The position numbers and the translations under genes were made by a program. Below are positions 1 to 47,301 of a stretch of 47,301 nucleotides of DNA, in pieces. The stretch is from Clostridiaceae bacterium (lineage in GTDB: Bacteria; Bacillota; Clostridia; Saccharofermentanales; DTU023). Under the pieces are notes generated by a model. That model was not told where the DNA came from and ran no database searches. It worked only from the letters and a program-made list of their open reading frames with translations. Where the stretch lies: contig JAAYRJ010000158.1 in the NCBI GenBank assembly GCA_012518845.1, positions 1 through 47,301 on the forward strand, written 5' to 3'. Position 1 is the stretch's first letter, and the number at the start of each line of letters is the position of its first letter.

Positions 1-2
1 AT

Positions 3-962
3 TTCAACAAAAACAGTAAATTCATTTTCTAGCTCATTTTTGATATTATTCGATATTTTTTGTGGTAAATAACCCTCAACTAGAAAAGTAGCCATCGTGC
101 TTTTGGTCAGTTCTAGAGCTTGTGATTGTTCAATCATTATATTGTAATAGTCATAGAGAATATAAAAATCTAGACGCTTGTCTGCGATTTTTTCTAGAGA
201 ATTTAGAGTCTCTTCAATTAAAACTTCTTTCTTATTAATTGTTTCTTTAGTATTATTGTATAGCTCTCTTGGTTTGCCAGCTTCAGCAAAAGGATAATAC
301 TTAAAACCATTTTGTTTGAGAAGATGATCAATTTCTAATTCGTCTTCTTTAAAACCAACAACTGCAATTTGAATTAAGTCATCATCTTCATTAAGTGGAA
401 CAATTGCTATTAGATTTTCTTCTGCACTTATAGTTTCCTTTAAATGTAAAAAATCATTTTTATTTAGAGTTCCTAGAAAAAATTTTGTTCTTTCGGTTGT
501 GTTTTTAGCTGGATTTAATGGAACATTGAGCCAATTTTTGAGAATTTGTTGTTCTTTATTTAAAGTTGTTAGTTCGGACTGAAGACTTGATAAATTATTT
601 TCCATTTTAAGAACATTATTTACCAATTCAATAATCTCTTCTTCACGTGACTCAATATTTAAAAATTCATTTAAACTAAGATTAAAATTCTTTTTCTCAA
701 TAGTTTTTCCGGGAAATTTTTCATCCAAAATATGGATCCCAGAAATTAAACTAGTTTGGTCATTTTGCATTTTTTGAATGTTTTCCTGCAAATCAATGTC
801 TTCTGCACTTACTTGAACATCACTCGCATCATTTTCTTTAAGATCAGAAATTTTTAGATCAATCAACTCAATAATACCTTTTCGCTGTAGAAATGATAGG
901 ACATTGGATTTTTCATTTTTAAGACCTAATATTCTTATTTTATCCATTTTAAGTATTGCCAA
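3..962 (-). CDS. ntpI: V/A-type ATP synthase subunit I, N-terminal part (runs off the left edge)
   Basis: Not in the ORF track. Read manually from TTG at 962, which has an AAAGGA RBS: MAILKMDKIRILGLKNEKSNVLSFLQRKGIIEL...W...FLVEGYLP. This is a typical subunit I N-terminus and it overlaps the upstream small coiled-coil gene. Confidence 0.85.
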   Translation of the reverse strand, partial: MAILKMDKIRILGLKNEKSNVLSFLQRKGIIELIDLKISDLKENDASDVQVSAEDIDLQENIQKMQNDQTSLISGIHILDEKFPGKTIEKKNFNLSLNEFLNIESREEEIIELVNNVLKMENNLSSLQSELTTLNKEQQILKNWLNVPLNPAKNTTERTKFFLGTLNKNDFLHLKETISAEENLIAIVPLNEDDDLIQIAVVGFKEDELEIDHLLKQNGFKYYPFAEAGKPRELYNNTKETINKKEVLIEETLNSLEKIADKRLDFYILYDYYNIMIEQSQALELTKSTMATFLVEGYLPQKISNNIKNELENEFTVFVE

Positions 963-1260
963 GGAAACTCACGATCCTTTCCAAAACTTTTTTTGTCACT
1001 TCATCTTTTTTTGTTTGAGTGATTTCTACATTTTGATAGGTTTCAAGTTCATTGTTGATCAACTCATCATTTGCTTGAGAAGTCTTTTTTCTATTTTCAC
1101 GGATCAAGTGATCAGACTTTGCACGTTCTTGTTCAAGGGTATTACTAGCATCAATCTTGCTTTGCTCAACCTTATCCTTTGCTTCTTGCAATGCTTCATC
1201 AACAATTTTAGAAGCTTGTTGTTCTGCCTTTTTTATTTCTTCAAGAAAATTTTTGGCCAA
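949..1260 (-). CDS. V/A-type ATPase peripheral stalk subunit (G/H-like)
   Basis: 103 aa charged coiled coil (IKKAEQQASKIVDEA...) with an AGGAGG RBS, directly before subunit I. Confidence 0.75.
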   Translation of the reverse strand: MAKNFLEEIKKAEQQASKIVDEALQEAKDKVEQSKIDASNTLEQERAKSDHLIRENRKKTSQANDELINNELETYQNVEITQTKKDEVTKKVLERIVSFLGNT

Positions 1261-1360
1261 GATAAGCCTCCTTCAGTAAGCAAAAAATTGTATATCAATC
1301 TCAGTTACTTGTTTAAATCATATATTAAAGAAAATTGTATCACAATTTGTCTTTACTGAA

Positions 1361-1432
1361 AATAAAAACACTCTGTTTTTTTCTACCAGCTTTCTTTTAA
1401 CTATTTCATCGAAAGCAGCAAAACAGAGTGTT
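1361..1432 (-). terminator. Long hairpin / intrinsic terminator after clpC
   Basis: AACACTCTGTTTT (1367-1379) is complementary to AAAACAGAGTGTT (1420-1432), with an inner GCTTTC/GAAAGC pair. A T-tract follows on the minus strand. Confidence 0.65.
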
Positions 1433-1475
1433 ATGGTTTTTTATTATTCTTGATCAATTCATTGATAATAAGAAA

Positions 1476-3998
1476 TTATTTTTTTGAAATCACAATTTCA
1501 TCATCTTTTATATCAACAATTGCAATATCGCCAACTGCAACAATATCATCTAACATTGCTTCGGAAAATTTATCTTCAACTGCTGATTGAATTAATCTAC
1601 GCAGAGGTCTTGCACCATAGTGAGACTCATAGCCATTTTCCACTAACCATTCTTTAGCAGCTGACGTAACTTCTATCTTGATCCCAATATCGGCAATTCT
1701 CTTTTCGAGATCTTTAAGCATTATTTCTACTATTTCTAATAGCGCATCTTTGGATAGCATTTTGAAGAAAATCATTTCGTCAATTCGATTAAGGAATTCG
1801 GGTGAAAAAGATTTTTTTACCTCTTCCATAATCATTTCTTTGGCTTCTTCATAGCTTTTGCCACCATATAATTTTGCTTCTGCTGCTGATTTTTCAGTAC
1901 CTTCATCTGAGGCAAATCCTATACGATTGCCTGCTGATGTCGTTAGTAATCTTGCTCCAATATTAGAAGTCATAATAATAATTGTATTTCGGAAATCTAC
2001 TGTTCTTCCTTGTCCATCAGTCAAACGTCCATCTTCTAGAACTTGAAGTAAAACATTGAATACATCTGGGTGAGCTTTTTCAATCTCATCAAATAAAACT
2101 ACAGAATATGGACGTCTTCTAACCTGCTCTGTGAGATGACCTCCTTCTTCATAACCTACGTAACCTGGGGGTGAACCAATGAGCTTTGAAACATCAAACT
2201 TTTCCATATATTCAGACATATCTAAACGGACCATGGCCTGTTGATCACCAAACATGGTTTCTGCCAAAGTTCTGGCTAATTCTGTTTTACCAACACCTGT
2301 TGTGCCAAGGAAAAGGAAAGATCCAGTTGGACGATTCGGGTCCTTTAGACCTAGTCTACCACGCCTAATTGCTTTAGAAACTGCTGCAACGGCTTCTTCT
2401 TGTCCGATAACACTTTGACCTAGTTCATGTTCAAGATTTTTCATTCTTTCTTGATCATCTTCAGTTAATTTTGTTACTGGTATCCCTGTCCACGAGGCAA
2501 CAATTTCAGCAATATCATTCACGCCAATTACGCGAACTTCAGCTTGGGTTTCAGTTTTCAGATCATCTATTTCAGCTTTTAAAGTATTTTCTTGCTCTAA
2601 TAACGTAGCAGCTTCTTCAAAGTTTTCTTCTGCTACCGCTTGTTCTTTTTGAGCAATGATTTCCTGTAATTCTTTTTCTTTTTCTGCATCTGTTGTAGAA
2701 CCAGTTTCTAAACTCATTCTAGCTTTAGAGGATGCTTCATCAATTAAATCAATAGCTTTATCAGGCAAGAAACGATCGGTAATGTAGCGACTTGACAATT
2801 GAACAGCTTCTTTAATAGCTTCATCTGAAATTTCTACACCATGATGTTCTTCATATTTTTCTCTTAAGCCATGCAAAATCTGAATTGACTCTTCGGGAGT
2901 TGGTTCATCGATCATCACAGGCTGAAATCTTCTAGCTAAGGCTGCATCTTTTTCAATGTTTTTTCTATATTCATCAATTGTTGTTGCACCAATAACTTGT
3001 AATTCCCCTCTTGCAAGCATTGGTTTTAGAATATTAGAAGCATCCATCGCTCCTTCTGAAGCACCAGCTCCTATAATAGTGTGTAATTCATCAATAAAAA
3101 GAATTACATTGCCAGCTTTAGCCGCTTCATCTATTCCATTTTTTAACCGCTCTTCAAATTCACCTCTATATTTGGCACCAGCTACCATGCCTGATAAATC
3201 TAATGAAAATAATCTTTGATCTTTCAATAAATCAGGTACATCACCACTGATAATTTTTTGTGCTAAACCTTCTGCGATTGCTGTTTTACCAACACCAGGC
3301 TCACCTATTAAGACTGGATTATTTTTTGTTCTTCGGCAAATAATTTGCATCGTTCGATTAATCTCTTCTTCACGTCCAATAATTGGGTCAAAAGAATTAG
3401 CTGCTGCTAAATCTGTCAAATCTACCCCAAATTGATCTAAGGTTGGAGTATTTGTTTGTTTAGCACTCGCTTTACCTTTTTCTGCACCAGGGCTTTGATA
3501 TAAATTACTTTTATCTAATCCATCTAATGGACTCTCAGACTGACCACTTAAAGCACGCACGAGCTCTGCGTATAATTTTTGAATATTAATATTTGCACTT
3601 TGTAAAATTCTAACAGCTACAGAGTTACCTTCACGTAAGATACCCAGCAAAAGATGTTCTGGTTCAATTGCACTGTAATTACGTGTATTAGATTCTCTAG
3701 CTGCAAGATTTACAACTTGTTTAGTTCTTGGTGTCATCATTTGATATGCTTTATTTGGATCAAACTCAGCATAATGATCTATACTACCCATTTCTTTATT
3801 ATTAAATTGATTTAGAACTTTAACGATCATATCTGAAGTTAAATTATATTTTTTCAATATTTCTGAAGCTGTTCCATTTTCATCAATGATACCTTTTAAA
3901 ATATGTTCAGTTCCAATATAGTCAATTTGATAAGCCTTTGCTGTTTGATGAGCTATTTCTAAGACTTTACCAGAGCGTTCGGATAATCTAATCATCAT
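1476..3998 (-). CDS. clpC: ATP-dependent Clp protease ATP-binding subunit ClpC
   Basis: Two Clp_N repeats, Walker A motifs GEPGVGKT and GTTGVGKT, UVR middle domain, GARPLRR motif. Last gene of the ctsR operon. Confidence 0.97.
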   Translation of the reverse strand: MMIRLSERSGKVLEIAHQTAKAYQIDYIGTEHILKGIIDENGTASEILKKYNLTSDMIVKVLNQFNNKEMGSIDHYAEFDPNKAYQMMTPRTKQVVNLAARESNTRNYSAIEPEHLLLGILREGNSVAVRILQSANINIQKLYAELVRALSGQSESPLDGLDKSNLYQSPGAEKGKASAKQTNTPTLDQFGVDLTDLAAANSFDPIIGREEEINRTMQIICRRTKNNPVLIGEPGVGKTAIAEGLAQKIISGDVPDLLKDQRLFSLDLSGMVAGAKYRGEFEERLKNGIDEAAKAGNVILFIDELHTIIGAGASEGAMDASNILKPMLARGELQVIGATTIDEYRKNIEKDAALARRFQPVMIDEPTPEESIQILHGLREKYEEHHGVEISDEAIKEAVQLSSRYITDRFLPDKAIDLIDEASSKARMSLETGSTTDAEKEKELQEIIAQKEQAVAEENFEEAATLLEQENTLKAEIDDLKTETQAEVRVIGVNDIAEIVASWTGIPVTKLTEDDQERMKNLEHELGQSVIGQEEAVAAVSKAIRRGRLGLKDPNRPTGSFLFLGTTGVGKTELARTLAETMFGDQQAMVRLDMSEYMEKFDVSKLIGSPPGYVGYEEGGHLTEQVRRRPYSVVLFDEIEKAHPDVFNVLLQVLEDGRLTDGQGRTVDFRNTIIIMTSNIGARLLTTSAGNRIGFASDEGTEKSAAEAKLYGGKSYEEAKEMIMEEVKKSFSPEFLNRIDEMIFFKMLSKDALLEIVEIMLKDLEKRIADIGIKIEVTSAAKEWLVENGYESHYGARPLRRLIQSAVEDKFSEAMLDDIVAVGDIAIVDIKDDEIVISKK

Positions 3999-4083
3999 AT
4001 TATTTTGTCCTCCTCTTAAAATTATGTATTAATTTTCTAATATATTTTTTTTATTTACATTATGTTTTCTTAATGTTTTCTTA

Positions 4084-5103
4084 TTATTTATTTGCTAAAG
4101 ATTTTTTTATAAATGCTGCTCTAGCTGCATCTCTTTCCGTTCCACTTAACACTTTACCTTCTAATTTTTGAATCGAACCAACACCAACCAAGTAGGAAAG
4201 GGTTAATATATCTGGATAATCAGGAAAATTATCAAAATCTAAAGCTCTACCTAAGCGAAGATTGCTTAAATGTTCAAATGCCTCGTCATAACTAATCAAA
4301 GAAGCACTTTGTAAAATTCCCTGCGAACGATAAATTTTATCTTCTAACTGAATTTTTCTCTGTTGATACCAAATTTTTCGAGCTTCTCTTTCCTTTTTAA
4401 TAAATGAATTTAATAAAGTATTAAATTTCTCTATTAAATTCTCATCGCTTTGCCCGAGTGTAATTTGATTAGAAACTTGAACCATCTGACCCTTTTCTGT
4501 GCTACCTTCGCCATAATAGCCACGGACTGTATAACCAGATCTTCTAATCGAATCAATTATATATTTTAACTGATCCAAACGATGTAACCCTGGTACATGT
4601 AACAAGGCTGAAATTCTTAGACCAGTACCAACATTAGTTGGACATGCTGTCAAATAACCAAATTCATTATCACAAGCAACATTTAAAATACTTTCAAGTG
4701 CAACAGCTAATTTATGGGTTTTATCAAAGGTTTCATCAGGTTTAAATCCTGGATATAATCCCTGAATACGCATATGATCTTCATCACAAATAACAATACT
4801 TTGATCCTCATCATCATTTATCAACAAGGCTTTTTCTGACTTATCTTGTAATAACTGAGGACTGACAATATGTCTTTCAGTTAAAGCTAATTTATCAATT
4901 TCTGATAAATCTTGAAAATGAAGTGTTCTAAAAAAATTTGGAACGATTTTGTTAACATTTTCCTCAATCAAATCAATTAATTCGTTACTTTTCTCTGAAT
5001 CAAGAAGATGCGGAAAAGGAAAATCTGCAATATTCCTGGCAAGTCTAACCCTCGTGCTTATAACTATATCTTGATCAGGTCCATGTTCTGAATACCAAGA
5101 CAT
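4084..5103 (-). CDS. mcsB: Protein-arginine kinase McsB
   Basis: STRVRLARN, EDHMRIQ and YLTACPTNVGTGLR motifs; lies between mcsA and clpC. Confidence 0.93.
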   Translation of the reverse strand: MSWYSEHGPDQDIVISTRVRLARNIADFPFPHLLDSEKSNELIDLIEENVNKIVPNFFRTLHFQDLSEIDKLALTERHIVSPQLLQDKSEKALLINDDEDQSIVICDEDHMRIQGLYPGFKPDETFDKTHKLAVALESILNVACDNEFGYLTACPTNVGTGLRISALLHVPGLHRLDQLKYIIDSIRRSGYTVRGYYGEGSTEKGQMVQVSNQITLGQSDENLIEKFNTLLNSFIKKEREARKIWYQQRKIQLEDKIYRSQGILQSASLISYDEAFEHLSNLRLGRALDFDNFPDYPDILTLSYLVGVGSIQKLEGKVLSGTERDAARAAFIKKSLANK

Positions 5104-5753
5104 TACTCTTCCTCCTTTTCATCTACTTGAGCAGAATCATTTTCAATGGCTTTGATTTTATCTCTTAATACTGCTGCCTGTTCGTAATCTTCTAATTCAA
5201 TTGCATTTTGTAAAGATTTTTTTAATACCATTAAGTTAGAATTTTCTTTTTCATCATTCTTTGTTTCATTATTTTGTTTTGTTTTAGATCTACTTTCTAT
5301 TTTAAAAAAAGATTCGTCAAAGTTAGACTCCGCTGAGTCTTTAGCAGTTGAATTTTTTCCAGTAGTACTTGAATCAAGATGTTCATGACAACCATGTATT
5401 TCTGTTAATATTGACTCAATCACTTCTCTAAACTCTTGATAACAATAGGGGCAACCAAACAAGCCTGTTTTTTTGAAATCTTGAAAAGTTTGATTACATT
5501 TAGGACAAGAGTGCCGATCTAATTTATTTCTACTGGGCTCTTCTGATGAAATTTTATTAAAGTCAAGGGGTAACGAAAAAGCATTTTTACCTAGGAAATT
5601 TGTCATGGCAGGCATTCCAAAGCTTCCTTCTGCTATTAAGAAACCTTCTTTTTTGGCGCAAGAAGAACACAGATTATAAGTTTTTGTTAATCCATTTATT
5701 TGTGTTTTGACTGAAACGTTAGCTTCATTATTTTGACATTTTTGGCATAACAT
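5103..5753 (-). CDS. mcsA: McsA activator (CxxC Zn-binding plus UVR domain)
   Basis: Four CxxC pairs, GCPYCY and C-terminal EDYEQAAVLRDKI. Confidence 0.93.
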   Translation of the reverse strand: MLCQKCQNNEANVSVKTQINGLTKTYNLCSSCAKKEGFLIAEGSFGMPAMTNFLGKNAFSLPLDFNKISSEEPSRNKLDRHSCPKCNQTFQDFKKTGLFGCPYCYQEFREVIESILTEIHGCHEHLDSSTTGKNSTAKDSAESNFDESFFKIESRSKTKQNNETKNDEKENSNLMVLKKSLQNAIELEDYEQAAVLRDKIKAIENDSAQVDEKEEE

Positions 5754-6235
5754 TATTTATCACCTCTTTGAGAATGAATCTGATAAACCATTAACAACAT
5801 ATTTGTTAAAATTGAAGAACGCACTTTATCTAGATTCATTTTATTAACTTTTTCTAGAGCTTGATCAGAAATAGCTGAACGCATTAAAATCTTTTCTTTC
5901 TCATCAATAGCATTTCTATTAGCTAAATTTTCAAGTAACATATTAGCCTCACTTTGACTAATACTTTCTTTCATATTTTTAATTTGATGAGCTAAATGTT
6001 TTTGCGGAGATTCAAATGCAATCCTTCTGATAGTGATTGAACCACCTCCGCCACGTCTGCTCTCCTTTATATAACCAAGATTACTGGTAAACCTCGTTTG
6101 AAGAACATAAGTTATTTGTGAAGGCACGCAATTTAATTCTTGAGCTAAGTCATTGCGAGTAAATTCAATAACACCTTCATTAGCGTCGAGCATCTGCTTT
6201 AAAAGATATTCAATTGTATCGCTTAAATTAGACAT
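5753..6235 (-). CDS. ctsR: Class III stress gene repressor CtsR
   Basis: CVPSQITYV..TRF and the SRRGGGG glycine loop; first gene of the operon. Confidence 0.95.
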   Translation of the reverse strand: MSNLSDTIEYLLKQMLDANEGVIEFTRNDLAQELNCVPSQITYVLQTRFTSNLGYIKESRRGGGGSITIRRIAFESPQKHLAHQIKNMKESISQSEANMLLENLANRNAIDEKEKILMRSAISDQALEKVNKMNLDKVRSSILTNMLLMVYQIHSQRGDK

Positions 6236-6251
6236 ATAGCCTCCTTTAGAC

Positions 6252-6268
6252 TTTAACTTTCTTTGACT
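6252..6268 (-). promoter_or_regulatory. CtsR operator (heptad direct repeat)
   Basis: The minus strand reads AGTCAAA-GAA-AGTTAAA just upstream of the ctsR RBS, matching the RGTCAAA-NAN-RGTCAAA consensus. Confidence 0.8.
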
Positions 6269-6377
6269 TTAAGGTTATGTTATACCGATCAAGTTTAACT
6301 CATAAGTCAAAACATTGAACAATTGTGAACTCTCCTGTTATAGAGTCACAACTATACAAAAAAAAAAGCAAAATAAA

Positions 6378-6578
6378 TCAACTTCCATCAATATCTTCAA
6401 AAAATTTTGTCCAAGGTACATCAAGTAAATTAGAAATAGATTTTGCTAATTTTGGAGAGGGGTTTCTTTGACCTAACTCGATTTGGGTATAGTGAGCTCT
6501 TGAGATGTCAAGTTGTTTTGCAACTTCTTCTTGTGTCAATTTAAGAAAATTTCTTTTTTCACGTAGCCAGTCTCTCAT
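6378..6578 (-). CDS. Small XRE-family HTH regulator (Cro-like, 66 aa)
   Basis: LTQEEVAKQLDISRAHYTQIELGQRNPS. Start moved to ATG 6578, which has an AAGGA RBS. Confidence 0.88.
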   Translation of the reverse strand: MRDWLREKRNFLKLTQEEVAKQLDISRAHYTQIELGQRNPSPKLAKSISNLLDVPWTKFFEDIDGS

Positions 6579-6766
6579 GCAACTATCCTTTTCCTGTGGA
6601 AATATTATTGTTTCTAATAATGTTACAAATTGTAGCATATATCGATACATAAGACACCTACTAATTTAAGTAATTTGTTTAATAAGTGTAAAAAGTTGTA
6701 ATTAAAATAAAAAATTCATGTGTTTTTGGTTGAAAAACTAAAAATAATTATCCAGAGATTAATTGC

Positions 6767-6795
6767 TTGCGGGATAAATTCCTAAATGTTATAAT
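6767..6795 (+). promoter_or_regulatory. Putative sigmaA promoter of the rightward XRE gene
   Basis: TTGCGG-N17-TATAAT with an extended -10 TG. Confidence 0.55.
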
Positions 6796-6860
6796 AGCCG
6801 ACGGTGTCATTTTGCTACATCCTGTTTTGTTTATTATTTTTTGATTTGCGAGGACTTTCC

Positions 6861-7100
6861 ATGTCAACTTTTCGGAAAAATTTAAAGATATTAAGAAAAC
6901 AATTAGGACTAACCCAAGACGAATTAGCTGACAAATTAAATATTTCGCGTTCATTAATTTCTCACTATGAACTTGGGAAGCGTTTACCTAAATATCATAC
7001 CCTCAAACAACTCTGTGAAATTTTCAAAGTAAGTTATGACGAATTGTTAGGAAAGAGTGATTTTTCGGACTACTATAATAAAGATTCAAGTTATAAATAA
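6861..7100 (+). CDS. Small XRE-family HTH regulator (79 aa)
   Basis: LKILRKQLGLTQDELADKLNISRSLISHYELGKRLP. Start moved to ATG 6861, which has a GAGGA RBS. Confidence 0.9.
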   Translation: MSTFRKNLKILRKQLGLTQDELADKLNISRSLISHYELGKRLPKYHTLKQLCEIFKVSYDELLGKSDFSDYYNKDSSYK

Positions 7101-7190
7101 AATCTACTAATTACGCGTTTATATATAATTGAAAATATTTTCATTTCAAATTAATTATCGTTTTTTGATGTTCCATGCTAAAATAAATCC

Positions 7191-8066
7191 ATGTGGGAGA
7201 CTATAAAAAAAATATATTGGAAATTTAAAAAAATAGTTGGACAAATCATAATTCTTCTTTTTATAGGTTATGGTCTTTATTGGGTTGGCAAGCATCTTAG
7301 TAATTTAGATGAACTTATTAGAATAGAATGGATAAAACTCATCTATACAATTTGTATCTTTTTGTATTTTATCCTTTTTACTAGCACCATAAGCTCTTTC
7401 ATTAGTTCAAGTTTATTACAAATATATAATCCAGCAGATACCAAGAGTCTTGAGTTGTTAAACAAGAAGAGAAAGTATTATTGGGATAGATCAATCTCTA
7501 ATCAAACCCATAAAGGACTTAACAAAAATATCGTTTTCCAACAATTAAGAAATCTTTTATTCGCTGAAAAATATGAATTAGTATCTAATAATAACAATGC
7601 TTTTATTTTTGAAAAAAGCGTTCCTTTTTATAATATTAAATTCAAGAAAAAGAATCATCGTGTCTTCTTAATTTACAGACATTTATTTAATGTTCTCATC
7701 ATAGATCGAATCCTCTCAGAAACAGAAGATTTTATTAAAAATAAAAATAAAGATAGACCAACTAGTCAAAACAGTATTATTTTTCTTACGGATATGAATA
7801 ATAAGGAAGAAATTTTGTCAGCAGGTACTGGTATTGTTAATTACCTATCTGCAACAAGTACTGCCTATCTTTTTCCCATATTCATTGACATTAATTTTGG
7901 ACATATTTTTTATCCACAGGATATTTCTTTATTACCTTGGTACAAAAGAATTGCTGTTAAATTGAATGTATACAAAACAAAAAAATCTTTAAAATCTATT
8001 ACTGAAACTCCACAAAAAGAGCTAAATAACATTCAGAATGGAAATCTCAAGTCTAAAAATACATGA
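7191..8066 (+). CDS. Hypothetical membrane protein (2 N-terminal TM helices, soluble C-terminal domain)
   Basis: 291 aa ORF with two hydrophobic segments; its stop overlaps the next start (ATGA). Confidence 0.7.
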   Translation: MWETIKKIYWKFKKIVGQIIILLFIGYGLYWVGKHLSNLDELIRIEWIKLIYTICIFLYFILFTSTISSFISSSLLQIYNPADTKSLELLNKKRKYYWDRSISNQTHKGLNKNIVFQQLRNLLFAEKYELVSNNNNAFIFEKSVPFYNIKFKKKNHRVFLIYRHLFNVLIIDRILSETEDFIKNKNKDRPTSQNSIIFLTDMNNKEEILSAGTGIVNYLSATSTAYLFPIFIDINFGHIFYPQDISLLPWYKRIAVKLNVYKTKKSLKSITETPQKELNNIQNGNLKSKNT

Positions 8067-8869
8067 ACTTAGGACCTTTAAATCTAAGATATAGTAATAG
8101 CGATGGTTACAAACTTACAGTTTATGTCGCATTTAATGAGCGTGCCTATAAGAAAAAAATTGCCGGAAAAACTTATCAAGAGCAAGTCAAACTTGGAGTA
8201 ATTGAGATGTGGTCAGGTACTTATGAACTAATACCTGAGCTAAAAGAAGCTTGTGAAAATTACCTTGATAAATACAATCCAGAAATAAAAGCTACAATAC
8301 AAAATGTGGATCAAATAAATTTAAAAGTTAAAGTCGAAGTTGATCCCTTATCTGGAGTTTATCCCCCACGTCTTATCTACTTAATGCGTATTTTTTCTAG
8401 GAGCAAGCGGCCTATTCCAATTTATATTAAAAATTCATTAATAATGCCATCACATGTTGGTAGTGGTATCTTGCGTCGTTTTTGGGGTTTCTTTCGTTAT
8501 TTTAAAATACTTAGTATAGGCTTTAATTGGTCAAAAAATTTTCCTGGCTATGCTGTTATCAATCAGCAAAAAAATCTAAAAAGTTTAAGATCAATTGCTG
8601 CTCATGAATTTGGTCATTTATTTGGCTTAGATGATGCTTATGATGCTTGGTATCGTTTTTATTATCCTGCACCTAATACAGAAAATTACATGATGCATTA
8701 CAATAAGGAAGTTCAACCTCAGGAAATTGCAATGCTTATTAATGCCCATACCAAAAATCGTCTTCAGTTTTTTCCTGTAAAATTCAATTTTAAGACAATA
8801 ATAGGAGGTCTAAAAAAAGATTCTATTTTTTACTGGAAAAAAATAAAAAATATCTTCAAAAGAACATAG
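8063..8869 (+). CDS. Metzincin-type zinc metalloprotease
   Basis: AAHEFGHLFGLDD (HExxHxxGxxD), followed by a Met-turn-like NYMM. Confidence 0.75.
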   Translation: MNLGPLNLRYSNSDGYKLTVYVAFNERAYKKKIAGKTYQEQVKLGVIEMWSGTYELIPELKEACENYLDKYNPEIKATIQNVDQINLKVKVEVDPLSGVYPPRLIYLMRIFSRSKRPIPIYIKNSLIMPSHVGSGILRRFWGFFRYFKILSIGFNWSKNFPGYAVINQQKNLKSLRSIAAHEFGHLFGLDDAYDAWYRFYYPAPNTENYMMHYNKEVQPQEIAMLINAHTKNRLQFFPVKFNFKTIIGGLKKDSIFYWKKIKNIFKRT

Positions 8870-8905
8870 TAAAAAGCAAGATCACAACAATTGTTAGACA
8901 ATTAA

Positions 8906-8914
8906 TGATATAAT
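8906..8914 (+). promoter_or_regulatory. Extended -10 promoter upstream of the kinase-like/HPRT-like pair
   Basis: TGA-TATAAT ending 36 nt before ATG 8951. Confidence 0.55.
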
Positions 8915-8950
8915 CTTACTGTATATCTAATCATTTTGAAAAGAGGTTTT

Positions 8951-9988
8951 ATGCCGATTATCACGATATCAAGAGAAGCCGGTAGTCATGGCGATGAACT
9001 TGCAGAACGTTTGGCTCTTAGAACCGGTTATCGAATTATTGATTTTGATACAATGATTGATATGTTTCTTAAGCCAATTGCTAGTGAGCATGAGAAAAAA
9101 ATGCTCGAAAGAAGCACCAAATATTTTTTTGAACCAATTAATAAAGATGAAAGAACAAATTTTAAGGCATATTTAGAAGGGGCACTGCATGAATATGCTG
9201 ACAATAATGACGCCATCTTTTTAAATGGTACTACTAGTATTTTTTTGCAAAATCATCCTCGAGCAATTCATTTACGAACAGTTGCACCAAAAAAAATTAG
9301 AAGTGAACGAATTAAAGAAGCACAAAGTTTGTATCGTGTCTATTTAGAGTATCAAGAACAGGATAAAGAATTTCACAGGACCACTATTTCATTACGGGAG
9401 CTAATGTTTTTGGAAAAATTTTTTCCTACTTCAACAATTTTAAGTTTATCTGCTGAAGGATTATTGCAAAGAATCGAAAGACAATATCGAAAACTTGCCC
9501 TCACATTATTTAATGCCGATATTTCCGATAGTCTTTACTATCATTTAGTCTTAAATACTGAAAAATTAACTTTGGACCATTGCATGAATTTAATTGATTC
9601 GTTAATAGATGATTTTTATATTCAAAAACATCTTGATAAGCAAGGAAATAGTGCCGCTGAAATGACTCAAAATTCAGATTTACCTGAATTCAAAAATGAA
9701 TCAGAATTGGAGTTCGTTCATTTACTTAATTTATACGATATTGAATGGCGTTATGAACCAAAGTCATTTCCAGTTGAATGGGATGAACAAAATCAGGTAA
9801 CAATGGCATTTAGTCCAGATTTTTATCTCCCTAAGTTTGATCTATATTTAGAATTAACTACTATGAATCAAAAATATGTATCTGCCAAGAAAAAGAAACT
9901 AGAAAAACTAAAAGAGCTATATCCAGATGTCAATGTTAAAATAATCTATAAGCGGGATTTTCTTTCTTTGATTCAGCGCTTTGATTAA
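8951..9988 (+). CDS. Cytidylate-kinase-like domain fused to a C-terminal PD-(D/E)xK-like nuclease domain
   Basis: N-terminal IITISREAGSHG and YHLVLNT motifs (cytidylate kinase-like family); C-terminal SELEF..WRYEPKSF..FSPDFYLP..YLELTT. ATG 8951 has an AGAGG RBS. Confidence 0.8.
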   Translation: MPIITISREAGSHGDELAERLALRTGYRIIDFDTMIDMFLKPIASEHEKKMLERSTKYFFEPINKDERTNFKAYLEGALHEYADNNDAIFLNGTTSIFLQNHPRAIHLRTVAPKKIRSERIKEAQSLYRVYLEYQEQDKEFHRTTISLRELMFLEKFFPTSTILSLSAEGLLQRIERQYRKLALTLFNADISDSLYYHLVLNTEKLTLDHCMNLIDSLIDDFYIQKHLDKQGNSAAEMTQNSDLPEFKNESELEFVHLLNLYDIEWRYEPKSFPVEWDEQNQVTMAFSPDFYLPKFDLYLELTTMNQKYVSAKKKKLEKLKELYPDVNVKIIYKRDFLSLIQRFD

Positions 9989-10044
9989 AAAATACTAATT
10001 TTACTTCTTGTATTCGGGTTTTTAATTATCTTTATGAGGTTTAT

Positions 10045-10557
10045 ATGTCAACAGATCATGAAATACTTTTTTCTGAAAAACAAATTCAAAAGCGGATAGC
10101 TGAGCTTGGAAAACAGATCCAATTAGACTACAAAGACTCCAAGCAGCCCCTTAATATGATTGCCATGCTGAAGGGATCATTATATTTCTTAGCAGACTTG
10201 TCTAGGGCTATTAACTTGCCTCTAAACTTTGACTTTATTGCAATAAATAAATTAAGTTCAAAATCTCATTCTATACACGTCACTAAAGATATCGGTATAG
10301 ACATTAAAAACAGTAATGTGATCGTAGTTGAGGAAATAATTCGTTCAGGTCTAACTACACATTATATGATTGAACATATTAAGAAATTCCAGCCTGCTAG
10401 TATTAAACTTGCAGCTTTATTAGTCAATCCAGATCAAATCATGATTGATTTACCACTGTCTTATACAGGATTTGAAATCGATTACACAAGGGTGATTGGT
10501 TATGGAATGGATTATAAAGAGGAACATCGTAGTCTTAAACACATTGCAAAGTTATAA
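10045..10557 (+). CDS. hpt: Hypoxanthine phosphoribosyltransferase homolog with degenerate active site
   Basis: LKGS, VIVVEEIIRSGLT and VIGYGMDY give the HPRT fold, but several conserved residues are replaced (see findings). Confidence 0.8.
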   Translation: MSTDHEILFSEKQIQKRIAELGKQIQLDYKDSKQPLNMIAMLKGSLYFLADLSRAINLPLNFDFIAINKLSSKSHSIHVTKDIGIDIKNSNVIVVEEIIRSGLTTHYMIEHIKKFQPASIKLAALLVNPDQIMIDLPLSYTGFEIDYTRVIGYGMDYKEEHRSLKHIAKL

Positions 10558-10579
10558 AATTTACATCCTATTTTTAGAT

Positions 10580-10606
10580 AAAAAAATTTGCTCGTATTCG
10601 AGCAAA
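10580..10606 (-). terminator. Intrinsic terminator of the large ncRNA
   Basis: The minus strand reads TTTGCTCG-AATA-CGAGCAAA followed by T7. The T-tract is present only on the minus strand. Confidence 0.85.
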
Positions 10607-10611
10607 CAAAA

Positions 10612-11110
10612 AAGCTTCAGCGAACCTAGCCTATTTTAATCTACTTTCATCATTAACGGAATTTTTTTATCAATCATCGAATCTAACATTTTTGGTTTAG
10701 CTTTGCTTTTACCAACGGCACTTTGATTTGCGTTTTGCATTCCAAGTGTTCTGTTGAACCCTATGCCCTATTCAATTTTTGACTTGCAGCCTTGTCTACT
10801 CCATTTTTTCCAACGGTCCATTTATTTCATTACTTTTAAATGTTAAGTCGTATCCAATCAATAAGTCGTATTATCAATATATATCTATATCATTTGCATT
10901 TAATATCTCTTCAGGGGGTACGAACAGAATCAGAACTCTGAATAAATATCTTAATGCGTCGGATTGTGACACTAATAAACGACTATTTAAATCCCCTATC
11001 TGTATTTACAAACTTTTTGTTGGATATATGTCCGTTTTCAAGTTACTGCCTTCCGATCCATTTGGTGATGAATCTCGATCAAGGTATATTTTAGAATTCC
11101 CTGAAGCTTG
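10612..11110 (-). ncRNA. Large (about 500 nt) structured non-coding RNA, ROOL-like or novel class
   Basis: Own promoter and terminator; 5' AAGCUUCAG pairs with 3' CUGAAGCUU; at least 10 internal helices, several with G-U pairs on this strand; no long minus-strand ORF. Confidence 0.8.
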
Positions 11111-11115
11111 AGTTT

Positions 11116-11143
11116 AGTATATCAGTAATTGGTTATTGGTCAA
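11116..11143 (-). promoter_or_regulatory. sigmaA promoter of the large ncRNA
   Basis: TTGACC (11143-11138)-N16-TATACT (11121-11116) with extended TG. The predicted +1 at about 11110/11109 coincides with the start of the terminal stem. Confidence 0.8.
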
Positions 11144-11241
11144 CACTTTTTGGTTTTCAGATCCACTTTTTTCTGAATTGTATAATTTCTCATCATGTTT
11201 TTGTGCAATTTTAACATAAAACAAGGGTGTGAATTAGTTTA

Positions 11242-12432
11242 TTAGTTAATATTATTCAAAACATCCTTGATTTTTTGCAAATCACCCAAAACAGGTCCTT
11301 GGAGAAGATTTTCATTTCCTCCGCCTTTGAAATTTATTTCCGTTCTAAACATTTCTATATGCTTTTTTAAATTATATTGTTCTGATCTGAGATAAAGTAG
11401 ATGTCTATTCTCACTTTGTTTTATAATAAAAGCTACAAAGCCATCTATATTTTCAGCAATTTTTGATGACACATAATTCCATTCTTTTTTGTCAAAACTA
11501 GGATTTTCCAGCACTATATTTTTTTCTAATTTATTGTTCTCTAAAATAAGTTCGATTAGCTCATTATTTTTTTGATTAATTTTTTCATTCAAATCAATTA
11601 CTTCAATTTCTTTTTTCTTGATAGCATCTGCCAATGAATCAATATTAGCTGATAACAAAGCTCCACTTTCACGCACAGTATTTTGCAGTTTTTGAAAATA
11701 TTTTAGACTTCGATTACCACAAAGAACAGTTAAACGAACTCCGCCCTTATAGCTTTCTCTATCAACAATTTTTATCGGACCTATCTCTGCAGTGGACCGA
11801 ACATGCGTACCTGCACAAGCACAAGTATCATAGCCTGGGATATGAACAATACGAATTTCGTCATCAAGATCTAATTTGCTACGATAATTCCAGTTCTTTT
11901 GACTTGCTTGATCTAAATAGTGAATTTCTATAGGGATATTTTCAAGTACCGCTTGATTTGCTTCTAATTCTAGTTTTTCAATTTGTTCCCAAGTTAAATC
12001 TCCATCAAAATCAAAGGTTGTCTCAACTTCATTAATATGAAAACCAACATTTTCATAACCATATTCTCGATTTATTATTCCAGAGACAATATGTTCGCCA
12101 CTATGTTGTTGCATTAAATCAAATCGTCTCTCAAAATTAATTTCACCTAAAATTTTTGTGTCTACTGGAATTAATTTAGAAACATGATGCCAGATTTTAC
12201 CTTGATTCCACACGGTATCTAACACAGTAATTTTTTCAGAGTTGTTTTGACCAGTACCTAAATTTTGTATATAACCCTGATCACCTGGCTGACCACCACC
12301 TAATGGATAAAAACAAGTTTCTTCAAATGCCAGCCAATGTTTATTTTTCGTAGTTTTTGAATCGATAACTTTTGTTGCAAAAGTTTTTTGATATGAATCT
12401 TTATAAAATAATTGATTAAAATTATTGACCAT
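11242..12432 (-). CDS. Alanyl-tRNA editing protein (AlaX-like with C-terminal DHHA1-like domain)
   Basis: FYPLGGGQPGDQG, Zn motifs QQHSGEH and CAGTH, C-terminal KGGG. Likely start is ATG 12432, overlapping the upstream gene. Confidence 0.88.
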   Translation of the reverse strand: MVNNFNQLFYKDSYQKTFATKVIDSKTTKNKHWLAFEETCFYPLGGGQPGDQGYIQNLGTGQNNSEKITVLDTVWNQGKIWHHVSKLIPVDTKILGEINFERRFDLMQQHSGEHIVSGIINREYGYENVGFHINEVETTFDFDGDLTWEQIEKLELEANQAVLENIPIEIHYLDQASQKNWNYRSKLDLDDEIRIVHIPGYDTCACAGTHVRSTAEIGPIKIVDRESYKGGVRLTVLCGNRSLKYFQKLQNTVRESGALLSANIDSLADAIKKKEIEVIDLNEKINQKNNELIELILENNKLEKNIVLENPSFDKKEWNYVSSKIAENIDGFVAFIIKQSENRHLLYLRSEQYNLKKHIEMFRTEINFKGGGNENLLQGPVLGDLQKIKDVLNNIN

Positions 12433-15400
12433 TTGTTTCTCCATATAATATTTTGACATAACCTGGTAAAACTGAATGTAGTTTTATGTTGTTCTTTATC
12501 TCATTATCTCCAATTAGATTACCTTTTGCATCGTATTCTAATTCCACAAAACCTTCTAAATCCATATTAGAAATTTGAGTATTAACTGTTTCATCAGAAA
12601 TATTTATTAAGACAATCACAACTTCTGAGTTTTTGCCATATGCAAAAGCACAAACCTTGTCTTGTTCTAATTTTGAATCAACTGATAAGAGATTTTTACC
12701 ATGAAGCAACTTCCCTAGCTCAAAAAAGCAAGATGCAAAATCATCCTCTAAGTCCATTTGTGATAAATTAATATCTAATAAAGTTGCGTCTTTTCCTTCT
12801 CCTAACATACTTAAACTTGAAATGATTAAATCAGCCAGGCGTAAATCATTGTTTTTTAATTGCATAGAACGAATAAATTCTGAACGTGCATTAATGCTTT
12901 TATTAATATCACGTGGGAATAATTCATATAAAGAGTTTTCGTAGTCTTCATAATCTGAGAAATTATTAATTGTTTCCGATAATGTTAAATCAGAAGCATG
13001 GAAATCAGCATTTGAGGTAAAAACATTATCTTTATATTCCATTCCATCAACAAAAATTAATTTATTTTTGATTTGGGAATATTCTGGCGTTTCCTTAAGA
13101 GTATTAACTACCCAATCAACATATGATTTTTTTTGCATATCATTAACCAAAATTCCATGCGAATCATTGATTTCAAAATAAATTTGATCGAAGACATCAT
13201 TGTACCTATTAATTGCACCATGTTCTAAGCGTAATTCTCCGTAAGTTTCTGATTCAGAACCAAAGAGATATTGCATCAAATGTTTTAGTTCAAGATTATT
13301 AGCTTGTGAATTTATTACTAGCCATGGATTAGATCGAAGTGTTTTACAATACTCCATGCTCTTAACTAAGTTATTTTGGTCTAACAATTCTATTTCATTT
13401 TCCTCTTGATAGAAAAAACTTTGACTTGTATTTGAATCAAGCCAACTTTCTGATGGATAGCGTCCATCACCTATTTTTACAAAATCCATTCTTATAATCG
13501 AGCCGCCAACTATTTTTTCATCTAATGTTGCATGGAATTCCGATAAATTATGACTAGCTGGTTTAACTGAAATATTATCTAGGTATACATTTCCTTCGCC
13601 TATAAAAGACATCTTAAAAGCTGGTATCGTGTCTTCTGTGACTGAGTTTTTTGGAACTACAATCACACCATGATATTTCTTCCAATCTCCTTCAATTGTA
13701 TCTGTAACAGGTTCTAAACCTATATTCAGATTGGCAAAGCTCAAATTTATCTCTACTTTTTGATCAGACTTTGCCCATAGCTCATAATTAAATACTCTTT
13801 CAGTATTTATTTGCTCTGATAAGGAAATATCAAGGTCTTGCAATATTGTAAAATCATTTGTTTTATCAATCTGCTTTATGTTGTCACTATATATCCCACA
13901 CAATTCATCAACAGGATTATTACTGTTAGACAAATCTATTTTTAAGGCACCCCTGCCTTGTCCAGGAGCTCTTTCATATGTTTGAACTTCTACCGCTTGG
14001 CAATCTGAGACAAACCATTCGCCCAGAAGATTTTTTGGATTTTTTTGATTAATTTCAAAAATGGGTTCTTCACTTAATTGTTCAATTTGAATTAAATCTC
14101 CATTTTGATAAACACCATTTTCTAACGCATCATTTAGTTCTACTGAGAGTCCCATAAGCGCATAGAAGACTTGCCCATTAGTATTAGTAGCAATCAATTG
14201 CCCGCTGGTAATACGTTGTATAAGATTAATCTGATTTTCATCTTGATTATCAAAATCAAGATTTGCTTGGACCCCGTCTAAAAAAATATCTCCATCTATC
14301 CAATCGGCACCTTTGTTGTCAGAATAGTAAAGCAAACCTTGATCATCTGCTAAGAGCAGTTGCTCATTACTAAGAATACAACCTGAGATAAAATTAGGAT
14401 TGAATACCAAAGTATGGTCTTTACTTGAAGTTGAATGTCTTAAAGAAATTTCTCTAAAATCTTTGTTAGCAAGACTTTTATAAACTAATCCATCATTACT
14501 AATAACGACTTGTCCTTGATTACCAGCAAATAAAATTTCTTTACCTCGAGAAGAGATCGTCTGCCAATCTGCAGTCACAGGAAATTCTAAAATTCTAAAG
14601 TTTTTACCATTATTAGTAAAAGAAGCGAAATTGTCATCTCCTACAAGGTAAAAACCAGAATCATTACTTATTACCGCATTAATATTTTTTGCATCCTCTA
14701 TTTGATCATGCAAAACTATTTCATTATCTGCAAAAACGTAGTGTCCATTTTCCCCCACCAACATATATTGCCAATTACCGTTTGAATCTCTTTTTGAAGC
14801 TGCAGATAACCAACTTATTCCAGGATTAGAAAAGTCTATACGGTCACTACTTTCTTCACTATTTTCATCATCTTGATTTTGATTATTTGTGTAAATTATT
14901 TCTGAATTTTCTGTGAGTGTAGAATGTTTTGTTTTTTCAGTTAACTTTAATTGCTCAACAGAATAAATAAAAATCCAATTTTGTTCTGTATCTAGTTCAA
15001 ATATATTACCAGCAATATCTAAAGCTAGAAAAGTTTCATTATACGGGATAATGCCTGTAATTGTTTGTCGACTTGGTACGCGAGTTAATGCTGAGTCCGA
15101 TAAAGAATTAAAAATCAAAATATTTCCACCAGAACCTCCAATTAAAATTTTACGGTTATAATTCGAAATTGTTTGCCACGTTATTTTATCTGGCATATCT
15201 GGCGGTAGTTCTGCTAAATAAAAATTATCGATTTGATCGGTCAGGTAATTTCTGACAGTACCTGTTTTCTTTACTCTCCTTTGACCATTTTCATCTATAT
15301 TTAAAACAGTCGCTTTTGCCCCCACAAAAAAGTCTTGAGGATATACACCTAATTCAGGATCATTTGGCATTCCTATTTTCATTTTACGCTGATCCCCAGA

Positions 15401-15673
15401 ATCAACAATTAAATTTTGTCTGTAGACTAAAGACTCAAATGAATTATTCTCAATAAAATTTCCGTCATTAGCATTACTTGCATTCGTACCAAATCCAAGA
15501 ATCGATTGCTCATTTACTGGTCCATTTATCTGAAAATCTGCAATATTGCTTGATTGAATATCAGTAGTTAAGTAAAAGTATAAAATAATAATAGGAATTG
15601 TTAGAGCTAATAAGCAAAGGATAAGAACAACAAGCACCCTTTTCTTCTGTCCACCTAAAATATCTCTTAGCAT
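12422..15673 (-). CDS. Large membrane-anchored extracellular protein: BNR/YCF48-like propeller plus GH51-like scaffold
   Basis: N-terminal TM helix, repeated W..I......GxxG.I..SxDG units (e.g. YSDNKGADW), then a beta-sandwich and a GH51-like barrel. Confidence 0.6.
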   Translation of the reverse strand: MLRDILGGQKKRVLVVLILCLLALTIPIIILYFYLTTDIQSSNIADFQINGPVNEQSILGFGTNASNANDGNFIENNSFESLVYRQNLIVDSGDQRKMKIGMPNDPELGVYPQDFFVGAKATVLNIDENGQRRVKKTGTVRNYLTDQIDNFYLAELPPDMPDKITWQTISNYNRKILIGGSGGNILIFNSLSDSALTRVPSRQTITGIIPYNETFLALDIAGNIFELDTEQNWIFIYSVEQLKLTEKTKHSTLTENSEIIYTNNQNQDDENSEESSDRIDFSNPGISWLSAASKRDSNGNWQYMLVGENGHYVFADNEIVLHDQIEDAKNINAVISNDSGFYLVGDDNFASFTNNGKNFRILEFPVTADWQTISSRGKEILFAGNQGQVVISNDGLVYKSLANKDFREISLRHSTSSKDHTLVFNPNFISGCILSNEQLLLADDQGLLYYSDNKGADWIDGDIFLDGVQANLDFDNQDENQINLIQRITSGQLIATNTNGQVFYALMGLSVELNDALENGVYQNGDLIQIEQLSEEPIFEINQKNPKNLLGEWFVSDCQAVEVQTYERAPGQGRGALKIDLSNSNNPVDELCGIYSDNIKQIDKTNDFTILQDLDISLSEQINTERVFNYELWAKSDQKVEINLSFANLNIGLEPVTDTIEGDWKKYHGVIVVPKNSVTEDTIPAFKMSFIGEGNVYLDNISVKPASHNLSEFHATLDEKIVGGSIIRMDFVKIGDGRYPSESWLDSNTSQSFFYQEENEIELLDQNNLVKSMEYCKTLRSNPWLVINSQANNLELKHLMQYLFGSESETYGELRLEHGAINRYNDVFDQIYFEINDSHGILVNDMQKKSYVDWVVNTLKETPEYSQIKNKLIFVDGMEYKDNVFTSNADFHASDLTLSETINNFSDYEDYENSLYELFPRDINKSINARSEFIRSMQLKNNDLRLADLIISSLSMLGEGKDATLLDINLSQMDLEDDFASCFFELGKLLHGKNLLSVDSKLEQDKVCAFAYGKNSEVVIVLINISDETVNTQISNMDLEGFVELEYDAKGNLIGDNEIKNNIKLHSVLPGYVKILYGETNGQ

Positions 15674-15684
15674 CCTACTTACAC

Positions 15685-16893
15685 CTATTCTTCACTCATT
15701 TGAGAAAAATTCTCATCTTTTGATTCATTTCTAATATAAATATTTTGAGGCTTGGCTTTGATAAAAAAATATAAGACTACAAAGACTGTGAACACGCCGA
15801 CTATTATTTGAACATAGTTTAAAATTGAAATTACATTTGTTGGTACTATAAAATGAATAACTCCACCAAAAAAATTGAAAACAGCGTGTCCTAATATAGG
15901 AAGAAGAATGTTTCTCGTTTGATAATATACTATCCCAAGTAATAGTCCTGGAATAATTGTATAAAGACTTTGAATAGGGTTCATATGGAAAATTCCAAAC
16001 AATACAGCTTGAATTAGAACAGTTATTTTGGGTGAAAAAACCAAATCTAAATGACCTAATACAATCCCTCTAAATAACAATTCCTCAGCTATCGGAACAA
16101 CAATTACAGTACCTAAAATTTGTAAGAGTATGCTCGATTCATCAGAAATAATCATACCAGCTAGCTCTTCATATTCAACTAGCCAATTGTTGATATGTGG
16201 GATATTTTTCCCTATCATTTCTAAAAAGATTATTAATAATGTTACTAATCCCTGGCTCCCAAATACTGCTAGGTTACTGGTAAAAAACGAACTTCCTTTT
16301 ATTTTCATTTGAGAAAATGAGTCTCTATATTTCTTATTTCTTCTTGATAAAAACAGGGAATAAATTGGAATACATATAATCCCCATCAAGATAGAAGCAT
16401 AATTTTGCATATCGCTACTTAACAAATGATCTAGTACTATACTAACATTAGAAACGTCAATACCCTTAACCAAAATGGAAATAAATGCGATTAAGATAAA
16501 AGCTAGATTAAGCACTAGAATGTGTAGTAAAGGGAAACCAATAATAACAGTAAGAACATTTAGAGCAGTTGGTTTATTATCTGTTTTTACTTGAGTCGGA
16601 ATGTCCTGATAGGGATTATAATCAAACTGTTGATAATGTTTTGACTCGTCTTGTTGATATGGATTTGACTCATTTTGCTGATATGGATTTTGATGAAATT
16701 GTCTCCGAGCATCAGCTCGTGGCTGTTTAATATTTTCTTGAGCTTGGCTTCCAGACTGAAAAAATGTTTGTTCACTGTCAGAGTTTTCGTTAATAATATT
16801 TTGATTTGGCATAGATGAGTGATAATATTGTTTGCCACTTTTAGATTGTTCGTTTTGTTCATCTATTTTTTGTTCAAATGGGCCTTCAGTCAT
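15685..16893 (-). CDS. CPBP (Abi/CAAX type II) intramembrane metalloprotease
   Basis: PIAEELLFRG, FGIFH and HAVFN motifs; multiple TM helices; Q/N-rich N-terminus. Confidence 0.9.
   Translation of the reverse strand: MTEGPFEQKIDEQNEQSKSGKQYYHSSMPNQNIINENSDSEQTFFQSGSQAQENIKQPRADARRQFHQNPYQQNESNPYQQDESKHYQQFDYNPYQDIPTQVKTDNKPTALNVLTVIIGFPLLHILVLNLAFILIAFISILVKGIDVSNVSIVLDHLLSSDMQNYASILMGIICIPIYSLFLSRRNKKYRDSFSQMKIKGSSFFTSNLAVFGSQGLVTLLIIFLEMIGKNIPHINNWLVEYEELAGMIISDESSILLQILGTVIVVPIAEELLFRGIVLGHLDLVFSPKITVLIQAVLFGIFHMNPIQSLYTIIPGLLLGIVYYQTRNILLPILGHAVFNFFGGVIHFIVPTNVISILNYVQIIVGVFTVFVVLYFFIKAKPQNIYIRNESKDENFSQMSEE
16607..16690 (-). repeat. 24-bp degenerate tandem repeat (about 3.5 copies) in the CPBP gene
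   Basis: TGATA recurs at 16607, 16631, 16655 and 16679, encoding NPYQQNES-NPYQQDES-KHYQQFDY-NPYQ. Confidence 0.75.
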
Positions 16894-16905
16894 ATTCTTT
16901 TCCCT

Positions 16906-17826
16906 TTATTTCTTTGTCGCTTCGAGACGATATTTTTTTATCATTTTTACTGGAAAATAAGATTCTTTTGCAACCCGTAGGCCAGGATCACCCATATCCT
17001 CCTCACGATTAATATACTTTGTATCTTCTAAATCAGAAAAAGCAATAAATTGATTAATTACCGCATACAAGCCTTCATAAAGAGGATCAGCTTTTTCAAA
17101 ATGCAAAACACCTATTTCTCCGTCATGAATGATTGAACCCATTGAAAATGCAATTAAATCATTATGTAAATATATTGCTCCACCAGTGATATCTAATTCA
17201 TCCCAGTAACTAAACAAAGTATCTATTGGCCCACAATCACTTTCATTAGGATCGTGGCAATCAATGTCTTTTTCCTCACACCATGTACGCACTAATGAAA
17301 CTGCTTTTTCACGATCAGTTTTTTCTAAGCTACGAAAATTAAAATCGGGATATTCACGAATAAATTTATTTACATGATTTCTTTTGACACGAAAATCTTT
17401 ACCTTTTAAATTTGCCAACTTATCTGTTTCATAAACATAATCTGAGAAATCATCATTATAACTCCATTCAAAATCAAAACCTTCCACCTGATTGAAAAGC
17501 TCAACATATTCTTCATCAATAAAAAGACCAATTAGTGGCCAATTTTCATGTTCAAATATTTTTGAAGTTTTTTCAAGAATTTTAGTGAGTTTATCAACCG
17601 TCAACTCACCCAAAGGTAGAGAAAAATGTGGTTTAGTGAAAACCCCACCATCTGAAATCAGGCAAAAACAATCTTCCATAATAAAATATCGATAGTTATA
17701 ACCTTGATCCCAGGCAAAACGACTATTTGGACAATTATCTGCTATCCAGGTCTCACTTTTATTAAAATATTCTTTGTATTTATCAGCAACCTCAATTGTA
17801 AGTGGTTCTAATGCTTGAAATTCCAT
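16906..17826 (-). CDS. DUF2156-family protein (soluble LPG-synthase-C-like / GNAT aminoacyl transferase domain)
   Basis: DYVY..L..LKGK..KRNH, HFEKA and YINREEDMGDPGLR.AK.SY.P motifs. Confidence 0.88.
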   Translation of the reverse strand: MEFQALEPLTIEVADKYKEYFNKSETWIADNCPNSRFAWDQGYNYRYFIMEDCFCLISDGGVFTKPHFSLPLGELTVDKLTKILEKTSKIFEHENWPLIGLFIDEEYVELFNQVEGFDFEWSYNDDFSDYVYETDKLANLKGKDFRVKRNHVNKFIREYPDFNFRSLEKTDREKAVSLVRTWCEEKDIDCHDPNESDCGPIDTLFSYWDELDITGGAIYLHNDLIAFSMGSIIHDGEIGVLHFEKADPLYEGLYAVINQFIAFSDLEDTKYINREEDMGDPGLRVAKESYFPVKMIKKYRLEATKK

Positions 17827-17869
17827 TGATCCTCCTATAATTTATTTATATGTACTTATCTAAAACGAA

Positions 17870-18400
17870 TTAAAGTGATTGTTCAAAGCGACTATAAAAA
17901 ATCTCAAAGATCGTATTTAGTTCTGTTTTATTTCGAATAGAGGTGAAATACTGTTTTTCGCCATCACGATATGTGCGCATAATTACTATCTCAGGTTTAC
18001 TTCCCGTTTTTTGACCAGCTTGATAATTATACATAATAGCGTAATCTATGCCATTGTAACGAAAATTGTCAATTCGAGAAACATAAAAAATATTACCCGT
18101 TTTTTGATCAAGTAAAACTCCAAGCACTTCATCACTAGGTGCCTTGCTGAATTTCCTTAATTGTTTTTTAGGCGGTATTGTGCGTTTTCTAGAATTAGTT
18201 TCACCTTGCAATTTTTGATTTTGAGTGTTTTTATTCGAAGATTTTTTTGCAGGCACAAGAGGTTTTTCACTTGTACCCAGCTTAACATTCCTAGATGACA
18301 AATTAGGTGATTTCATATTCCTACTATCATCATTGGAATGCAAATTTTTATTTACACCTCTTAACGGTCTTATTTTTTTTTCATTTCTTGTATTTTTCAT
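17870..18400 (-). CDS. DUF1292-like domain with basic disordered N-terminus
   Basis: The C-terminal half (FRYNGIDYAIM...FTSIRNKTELNTIFEIF) resembles the adjacent DUF1292 protein. Confidence 0.55.
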   Translation of the reverse strand: MKNTRNEKKIRPLRGVNKNLHSNDDSRNMKSPNLSSRNVKLGTSEKPLVPAKKSSNKNTQNQKLQGETNSRKRTIPPKKQLRKFSKAPSDEVLGVLLDQKTGNIFYVSRIDNFRYNGIDYAIMYNYQAGQKTGSKPEIVIMRTYRDGEKQYFTSIRNKTELNTIFEIFYSRFEQSL

Positions 18401-18452
18401 AAAATTTCGATTTTAGTTGAAAGGAAAATATTGTTTTTACAATAGTTCTGAA

Positions 18453-18779
18453 TTATTCTGACTCGGAAAAATAATCAGCTAAAATTCGATCATACTCATC
18501 GTAAACAATCTCATTTTCCTCATCAGTTAATGTTTCAATAAAAGATTCACCATCTTCAAAAATAACCTTGCCAATTACATAAATGGATGGTTCTTCTTCT
18601 GCTGGAACTAAAACATAATAAAGTTGTTCATTATATTCAAACTCATCACCAATAAAGAAATCAAAAGTTTCGCCTGTTTCATCGTCTATTATTTGAACCA
18701 TAGGGTCTTCTTGCAGTTCTTCATTCTCTGTAGGTAATTGATGTTCATGATCACGATGGTCATTTAAATGATTGTCCAT
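18453..18779 (-). CDS. DUF1292 family protein
   Basis: Acidic 108 aa protein with FEYNEQLYYVLVP, in the canonical position after ruvX. Confidence 0.85.
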   Translation of the reverse strand: MDNHLNDHRDHEHQLPTENEELQEDPMVQIIDDETGETFDFFIGDEFEYNEQLYYVLVPAEEEPSIYVIGKVIFEDGESFIETLTDEENEIVYDEYDRILADYFSESE

Positions 18780-18818
18780 TTATTCCTCCTAGATATTTAA
18801 TATAAATATCTCATTATT

Positions 18819-19253
18819 TTATCTATTTCTATCTAAATAATCTTGTAACAGTATTTCTGCTGCAACTTGATCGACTATTTCTTTTTTATTCCTAGACTTT
18901 GTTCCCAATTTATTCATATATTGATTTGCGATCACCGTCGTATATCGTTCATCCATTAAGATTGGTTCCATGCCAGTTTGTTCGTAAAGGAGTTTGCCAA
19001 ACAATTGAACTTGCTCTTCTTTTTCACCAGCTTTTCCATCAGTCCTCTTGGGCAAACCTAATATTATTTTCGATATACCTTTGTCTTTGATAATCAAGTC
19101 TATTTCTTGGATTATCTCCGACATTTCTTTGCCACGATTATTTAAAGTTTTATAACCAGTCGCAATTATACCAAGTGGATCGCTAATAGCTAACCCAACT
19201 CGCACTGTACCATAATCGATTGCTAAATACCGTTTTGTCATCTTGCAAATCAA
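18819..19253 (-). CDS. ruvX: YqgF/RuvX family nuclease (pre-16S rRNA processing)
   Basis: LAIDYGTVRVGLAISD, GLP, DERYTT and VDQVAA motifs. The start may be ATG 19241. Confidence 0.95.
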   Translation of the reverse strand: MICKMTKRYLAIDYGTVRVGLAISDPLGIIATGYKTLNNRGKEMSEIIQEIDLIIKDKGISKIILGLPKRTDGKAGEKEEQVQLFGKLLYEQTGMEPILMDERYTTVIANQYMNKLGTKSRNKKEIVDQVAAEILLQDYLDRNR

Positions 19254-19256
19254 AAA

Positions 19257-19520
19257 TCAATATTGGTTATCAATATTATCCAAATATTCCGTAATAATAA
19301 CTTCTAACAACTCATCTCTTTCCATCTTGCGAATAATCGCTCTGGCATTTTGATGATTAGTTATATATGTTGGATCACCTGAAATAAAGTAACCAACCAA
19401 TTGATTTTTGGGGTTGTAGCCTTTTTCCTCCAAAGCCGACATCACTTGTGTCATTATCTTTGCAGCTTCAGCTTTACGATTTGTACTCATTAAAAATTTT
19501 GCTGTTTCTTGATTTACCAT
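19257..19520 (-). CDS. ireB: IreB/ReoM family regulatory phosphoprotein
   Basis: [33 protein letters not shown] signature. Confidence 0.93.
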
Positions 19521-19564
19521 AATTTACCCCATTTCAAATCATTGCACTCATTTTATCATACTCT

Positions 19565-20866
19565 CTAGACAAATAAATCGCCTTTTTCAACTTTTCTGAT
19601 GAAAACATTTTTTACTTGGCCTGAATGACCAGTTTCTTCAGGTAAGTAAACACGTAAATATCTATCTGTAAAACCTCGAATATAATTATCAACGTTATCC
19701 TCTAGGACAACACGCACCTCTTTGCCCAAAAATTTCTTGGCATATTCACTTTGCAATTTTTCAGCTTTTTCAAGCATGATCTCTGATCTTTTCTTAACAT
19801 CTTCGGCAGGAACTTGTTGCATCCTTGCAGCTTTTGTACCTGGACGTACAGAATAAGGAAAAACATGAATTTGTGAAAATTCTATCTCTTCAATAAAGTT
19901 TAAACTTTCATTATATTCCGCCTCTGTTTCTTCTGGAAAACCAACCATTATATCAGTTGTAATTGCAGGCTCTTCATATATTTCTCTAATATTATCTACA
20001 ACCTTACGATATTCTATAGTTGTGTACTCTCTTCTCATTCTCTTTAAAACACTATCACTACCCGATTGTAAAGAAAGATGAAAATGCGGAACAACTTTTT
20101 CTGCTTTTCTAAGCTGCTCTAAAAATTCTTTGTTTACAGATAACGGTTCTAAAGAACCTAAACGAATTCGTTCTAAACCTTTAATCTCGTTCAATTCTAA
20201 ACATAACTCTGCTAAGGCAACACTTGTCTTACCCAATTCTTTTTCAAAAGAACAAATGTGAATTCCTGTCAGAACAATTTCTTTATGGTCATTTTCTACT
20301 AATAATTCTGCCTCACGGATAATGTTTGCTCTGGATCTACTCCGAACTCTACCTCTTGCTAAAGGAATAGCGCAATATGTACAAAAAGCATTGCAGCCAT
20401 CTTGAATTTTAATTTCAGCTCTTGTGTTTTCTTGGCTTGTAACAATACCAAGTTCTTCGTACTCGGTTTCTTTACTAGGTCTTCCAATTGGTCGTAAATC
20501 GTCTTCCAATTCTATTGAAAAATCTTCATCATAAAAGTTTAAGTGCTTAGAAATGAGTTCCAAAAGATTATTCCGGTTAGTAGTGCCAATCACCAAATCT
20601 GCAATTTCAGAAAGATCTTCTAACTGCGAATGACAACCCATGGCTACAGATAAGATATTTGAATTTTGCTTTTTCATTCTACGTAAATATTGCCTTGATT
20701 TACGACCTGCTTCTGCAGTAACCGTACAAGTATTTAAAATTCCAACATCTGCATCTTCGATATTTTGGGTCAGTGTAAAACCAGCTTCTTCTAATTGCTT
20801 GGTTAAGGCTTGATTTTCATAATGATTGGTTTTACAGCCAAGCGCATGCATATATAATTTTGGCAA
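19565..20866 (-). CDS. mtaB: tRNA t6A37 methylthiotransferase MtaB
   Basis: LGCKTN, NTCTVT, KIQDGCNAFCTYC..P.ARG and HVFPYS.RPGT motifs. Confidence 0.95.
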   Translation of the reverse strand: MPKLYMHALGCKTNHYENQALTKQLEEAGFTLTQNIEDADVGILNTCTVTAEAGRKSRQYLRRMKKQNSNILSVAMGCHSQLEDLSEIADLVIGTTNRNNLLELISKHLNFYDEDFSIELEDDLRPIGRPSKETEYEELGIVTSQENTRAEIKIQDGCNAFCTYCAIPLARGRVRSRSRANIIREAELLVENDHKEIVLTGIHICSFEKELGKTSVALAELCLELNEIKGLERIRLGSLEPLSVNKEFLEQLRKAEKVVPHFHLSLQSGSDSVLKRMRREYTTIEYRKVVDNIREIYEEPAITTDIMVGFPEETEAEYNESLNFIEEIEFSQIHVFPYSVRPGTKAARMQQVPAEDVKKRSEIMLEKAEKLQSEYAKKFLGKEVRVVLEDNVDNYIRGFTDRYLRVYLPEETGHSGQVKNVFIRKVEKGDLFV

Positions 20867-22771
20867 TTATCTTCTCCTTTTGTCTCTTTTATGTTTTTTT
20901 GTTTTTCTCCTACGAGATCGTTGTCTCTTAGATAAACTTTTTTTTGATCTGGAACGAGAGGATTTTTGTCTTCTATCTTTTCTTGATTTGCGTCTTGACT
21001 TATTTGGTCTATTTTTTGATTTGTTATTTGATGATACGGTTGCAGTAGCATGATCAACAAGTGCAAAGTCAATAAAGCGTTTATTGATATCCACAGATGC
21101 TATTTGAACCGTTATATCTTGCCCGATTGTAAGCACATCACCAGTAGTACGGTTAATTGCTATTAATTGTTCAGGATCATATTCATAATAACCATCTAAA
21201 GTCCTAAAAAACAAAGCCCCTTCGATACTAGTCTCTAATTCGACAAACATGCTTGCGGGTGAAAAACCAGAAATTTTTCCCGGATATACTTCACCAATTC
21301 TCTTCGCATAATATTCAACTGCCTTTTGATCTACAGTATCCCGTTCAGCTTCAATTGCAATTCGCTCAGTATCTGAGACATGATCACCTATTTTATTTGC
21401 TTTCTTAAAGTCACCTTTAGAAAATGTTCTATTCTCAAGTAACCAAGCCTTTAAATGACGGTGGGTTACAGTATCTGAATAACGTCTAATTGGTGCTGTA
21501 AAATGACAATAGCTTTTAGAAGCTAAGCCAAAATGTCCTAGATTTTTTTCTGTATAACGTGCTTTGGCAAGTGATCTTAATAAAAGAGCAGATAATGTTT
21601 GTCCATATGGCTCATCTTTCATTTGTAAAATGGCCTCTGCCAATTCAATTGGTTTTGGTTCCTCGCTAATCCTCACTTTGATATTAAAACGTTTAGCCAA
21701 TCTTTGAAAATTTAATAGTTTTTCTGTGTCAGGCAATTCATGCACTCGATAAAGAACAGGTATTTTTTTCTTTGTAGCTAACTCGGCTGTGAATTCATTG
21801 GCTGCAATCATAAACGATTCTATCAAATGGTTAGTATATAGATCTGGTTCTGGATAGATTTTGATTGGGTTGCCTTTAGCATCTAATTCAATTTTTGTTT
21901 CTGGGAATTCGAATTGCAAAGCCCCACGTCTTTCACGCATATTTTGCAAGATATCAGTTAGTTCCTGCATTAAAAATATTTTTTCAGTAAACCATTTAGG
22001 CCTATCAGAATCAGCAGACTCACCATCTAAAATAGCTTGGGTTTCAAGATATGATGTCCTAAGTTTACTTTTAATTATTGATGGATACAGCTTGCCGCCT
22101 ACAGTTTTACCTTGAGAGTTAATTTCCATATCGGCTGTAATAGCAAAGCGATCCTGATTAGGGTTTAAACTACAAATCCCATTAGATAATTGAGGAGGAT
22201 ACATAGGTATTACTCGATCTACTAAATAAACACTATTACCACGTTTTTTGGCCTCTTTATCTAAAGAACTATTTTCTCTAACGTAATGACTCACATCAGC
22301 AATATGTACATATAATCTAAAATTTCCATTAGAAAGTTTTTCTATATCTATTGCATCATCTAAATCTTTTGCATCTTCACCATCAATCGTTATTGTTAAT
22401 AGATCACGTAAATCGACCCTGCCCTTGCTTAATTCATCTGCAATTTCTGTTTGTGAAATCTCTTTGCCAAAGCTTTCAGCCTCTCTAATAACTTTGTCAG
22501 GAAACTTTTGAGGCAAATTATAATATCTCATAATTGCCAAAATCGCAGTATCTGGATTATCTTCTTCACCTAATACTTCTGTTATTTCACCATAAGCCGT
22601 GCCTTTAGTATCAATACCTTTAAATTTTGCAACAACTTTCATATTGAAAGGAGCACCATTTAAAAGTTTTCTAGGAATAAAAATCTGATTACCTATCTCT
22701 TCATCTTTACGATCGAGTTCAACAATCCCGTTTCTGCCTTTTTGTCTAAGCATTCCTACTAAATTTGTCAT
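20867..22771 (-). CDS. rnr: Ribonuclease R (N-terminally short form)
   Basis: TIDGEDAKDLDDA, HIADVSHYV, HFTAPIRRYSD, S1 domain and K/R-rich tail. Confidence 0.95.
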   Translation of the reverse strand: MTNLVGMLRQKGRNGIVELDRKDEEIGNQIFIPRKLLNGAPFNMKVVAKFKGIDTKGTAYGEITEVLGEEDNPDTAILAIMRYYNLPQKFPDKVIREAESFGKEISQTEIADELSKGRVDLRDLLTITIDGEDAKDLDDAIDIEKLSNGNFRLYVHIADVSHYVRENSSLDKEAKKRGNSVYLVDRVIPMYPPQLSNGICSLNPNQDRFAITADMEINSQGKTVGGKLYPSIIKSKLRTSYLETQAILDGESADSDRPKWFTEKIFLMQELTDILQNMRERRGALQFEFPETKIELDAKGNPIKIYPEPDLYTNHLIESFMIAANEFTAELATKKKIPVLYRVHELPDTEKLLNFQRLAKRFNIKVRISEEPKPIELAEAILQMKDEPYGQTLSALLLRSLAKARYTEKNLGHFGLASKSYCHFTAPIRRYSDTVTHRHLKAWLLENRTFSKGDFKKANKIGDHVSDTERIAIEAERDTVDQKAVEYYAKRIGEVYPGKISGFSPASMFVELETSIEGALFFRTLDGYYEYDPEQLIAINRTTGDVLTIGQDITVQIASVDINKRFIDFALVDHATATVSSNNKSKNRPNKSRRKSRKDRRQKSSRSRSKKSLSKRQRSRRRKTKKHKRDKRRR

Positions 22772-22992
22772 AATTGTTCCTTAATGTTATATATAAATTT
22801 ATCCACAACAAATCAATTGCGAATTACTAACTGCGATTAATCATTATATCGTATTTTGTATTAGTTTTATGTTAAATAGAAGATTTGTTGTCATTTGTTA
22901 CAAATTGTGAAAATAATAAGTAAAATTATTTTTAGATAAATTGTGTAAGAATTGTATAAAAATTCTGAATCAAAACTTAATTTTCAAAAAAC

Positions 22993-23026
22993 AAAACCCT
23001 TGAAACACTGATGCATCAAGGGTTTT
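22993..23026 (-). terminator. Terminator after the tRNA cluster
   Basis: AAAACCCTTGA-N12-TCAAGGGTTTT inverted repeat, followed by a T-tract on the minus strand. Confidence 0.75.
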
Positions 23027-23031
23027 CGTGT

Positions 23032-23107
23032 TGGTGGGAGTTACAGGACTTGAACCTGTGACCCCCTGCTTGTAAGGCAGGTGCTCTCCCGGCTGAGCTA
23101 AACTCCC
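23032..23107 (-). tRNA. tRNA-Val(TAC)
   Basis: 76 nt, GGGAGTT...CCCACCA, anticodon loop CTTACAA, GTTCAA T-loop. Confidence 0.97.
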
Positions 23108-23112
23108 ATTAA

Positions 23113-23188
23113 TGGTGCCTGGTGTCGGAATCGAACCAACGACACGGGGATTTTCAGTCCCCTGCTCTACCGACTGAGCTAACCAGGC
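23113..23188 (-). tRNA. tRNA-Phe(GAA)
   Basis: 76 nt, GCCTGGT...AGGCACCA, anticodon loop CTGAAAA. Confidence 0.97.
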
Positions 23189-23227
23189 TTAAAACAATAA
23201 TCGGTCACTCGGTGAAGCGACCGATTA

Positions 23228-23304
23228 TGGCGACGCAGAAGGGGCTCGAACCCTCGACCTCCAGCGTGACAGGCTGGCATTCTAACCAACTGAACTACTG
23301 CGCC
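23228..23304 (-). tRNA. tRNA-Asp(GTC)
   Basis: 77 nt, GGCGCAG...CTGCGTCGCCA, anticodon loop CTGTCAC, G discriminator. Confidence 0.97.
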
Positions 23305-23332
23305 AAGTCAAACTTTTCTTAAGTGCCTGATT

Positions 23333-23361
23333 ATAGTAGCAGAGCAAAAAAATAAAGTCAA
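23333..23361 (-). promoter_or_regulatory. sigmaA promoter of the tRNA operon
   Basis: TTGACT-N17-TACTAT (overlapping TATAAT) with extended TG. Confidence 0.7.
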
Positions 23362-23506
23362 CCCAGTTTTAAAAAATGTTATTAATTGCAATTTAAAAAG
23401 TAAATTCCTGTTCCATGTATCTATTATCAAGGATTAAGTCTTTCAAAATAAATCAATAGTAAAAGTGTTTGCTACCGTCTTTATTGCATTTATCAAACAA
23501 TTACTA

Positions 23507-24880
23507 TTATTCAGTGCTTGCCACCCATTCTTCTAAGTCATCAAATAATTTAAGAGTTTCTGCTTTACTTTTTTTATTAAAAATGAGGTAAGAAAATTTA
23601 TCTGTATCTGCTAGTTCTATTATTATTTTTTCATCAATTTCATTATTTAAATAAGCGCGAGTTGAACCATAGTCTTCAAAATCGAATTGACCAAAAGCTC
23701 TATTAATTCCACCTACCCCATTTATCCGCACTCCATTCAGAGGTTCTGAAGTAATTCTAATTTCAGCTACATCATTAGGTGAGATACTATATCCATAAAA
23801 AGGAATTTTTATTTCTAGATTTTGATCAAGCTGGATCTCAAAGTCAATCAAAGTTACGGTAAGTATGAGAATAACAGCTGCAATAAGTATGATCAATACA
23901 CCAAATGCAATTGCTTTACCAAGAGGTTGCCCAACATTGATAGTCGTGCCCATGCCACCTAATTGTTTTGGGACAAAAATGCGGCAATCATGCGGATTGT
24001 TATAAAATCCCCATTTATAGGGTGCTCCTTCTCTTAAATGTGTTATTTCACTAATATTTAATTCATCTTCAATTTTTCTACGTTTAGTTTGAGTAACAAA
24101 GATTACTATGCTAATTGCTATTAGAAAAATCACAACTGAAACTATAAAATAAGTTGATTGATACGGAAAAAAGTAGAGATTAAACGCAGTAACTATAAAG
24201 AAAATAGTAGTAATTAATTGAATTAATAAGAAACTTCTACCCTCTAATTTTTCCATTTTAGCCGCATAAGTTTGATTCAAGTTGGAGTCATCGAATAAAA
24301 CATGTTGACGACGCTTAATAGAATTAGGATAAACAATTGGAATAATTATTAATATTAAAGGCATTATAACTAACATTGGCCATAGTTCAGATGATTGTTG
24401 ATTGTCAAAGAACAAAAACAACAAAGGCAAAAAACTTAATAACCAAATCAGCCAAGCATAGACTCCTGATGGAGCAGCTTTACCTCTTTCACGTGTAGCT
24501 TTAAGATCGGCAGAAACAGAAGTTTCTGGCTCATATTGCCATTGATTCTTTTTCTTTAATTCTACTAGCTTTTTCTGTCCGTTTGTCAGCAAATACCAGA
24601 CTAAGAATAAATATACAAAAAATATTGCCAGAGTAAAAAAGTCAACCCAAGGTTTGATCAAATCGAGTGAACCTAAAAAACTTAAAAGAAAGAAAACAAT
24701 TCCTAGTAAAATCATCTGCCAACGAATGCGTCTTACTAATTTTTTTGTTTCAATGTGCTGGGCATGTTCCTCTGAAAATGTAATCTGTGCAATGCTAAAA
24801 TTGTTATAACGAAATAAACCTAGAAAAATGATAGTAAAAAGAAGAGAAATTAAAGAAAAGATTATTTGTAAAATATTCAT
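23507..24880 (-). CDS. DUF5808-containing polytopic membrane protein with C-terminal bacterial PH-like domain
   Basis: KWGFYNNP.D.R.FVPK..G.G.TIN motif, about 8 TM helices, C-terminal RINGVG....GQF. Confidence 0.75.
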   Translation of the reverse strand: MNILQIIFSLISLLFTIIFLGLFRYNNFSIAQITFSEEHAQHIETKKLVRRIRWQMILLGIVFFLLSFLGSLDLIKPWVDFFTLAIFFVYLFLVWYLLTNGQKKLVELKKKNQWQYEPETSVSADLKATRERGKAAPSGVYAWLIWLLSFLPLLFLFFDNQQSSELWPMLVIMPLILIIIPIVYPNSIKRRQHVLFDDSNLNQTYAAKMEKLEGRSFLLIQLITTIFFIVTAFNLYFFPYQSTYFIVSVVIFLIAISIVIFVTQTKRRKIEDELNISEITHLREGAPYKWGFYNNPHDCRIFVPKQLGGMGTTINVGQPLGKAIAFGVLIILIAAVILILTVTLIDFEIQLDQNLEIKIPFYGYSISPNDVAEIRITSEPLNGVRINGVGGINRAFGQFDFEDYGSTRAYLNNEIDEKIIIELADTDKFSYLIFNKKSKAETLKLFDDLEEWVASTE

Positions 24881-24886
24881 ATTGGT

Positions 24887-25255
24887 TTAGCCTCCTATTT
24901 GCTTTAAGATATTCAAAATTTTTTCACGAAACTTTTTTATGTTTTTAGTTTTTGACAAACCCTCGGATAAAATTACTTCAAGCCTTTGCCAATAGTCATC
25001 GGATAATTCTATTAAAGGTTGTTCAGCGACTTTTGTACCCTCTCTTCTATTGCTAACTAACATACCTTCTTGTTTAAGCAGAGTATAAGCTTTGTTAACG
25101 GTCATATGATTAATCCCTAAGTCATCTGCCAACTGTCTTACAGATGGCAAGCGTTCCCCAGGCTCTAATTTCCCATTTGCAATACCTACGACAATTTGGT
25201 CGCGTATTTGCTGATAAATTGGAACTTCAGATATTAAATCAACTTTGATAATCAC
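24887..25255 (-). CDS. GntR family regulator (YtrA subfamily)
   Basis: PIYQQI..I..G.L.PGERLPSVRQLA..L.IN.MTV.KAY; 122 aa. Confidence 0.93.
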   Translation of the reverse strand: MIIKVDLISEVPIYQQIRDQIVVGIANGKLEPGERLPSVRQLADDLGINHMTVNKAYTLLKQEGMLVSNRREGTKVAEQPLIELSDDYWQRLEVILSEGLSKTKNIKKFREKILNILKQIGG

Positions 25256-25305
25256 GATTTTACTCCATCTTTTGACAATAATTAGATCTCATTCATTGTA
25301 TTTCT

Positions 25306-25326
25306 TGTATTATATGTGCTAATACA
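25306..25326. promoter_or_regulatory. YtrA-type GntR operator palindrome
   Basis: TGTATTA-N7-TAATACA about 50 nt upstream of the gntR start. Confidence 0.7.
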
Positions 25327-25358
25327 CTAAATGTAAAGCCAAATTTTTAATTACTGAC

Positions 25359-25387
25359 TTGCATGGAATATTTTTTATGCGTATAAT
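25359..25387 (+). promoter_or_regulatory. sigmaA promoter of secG
   Basis: TTGCAT-N17-TATAAT. Confidence 0.7.
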
Positions 25388-25453
25388 GAACAACGTGCAA
25401 AATTTTGTTTAATAAACATAAATTAATAAATACATGGTAAATAGGAGTATTAG

Positions 25454-25696
25454 ATGGGTACATTAGCAATCGTAATTTCTGTCCTTACAATTATCGTAGC
25501 AGTAGTTTTAATAATTTTAGTTATTTCACAAGAAGGGAACTCTCAAGGTTTGGGTAGTTCTATCGAAGGTGGTTCAGATACGTTTTTTGGCAATAGTCAA
25601 TCCAGAACTAAAGAACAACTTCAAAAACGTTTGACAGCAGTTTTCGCTGTGCTGTTTGCAATACTAACTATAGTTCTTTATTTACTTACTAAGTAG
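25454..25696 (+). CDS. secG: Preprotein translocase subunit SecG
   Basis: 80 aa, two TM helices flanking QEG..QGLG..I.GG....FG. Confidence 0.93.
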   Translation: MGTLAIVISVLTIIVAVVLIILVISQEGNSQGLGSSIEGGSDTFFGNSQSRTKEQLQKRLTAVFAVLFAILTIVLYLLTK

Positions 25697-25734
25697 TAAT
25701 TATATTATTTTAATAATAATCGATAACTAATTTT

Positions 25735-25767
25735 AAAAAACAGATTGTAAAATTCAATCTGTTTTTT
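25735..25767. terminator. Bidirectional terminator between secG and rho
   Basis: A6-CAGATTG-N7-CAATCTG-T6. Confidence 0.85.
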
Positions 25768-25800
25768 ATTTTCTAATATAAAAACTAACTCAGATAAATC

Positions 25801-27630
25801 TTATCTGTTACCATTCACCTTATTATCCACTCCGTTAACATTATTTGAATTTGAAGCAGGAACTGGACTACCACGCATCGCTTCAAATAAATCTTGATCT
25901 TTAAGTGATATACTGATTGAATTTGCAAATTGATCATTTGATTTTGTTTTAAGTAATAAATTAATCATCGTTTCTGTTACCGATAAAGTTTCTGAACCAG
26001 AAAAGGCTTTGCGCATTGCCCATACTGTATTTAGTTCTTCTTTTGACATTAGTAAATCTTCACGTCTTGTGCTTGACTTGTTAAGGTCAATTGCTGGGAA
26101 AACACGCTTTTCTGCCAATTTGCGATCTAGAACCACTTCCATATTACCAGTGCCTTTAAACTCTTCAAAAATAACTTCATCCATTCTTGAACCGGTATCG
26201 ATCAAAGCTGTGGCAATAATTGTCAAACTACCGCCATTTTCGATATTCCTCGCCGCCCCAAAAAAACGTTTAGGACCATGAAGAGCTCCTGGGTCAAGCC
26301 CTCCAGATAAAGTTCTACCAGTTGGATTAATTGTTAAATTATAAGCTCTAGACATCCGTGTAATGCTATCTAATAAAATAACCACATCATGGTTCAATTC
26401 CACTAGCCGCATTGCTCTTTCTAAAACCAACTCCGTAACTTTAACATGATTTTCTGGAGTTTTATCAAAAGTAGAATATACAACTTCACCATCTATGGAT
26501 CGTTGCATATCTGTTACTTCTTCTGGTCTTTCATCTATTAACAAGACAAAAAGTTTAGAATCTGGATTGTTAATACTAATCGCATTTGCTATTTTTTTCA
26601 AAAGAACGGTTTTACCTGCTTTTGGAGGTGAGACAATCATGCCTCTTTGACCTTTGCCAATTGGTGAAATTAAGTCAATCATCCTAGTTGCTAATTCTTT
26701 TTGATGTGTCTCTAGTTTATATTTTTCATCTGGATAGATTGGTGTCAATCGATCAAATTGAGGTCTTCTATTCATTTGCTCTGGTGGCAAATCATTAACC
26801 AAATTGATATAGCTTATAGCCCTATATTTTTCTGAATCTTTTTGTAATTTTGCTGGACCTTCGATTTTATCACCATTTCTTAAATTGAAACGTCTAATAA
26901 ATTGTGGTGGCACATAAAAATCACGATTACTTTGTAGATAATTCTCAACCCTTAGAAAACCATAATTATCAGGCATTATCTCTAAGATACCTTGAACAAT
27001 TTCTTGTTCTTCTTGTTTTTCATTATTATCTTGGGAGTTTTGAGAATCAGACTGTTCAGACTCAGATTTGTCCTTATCCGTTTCGTTTCCAGTTAAATCA
27101 ATAATTTTCTTTTCGGTCGCTTTAGATTTTTTGGTACGAGATTTTGGTTTAGATTCTTTGTCTTTAGTAGATTTATCTGTATCTTCTTTAGATTCTGATT
27201 CTTCTTTTTTTTGTGTTTTGGAAGTGCGTTTTTGGGTTGATGTTGTCCGAGTAGTTTTTGATTCAGTCTTATCTTCTAAAGTTTCATCATCTTTTGCTTC
27301 AGATTTTTCTTCTAGATCAGCTAACTCCATTTGTTTAGATTCATCAGAATTATCTTGTTTTGTTGTTTTAGCTGCAGAGCCCGTTTTTTTGGTAGATGTT
27401 TTTTTGGTTGCTTGCCGCTTTTTAGTATCTGATGATTTTGGCTTAGGCTCTTGCTTTTCTTTTTCTTCAGCTTCTTGTTGATCTTGATGAGCCTGATTCG
27501 CATTTTCTAAAACTTCTAAAATTTGAGCTTTAGTCATACGATTTGTTTCTTTCGTAGTTAATATACCTGATAGATGTGCAATCTCAATGAGATCACTCTT
27601 CGTTTTGCCCTTGAGCATAGATGACGACAT
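25801..27630 (-). CDS. rho: Transcription termination factor Rho with long N-terminal insertion
   Basis: [38 protein letters not shown] and EEFKGTGN motifs. Confidence 0.97.
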
Positions 27631-27801
27631 AAACTTCTCCTCTTTGTCGATATTTTTATTAAATTGTATTTATTTTGAAGTGATTTATAAATGAAAATTA
27701 GGAATCTATCCCTCAGAACAAACTGATGGTAAACTTTTTTACCAATTTGGTCAAGTGGATTTCTAAGAAATCGTTAAATTAAATGCTATTAATGGCTCTA
27801 A

Positions 27802-28809
27802 TTATCCACTAATAGCATCAAATTTATCCATAATATTTAAAGCCAGACCTGTTCCTACTGCAACACAAGAAATTGGATCTTCTGCGATAGTTATTTCAAC
27901 ACCTACTTTAGCTTCTAGCATACGATCTATACCGTATAGCAAAGCTCCTCCTCCACTCATCATAATGCCTCTTTGGGAAATATCAGCCATAAGCTCTGGC
28001 GGCGTACGCTCCAAAACACTGTGTACACCATCATAAATTTGATTGATCGGTTCCTCCAAAGCCTCTAACATTTCTGTTGACGTTAGGGTCAAAGTTGCAG
28101 GCATACCTGTTATTAAATTACGTCCTCTCACTTCCATGCTTAATTCTTGTTCTCTTGGATAAGCACAACCAATATTTATCTTAAGATCCTCAGCTGTTTG
28201 TTCACCTATCAAAATATTATGTTTGCGACGAACATATTTAATTATTGCTTGATCAAAAGCATTACCAGCAATTTTTAATGAATCATGTACGACTGGCTGA
28301 CACATTGAAATAACAGCAATATCTGTTGTACCACCACCGATATCAACAACCATTGATCCATTTGCCTGTGTGATATCAATGCCAGAACCAATTGCTGCTG
28401 CAATAGGTTCTCTAATTAGATACACTTCTTTTGCACCAGCATGGCGACATGCATCTTCTACAGCTCTTTGTTCAACTTGTGTAATTACTGTTGGCACACA
28501 AACTACAATTGAAGGTTTAAAATATCTAGCCAAAAATCCTGTTGATACTTTACTAATAAATGCACGTAACATAACTTCTGTTACTTTATAATCTGAAATA
28601 ACTCCATCTTTAAGTGGCCTAACTGCTTCAACATTTTCTGGTGTTCTACCTAACATTAAAGCTGCACTTTCTCCTACTGCTAACACTTTACCTGAGCGCG
28701 AATTAATTGCCACAACTGATGGTTCTTGCAGCACAATACCTTTGCCGCGAACATAAATGAGGACACTTGATGTACCTAAATCAATGCCCATGTTCATTCC
28801 TAATCCCAT
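27802..28809 (-). CDS. mreB: Rod shape-determining actin homolog (MreB/Mbl)
   Basis: GIDLGT, EPSVVA, RPLKDGVI, DIGGGTT and GGGALL motifs. Start moved to ATG 28809, which has a GAGG RBS. Stand-alone (no mreCD), so possibly Mbl. Confidence 0.92.
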   Translation of the reverse strand: MGLGMNMGIDLGTSSVLIYVRGKGIVLQEPSVVAINSRSGKVLAVGESAALMLGRTPENVEAVRPLKDGVISDYKVTEVMLRAFISKVSTGFLARYFKPSIVVCVPTVITQVEQRAVEDACRHAGAKEVYLIREPIAAAIGSGIDITQANGSMVVDIGGGTTDIAVISMCQPVVHDSLKIAGNAFDQAIIKYVRRKHNILIGEQTAEDLKINIGCAYPREQELSMEVRGRNLITGMPATLTLTSTEMLEALEEPINQIYDGVHSVLERTPPELMADISQRGIMMSGGGALLYGIDRMLEAKVGVEITIAEDPISCVAVGTGLALNIMDKFDAISG

Positions 28810-29060
28810 GAAATGATTACCTCGAAAATCTATATAAAAAAACGAATTAAATTTAATCAAAAGTAGATAAAAGGAAACGGAAAAATCTCCTTGCCCTACA
28901 GTGAATAAATAATACATTATTCATCTCATTTTCGCAAACATGGTTTTCTGCAAATGATCTACAATAATATTAAAAATTTATTAAATAGTTATCTCAAAAA
29001 CCACAATAAAATTATTAAAATTGTTAGAAAAAACAAAAACAGCCACAGAAAGTACATTTA

Positions 29061-29693
29061 TTATTCTGCCAGCTCATCAGAATAATTGTCAGGATCATAG
29101 CGATATATTATAAATTTCTTTTTTGGATCTTTTTTCCATGGCAAACGTACAGTTTTAATTCGTTTAAATTTTGTTTTTTTCATAATTCGTTTAAACGAAT
29201 TTTCTGGATAATATAAAATCAAGTCTGCCATCCTAGGATTTTTTTCGAGAGAATTTTGAATGTTCTCTACAACTTCTTGAAATATTGATGAAGCAAAGGG
29301 ATTAAAAAAATAAAAAATAGTATCTTGAGGCTGTATTTTATAATTTTCAGCATAACCAAATTCAAAATATAAATTGGAAGAAGTTAATCCTTTATTTCTT
29401 AGATATCGCTCTTCATTTTTCATTAACTCATCAAATGTTAGTTCATGAAGTTCTACACCCGAAACATCAATACCAAATTCATCATGGACATAGAAGCTTG
29501 TTCTTCCTCTTCCTGCACCAAAATCAACAAAAGCATCATTTTCATAAACTTTATACTCTTCAAAAAGTTTATCTAATCCCTTGTATGGTGTTGATTCAGT
29601 TCTATTATAAATTTTAGCATCTTCGCCTCGCCAATGGCGTAAACCAGTTGTTGAAATCCACAAAGCTGCATCTCTTTTGAGTTCGTCTGACAC
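29061..29693 (-). CDS. Class I SAM-dependent methyltransferase
   Basis: VDFGAGRGR motif I and FYFFNPF. Confidence 0.85.
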   Translation of the reverse strand: MSDELKRDAALWISTTGLRHWRGEDAKIYNRTESTPYKGLDKLFEEYKVYENDAFVDFGAGRGRTSFYVHDEFGIDVSGVELHELTFDELMKNEERYLRNKGLTSSNLYFEFGYAENYKIQPQDTIFYFFNPFASSIFQEVVENIQNSLEKNPRMADLILYYPENSFKRIMKKTKFKRIKTVRLPWKKDPKKKFIIYRYDPDNYSDELAE

Positions 29694-29922
29694 TTTGTTA
29701 TTCCCTTCTACTAAGATTTCTACTATATTAAATCAGGATATAAAAGTTAATAATGTTTATAAAAGTATAACATCATATTTCAAGAGTTTGTGATTATTCA
29801 AGTATTACTCTAACTGGATCAATTTTTGAGAGATAGAAAACTGATGATAAAATCTACAAATGTTATAATTACAAAAAATTTCATTGATTCTTAAATCTTG
29901 AAAAAAAGCAGGAGTTAATATA

Positions 29923-31176
29923 ATGAGCAAAGATAATTATCTAGAAAAATATGCAAAAGCAATTGCTAAAGTAGGGATAAATGTTAAAGAAAACGATAAT
30001 ATTATTATCAACACAGATGTTAATTCTTTACCACTTGTTCGCTTAATATCAAACATTTTGTGGGAACATGGAGCAAATGATGTAATTGTCAAAATAGATG
30101 ATAAAGAACTAAGTCGAATTGCTTATGAAAAAGCTAGCCTTCATTCCTTAGGAACTGTTGAAAATTTTAAGACTGATTATGCGATTGCTTTAATGGAAAA
30201 AGAGTATCATCGAATGTCAATTAGCTCAGCATATCCTGATTATTTTTCAAAGATAAAACAGGAAAATCTAAAAGTCGCTCAACAAGCAAATGCTATAGCA
30301 AGAAAGCCATTACAAAAATATATGGATAAAGGCAATATTAAATGGGTTGTTGCTGCAACCGCTTCTCCTTATTGGGCAAACTTGCTTTTCCCTGATTTGC
30401 CGGAGAAAAAAGCTGTAGATAAATTATGGGAATTAATTTTTCTTAGCTGCCACATTGATGAAAATGATCCAGTGGAGAATTGGCTACAACATAATCAAAA
30501 ATTAAAATCATATGAAAACTGGCTAAACGAACAAAATTTTGAATATTTGCAATACAACGGACCAGGTACAAAGCTAAAAGTATATTTAGCGGATAAACAT
30601 AGATGGATTGGCGGTTCTTCGACAACACCTAATGGAGTACAATACATGGCAAATATGCCAACCGAAGAAATTTTTACTACTCCACATATGCAAAAAGTTG
30701 ACGGCTACGTTACTTCAACCAAACCTTTATCTATAATGGGAAAAATGATAGAAGAGTTTACTTTTGAATTTAAAGATGGCAAAGTCGTTAATTTCAATGC
30801 AAACGAGAATCATGACGTTTTAGAAACTTTATTTGAAACAGATGAAAATTCAACACGTTTGGGTGAAGTTGCAATTGTGCCCAATTCCTCCCCTATATCT
30901 AAAACTAATACATTGTTTAGATCGACCTTATTTGATGAAAATGCTTCATGTCATTTTGCCCTTGGCCAATCTTATGCAGAAACTATTGTTAATGGCGAAA
31001 ACTTATCAGAAGCTGAAAAAGAAAAACTTGGTGCTAATCATTCTATGATTCATGTAGATTTTATGATAGGTAGTGAAAATTTAAATATTCTGGGTGTCAG
31101 AAATGATGGAATAGAAATTCCCATTCTAACTAGAGGCGAATGGGCTTTCGAATTAGAAAACAGCTTAGGTTTTTAA
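29923..31176 (+). CDS. M29 family aminopeptidase (AmpS/PepS-like)
   Basis: ANMPTEEIFT.P, LGEVA, LFDENASCHFALG and S.IHVDFMIG motifs. Confidence 0.93.
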   Translation: MSKDNYLEKYAKAIAKVGINVKENDNIIINTDVNSLPLVRLISNILWEHGANDVIVKIDDKELSRIAYEKASLHSLGTVENFKTDYAIALMEKEYHRMSISSAYPDYFSKIKQENLKVAQQANAIARKPLQKYMDKGNIKWVVAATASPYWANLLFPDLPEKKAVDKLWELIFLSCHIDENDPVENWLQHNQKLKSYENWLNEQNFEYLQYNGPGTKLKVYLADKHRWIGGSSTTPNGVQYMANMPTEEIFTTPHMQKVDGYVTSTKPLSIMGKMIEEFTFEFKDGKVVNFNANENHDVLETLFETDENSTRLGEVAIVPNSSPISKTNTLFRSTLFDENASCHFALGQSYAETIVNGENLSEAEKEKLGANHSMIHVDFMIGSENLNILGVRNDGIEIPILTRGEWAFELENSLGF

Positions 31177-31378
31177 CAATTTTGTTATTACAAAAATCGT
31201 CATTTTCATAGTTATTTTAGAAATTCATTGTTCATTTGTTTTGAAAGAATTGAGATAACAGTTGATTTTGTAGCCTTTTTTACAAAAAAATCATCTTAAC
31301 TTAAACAAAATGAGAATCTTATATAAGGTGTTATAGTAAAGGTTATTAATCTTTCAAATAACATTAAAGGAGAAAATT

Positions 31379-31711
31379 ATGGAACAAACAGATTTTGGTG
31401 TAAAACTAGAAGCAATTGCTCATAACTCCGTTGGCTATTTTGGCGATCCAGAAGGATTTGAAGAAATTTTATATAAAACAAAATCACCTCGTTCATATTT
31501 AGTAGTTGGTAAGGGTGGACATTCTTCAAAATATGCTAATACGGAAATTAGAGAATTAACGAAAAGACAAGCACAAGATTATTTAATCGAAGTTAAGGGC
31601 GAAGAGGAAGCATACAATATCATTCCTTTAGATAAAAAGCCTGCAACAAAAAAAGCTGCACCTAAAAAGACAGCGGCAAAGAAAACAACTACAAAAAAGA
31701 CAAAAAAATAA
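31379..31711 (+). CDS. Hypothetical protein with histone H1-like Lys/Ala/Thr tail
   Basis: Strong AAGGAG RBS, own terminator, C-terminal KKPATKKAAPKKTAAKKTTTKKTKK. Confidence 0.8.
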   Translation: MEQTDFGVKLEAIAHNSVGYFGDPEGFEEILYKTKSPRSYLVVGKGGHSSKYANTEIRELTKRQAQDYLIEVKGEEEAYNIIPLDKKPATKKAAPKKTAAKKTTTKKTKK

Positions 31712-31741
31712 TTGATTAGTTTTATAGCTTAAAATTATTAG

Positions 31742-31781
31742 AAAATCCTGATGAAACTATTTGGAACATCAGGATTTTTTT
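31742..31781. terminator. Terminator between convergent genes
   Basis: AAAATCCTGATG...CATCAGGATTTT, followed by a T-run. Confidence 0.8.
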
Positions 31782-31848
31782 ATTAATGTTGATAAACTAT
31801 TTACATCTCTTGACTAGCGACACAACAAGCAAAATATTTTCACAAGTA

Positions 31849-32445
31849 CTATTCTATTAAATTACCACGTTCTGTATGTTCATCAACAATCTTCATTGCA
31901 TAATCATAAAGAACTTTAGAACCAGCTTTTGTAATTTCTTGACGTTTGAGAACTTGATTTTTTTGAACTTTATGGCTAATCCAATCCTGTCCACCATTAC
32001 TATTATTTAAGACAATTGGCTGAATATTATCCATAGCCCTGGCAAACTTTGCCTCGGCTGTTTCTTCGGCATTAAATTCATCAAAAAGTGCGATAAATTC
32101 CTGTTTTTGATCCTCGGGCAATAATGAGAACAACACTTCTTTAGCTTCATCTTCCCTTGCAGCTTGTGATTCCTTATTTTCTGTGTCATATGCATATGTG
32201 TCGCCAGCAATTATTTCGACCACATCATGTAATAGACACATAACTATTACTTTGGCAACATCAATTTCCTCATTCGAATATTCTTTTAAGGTATAGGCCA
32301 TTAAAGCAATATGCCATGAATGTTCTGCAACATTTTCTTTTCTTCCATATCCAGACAAATGCGTTTGCCTAAAAACATTCTTTGCTTTATCTATTTCCAA
32401 GGCAAATTGCATTTGTTGTTTAAGTCTTTTTTCTTTATCTTGCAT
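31849..32445 (-). CDS. HD-domain phosphohydrolase (YfbR/HDDC2-like)
   Basis: ENVAEHSWH, LLHDVVEI.AGD and EAKFA.AMD motifs. Confidence 0.9.
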   Translation of the reverse strand: MQDKEKRLKQQMQFALEIDKAKNVFRQTHLSGYGRKENVAEHSWHIALMAYTLKEYSNEEIDVAKVIVMCLLHDVVEIIAGDTYAYDTENKESQAAREDEAKEVLFSLLPEDQKQEFIALFDEFNAEETAEAKFARAMDNIQPIVLNNSNGGQDWISHKVQKNQVLKRQEITKAGSKVLYDYAMKIVDEHTERGNLIE

Positions 32446-32550
32446 AACTAACCCTCATCATTATTTCTATGAATATATCATACATTAACTATGTTATATG
32501 TACTTTAATAGTTTGTTCCCATTCATTTTTCTTAACAAGCTTAACCACAA

Positions 32551-33291
32551 CTAAAATATAAGAAATTTAAAATAGGCCAAACATTCTCTTAAGAGATTAT
32601 TTGGTAAATAAAATACTGTAGATTTAGCAGCCAGCCCGTAAACATTTTCCATGTCTAAATGATCGGCAATTTTCAAAGCTCTAAACACATGAAAATCATT
32701 TGTAACAATGCCTATAGAACTGGATTCTTCTATTAATTTATAACTGTTTTCCAGATTTTCTTTGGTACTGATCGAAGTACTTTCTAGAATAATTCTCTCC
32801 TGCGAAATACCATGTTTAATTAAATAAGCTTGCATTACAATAGCTTCTGCTTGTGTTTCATTTTCGCCCTGACCACCAGAAACTATACATTTAGTTGCTG
32901 GATTTTGGTATAAATAATCAATACTCTGATCCAAACGAAACTTTAACACTTTGCTAGGAGCATTATTCTTAACCTGGGCACCAAGCACAATTATATAATC
33001 TAACTGAGGTTTAGCTTGATCATTAAAATGAGTAAATATATTTGCAAGTGTAAAAATCATAAAACCAGAAACAATAATAACTAGACCTAAAAAGATGAAC
33101 TTGAGCGTCTTGGAAATAGTAGCCCACACTTGAAAATGAACAACTAAAGCAAATGATAAAAAGATAATTCCTATTAAAAACCAGATAAGAAAAAATTTTG
33201 TACCCGACCTAATACCTGCAATCAATACACCATAAAGAAAACTTAAAATAGCAAGTAATAACCAAAAAATAGTTAAGAATTTTATTTTCAT
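32551..33291 (-). CDS. YdcF/ElyC-like DUF218 membrane protein
   Basis: IIVLGA, SGGQG.NE, STKENL, VTNDFH..RA and RE motifs; 3 N-terminal TM helices. Confidence 0.9.
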   Translation of the reverse strand: MKIKFLTIFWLLLAILSFLYGVLIAGIRSGTKFFLIWFLIGIIFLSFALVVHFQVWATISKTLKFIFLGLVIIVSGFMIFTLANIFTHFNDQAKPQLDYIIVLGAQVKNNAPSKVLKFRLDQSIDYLYQNPATKCIVSGGQGENETQAEAIVMQAYLIKHGISQERIILESTSISTKENLENSYKLIEESSSIGIVTNDFHVFRALKIADHLDMENVYGLAAKSTVFYLPNNLLRECLAYFKFLIF

Positions 33292-33330
33292 AGAATTACT
33301 CCAAATTTATGATGATTTATTAATGAAGAT

Positions 33331-33362
33331 ATGCCCACAAAATGTTGCGAAATTGTGGGCAT
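33331..33362. terminator. Hairpin downstream of folT
   Basis: ATGCCCACAA-N12-TTGTGGGCAT; the U-tract is weak. Confidence 0.5.
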
Positions 33363-33409
33363 GATTTTAACATTTTGTTATCTGGATTGTTTTATTAAAC
33401 TCTTTTAAT

Positions 33410-34297
33410 TTATTGAGATTTTACTGAATCTAATTTTATCACTTTAGAAACAGAGTTGCTAATTGCAACAACTAAAAAGGCATATAATGGACCAGAAAGA
33501 GCTTGTTTAATGGCTGCCCTACCAACCAACACCCAAAATCCTTGACCAAACAAAATCATTTGGAAAAGTGGCGCTAGAAATACAGAAGTAATAAACTGTC
33601 CAACATAAACCCCGATCAAAACTTTGACAAAACTAAGTTTTGGATATTCTTCACCTAATAATCTTGTTACTATAACTGGAATTAAACCTGTTAAAGCCGA
33701 GGTTAAAGTAAATAATGGATTAAAGGCGAAAGATGATGGTCTGACAATAAAGCCTAATATATCTGCCACAGCACCAACGATAAAGCCGTTAATGGGACCT
33801 AAAAAATAACCAGCATATATAATTGGGAAACCGCCAAAACTTACAGAGCCAATGCGTAGTGTATTAATAATGACTGATAAGGCAACTAAAATTGCCATCA
33901 TGGTCAAACGTTTTGTAGTTATTGGTTTTAATCTATCTTCGGCTAAGATTTCACCAATCGCTCCAGCAAGTAAACCTATTACTAAACCTCCAATAATTAA
34001 CAGCCAAAAAAACTTACTGAGAAAAGCATTGTATTTTTCTGTAGCCTCAATCATGCTCTCACTTACTTCAAGCGGGATATAATAACGTAAAATAAACCCT
34101 ATCGAAATAGAAAAAACACCTGCCAATGTCCCAATTTTTTTATTAGTTTGCATCCCTATTAAAAAGATAAGTACTAAAGCCACGATATAGCCTGTATATG
34201 CTGCTGGTCTGGTTGGATAAAGTACAGCAACAATGCTGAAAATAAAAAGAACCAAGGCAATAACTTTTTGCCTGGTAGACAATTGCAATTCATTCAT
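33410..34297 (-). CDS. folT: Folate ECF transporter S component with extra N-terminal membrane domain
   Basis: The C-terminal ~165 aa has the S-component pattern (AILVAL, SFG.FP..G..LGP..G..VG..AD.LG, FNP.FT..AL.G). THF riboswitch upstream. ATG 34297 has an AAGGAGG RBS. Confidence 0.85.
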   Translation of the reverse strand: MNELQLSTRQKVIALVLFIFSIVAVLYPTRPAAYTGYIVALVLIFLIGMQTNKKIGTLAGVFSISIGFILRYYIPLEVSESMIEATEKYNAFLSKFFWLLIIGGLVIGLLAGAIGEILAEDRLKPITTKRLTMMAILVALSVIINTLRIGSVSFGGFPIIYAGYFLGPINGFIVGAVADILGFIVRPSSFAFNPLFTLTSALTGLIPVIVTRLLGEEYPKLSFVKVLIGVYVGQFITSVFLAPLFQMILFGQGFWVLVGRAAIKQALSGPLYAFLVVAISNSVSKVIKLDSVKSQ

Positions 34298-34339
34298 ATG
34301 ATCCTCCTTCATGTACTACTTAAGAGGATTATCCTTAAG

Positions 34340-34429
34340 CAGTGAACGCGATCACCAACCGCAATATTATTATTTTCGTATTAGGGCAACGTCCCATCCC
34401 TAATCACTTAACGCTGATGATCTACTCTG
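34340..34429 (-). ncRNA. THF (tetrahydrofolate) riboswitch
   Basis: The minus strand reads CAGAGUAG...GCGUUAAGUG...GGGAUGGGACGUUGCCC...ACGAA...UUGCGG...CGCGUUCACUG, matching the THF-I aptamer, directly upstream of folT. Confidence 0.93.
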
Positions 34430-34526
34430 AATATTGCTTCACTATCATAGCATTAAAAATACTTTTGTGTCGTCAGTTTTTATTTTTGATCAAGAAATTG
34501 ATTATTTCGATAATTTTTTCGCAAAG

Positions 34527-34540
34527 TTGATTCAAATCAA
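34527..34540 (+). promoter_or_regulatory. FNR-type box 1
   Basis: Perfect TTGAT-TCAA-ATCAA, 22 nt upstream of a TAAACT -10. Confidence 0.85.
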
Positions 34541-34606
34541 TGTTTAATCAAGCTATTAAAGTTAAACTCACATCAACAAAATCCAAAATCAGAAAAGGAG
34601 TTTGAG

Positions 34607-36457
34607 ATGCAACCTTTAATTTTAGCTAACAAAAATAAAATTACAGCAATCTCCGGTATCTTAATTGCAATTGGTTTTTTTGCCAATTTTGTCTTTGGTT
34701 CGGAATTAATATTTAATATCAGCTTTATCATTGCTTCACTGATTGGAGCATTGCCTATAGCAATACAAGCCTTCCAAGCCTTAAGGTTTAAAGTTATATC
34801 AATTGATCTTTTAGTAACTATTGCGGTTCTAGGTGCGTTCATTATTCAGAATTATGAAGAATCTGCTATTGTGACATTTTTGTTCTTATTTGGTTCTTAT
34901 CTTGAACAAAGAACCTTAAATAAAACCAGATCAGCCATTAAAAAATTAACAGAAATGGCGCCCGATACAGCCTTATTAAAAAAAGATGATGAATTTATAG
35001 AAGTAGACATCGATGAAGTTGAGATTGGTAACATCTTACTGGTTAAGACTGGTGCTAAAGTTCCAGTCGATGGAAAAGTTGTAGATGGTAACGGCTATGC
35101 TAACGAAGCTTCCATAACCGGTGAATCTAAACCTGTTAACAAAGATCTAGGTAAAAATGTTTATGCCGGTACAATTTTGGAAAATGGTACTATTCAAATC
35201 GAAGCGGAAAAAGTTGGTGAAGATACTACTTTTGGTAAAATTATCGAACTGGTTGAAGAGGCACAAGATTCCAAATCTAGTACAGAACGTTTTATTGATA
35301 AATTTGCAAAATATTACACCCCCTTTGTGCTTGTAATGGCTTTTGTAGTATGGCTATTTACAAAAGATATTGAGCTTTCGATTACAATTTTAGTACTTGG
35401 GTGTCCAGGTGCTCTAGTAATTGGTGTTCCTGTTTCTAATGTTGCTGGGATCGGCAATAGTGCCAAACATGGAGTACTCCTGAAGGGTTCGGAAATAATC
35501 AATGATTTTGCAAAAGTTGATAGCATCCTCTTTGATAAAACAGGGACTTTAACTGTAGGTAATCCAGAAGTTGCCGAGAAAAAGTACTATACTAAAGATA
35601 TTAATAGAGCTTTAGTCTATTTGCACTCGATTGAAAGTGAATCTGATCATCCACTTGCTAAAGCCATCCTAAAAGATATAGATGTCAAGCAAAAAGTAAA
35701 TATAGATTCAACCGAAGTTATTAAAGGCGGAGGTATTGTTGCAACAATTGACGGCCATGAAGTTGTCGTTGGTAATCCTACCTTATTAGAAGCAAACAAT
35801 GTAATTCTAACTGATGAAATAAAAGCAGATATCAGCAATTACGAACAAAGAGGAAATTCATTAGTGCTGATGGCAATTAATCAACAAGTACAAATCATCC
35901 TAGGAATTAGAGATCAAATTCGTCCAGGTGTAAAAAAGGATTTAGTCAAAATCAAAAAATTTGGAGTCGAAGATCTGATCGTACTTTCTGGTGACAATCA
36001 AGGTACAGTCGATTTGATTGCAAAAGAATTAGGTCTGACAAAAGCATATGGAAACTTGTTACCAGAAGAAAAATCAGCTTATATTACTAACTTGCAAGAG
36101 CAAGGAAAAATTGTGGCTTTTGTTGGTGATGGAGTTAATGACTCACCTTCTTTGGCTAGCGCTAATATTGGTATTGCCATGGGCTCTGGTACAGATGTTG
36201 CTATTGAAACTTCAGATGTTGTCATGATCAATTCTGATTTTTCCAAACTGCCAGATGCTCTCGCCATCACTAAAACAATCTCAAATAATATGATCCAAAA
36301 CATTATCATAGCAGTTGGTGTTGTTATTATTCTCTTGTCCGCTCTACTCTTTTCAGATTGGATGAATATGTCAATTGGTATGTTAGTTCATGAAGGCTCA
36401 ATCTTAGCTGTAATTTTAAACGGTATGAGACTATTAAGATATAAACCAAAATTTTAA
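34607..36457 (+). CDS. Heavy-metal P1B-type ATPase (CPG motif, no N-terminal metal-binding domain)
   Basis: TGES, GCPGAL, DKTGTLT, HP, GDGVND and HEGS motifs. Confidence 0.93.
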   Translation: MQPLILANKNKITAISGILIAIGFFANFVFGSELIFNISFIIASLIGALPIAIQAFQALRFKVISIDLLVTIAVLGAFIIQNYEESAIVTFLFLFGSYLEQRTLNKTRSAIKKLTEMAPDTALLKKDDEFIEVDIDEVEIGNILLVKTGAKVPVDGKVVDGNGYANEASITGESKPVNKDLGKNVYAGTILENGTIQIEAEKVGEDTTFGKIIELVEEAQDSKSSTERFIDKFAKYYTPFVLVMAFVVWLFTKDIELSITILVLGCPGALVIGVPVSNVAGIGNSAKHGVLLKGSEIINDFAKVDSILFDKTGTLTVGNPEVAEKKYYTKDINRALVYLHSIESESDHPLAKAILKDIDVKQKVNIDSTEVIKGGGIVATIDGHEVVVGNPTLLEANNVILTDEIKADISNYEQRGNSLVLMAINQQVQIILGIRDQIRPGVKKDLVKIKKFGVEDLIVLSGDNQGTVDLIAKELGLTKAYGNLLPEEKSAYITNLQEQGKIVAFVGDGVNDSPSLASANIGIAMGSGTDVAIETSDVVMINSDFSKLPDALAITKTISNNMIQNIIIAVGVVIILLSALLFSDWMNMSIGMLVHEGSILAVILNGMRLLRYKPKF

Positions 36458-36462
36458 GAAAC

Positions 36463-36476
36463 TTGATTTAGATCAA
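36463..36476 (+). promoter_or_regulatory. FNR-type box 2
   Basis: Perfect TTGAT-TTAG-ATCAA, 21 nt upstream of a TAAAAT -10. Confidence 0.85.
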
Positions 36477-36534
36477 TGCGTATTAATTTATTCTTTCTAA
36501 AATAGAATGTACAAAATAATTTAAAAGGAGAAAC

Positions 36535-36765
36535 TTGATGTCAAAAGCAGTTATTAATTTAGAAACATTAGCCTGTCCTTCTTGTATGCAAAAAATTGAA
36601 GCGGCTATTAAATCAGTTGAAGGTGTTGAAAAAGACTCTGTAAAAGTATTGTTTAATGCCTCAAAAGCTAAGCTTAATTTTGATCAAGAAAAAACAAATA
36701 TAGAAGAAATTGAAAAAGCAATTAACACAGTAGGCTTTAAAGTATTAAAATCAAAAGTAAGGTAG
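36535..36765 (+). CDS. HMA-domain metal chaperone
   Basis: LACPSC motif, 75-76 aa, AAGGAG RBS. Confidence 0.9.
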   Translation: MMSKAVINLETLACPSCMQKIEAAIKSVEGVEKDSVKVLFNASKAKLNFDQEKTNIEEIEKAINTVGFKVLKSKVR

Positions 36766-36771
36766 AATAAA

Positions 36772-37053
36772 ATGACGGTAAATAATTTTTTAAAAGAAAA
36801 TCAAGATATTTTGGAATTATATACAAAGACAGTAGCCAAAGTTCATGGAGATGATTTTCCAGAAGTTATCAAAGTTAGAAACATTTATCTGGATCTAGAA
36901 GAAAAAAGACTAGCTAACAATAATGATTTTGCTCAAGAATTTGAAGCGTTGAGAGAGGCTACAAATAATTATGCCATACCAGAAGATGCATGTGAAACCT
37001 TTGCCGCAACATATAAAATGCTGAAAAAAGTAGATGATCTATATACGAAATAA
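36772..37053 (+). CDS. Minimal RIC/ScdA-like (iron-sulfur repair di-iron family) protein
   Basis: AKVHG..FPE and LREATNNY.IPEDAC.TF motifs shared with YtfE/ScdA. Confidence 0.7.
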   Translation: MTVNNFLKENQDILELYTKTVAKVHGDDFPEVIKVRNIYLDLEEKRLANNNDFAQEFEALREATNNYAIPEDACETFAATYKMLKKVDDLYTK

Positions 37054-37076
37054 ATGGAAGAGAAATCTTCCATTTT
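37052..37076 (+). terminator. Hairpin between the ric-like gene and the Crp/Fnr regulator
   Basis: AAATGGAAGA-GAAA-TCTTCCATTT. Confidence 0.55.
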
Positions 37077-37103
37077 AATTGTAAAATTGAGTAGGAAATT
37101 TTT

Positions 37104-37799
37104 ATGAGTGAAATAAAGCAAAACCAAAACCATGAATCATGTATTTCATTAGTTCCAATTTTTAATCATTTAGATCAAGACTCAATGGCTAAAATAAGTG
37201 AAAAGCTTTCACAAAAAACATTTCAAAGTGGTGAATACTTATTTCAAGCTGCAGAAAAAAAGGATACTCTCTTTATTGTTCATAAAGGCAAAGTTCGCCT
37301 TTTCCAAGTAAGCGAATCCGGCAAAGAACAACTCATTAGGATTTTAGGTCCTGGTGATTTTGTTGGTGAACAAAGACTTTTTAATCCAGGTCAAGCTCAA
37401 AATAATTTTGCTCAAGCAATGACGAAAACAGAAATTTGTTTAATTCATCAAAAAGATTTCGAGGAAGTATTAAAAGAACATCCTCAGATTTCTCTGGAAA
37501 TTTTAGCAGAAATGGCAAAGAGATTAAGTCAATCAGAAAATCAAACAACTAGTATCACAACCACAAGTGCGACCAATCGCTTAATTTTCCACCTTGTTGA
37601 GTTAATTGAAGATCCTAATAACCCTACACCTATTGTTACACTTTCTATGAGCAAAAAGGACATTGCATCTTATTTAGGCACAACTCCAGAAACAATTAGT
37701 CGCAAGTTTAAAGAATTAGAAGATGCAGGTTTGATCAAACAATTGTCTAATCAAAAGATAAAAATTTTAGACGTAGATGAACTATTGTTGTATGAATAA
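37104..37799 (+). CDS. Crp/Fnr family regulator (Flp-like)
   Basis: N-terminal HESCISLVPIF, cNMP-type barrel, and HTH IASYLGTTPETISR with the FNR-type ExxSR helix. Confidence 0.93.
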   Translation: MSEIKQNQNHESCISLVPIFNHLDQDSMAKISEKLSQKTFQSGEYLFQAAEKKDTLFIVHKGKVRLFQVSESGKEQLIRILGPGDFVGEQRLFNPGQAQNNFAQAMTKTEICLIHQKDFEEVLKEHPQISLEILAEMAKRLSQSENQTTSITTTSATNRLIFHLVELIEDPNNPTPIVTLSMSKKDIASYLGTTPETISRKFKELEDAGLIKQLSNQKIKILDVDELLLYE

Positions 37800-37849
37800 A
37801 GCAAGCTAACCAATTTGATTTTCTTGCGTTTAGAATATTGCAACCAGGT

Positions 37850-38689
37850 TTAAATATTCCCTATTTTTACTCTATTTAATTTTTTTCTAGCTAGTTTTGC
37901 CATCTCTTGTAATAAGGAAATACTAGTCGGTGGTTCATTATATTTATAATAAGGAAAATAGCGGGTCAAATGAAGCGGTATCTCAGGCTCAATTTGGGCT
38001 ATAAAATCTACCTGTTGTTTGAATTCAGCTAGATCATCAGAAATTTTTGGTACAACTAAAGTAGTAATTTCAACATGCGCTACCTCTGCTGCAAGACGAA
38101 TTGTCTCTAACGTTGTCTTAAAATCTCCACCTAAACGCTGATATCCTGCTTCTGAAAAGCTTTTCAAATCTATATTCCAAGCAGAAATCAAGGGCAATAA
38201 TTCTTCTAGATAAGGTTTATTAATTTGTCCCGAAGTAACAACGACCGTTTCTAAATTAGCTTGTCGTGCTAACTTGGCCGTATCTCTAATATATTCAAAA
38301 TTTATTAAGGGCTCATTGTAGGTGAAAGCTATACCAATATTCCCTATAGTTTTAAGATCTAAAGCTTGTTCAACTAGTTCGTCTGGAGAAAGAGATTTAG
38401 ATGGAAAATCGTCAACCGAAGCACGAGCTAGCTGATGATTTTGACAAAAAGGACAAGTCATATTACAACCGAAGGTGCCAACAGACAGAATCATTGATCC
38501 TTGCTTAAAATAAGCTAATGGTTTTTTCTCAATTGGATCCAAAGCAATGGATAGCCATTTACCATAAGTCAATGATTTAATCTTACCATCTATATTTTGG
38601 CGAGCTTTACAAAAACCTGTTTGATTTTCTGCCAATCTGCAGAAACGCGGACAAAGATCACATGTAATTACTTTATTCATGTCTAACAA
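37850..38689 (-). CDS. amrS: AmmeMemoRadiSam system radical SAM enzyme
   Basis: CDLCPRFC, GFC, DPIEKKPL, GCNMTCPFCQN and AFTYNEP motifs. Confidence 0.93.
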   Translation of the reverse strand: MLDMNKVITCDLCPRFCRLAENQTGFCKARQNIDGKIKSLTYGKWLSIALDPIEKKPLAYFKQGSMILSVGTFGCNMTCPFCQNHQLARASVDDFPSKSLSPDELVEQALDLKTIGNIGIAFTYNEPLINFEYIRDTAKLARQANLETVVVTSGQINKPYLEELLPLISAWNIDLKSFSEAGYQRLGGDFKTTLETIRLAAEVAHVEITTLVVPKISDDLAEFKQQVDFIAQIEPEIPLHLTRYFPYYKYNEPPTSISLLQEMAKLARKKLNRVKIGNI

Positions 38690-40040
38690 CCTTAAATCGT
38701 TCTAAGCTATAATTTTCATCAGCAGCTATACCTGCTTTTTGTAAAGCAATTTCAACCTGAGTAGTAGCATCATTAATACCTTCTAGTTTAGGCAACAACA
38801 AACCACGTCTATGGCCTTTACTAACAATCACACCATAATTATCCGGATCCAATTCAGATAGACTGGTAATGGGTTCTGCTTCTGCTAAAACATCGACACT
38901 AACTACAAGTTCAGCCAGTTCAAATGACTCAACTGCAGGAAAACGAGGATCCCTGGTTGCAGCAGCAATAGCATTATTAATGATTTCCTCTGCAATTGAA
39001 TTAGTAGTAGGCTCTATCGTACCAATACAGCCTCTTAGTTTATTTCTTTTATAGAGTGTAACAAAAACTCCTGCTCGCTCTTCTAACATTTCACTAGGCA
39101 AATTTTGTGGTAGATCAATTATTTTATCCTCATTGATATAAGTATCGATTGTCTGCCAGGCAAGTTCAAGATATGGATTAGCTGCTTTTGTCACTTGTTC
39201 CGTATTCATTTGCTCTGACGTTGCTAAGAAGTTACGTTTTTGATTTTTTGGACCTGGCAGAAAACTCAAAACACTGTAACCAACACCAAAGGGTCCCTCA
39301 TAAGAATAAAGTTCTGATTTAACTTCTTGTCCATCCAGAGCACCGGCCAACATCTGGAAAGAAGATGTCCCGCACTGGGCTGCTTGTTCCATTTTCTCAT
39401 CTGTTATAGCCAGTAATTCGGCAAAATCAGCATTGCTGAGAATATCTACTATTTTTTGATCAAAAAGTGGACCTTCTGGTTTGTAGCCATAAGGGCCTGA
39501 CTCGGTTAAGACATGCGAAAGATCGCCTGAAGCTATAAAGACTGAACGCTGCTTTGCTACGACTTCTTTAATTTTTTGACCAACACGATAATGATCTGCT
39601 GCAGAAAGGCCAGAAATTCCTAGACGCAATAATTTAAAATCAGTGTATTTTTCTTGGACAAATCTTAATGGGATCAAAGTACCATGATCAAGTTCTAAGG
39701 AATCCCTTGTGGGTGAACCAACAGGTATACCAATCTCAGTTAGTTTTGTCGCTAAACTTGTTGCAAGTTCATGTTCATTATTTACTTCAAGCTCAACACC
39801 ACTTACACCAAAAGAACGTAAATTTCCACTTGAAGTTTTTGTTGTTGCAATAAAAAAACCATCCCGGTAAAGAGGTGCATGTGGACTCGTTATTACGATA
39901 AGTTCAGGTTTGATTGCTGCAATTTCTGTTGCCAGCCGCTTCATACTATCAATTGTATTTTGGATAGTTGCTTCTTGACCACGTCCAACTTCTGGTAAAA
40001 TTATGGGTGGATGTGGTGCTACATAACCTCGCTCAATCAT
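38673..40040 (-). CDS. amrA: LigB/Memo-like domain fused to AMMECR1 domain (AmmeMemoRadiSam protein A)
   Basis: N-terminal PHPP, SPH, LDHG, ASGDLSH and YEGPFGVGY; C-terminal GVFVTL..LRGCIG, DPRF and GLLLP. Confidence 0.92.
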   Translation of the reverse strand: MIERGYVAPHPPIILPEVGRGQEATIQNTIDSMKRLATEIAAIKPELIVITSPHAPLYRDGFFIATTKTSSGNLRSFGVSGVELEVNNEHELATSLATKLTEIGIPVGSPTRDSLELDHGTLIPLRFVQEKYTDFKLLRLGISGLSAADHYRVGQKIKEVVAKQRSVFIASGDLSHVLTESGPYGYKPEGPLFDQKIVDILSNADFAELLAITDEKMEQAAQCGTSSFQMLAGALDGQEVKSELYSYEGPFGVGYSVLSFLPGPKNQKRNFLATSEQMNTEQVTKAANPYLELAWQTIDTYINEDKIIDLPQNLPSEMLEERAGVFVTLYKRNKLRGCIGTIEPTTNSIAEEIINNAIAAATRDPRFPAVESFELAELVVSVDVLAEAEPITSLSELDPDNYGVIVSKGHRRGLLLPKLEGINDATTQVEIALQKAGIAADENYSLERFKVVRHE

Positions 40041-40195
40041 TATAAGCTCCCTTCTATATTAATGCTCAGAGATAAACTTATCTTATCATGGATCAGAACA
40101 TATTACTGAAAATAAAAAAACAAGAGCACAGTAAATAATACTCTTGTTTAGATACTAGAACCACTTCAAACTTGTCAAAATATTTAAGAAATTTG

Positions 40196-40870
40196 TTATT
40201 TCCTATCAATAAATGGTGATAATAATTTTGCTAGGCCACCTAAAGTTATTGTTTGAAGATGTACTTTGCCTGGTCCAGTGACGACGGTATCAAATAATCC
40301 TTCACCACCAAATAGAACATTTTTTACACCTCTAATCATTTGTACATCCATTTGACAAGTGGTATCCATTAAGGCAACTACACCTGTGTCTGTAACAATT
40401 TGTTCGCCAGGTTGTAAATCGTATTCCACGCTGTGTCCATCAATTTCAAAGAAGGCTAAGCCTGGACCAGTAATCTTTTGCATGATAAATCCTTCTCCAC
40501 CAGCTAAACCAGCACCAAATTTTTTCTGAAAATAGATAGAAAGATCAACTCCCGCAGTAGCACATAAGAACGCCGACTTTTGTGCAATTATGCTTTGACC
40601 AGGTGCTAATTCATAAGGTATTATTTTCCCTGGAAATGAAGATGCAAAAGCAATTTCACAAGGACCTTGAGCTGTATAAGTACTCAAAAACAAACTTTCT
40701 CCTGACATCATTCTGCCAAACATTTTACCAAAACCACCACCTGATTCTGTTTCGGTTCTAACAGGACCGCGTGCCCAGGTTCTGCCACCTGCTTCACTAA
40801 CTAATGACTCACCTTGATTAAGAAAAATTCTAACTACGGGCAACGAACCCCCTTCAATTGAATAATTCAT
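40196..40870 (-). CDS. AIM24 family protein
   Basis: GESLF, GGEGFIMQ, GGEGLF and GPG.V.LQ motifs. Confidence 0.9.
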   Translation of the reverse strand: MNYSIEGGSLPVVRIFLNQGESLVSEAGGRTWARGPVRTETESGGGFGKMFGRMMSGESLFLSTYTAQGPCEIAFASSFPGKIIPYELAPGQSIIAQKSAFLCATAGVDLSIYFQKKFGAGLAGGEGFIMQKITGPGLAFFEIDGHSVEYDLQPGEQIVTDTGVVALMDTTCQMDVQMIRGVKNVLFGGEGLFDTVVTGPGKVHLQTITLGGLAKLLSPFIDRK

Positions 40871-40917
40871 AGCGCTTACCTCTCTGAAGATGAATTTAAT
40901 ATAAAAACATTAAATAA

Positions 40918-41463
40918 TTACAAGTAATTATTTAAGTATTCTAAAATCTCTTGTGGATTGTCGCTGATAAAAATCATATCTTCTAGATTTTTATGGATAT
41001 AGCCCATTGCTTGTAGCTGATCCAGCCACTTGATTAAAGGATCATAAAAACCATTATAATTGTAGATGATTAGTGGCTTAGCTGTTTCATCAATTAATTT
41101 CTGAGCCATAACCCCAAACAATTCGTCTAAAGTGCCAATCGCTCCCGGAACGGTTAGAAAAGCAGCAGCTAGTTCGGTCATTTTCTGTTTTCTTTGATCT
41201 AAATCTTTAGTTTCAATAACCGAAGTACAGCCAGGGTAAACCAAACGATCTGCCAAAGATTGAGCAATAACACCAATGATTTCTGCTTGGGATTTTTCAA
41301 ATCCTTTAGCTGTGGCAGCCATTAAACCTCGAGCAAAACCACCAAATACTAATGAAAAACCAGCATCACCTAATGATTGTCCTAAGGATGTGACGGCATC
41401 TACCAAATTTTGCTCAAGTCCTTCTGCCGAAGCTCCAAAAACACAAATATTTTTATTCTCCAC
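40918..41463 (-). CDS. LOG family nucleotide phosphoribohydrolase-like protein
   Basis: ICVFGAS, LVFGG..GLM, RK..M and PGAIGTLDE motifs. Confidence 0.88.
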   Translation of the reverse strand: MENKNICVFGASAEGLEQNLVDAVTSLGQSLGDAGFSLVFGGFARGLMAATAKGFEKSQAEIIGVIAQSLADRLVYPGCTSVIETKDLDQRKQKMTELAAAFLTVPGAIGTLDELFGVMAQKLIDETAKPLIIYNYNGFYDPLIKWLDQLQAMGYIHKNLEDMIFISDNPQEILEYLNNYL

Positions 41464-41584
41464 GCTCTTCTTAACCTTTCTATAATTTAAGAAATTTTAC
41501 TCAAATTCAAAAATAGATTAATAAATAATCTACCTCTATATTATCATTTTTAGATTCTTGAAAACTTAATTATTAATTTATTCC

Positions 41585-41622
41585 AAAAAAATAGCCTTCC
41601 TTGCAAAGAAGCTAGGAAGGCT
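41585..41622 (-). terminator. Terminator after the cupin gene
   Basis: AGCCTTCCT...AGGAAGGCT, followed by a T-run on the minus strand. Confidence 0.75.
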
Positions 41623-41647
41623 GGCAATTTATATAATTTTATTTGAA

Positions 41648-42076
41648 TTAATGATCGTGATCATGCTCTTCTTCTAAAGCAATTTCTTGTGTTGCATGAA
41701 CAGTACCATGATCATGATGAGGAGGACCATAAATTGAATAGATCTTCATAGGTTCGTCGCCAATATTAATTACGTTGTGGAATAAACCTTTTGGGATAAT
41801 AATAACATCATCATCGCCAACTTCTTGTTCAAACGTGATATTATCTTCGGTCTCACCCATGATTACACGACCCTTGCCTTGCTCAATTCTTAAGAATTGA
41901 TCTTCTTTTGTATGGATTTCACCACCAATGTCACCATCTACAGGAATTGACATTAAGGTTACTTGAAGTTGTTCGCCTGTCCATAAAGCTAATCTGAAAT
42001 CTTCATTTTGAATTGTTGCATCCTCAATATTCATTACAAATGGATCATTACCATAATCTTTTAAATTTAAACTCAT
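41648..42076 (-). CDS. Cupin domain protein
   Basis: LWTG..LQVTLMSI, EIH..DQF.RIE.G, HNVIN and YSIY.PP.H motifs. Confidence 0.9.
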   Translation of the reverse strand: MSLNLKDYGNDPFVMNIEDATIQNEDFRLALWTGEQLQVTLMSIPVDGDIGGEIHTKEDQFLRIEQGKGRVIMGETEDNITFEQEVGDDDVIIIPKGLFHNVINIGDEPMKIYSIYGPPHHDHGTVHATQEIALEEEHDHDH

Positions 42077-42212
42077 AATTACACTCCTTTACTTTTCAGT
42101 TCCAAATAATTTATTAATTTTTATACTTTTATTATAACTGATCTCTGCTAATAATAATGTAACAAATAGCCTCTTTTACAAAAATATGCTTAAGTAAGCT
42201 TACTGTTAATTA

Positions 42213-44183
42213 TTATTTAAGTAATAGCCTTAGACCATTTAATATAACTGCAATCGTGGAGCCTTCATGAAAAATAACAGAGAGTGTCATATTGGAAAAA
42301 CCTGTTAGTGCCATGATTACTAAAATCACAACCACAGCTAAAGAAAAAACTATATTTTGCCAAACTACTCGGTTCATTTTTCTAGCCTTTTTATGGGCAT
42401 AAACCAAATTAGATAAGTTATTTTGCATTAGAGCTAAATCTGCTACTTCTAAAGCTACATCAGTACCATCTCCCATAGCAATCCCGACATTTGATTTAAC
42501 AAGGACAGGTGCATCATTTACACCATCACCAACAAATGCAACTGACTTACCCTGAGCTTGTAATTCGGCAATTATATTAGATTTTTCATCTGGTAAAACA
42601 TTAGCACTAACATGATCTATCTTTAACTGAGCGCCAATTGCCTGACCAGTCAATTGAGCATCACCAGAAATCATATGGGTTTCAATATCTTGGCTCTTAA
42701 AGTACTCGATTGCTTTGATCGCTGCTGTTTGCGGTATATCCATCAAGGCAATAACAACTTTTACCTCTTCCGCGCTACTAGCATAAATAACAGTGTTACC
42801 TTTTGATTCCCAATCTTCTGTTATTTCTACAATTTCGGGACTAATATTATTATAGCTTGACGGCTTACCAATTCGATATCTTGTGCCTTTATATTCAGTT
42901 GCTACACCTTTACCTGCTTGATTTTCTACAGATAAATCTATGTCGCCATTTTCTTCTCCAAAATAATCTACAATCGCCTTAGCAAGTGGGTGGTTAGCTT
43001 GTTTTTCCATAGAGACAAGCAAATTAATCCAGGCTGCTTGCTCAATATCTTCTGTAAAATAAGTATTAGTAACTTGAGGTTTACCCAAAGTCAAAGTTCC
43101 AGTTTTGTCAAAAGCGATTGCATCAATTTTTGCTAATTCTTGAATAAAAACAGTTCCTCTGGAAAGAACTCCTTGTCTAGCAAAGCTTGATGTCGCAGAT
43201 AAAGTTGCAGACACTGTAGCCGCAGCTAAAGCACAAGGTGAAGCTGAGACCAAAATTAACAAACCACGATAGAAACTGGTTTCTAAAGTCATATTTGTTA
43301 GAACTGGCATCAAGAGAATAAAGACTATAACACCCAATAAAACAAAAGTAACATAATAAGGTTCATATTTTTCAATAACAGTTGTTGCCCTAGTTCGATT
43401 ACCTTGATTTTCTTCGACTAAGGACATAATCCGACCAAAAACAGTATCTTTACTTTCCTTAGTAACTTCAATAATAATAGTGCCACTACCATTAATAGTT
43501 GAACCATAAACCTGATCACCAGGCTTTTTATCCTGGGGCATACTTTCACCACTAATCGATGCTTCATTGATCGTAGTTTGACCTTCTAAAACAACTCCAT
43601 CAATTGGTACTTGATCACCATTTAAAACCTGGACTCTGTCATCAATTCTTAAATCATCAACATCAACAATCTCGATACTTCCATCAGGTTTATAACGTCT
43701 AGCTGAGGTTGGATTTAGATCGAGCAATTTGGTTATTTCTCTTTGACTGCGACCTTCTGCATAATTCTCTAAAAAGTGAGCTCCACCAAAAATTAGAATT
43801 AATAAAGCCCCTTCCCAATATTCACCTAATATTATTGCTCCAAGAGCCGCAAGTCCCATCAACAAATGAGAATCAGGGCGAAATCTTTGGTGCAGGAATA
43901 GCTCTTTTAAGGTATGCCCAAATCCTTCTAAAATTGCAACATGATATCCGGCCAAAATGGTTGAAATAATAAAGAGAATGTTTTTAATATTGCCAGCTGT
44001 TTCAGTTGGTAGAATCAAAGCAACAATTGCCAAGACTAAACCTATAAAATAAAAAACAATAGGCATTTTGCCGTGATCATGATCATGTTCATGTTCATGG
44101 GCCTGAGAATGTTTATGTTCCTTTTCATGATTATGATTAGTTTCTGGCTGAACATAGGTCTTGTTATCTACTGAGTCGTACAT
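42213..44183 (-). CDS. P1B-4-type heavy-metal ATPase with His-rich N-terminus
   Basis: SPC, DKTGTLT, GDGVND and HEGST motifs; N-terminal HEHEHDHDH. Confidence 0.93.
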   Translation of the reverse strand: MYDSVDNKTYVQPETNHNHEKEHKHSQAHEHEHDHDHGKMPIVFYFIGLVLAIVALILPTETAGNIKNILFIISTILAGYHVAILEGFGHTLKELFLHQRFRPDSHLLMGLAALGAIILGEYWEGALLILIFGGAHFLENYAEGRSQREITKLLDLNPTSARRYKPDGSIEIVDVDDLRIDDRVQVLNGDQVPIDGVVLEGQTTINEASISGESMPQDKKPGDQVYGSTINGSGTIIIEVTKESKDTVFGRIMSLVEENQGNRTRATTVIEKYEPYYVTFVLLGVIVFILLMPVLTNMTLETSFYRGLLILVSASPCALAAATVSATLSATSSFARQGVLSRGTVFIQELAKIDAIAFDKTGTLTLGKPQVTNTYFTEDIEQAAWINLLVSMEKQANHPLAKAIVDYFGEENGDIDLSVENQAGKGVATEYKGTRYRIGKPSSYNNISPEIVEITEDWESKGNTVIYASSAEEVKVVIALMDIPQTAAIKAIEYFKSQDIETHMISGDAQLTGQAIGAQLKIDHVSANVLPDEKSNIIAELQAQGKSVAFVGDGVNDAPVLVKSNVGIAMGDGTDVALEVADLALMQNNLSNLVYAHKKARKMNRVVWQNIVFSLAVVVILVIMALTGFSNMTLSVIFHEGSTIAVILNGLRLLLK

Positions 44184-44206
44184 AGTCTAAGCCTCCAAAA
44201 CATTTG

Positions 44207-44311
44207 ATCTGATTCAAACATCATATGATTCTCCACTCATACATATGTTAAAAAAACTGCGGTTTATCACCGCTTAAATGAATCCTTGTTCATATGACTT
44301 TATATTCATAT
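44207..44311. promoter_or_regulatory. ArsR/SmtB (CzrA-like) operator array and promoter
   Basis: Four ATATGA-like/TCATAT-like inverted repeats start at 44207, 44223, 44276 and 44292. A minus-strand TTGACT-N16-TAATAT promoter lies at 44335-44308. Confidence 0.7.
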
Positions 44312-44347
44312 TAACACTATTTATTATTTAGTCAAGGCTTTTTTTAA

Positions 44348-44635
44348 TTATTCAGGTATATGGGAAACATGTTCTAAAACTTGTTCAATAATATCGAAAA
44401 CATGATGGTCATCTAAGGAATAAATCATTGACTTGCCAGAACGTCTAGATTTAACCAGATGATTATCTTTTAAAGTTCTCAGATGATGCGACAAATTAGA
44501 TTGTTCTATCTTTGTCTTGTCCTCTAATTCACTTACACTTGCATCTTGAAGCGACAAATAGTAGAGAATTTTTAGTTTGGACTCATTACTAATTACTCGC
44601 AATAGCTTTGCAGCTCGTGGAATATATTGCTCCAT
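44348..44635 (-). CDS. ArsR/SmtB metalloregulator (alpha5 site, CzrA-like)
   Basis: SHHLR.L and YSLDDHHV...EHVSH motifs. Confidence 0.92.
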   Translation of the reverse strand: MEQYIPRAAKLLRVISNESKLKILYYLSLQDASVSELEDKTKIEQSNLSHHLRTLKDNHLVKSRRSGKSMIYSLDDHHVFDIIEQVLEHVSHIPE

Positions 44636-44788
44636 ATGTCCTCCAATTCGATATTTTATTAAAAATCTTTCGTAATTTTGTTTATCTACTATCTTACACT
44701 ATTAAAGAAAATCTGTTGCAATATTTAATTACAGATGGGCGTAACTTAAGTATGATCAGCAAAAACCTTTGAGATAAATTCTTAAATT

Positions 44789-45370
44789 CTAATCAGCTGG
44801 TGCTTTACCTATAACCTTAGCAGGAACTCCCGCAGCTATAGAATAAGCTGGAATATCTTTGGTGACAACAGCACCAGCCGCGATTACACAATTATCGCCA
44901 ATAGTAACTCCAGGTAGCACCGATACATTAGCACCAAACCAACAATTATTCCCAATGGTAATAGGACGAGCTTGTTCAAGCCCCTGGTTACGTTCTTTAG
45001 CAGAGTTTGGATGAGCCGCAGTATAAAAACCAGTATAAGGTCCAATAAATGCATAATCGCCAATTGTAATTGGAGCGCCATCCATAAAGTAACAAGATAA
45101 ATTTACATGGACATTTTTGCCAAATTTTGTATTTTTGCCATAATCAAAATAAACTGGTTCTGTAATAGACAAGTTTTCTGGCAACTCTCCTAAAATTTGT
45201 TCGAGCAAACTATTTTTCTGAGCTTTGTCACTTGGTTTAGTCAAATTATATTCATGGTACAAATCTTTTGTCTTTATCCGTGCCTTGAGCAACTCCTGAT
45301 CATAATTAGCATCATACCATTCACCTACTAGCATCTTTTCTCTTTCACTTAATTTAGTCATAAATTTCAC
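44789..45370 (-). CDS. Sugar O-acetyltransferase (maltose/galactoside type)
   Basis: EKML.G..Y, DYG.N, hexapeptide repeats and AGVPAKVI. Confidence 0.92.
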
Positions 45371-45495
45371 CTATCTAAATTATTTAAAATTCATTTTAAA
45401 AAATGTTACGTAAATTATCTTAAAGGAAATGTATGCTTTAATAAAGAAATTTAATATAAGAGAAAAATCTTTGTTAATAAAATTTAAAGGAAAGG

Positions 45496-47301
45496 ATGCT
45501 AACTAATATGAAAAAAATTAAAGCAGGAGTTGCTGCCTTACAAATAATGGAATCTTGGGGAATAAAAAGAGTTTATGGAGTTCCAGCTGGCTCCTTTGGT
45601 TCTTGGATGGATGCATTTGCAGAAACAGATAAACATAATGTTGATTTTATCCAGGTAAAACATGAAGAAGTAGGAGCCTTGGCCGCAGCAATGCAAGCCA
45701 AATTTAATGGTACGATTGGCGTTGCTATGGGTTCAAGTGGTCCTGGTGCTACCCATCTAATTAATGGCATTTATGAAGCCAAAGAAGACGGAAATCCGAT
45801 GTTAGCAATATTAGGAGCTAGGCCAACCAATGAACAAAATACAGATGGCTTTCAAGAATTTAATCAAAATCCTTACTATAATGATGCGGCTGTTTATAAT
45901 CGCAAAGTGGCATTTGCAGAACAATTACCACAAGTAATTGATGAAGCTATTCGTCGTGCCTATTCACATAAAGGGCCTGCAGTTGTAGAAGTTCCTGTAG
46001 ATTTTGGTTATGCCGATATTGATGTTGATGCCTATTGGTCATCAGCTAAAGCTGCTCAACCATATCCAAAATGGGAAATAAATCAAGCTCAAGTTAAGGA
46101 AGCGACTGAACTTCTTTCCAAGGCAAAAAGACCTGTTATTTTTGCTGGAGTTGGAACCAGAGGTTCTGGTGAAGATGTAATCAAATTATCTAAGAAATTA
46201 AAAGCACCTTTAATTGTTTCAGGTATTAATTATGATAATTTTGATGGTAAGTATGAAGCATTACTCGGTGCTATGGGTAGAGTAGCAGAAAAACCAGCTA
46301 ATGAAGGCGTGCTTGAAGCTGATACCATGTTATTTTTAGGAGCTAATTGGCCTTTTGCCCTTACTTCTAAAGGCATGTTCAGCGGGATCGAAACCTTTAT
46401 TCAGGTAGATATCGATCCAATGAAACTTGGTAAGCGTCATGCTACGGACTTAGCAATCCTAGGCGATGCAGGTGATTATGTAAGAGCAATCACTGAAACA
46501 ATCGAAGAAAAAGAAGAGACAAGCTGGTGGAAAGCAAATCTTGAAAACGTAAAAAATTGGCGTGAATACAAGACAAAACTAGAAACAAAACCAGCAGGCG
46601 AGTTAGAATTGTATCAAGTATATAATGCTATTAATCAAGTAGCAGCTGAGGATGCCATCTTTGCGATTGATGTCGGCAACACAACTCAAACCTCAATTCG
46701 CCATTTAAGACTTAATCCTAAACAAAAATGGCGGACCTCACCTCTTTTTGCCACGATGGGTGTTGGTTTACCGGGTGCCATTGCGGCGAGTTTAGATTAC
46801 CCAGATCGACAAGTCTGGTCGCTCCAGGGTGATGGTGCATTTTCGATGGTCTATCCAGATGTAGTTACTGCTGTCAGATATGGTGCCGCCTCAATCAATG
46901 TAGTTTTTTCAAATCAAAAATACGGTTTCATTCAAGATAAATATGAAGAAACAAATAAACACTTATTTGGCACCCAATTTCCAGATACTGATTTTGCCAT
47001 GGTTGCACGTGCTCAAGGTGCAGAGGCATATACAGTTACTAGAATAGAAGATATCGAAGAAGTCTTTGCAAAGGCCATTAAAGACTATAACGAAGGTAAA
47101 GTTGTAGTGATTGATGCAAAAATTTCAGATAAAAGACCAATGCCAGTTGAACTATTAACTTTGGATGAAGAATTGCATTCAAAAGAAGCCATTCAAGCGT
47201 ATAGAGATCGTTATGAGGCTCACGATTTAATTGCACTTCGTCATTTCTTAGAAGCAAATGGACTTGAATCAAGACATGTAGCTAGAATGAAAAACAATTA
47301 G
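45496..47301 (+). CDS. spxB: Pyruvate oxidase (TPP/FAD, SpxB/Pox type)
   Basis: QVKHEEVGA, GPGATHL, WRTSPLFATMG and GDGAFSM.YPD motifs. The stop codon is the last codon of the window. Confidence 0.92.
   Translation: MLTNMKKIKAGVAALQIMESWGIKRVYGVPAGSFGSWMDAFAETDKHNVDFIQVKHEEVGALAAAMQAKFNGTIGVAMGSSGPGATHLINGIYEAKEDGNPMLAILGARPTNEQNTDGFQEFNQNPYYNDAAVYNRKVAFAEQLPQVIDEAIRRAYSHKGPAVVEVPVDFGYADIDVDAYWSSAKAAQPYPKWEINQAQVKEATELLSKAKRPVIFAGVGTRGSGEDVIKLSKKLKAPLIVSGINYDNFDGKYEALLGAMGRVAEKPANEGVLEADTMLFLGANWPFALTSKGMFSGIETFIQVDIDPMKLGKRHATDLAILGDAGDYVRAITETIEEKEETSWWKANLENVKNWREYKTKLETKPAGELELYQVYNAINQVAAEDAIFAIDVGNTTQTSIRHLRLNPKQKWRTSPLFATMGVGLPGAIAASLDYPDRQVWSLQGDGAFSMVYPDVVTAVRYGAASINVVFSNQKYGFIQDKYEETNKHLFGTQFPDTDFAMVARAQGAEAYTVTRIEDIEEVFAKAIKDYNEGKVVVIDAKISDKRPMPVELLTLDEELHSKEAIQAYRDRYEAHDLIALRHFLEANGLESRHVARMKNN

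What the first reader, a model, noticed from the sequence alone, without database searches (positions are those of the whole stretch)
10580..11143. Free-standing ~500-nt ornate non-coding RNA gene hidden between hpt and alaX
SEEN: (1) A minus-strand promoter, TTGACC-N16-(TG)TATACT, puts +1 at about 11110. (2) The transcript starts AAGCUUCAG (11109-11101) and ends with the exact complement CUGAAGCUU (10620-10612), extendable inward. (3) An 8-bp hairpin plus U7 terminator follows. (4) Long-range helices: AACGGA/UCCGUU (11036-11031 with 10660-10655); UAUCCAA/UUGGAUA (11026-11020 with 10857-10851); a ~16-bp helix AGUCGU-UUAUUAGUGU/AUAUUGAUAA-U-ACGACU (10984-10969 with 10880-10864) containing three G-U pairs; a long arm GCAUU..GAUAUUU.UUCAG/CUGAA.AGAUAUU.AAUGC (10957-10938 with 10914-10896); UUAACAUUU/AAAUGUUAG (10846-10838 with 10691-10683). 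(5) Local hairpins: GAUUCAU/AUGGAUC, CCGUU/AAUGG, UUGAAU/GUUCAA, CACUU/AAGUG and UUGGU/ACCAA. The G-U pairs form only on the minus strand, which fixes the orientation. KNOWN: it lacks RNase P, tmRNA, SRP and 6S hallmarks, and no oapA-like gene is adjacent as expected for OLE. Large ornate RNAs of unknown function (ROOL, GOLLD) occur in Bacillota, often near tRNAs or prophages. INFERENCE: this is a compact ROOL-like RNA or a new large RNA class, sitting in a housekeeping rather than phage context.
Basis: partly seen in the sequence, partly recalled or inferred. Interest (0 to 1): 0.92.

Follow-up and report, generated by a model that had tools for sequence, protein, structure and literature searches.

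The report
New abundant large structured bacterial RNA
A stand-alone gene between two housekeeping genes encodes a roughly 500-base, intricately folded and very highly expressed RNA that matches no known RNA family and was found only in two genera of biogas-reactor Clostridia, so it looks like a new class of large non-coding RNA whose job is still unknown.

Summary
The finding is real. Window 10580-11143 (minus strand) holds a free-standing gene. It has a sigma-70 promoter, a 498-nt RNA whose ends pair (P1), and an intrinsic terminator.

Homologs occur once per genome in 12 of 12 genomes of the genus. Diverged, GC-richer homologs occur in 3 of 3 genomes of a second genus of the same family. 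None was found in 50 other genomes of the family, 236 of the order, or 150 sampled from the class.

A 57-pair core model is 96.3% paired on an unfitted alignment, with 10 compensatory pairs, reached by 0 of 500 shuffles. Between the genera, P1 carries two double changes.

Metatranscriptome contigs from four studies cover only the RNA. Summed depths are 8e4-3.7e5, against 10-571 on hpt and 0-3 on alaX.

No Rfam 15 family matches. OLE, ROOL and raiA models find nothing. RNase P, SRP and tmRNA lie elsewhere, and only weak sub-threshold 6S-like matches.

The "ROOL-like" reading fails; "new large RNA class" stands. Function is unknown; the best guess is a trans-acting RNP or partner-binding RNA.

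The parts
11116..11143 (-). sigma-70-type promoter: TTGACC, 16-nt spacer, TG, TATACT
   Evidence: TTGAC and TATACT are invariant in 12 of 12 genus homologs while the spacer varies.
10580..11109 (-). primary transcript, about 530 nt; the conserved RNA proper is 498 nt (11109-10612)
   Evidence: Conservation starts exactly at 11109 and ends at 10612. RNA-library contigs cover 10634-11094 and stop before 11107.
11101..11109 (-). P1 5' strand AAGCUUCAG
   Evidence: Pairs with 10612-10620. 12 of 12 paired in the genus. Two compensatory changes against the second genus.
10612..10620 (-). P1 3' strand CUGAAGCUU
11095..11099 (-). P1b 5' strand GAAUU, after a conserved G opposite G
   Evidence: Pairs with GGUUC at 10622-10626. 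GAA/UUC holds in 15 of 15; the two U-G pairs hold in 12 of 15.
10622..10626 (-). P1b 3' strand GGUUC
11077..11082 (-). P1c 5' strand UUGAUC
   Evidence: Pairs with GAUUAA at 10636-10641. Other species have UUGAUG/CGUCAA, UUGAUUA/UAAUCAA and UUGAUCG/CGAUCAA. It is short and not significant in single sequences.
10636..10641 (-). P1c 3' strand GAUUAA
11055..11074 (-). hairpin Pa (GAUUCAU / AUGGAUC); GAAA-capped in 8 of the 15 RNAs (6 subgroup-B, 2 of 3 second genus)
11051..11055 (-). P2 5' strand CGGAA
   Evidence: Pairs with UUCCG at 10657-10661. 95% paired in 12 sequences. The second genus has UGAG/CUCA or GAG/CUC at the same place.
10657..10661 (-). P2 3' strand UUCCG
11045..11049 (-). P3 5' strand GCAGU
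   Evidence: Pairs with GCUGC at 10786-10790. 15 of 15 paired; the last pair is UA 7, CG 5, UG 3.
10786..10790 (-). P3 3' strand GCUGC
11020..11026 (-). P9 5' strand UAUCCAA, closing the variable central domain
   Evidence: Pairs with UUGGAUA at 10851-10857. 8-12 bp helices of other sequence sit at the same place in 6 subgroup-B species.
10851..10857 (-). P9 3' strand UUGGAUA
10858..11019 (-). variable central domain; total RNA length is 479-665 nt in the genus
   Evidence: Its structure here comes from the MFE fold only.
10670..10782 (-). conserved 3' arm: P4, P5, P5a, P6, P7, P7b
   Evidence: Model R3 matches 10649-10792 at 116 bits.
10707..10712 (-). invariant unpaired GUAAAA between P7 and P6
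   Evidence: Invariant in 15 of 15 sequences.
10580..10607 (-). intrinsic terminator, a 9-pair stem plus T run; also ends the convergent hpt-like gene

Best explanation
SHOWN. This is a free-standing gene for a large non-coding RNA: 498 nt, or about 530 nt with its terminator. It is the founding member of a family described in no library searched here. It is transcribed from its own sigma-70 promoter on the minus strand and ends at an intrinsic terminator.

Its 5' and 3' ends zip together in a long interrupted closing stem (P1, P1b, P1c, P2). That stem leads into a three-way junction. One branch (P3 to P9) carries a species-variable central domain. The other branch is a conserved 110-nt arm (P4 to P7b) with an invariant unpaired GUAAAA. 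An A-rich strand lines the junction.

The RNA is single-copy, has no conserved reading frame, and is extremely abundant in biogas-reactor metatranscriptomes.

INFERRED. It acts in trans as a stable structural RNA. The invariant unpaired nucleotides and the junction most likely form a binding surface for a cellular partner. That would make it a ribonucleoprotein scaffold or a sequestering RNA in the manner of 6S, Ms1 or OLE, and not a regulator of its neighbours. I put about 0.95 on 'real new structured ncRNA family' and about 0.5 on the trans-acting partner-binding mechanism. The confidence given below is for the whole statement.
For: Promoter, closing helix and terminator. Fold z = -4.10 on the minus strand.

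One copy in the genome. Homologs in 12 of 12 genomes of the genus, with invariant -35 and -10 boxes but a variable spacer. Conservation begins exactly at +1.

Homologs in 3 of 3 genomes of a second genus were found first by synteny and motif. A covariance model built only from the first genus then hit the same coordinates. One of them has a scanned promoter and terminator of its own.

Covariation:
- 57-pair model on an unfitted MAFFT alignment: 96.3% paired, 10 pairs with double changes, 0 of 500 shuffles as high, slid controls 22-46% paired.
- 3' arm on 15 sequences: 92.8% paired, 18 of 26 pairs with double changes (that alignment is fitted to the model).
- P1 and P3 across both genera: 97.8% paired, with UA to CG in 3 and AU to GC in 2.
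- Independent MFE and RNAalifold folds recover the same helices.

Expression: contigs from 4 RNA runs of 4 studies cover only 10610-11106. Summed word depth is 8e4-3.7e5 in two runs, against 10 and 571 on hpt and 0-3 on alaX. Single contigs cover 10653-11094 and 10634-11092 in the other two runs.

Not cis-acting: the downstream gene is convergent in both genera, and the RNA gene is inverted between the same two genes.

No conserved ORF on either strand.
Against: No partner, phenotype or biochemical activity is known, so the mechanism rests on analogy.

The distribution is narrow, two genera, which is unusual for a core housekeeping RNP.

The expression evidence comes from assembled contigs. 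They show neither strand nor exact ends. Their summed depths may include close strains and are a poor measure of level (tool caveats).

The 15 sequences are related. Independent compensatory events are fewer than the cells counted. P1, P1b and most of P2 never vary within the genus.

P1c and P2 are short, and single-sequence shuffles often match them.

The genus-only model R2 finds the second genus at only 21-25 bits, E 0.03-0.12.

The central domain structure is untested.
Confidence: 0.5

Rival explanations
1. The RNA works without protein, as a self-assembling homo-oligomeric particle like those reported for ROOL, GOLLD and OLE. On this reading the conserved unpaired nucleotides make contacts between RNA molecules.
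For: Its size, many helices, conserved unpaired motifs (GUAAAA, A-rich junction strand, GAAA-capped hairpin) and very high abundance resemble the ornate RNAs. The abstract of PMC12286853 says those form homo-oligomers (listing).
Against: There is no sequence or model similarity to those families. The palindromes seen in this genome (AAGCUU, GAAUUC) are not kept in the second genus. It is not linked to phages or plasmids. No tool here can test oligomerisation.
Confidence: 0.15
2. It is a large ribozyme with an unknown reaction. The three-way junction and the invariant nucleotides would form the active site.
For: It shows strong conservation of unpaired nucleotides inside a covarying scaffold, with tolerance for peripheral insertions. 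Large ribozymes show the same pattern (general knowledge).
Against: No known ribozyme family matches. There is no hint of a substrate, no self-cleavage site and no processed ends. The distribution is narrow.
Confidence: 0.1
3. It is a strongly diverged member of a known ornate or housekeeping RNA family: ROOL, GOLLD, OLE, raiA, 6S, RNase P, tmRNA or SRP.
For: Only size and general ornateness. Covariance models can miss very divergent AT-rich members.
Against: - No Rfam 15 family reaches its gathering score in the window.
- At E<=10 on 761 nt, only six chance snoRNA/sRNA matches of 13-22 bits appear, none covering the RNA.
- No Rfam family matches the second genus's RNA; the only two hits at E<=1 lie elsewhere in the loci, 27-29 bits, far below their gathering scores.
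- OLE, ROOL and raiA models find 0 of 3 carrier genomes.
- RNase P (5 of 5), large SRP (5 of 5) and tmRNA (4 of 5) lie at other loci, and weak sub-threshold 6S-like matches (4 of 5) do too.
Confidence: 0.04
4. It is a cis-acting or antisense element: a long UTR, leader or transcription-interference element for hpt or alaX.
For: It always lies between these two genes. In two runs an RNA-library contig runs from hpt into the RNA's 3' end (records 1 and 12).
Against: It has its own conserved promoter and terminator. It does not overlap either coding region. Its orientation is flipped between the genera while structure is kept. It persists where alaX (G010) or hpt (G005) is missing from the locus. 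Its summed contig depth in the same runs is far higher than on either gene; contig depth cannot strictly rank genes.
Confidence: 0.04
5. It is an mRNA for a small protein, or a chance AT-rich spacer.
For: Short ORFs exist: 34 aa on the RNA strand, and a 110-aa ORF within a 117-codon open stretch on the other strand.
Against: The longest ORFs differ in place and sequence in all 15 homologs on both strands. Changes are compensatory in helices, and the promoter is conserved.
Confidence: 0.02

Closest known systems
ROOL RNA (Rfam RF03087)
   Same: A bacterial non-coding RNA of about 500-600 nt with many helices, found in Bacillota, of unknown function.
   Different: No model match. It is not near tRNAs or a prophage. 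No copy was found in phage, plasmid or viral collections. Its distribution is far narrower. Its helices are unrelated.
OLE RNA (Rfam RF01071)
   Same: A large, highly conserved, abundant RNA of anaerobic Bacillota. OLE is an RNP scaffold (recalled knowledge), which is the mechanism I favour here by analogy.
   Different: No model match in 3 of 3 carrier genomes. The flanking genes are hpt-like and AlaX-like, not the OLE-associated protein gene (the OapA family itself was not searched). Found in two genera only.
raiA motif RNA (Rfam RF03072)
   Same: A very abundant structured RNA of Clostridia with unknown function. Its abundance is comparable to rRNA and tRNA according to the abstract of PMC12968392 (listing).
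   Different: raiA is about 200 nt and occurs in thousands of species. There is no model match here.
6S RNA / Ms1 (RNA-polymerase-binding RNAs)
   Same: An abundant, stable, trans-acting RNA whose 5' and 3' ends form a long closing stem, encoded as a free-standing gene.
   Different: It is more than twice as long. It has a three-way junction where 6S has one rod with a central bubble. It does not match the 6S model, which gives only weak, sub-threshold hits at other loci (G000:C211:7623-7794, 37.4 bits, below the 46.4 cut-off).

Membership tests
ROOL (RF03087) | Match to the family covariance model at or near its gathering score (99.1 bits) | tested here: not met
   0 of 3 carrier genomes match at E<=1. 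No hit in the all-family scans of the region at E<=10 or of the window at gathering score.
ROOL (RF03087) | Frequent placement near tRNA genes or in prophages (recalled) | tested here: not met
   The flanks are hpt-like and AlaX-like genes in both genera. The nearest tRNAs are 12 kb away, at 23035-23304. No phage, plasmid or viral-contig match.
OLE (RF01071) | Match to the family covariance model (gathering score 50 bits) | tested here: not met
   0 of 3 genomes at E<=1 (the tool warns that its control genomes hold no OLE either). Nothing.
OLE (RF01071) | Adjacent gene for the OLE-associated membrane protein (recalled) | tested here: inconclusive
   Neighbours carry Pribosyltran, tRNA_SAD and Cytidylate_kin2 domains. 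Two neighbours have no Pfam match. The OapA family itself was not searched.
GOLLD | Match to the Rfam model | tested here: not met
   Tested only through the all-family scans. A passage of PMC12286853 states that a GOLLD profile is in Rfam. My two recalled accession numbers were wrong.
raiA motif (RF03072) | Match to the family covariance model (101.3 bits) | tested here: not met
   0 of 3 genomes at E<=1.
RNase P, SRP, tmRNA, 6S | It is the genome's copy of one of these housekeeping RNAs | tested here: not met
   RNase P is at G000:C169 (274 bits). Large SRP is at G000:C70. tmRNA is over its cut-off in 4 of 5 genomes at other loci. Weak 6S-like matches (31.8-37.4 bits, under the 46.4 cut-off) are at other loci in 4 of 5.
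Structured non-coding RNA gene (generic) | Own promoter and terminator, compensatory base changes, no conserved ORF, RNA detected | tested here: met
   promoter and terminator; covariation; ORFs; RNA-library contigs; strand not shown.

The most novel reading that the evidence does not exclude
This is the first member of a new class of large, hyper-abundant bacterial RNA with an activity of its own. It could be a new ribozyme, or an RNA-only quaternary assembly unrelated to ROOL, GOLLD and OLE. It would have arisen recently in one small clade of uncultured biogas-reactor Clostridia.
Probability: 0.25. Interest if true: 0.95.

Novelty: categorically new. Interest (0 to 1): 0.8.

Why it matters
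New large structured bacterial RNAs are rare. The few known ones (RNase P, tmRNA, OLE, GOLLD, ROOL, raiA) each opened a line of RNA biochemistry or structural biology.

This one comes with a compact, well-defined gene and a covariation-supported core. Two divergent versions, AT-rich and GC-richer, are available for structure work. There is also evidence of very high cellular abundance. It is therefore directly testable by in-vitro transcription, probing, cryo-EM and pull-downs.

Its restriction to two genera makes it a case of recent birth, or rapid divergence, of a complex RNA. It also shows that metatranscriptomes of engineered anaerobic communities hold abundant RNAs that no library names.

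Tried and rejected
- BLAST-type genome searches could not leave the genus. The window's RNA gave only chance hits of 22-34 nt outside genus g1. The second-genus RNA found only its own genus among 301 genomes of the order. It also gave one 24-nt hit (G204) that on reading looks like coding sequence.
- The 5' model R1 found only genus g1.
- An nhmmer profile of the genus alignment found nothing convincing in other genera's alaX loci.
- The metagenome pattern scan returned 24 loci. Only 2 are real (L092, L095). The other 22 lack the promoter and the 3' motif and are GC-rich chance matches.
- The viral-contig pattern scan found 0. Phage and plasmid blastn found 0.
- MAFFT alignments A2, A5 and A7 misplace some strands by one column (P5, P4, P1c, and P2 and P6/P7 of the second genus). 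An automatic stack search on A5 was therefore useless. I used a hand structure on A2, re-alignment to the model (A6), and a per-sequence table.
- Single-sequence shuffle tests of short helices are mostly not significant. Their support comes from position and compensation only.
- Three literature searches, read as listings and abstracts only, found no paper on this RNA. From PMC12286853 I read only the passages. Supplements were not consulted and could list candidate RNAs I did not see.
- Parts of the window without RNA-contig cover (alaX, 11107-11250) are not used as evidence of silence.
- The runs that I did not lay are not used as evidence, for habitat or anything else; the 'biogas-reactor' label in this report comes from run and MAG titles only.
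- I considered and dropped these readings: tRNA-like or T-loop (GGUUCG), anti-Shine-Dalgarno mimicry (AUCACC), CsrA-type GGA sponge, and palindrome-mediated dimerisation. None of these motifs is kept in the second genus.
Full report
**What is in the sequence.**

On the minus strand, 11143-11116 reads TTGACC, 16 nt, TG, TATACT. This is the best promoter-like site in 10000-11600: 10 of 12 matches, one of 8 sites found against 7.7 expected, so the scan alone proves nothing. Seven bases downstream the sequence AAGCUUCAG begins at 11109. Its exact complement CUGAAGCUU lies at 10620-10612. A 9-pair stem plus T run at 10607-10580 follows, the only terminator-like site in the stretch.

The flanking ORFs are a 170-aa phosphoribosyltransferase (hpt-like, 10045-10557, plus strand) and a 405-aa AlaX-like protein (tRNA_SAD domain, 11242-12459, minus strand). 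The 526-nt minus-strand RNA folds at -123.8 kcal/mol, z = -4.10, with 0 of 100 shuffles as good. The plus strand gives z = -3.11.

**Conservation.**

The stretch occurs once in the window's genome.

- A DNA search of 60 relatives found homologs in 11 of 11 other genomes of the genus. Outside the genus it gave only chance hits of 22-34 nt.
- The 5' 90 nt and the 3' 190 nt are 70-87% identical. The middle varies, and the RNA is 479-665 nt long.
- In the alignment, TTGAC and TATACT are invariant while the spacer between them is not. Invariance then resumes exactly at the A of AAGCUUCAGGGAAUUC and ends at AGGUUCGCUGRAGCUU. This is the signature of a promoter driving a conserved RNA.
- The RNA's conserved ends are 70-87% identical in DNA, while AlaX is 42-61% and Hpt 61-75% identical as protein.
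- A pattern scan of 185,579 species genomes found 11 records. All are MAGs titled Mageeibacillus sp., Clostridiaceae, Clostridia or Saccharofermentanales bacterium.

**A second genus.**

In other genera of the family, alaX is mostly followed directly by another gene. In genus g8, however, 600-1100 nt beside alaX are ORF-free and conserved.

Read on the strand opposite to alaX, these stretches begin AAGCUCCRGGGAAAGC and end UUCGCYGGAGC. Their lengths are 591, 612 and 662 nt. Each has a TTGAC box upstream, and a strong hairpin follows the 3' end. For L069 the scan finds TTGACT-17-TAAAGT and a 13-pair terminator.

A covariance model built only from the first genus (R2) hits exactly these coordinates, full length, at 21-25 bits.

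In g8 the gene order is hpt, RNA, then alaX convergent. In g1 it is alaX, RNA, then hpt convergent. So the RNA gene is inverted between the same two convergent genes. That marks it as an autonomous unit and not a UTR.

**Structure.**

My core model has these parts.

- P1 (1-9 with the last 9 nt) and P1b.
- P1c (UUGAUC with GAUUAA) and a hairpin Pa.
- P2 (CGGAA with UUCCG) and P3 (GCAGU with GCUGC), with P3b beyond it.
- P9, which closes the variable domain.
- A 3' arm made of P4, P5, P5a, P6, P7 and P7b, with an unpaired GUAAAA that is invariant in 15 of 15 sequences.

Tests of this model:

- On the MAFFT alignment of the 12 genus sequences, which is not fitted to any structure, 57 pairs are 96.3% paired (shuffled mean 93.8). 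Ten pairs change on both sides, reached by 0 of 500 shuffles. Sliding the partners by 1-3 columns leaves 22-46% paired.
- P1, P1b and three pairs of P2 never vary inside the genus, so they say nothing there. Across the two genera, on unfitted alignment A7, P1 shows UA to CG in 3 and AU to GC in 2. P3's last pair is UA 7, CG 5, UG 3. Overall 97.8% are paired.
- The 3' arm aligned to the model (A6, 15 sequences) is 92.8% paired, with 18 of 26 pairs changed on both sides, reached by 0 of 500 shuffles. Slid controls are 25-43% paired. This alignment is fitted to the structure and leans towards it.
- P1c and P9 are misaligned by MAFFT. A per-sequence table shows them at constant positions with different complementary sequences: UUGAUG/CGUCAA, UUGAUUA/UAAUCAA, AGCUGGCAA/UUGCUAGCU and ACCGGCAA/UUGCCGGU. 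Single-sequence shuffles often match the short ones.
- RNAalifold on six subgroup-B sequences predicts 126 pairs. The MFE fold of a g8 RNA gives -143.5 kcal/mol with z = -2.17. Both independently recover P1, P1b, Pa, P3 and the arm; the first also recovers P9.

- Supported: P1, UAUCCAA/UUGGAUA (my P9) and CACUU/AAGUG (my P7b).
- Not supported: AACGGA/UCCGUU, UUAACAUUU/AAAUGUUAG, local UUGAAU/GUUCAA and UUGGU/ACCAA. Together they are 72.7% paired, exactly the shuffled mean, with 302 of 500 shuffles as high.
- The two species in which UUGAAU changes break the local hairpin but keep P5 through a matching change.
- The two central arms lie in the variable domain and cannot be tested with these sequences.

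**Expression.**

The stretch is held by DNA runs labelled biogas fermenter, anaerobic digester and bioreactor metagenomes, and by six RNA runs (some DNA runs may be the source of the assembly). I laid four metatranscriptome runs of four studies on 9900-12000.

- In X9 and X13, 277 and 218 contigs pile on 10610-11106. Summed word depths are 8e4-3.1e5 and 3e3-3.7e5.
- The hpt contig has depth 10.2 in X9 and 571 in X13. alaX has 0-3.
- In X15 and X18 one contig each covers 10653-11094 (depth 36) and 10634-11092 (depth 19), with nothing on the neighbours.
- No run has depth in 11107-11248, which fits a start near 11109.

Contigs cannot show strand, exact ends or true levels, and their depths may include close strains. 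The contrast within each run still indicates a discrete and very abundant RNA.

**What it is not.**

- No Rfam 15 family (4227 models) reaches its gathering score in the region. The window's only hits are a THF riboswitch and three tRNAs elsewhere.
- At E<=10 on 761 nt, only six chance snoRNA/sRNA matches of 13-22 bits appear.
- The g8 loci give no match on the RNA either; two weak hits at E<=1 lie elsewhere in those loci.
- OLE, ROOL and raiA models find 0 of 3 carrier genomes. GOLLD was covered only by the all-family scans; a passage of PMC12286853 says its profile is in Rfam.
- RNase P (5 of 5), large SRP (5 of 5) and tmRNA over its cut-off (4 of 5) lie at other loci, as do weak 6S-like matches under the family cut-off (4 of 5).
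- The longest ORFs on either strand differ in place and sequence among the 15 homologs.
- There is no match in 50,697 phage records, 72,556 plasmids or the viral contigs.

**Distribution.**

With model R3, built from both genera:

| Group searched | Matches | Threshold |
|---|---|---|
| Genus g1 | 12 of 12 | E<=1 |
| Genus g8 | 3 of 3 | E<=1 |
| Eight other genera of the family | 0 of 50 | E<=1 |
| Family f2 of the order | 0 of 143 | E<=0.1 |
| Family f3 of the order | 0 of 39 | E<=0.1 |
| Family f4 of the order | 0 of 54 | E<=0.1 |
| Sampled genomes of the class | 0 of 150 | E<=0.1 |

Runs of more than 40 genomes use stricter filters, and many genomes are incomplete MAGs. The right wording is therefore "not found in those searched". 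The metagenome collection added only two near-identical copies.

**How it most likely works.**

Shown: an autonomous gene, a stable closed architecture, invariant unpaired nucleotides in a covarying scaffold, tolerance of large insertions in one branch, very high abundance, and no cis target.

Inferred: a trans-acting structural RNA that offers a binding surface (the junction, the GUAAAA and the A-rich strand) to a cellular partner. That would be an RNP scaffold or a sequestering RNA by analogy with OLE, 6S and Ms1 (about 0.5).

Rivals: an RNA-only oligomeric assembly (0.15), a ribozyme (0.1), a diverged known family (0.04), a cis or antisense element (0.04), and coding or chance (0.02).

**Novelty and limits.**

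This is a new RNA family with no detectable relation to any curated family. Three literature searches, read as listings only, named no such RNA. Supplements were not seen.

The general phenomenon of large ornate bacterial RNAs of unknown function is known. This family, its fold and its clade are new.

Noticed in passing
window 34338-34431 (-): THF (tetrahydrofolate) riboswitch, 74.7 bits against a gathering score of 36.
   Followed up: no
window 23035-23304 (-): A cluster of three tRNA genes, 67-73 bits.
   Followed up: no
window 12422-15673 (-) and 8063-8869 (+): A 1083-aa protein and a 268-aa protein have no Pfam match at E<=0.001. The 268-aa protein contains an HEFGH string, which looks like a zinc-protease motif (the motif reading is from memory). 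The 1083-aa gene keeps its place upstream of alaX in several genus members and sits next to the RNA in G010, where alaX is missing.
   Followed up: partly
L002:1551-2108 (G002 homolog), 3' tail: The closest relative carries two insertions relative to the window's RNA. One is about 30 nt in the loop between P7 and P6. The other is a direct duplication of about 25 nt that repeats the P1c 3' strand region (AAUGAUGAGAGAAGAUCAU twice).
   Followed up: no
G004:C18:11579-12778 and G011:C2:7900-9132: The alaX matches in these two genus members contain in-frame stops: 1 TGA plus 1 TAG, and 1 TAA. This may reflect gene decay or assembly errors. The RNA next to them is intact.
   Followed up: no
G000:C211:7623-7794 (-): A weak 6S RNA match of 37.4 bits, below the 46.4 cut-off, with similar weak matches in 3 of 4 other genus genomes and none in G009. 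The genus's 6S RNA may be divergent.
   Followed up: no
G000:C3:6344-6424 (-) and G009:C1:32319-32398 (-): Group II intron domain matches (group-II-D1D4-1, 47 and 46 bits, over the cut-off), found by accident when a recalled accession was wrong.
   Followed up: no
L084, L086, L088, L102, L104, L105 (metagenome contigs): Six GC-rich contigs share a nearly identical 135-nt stretch that matched my degenerate pattern by chance. It is unrelated to the RNA and may be a conserved coding or repeat element of a soil organism.
   Followed up: no
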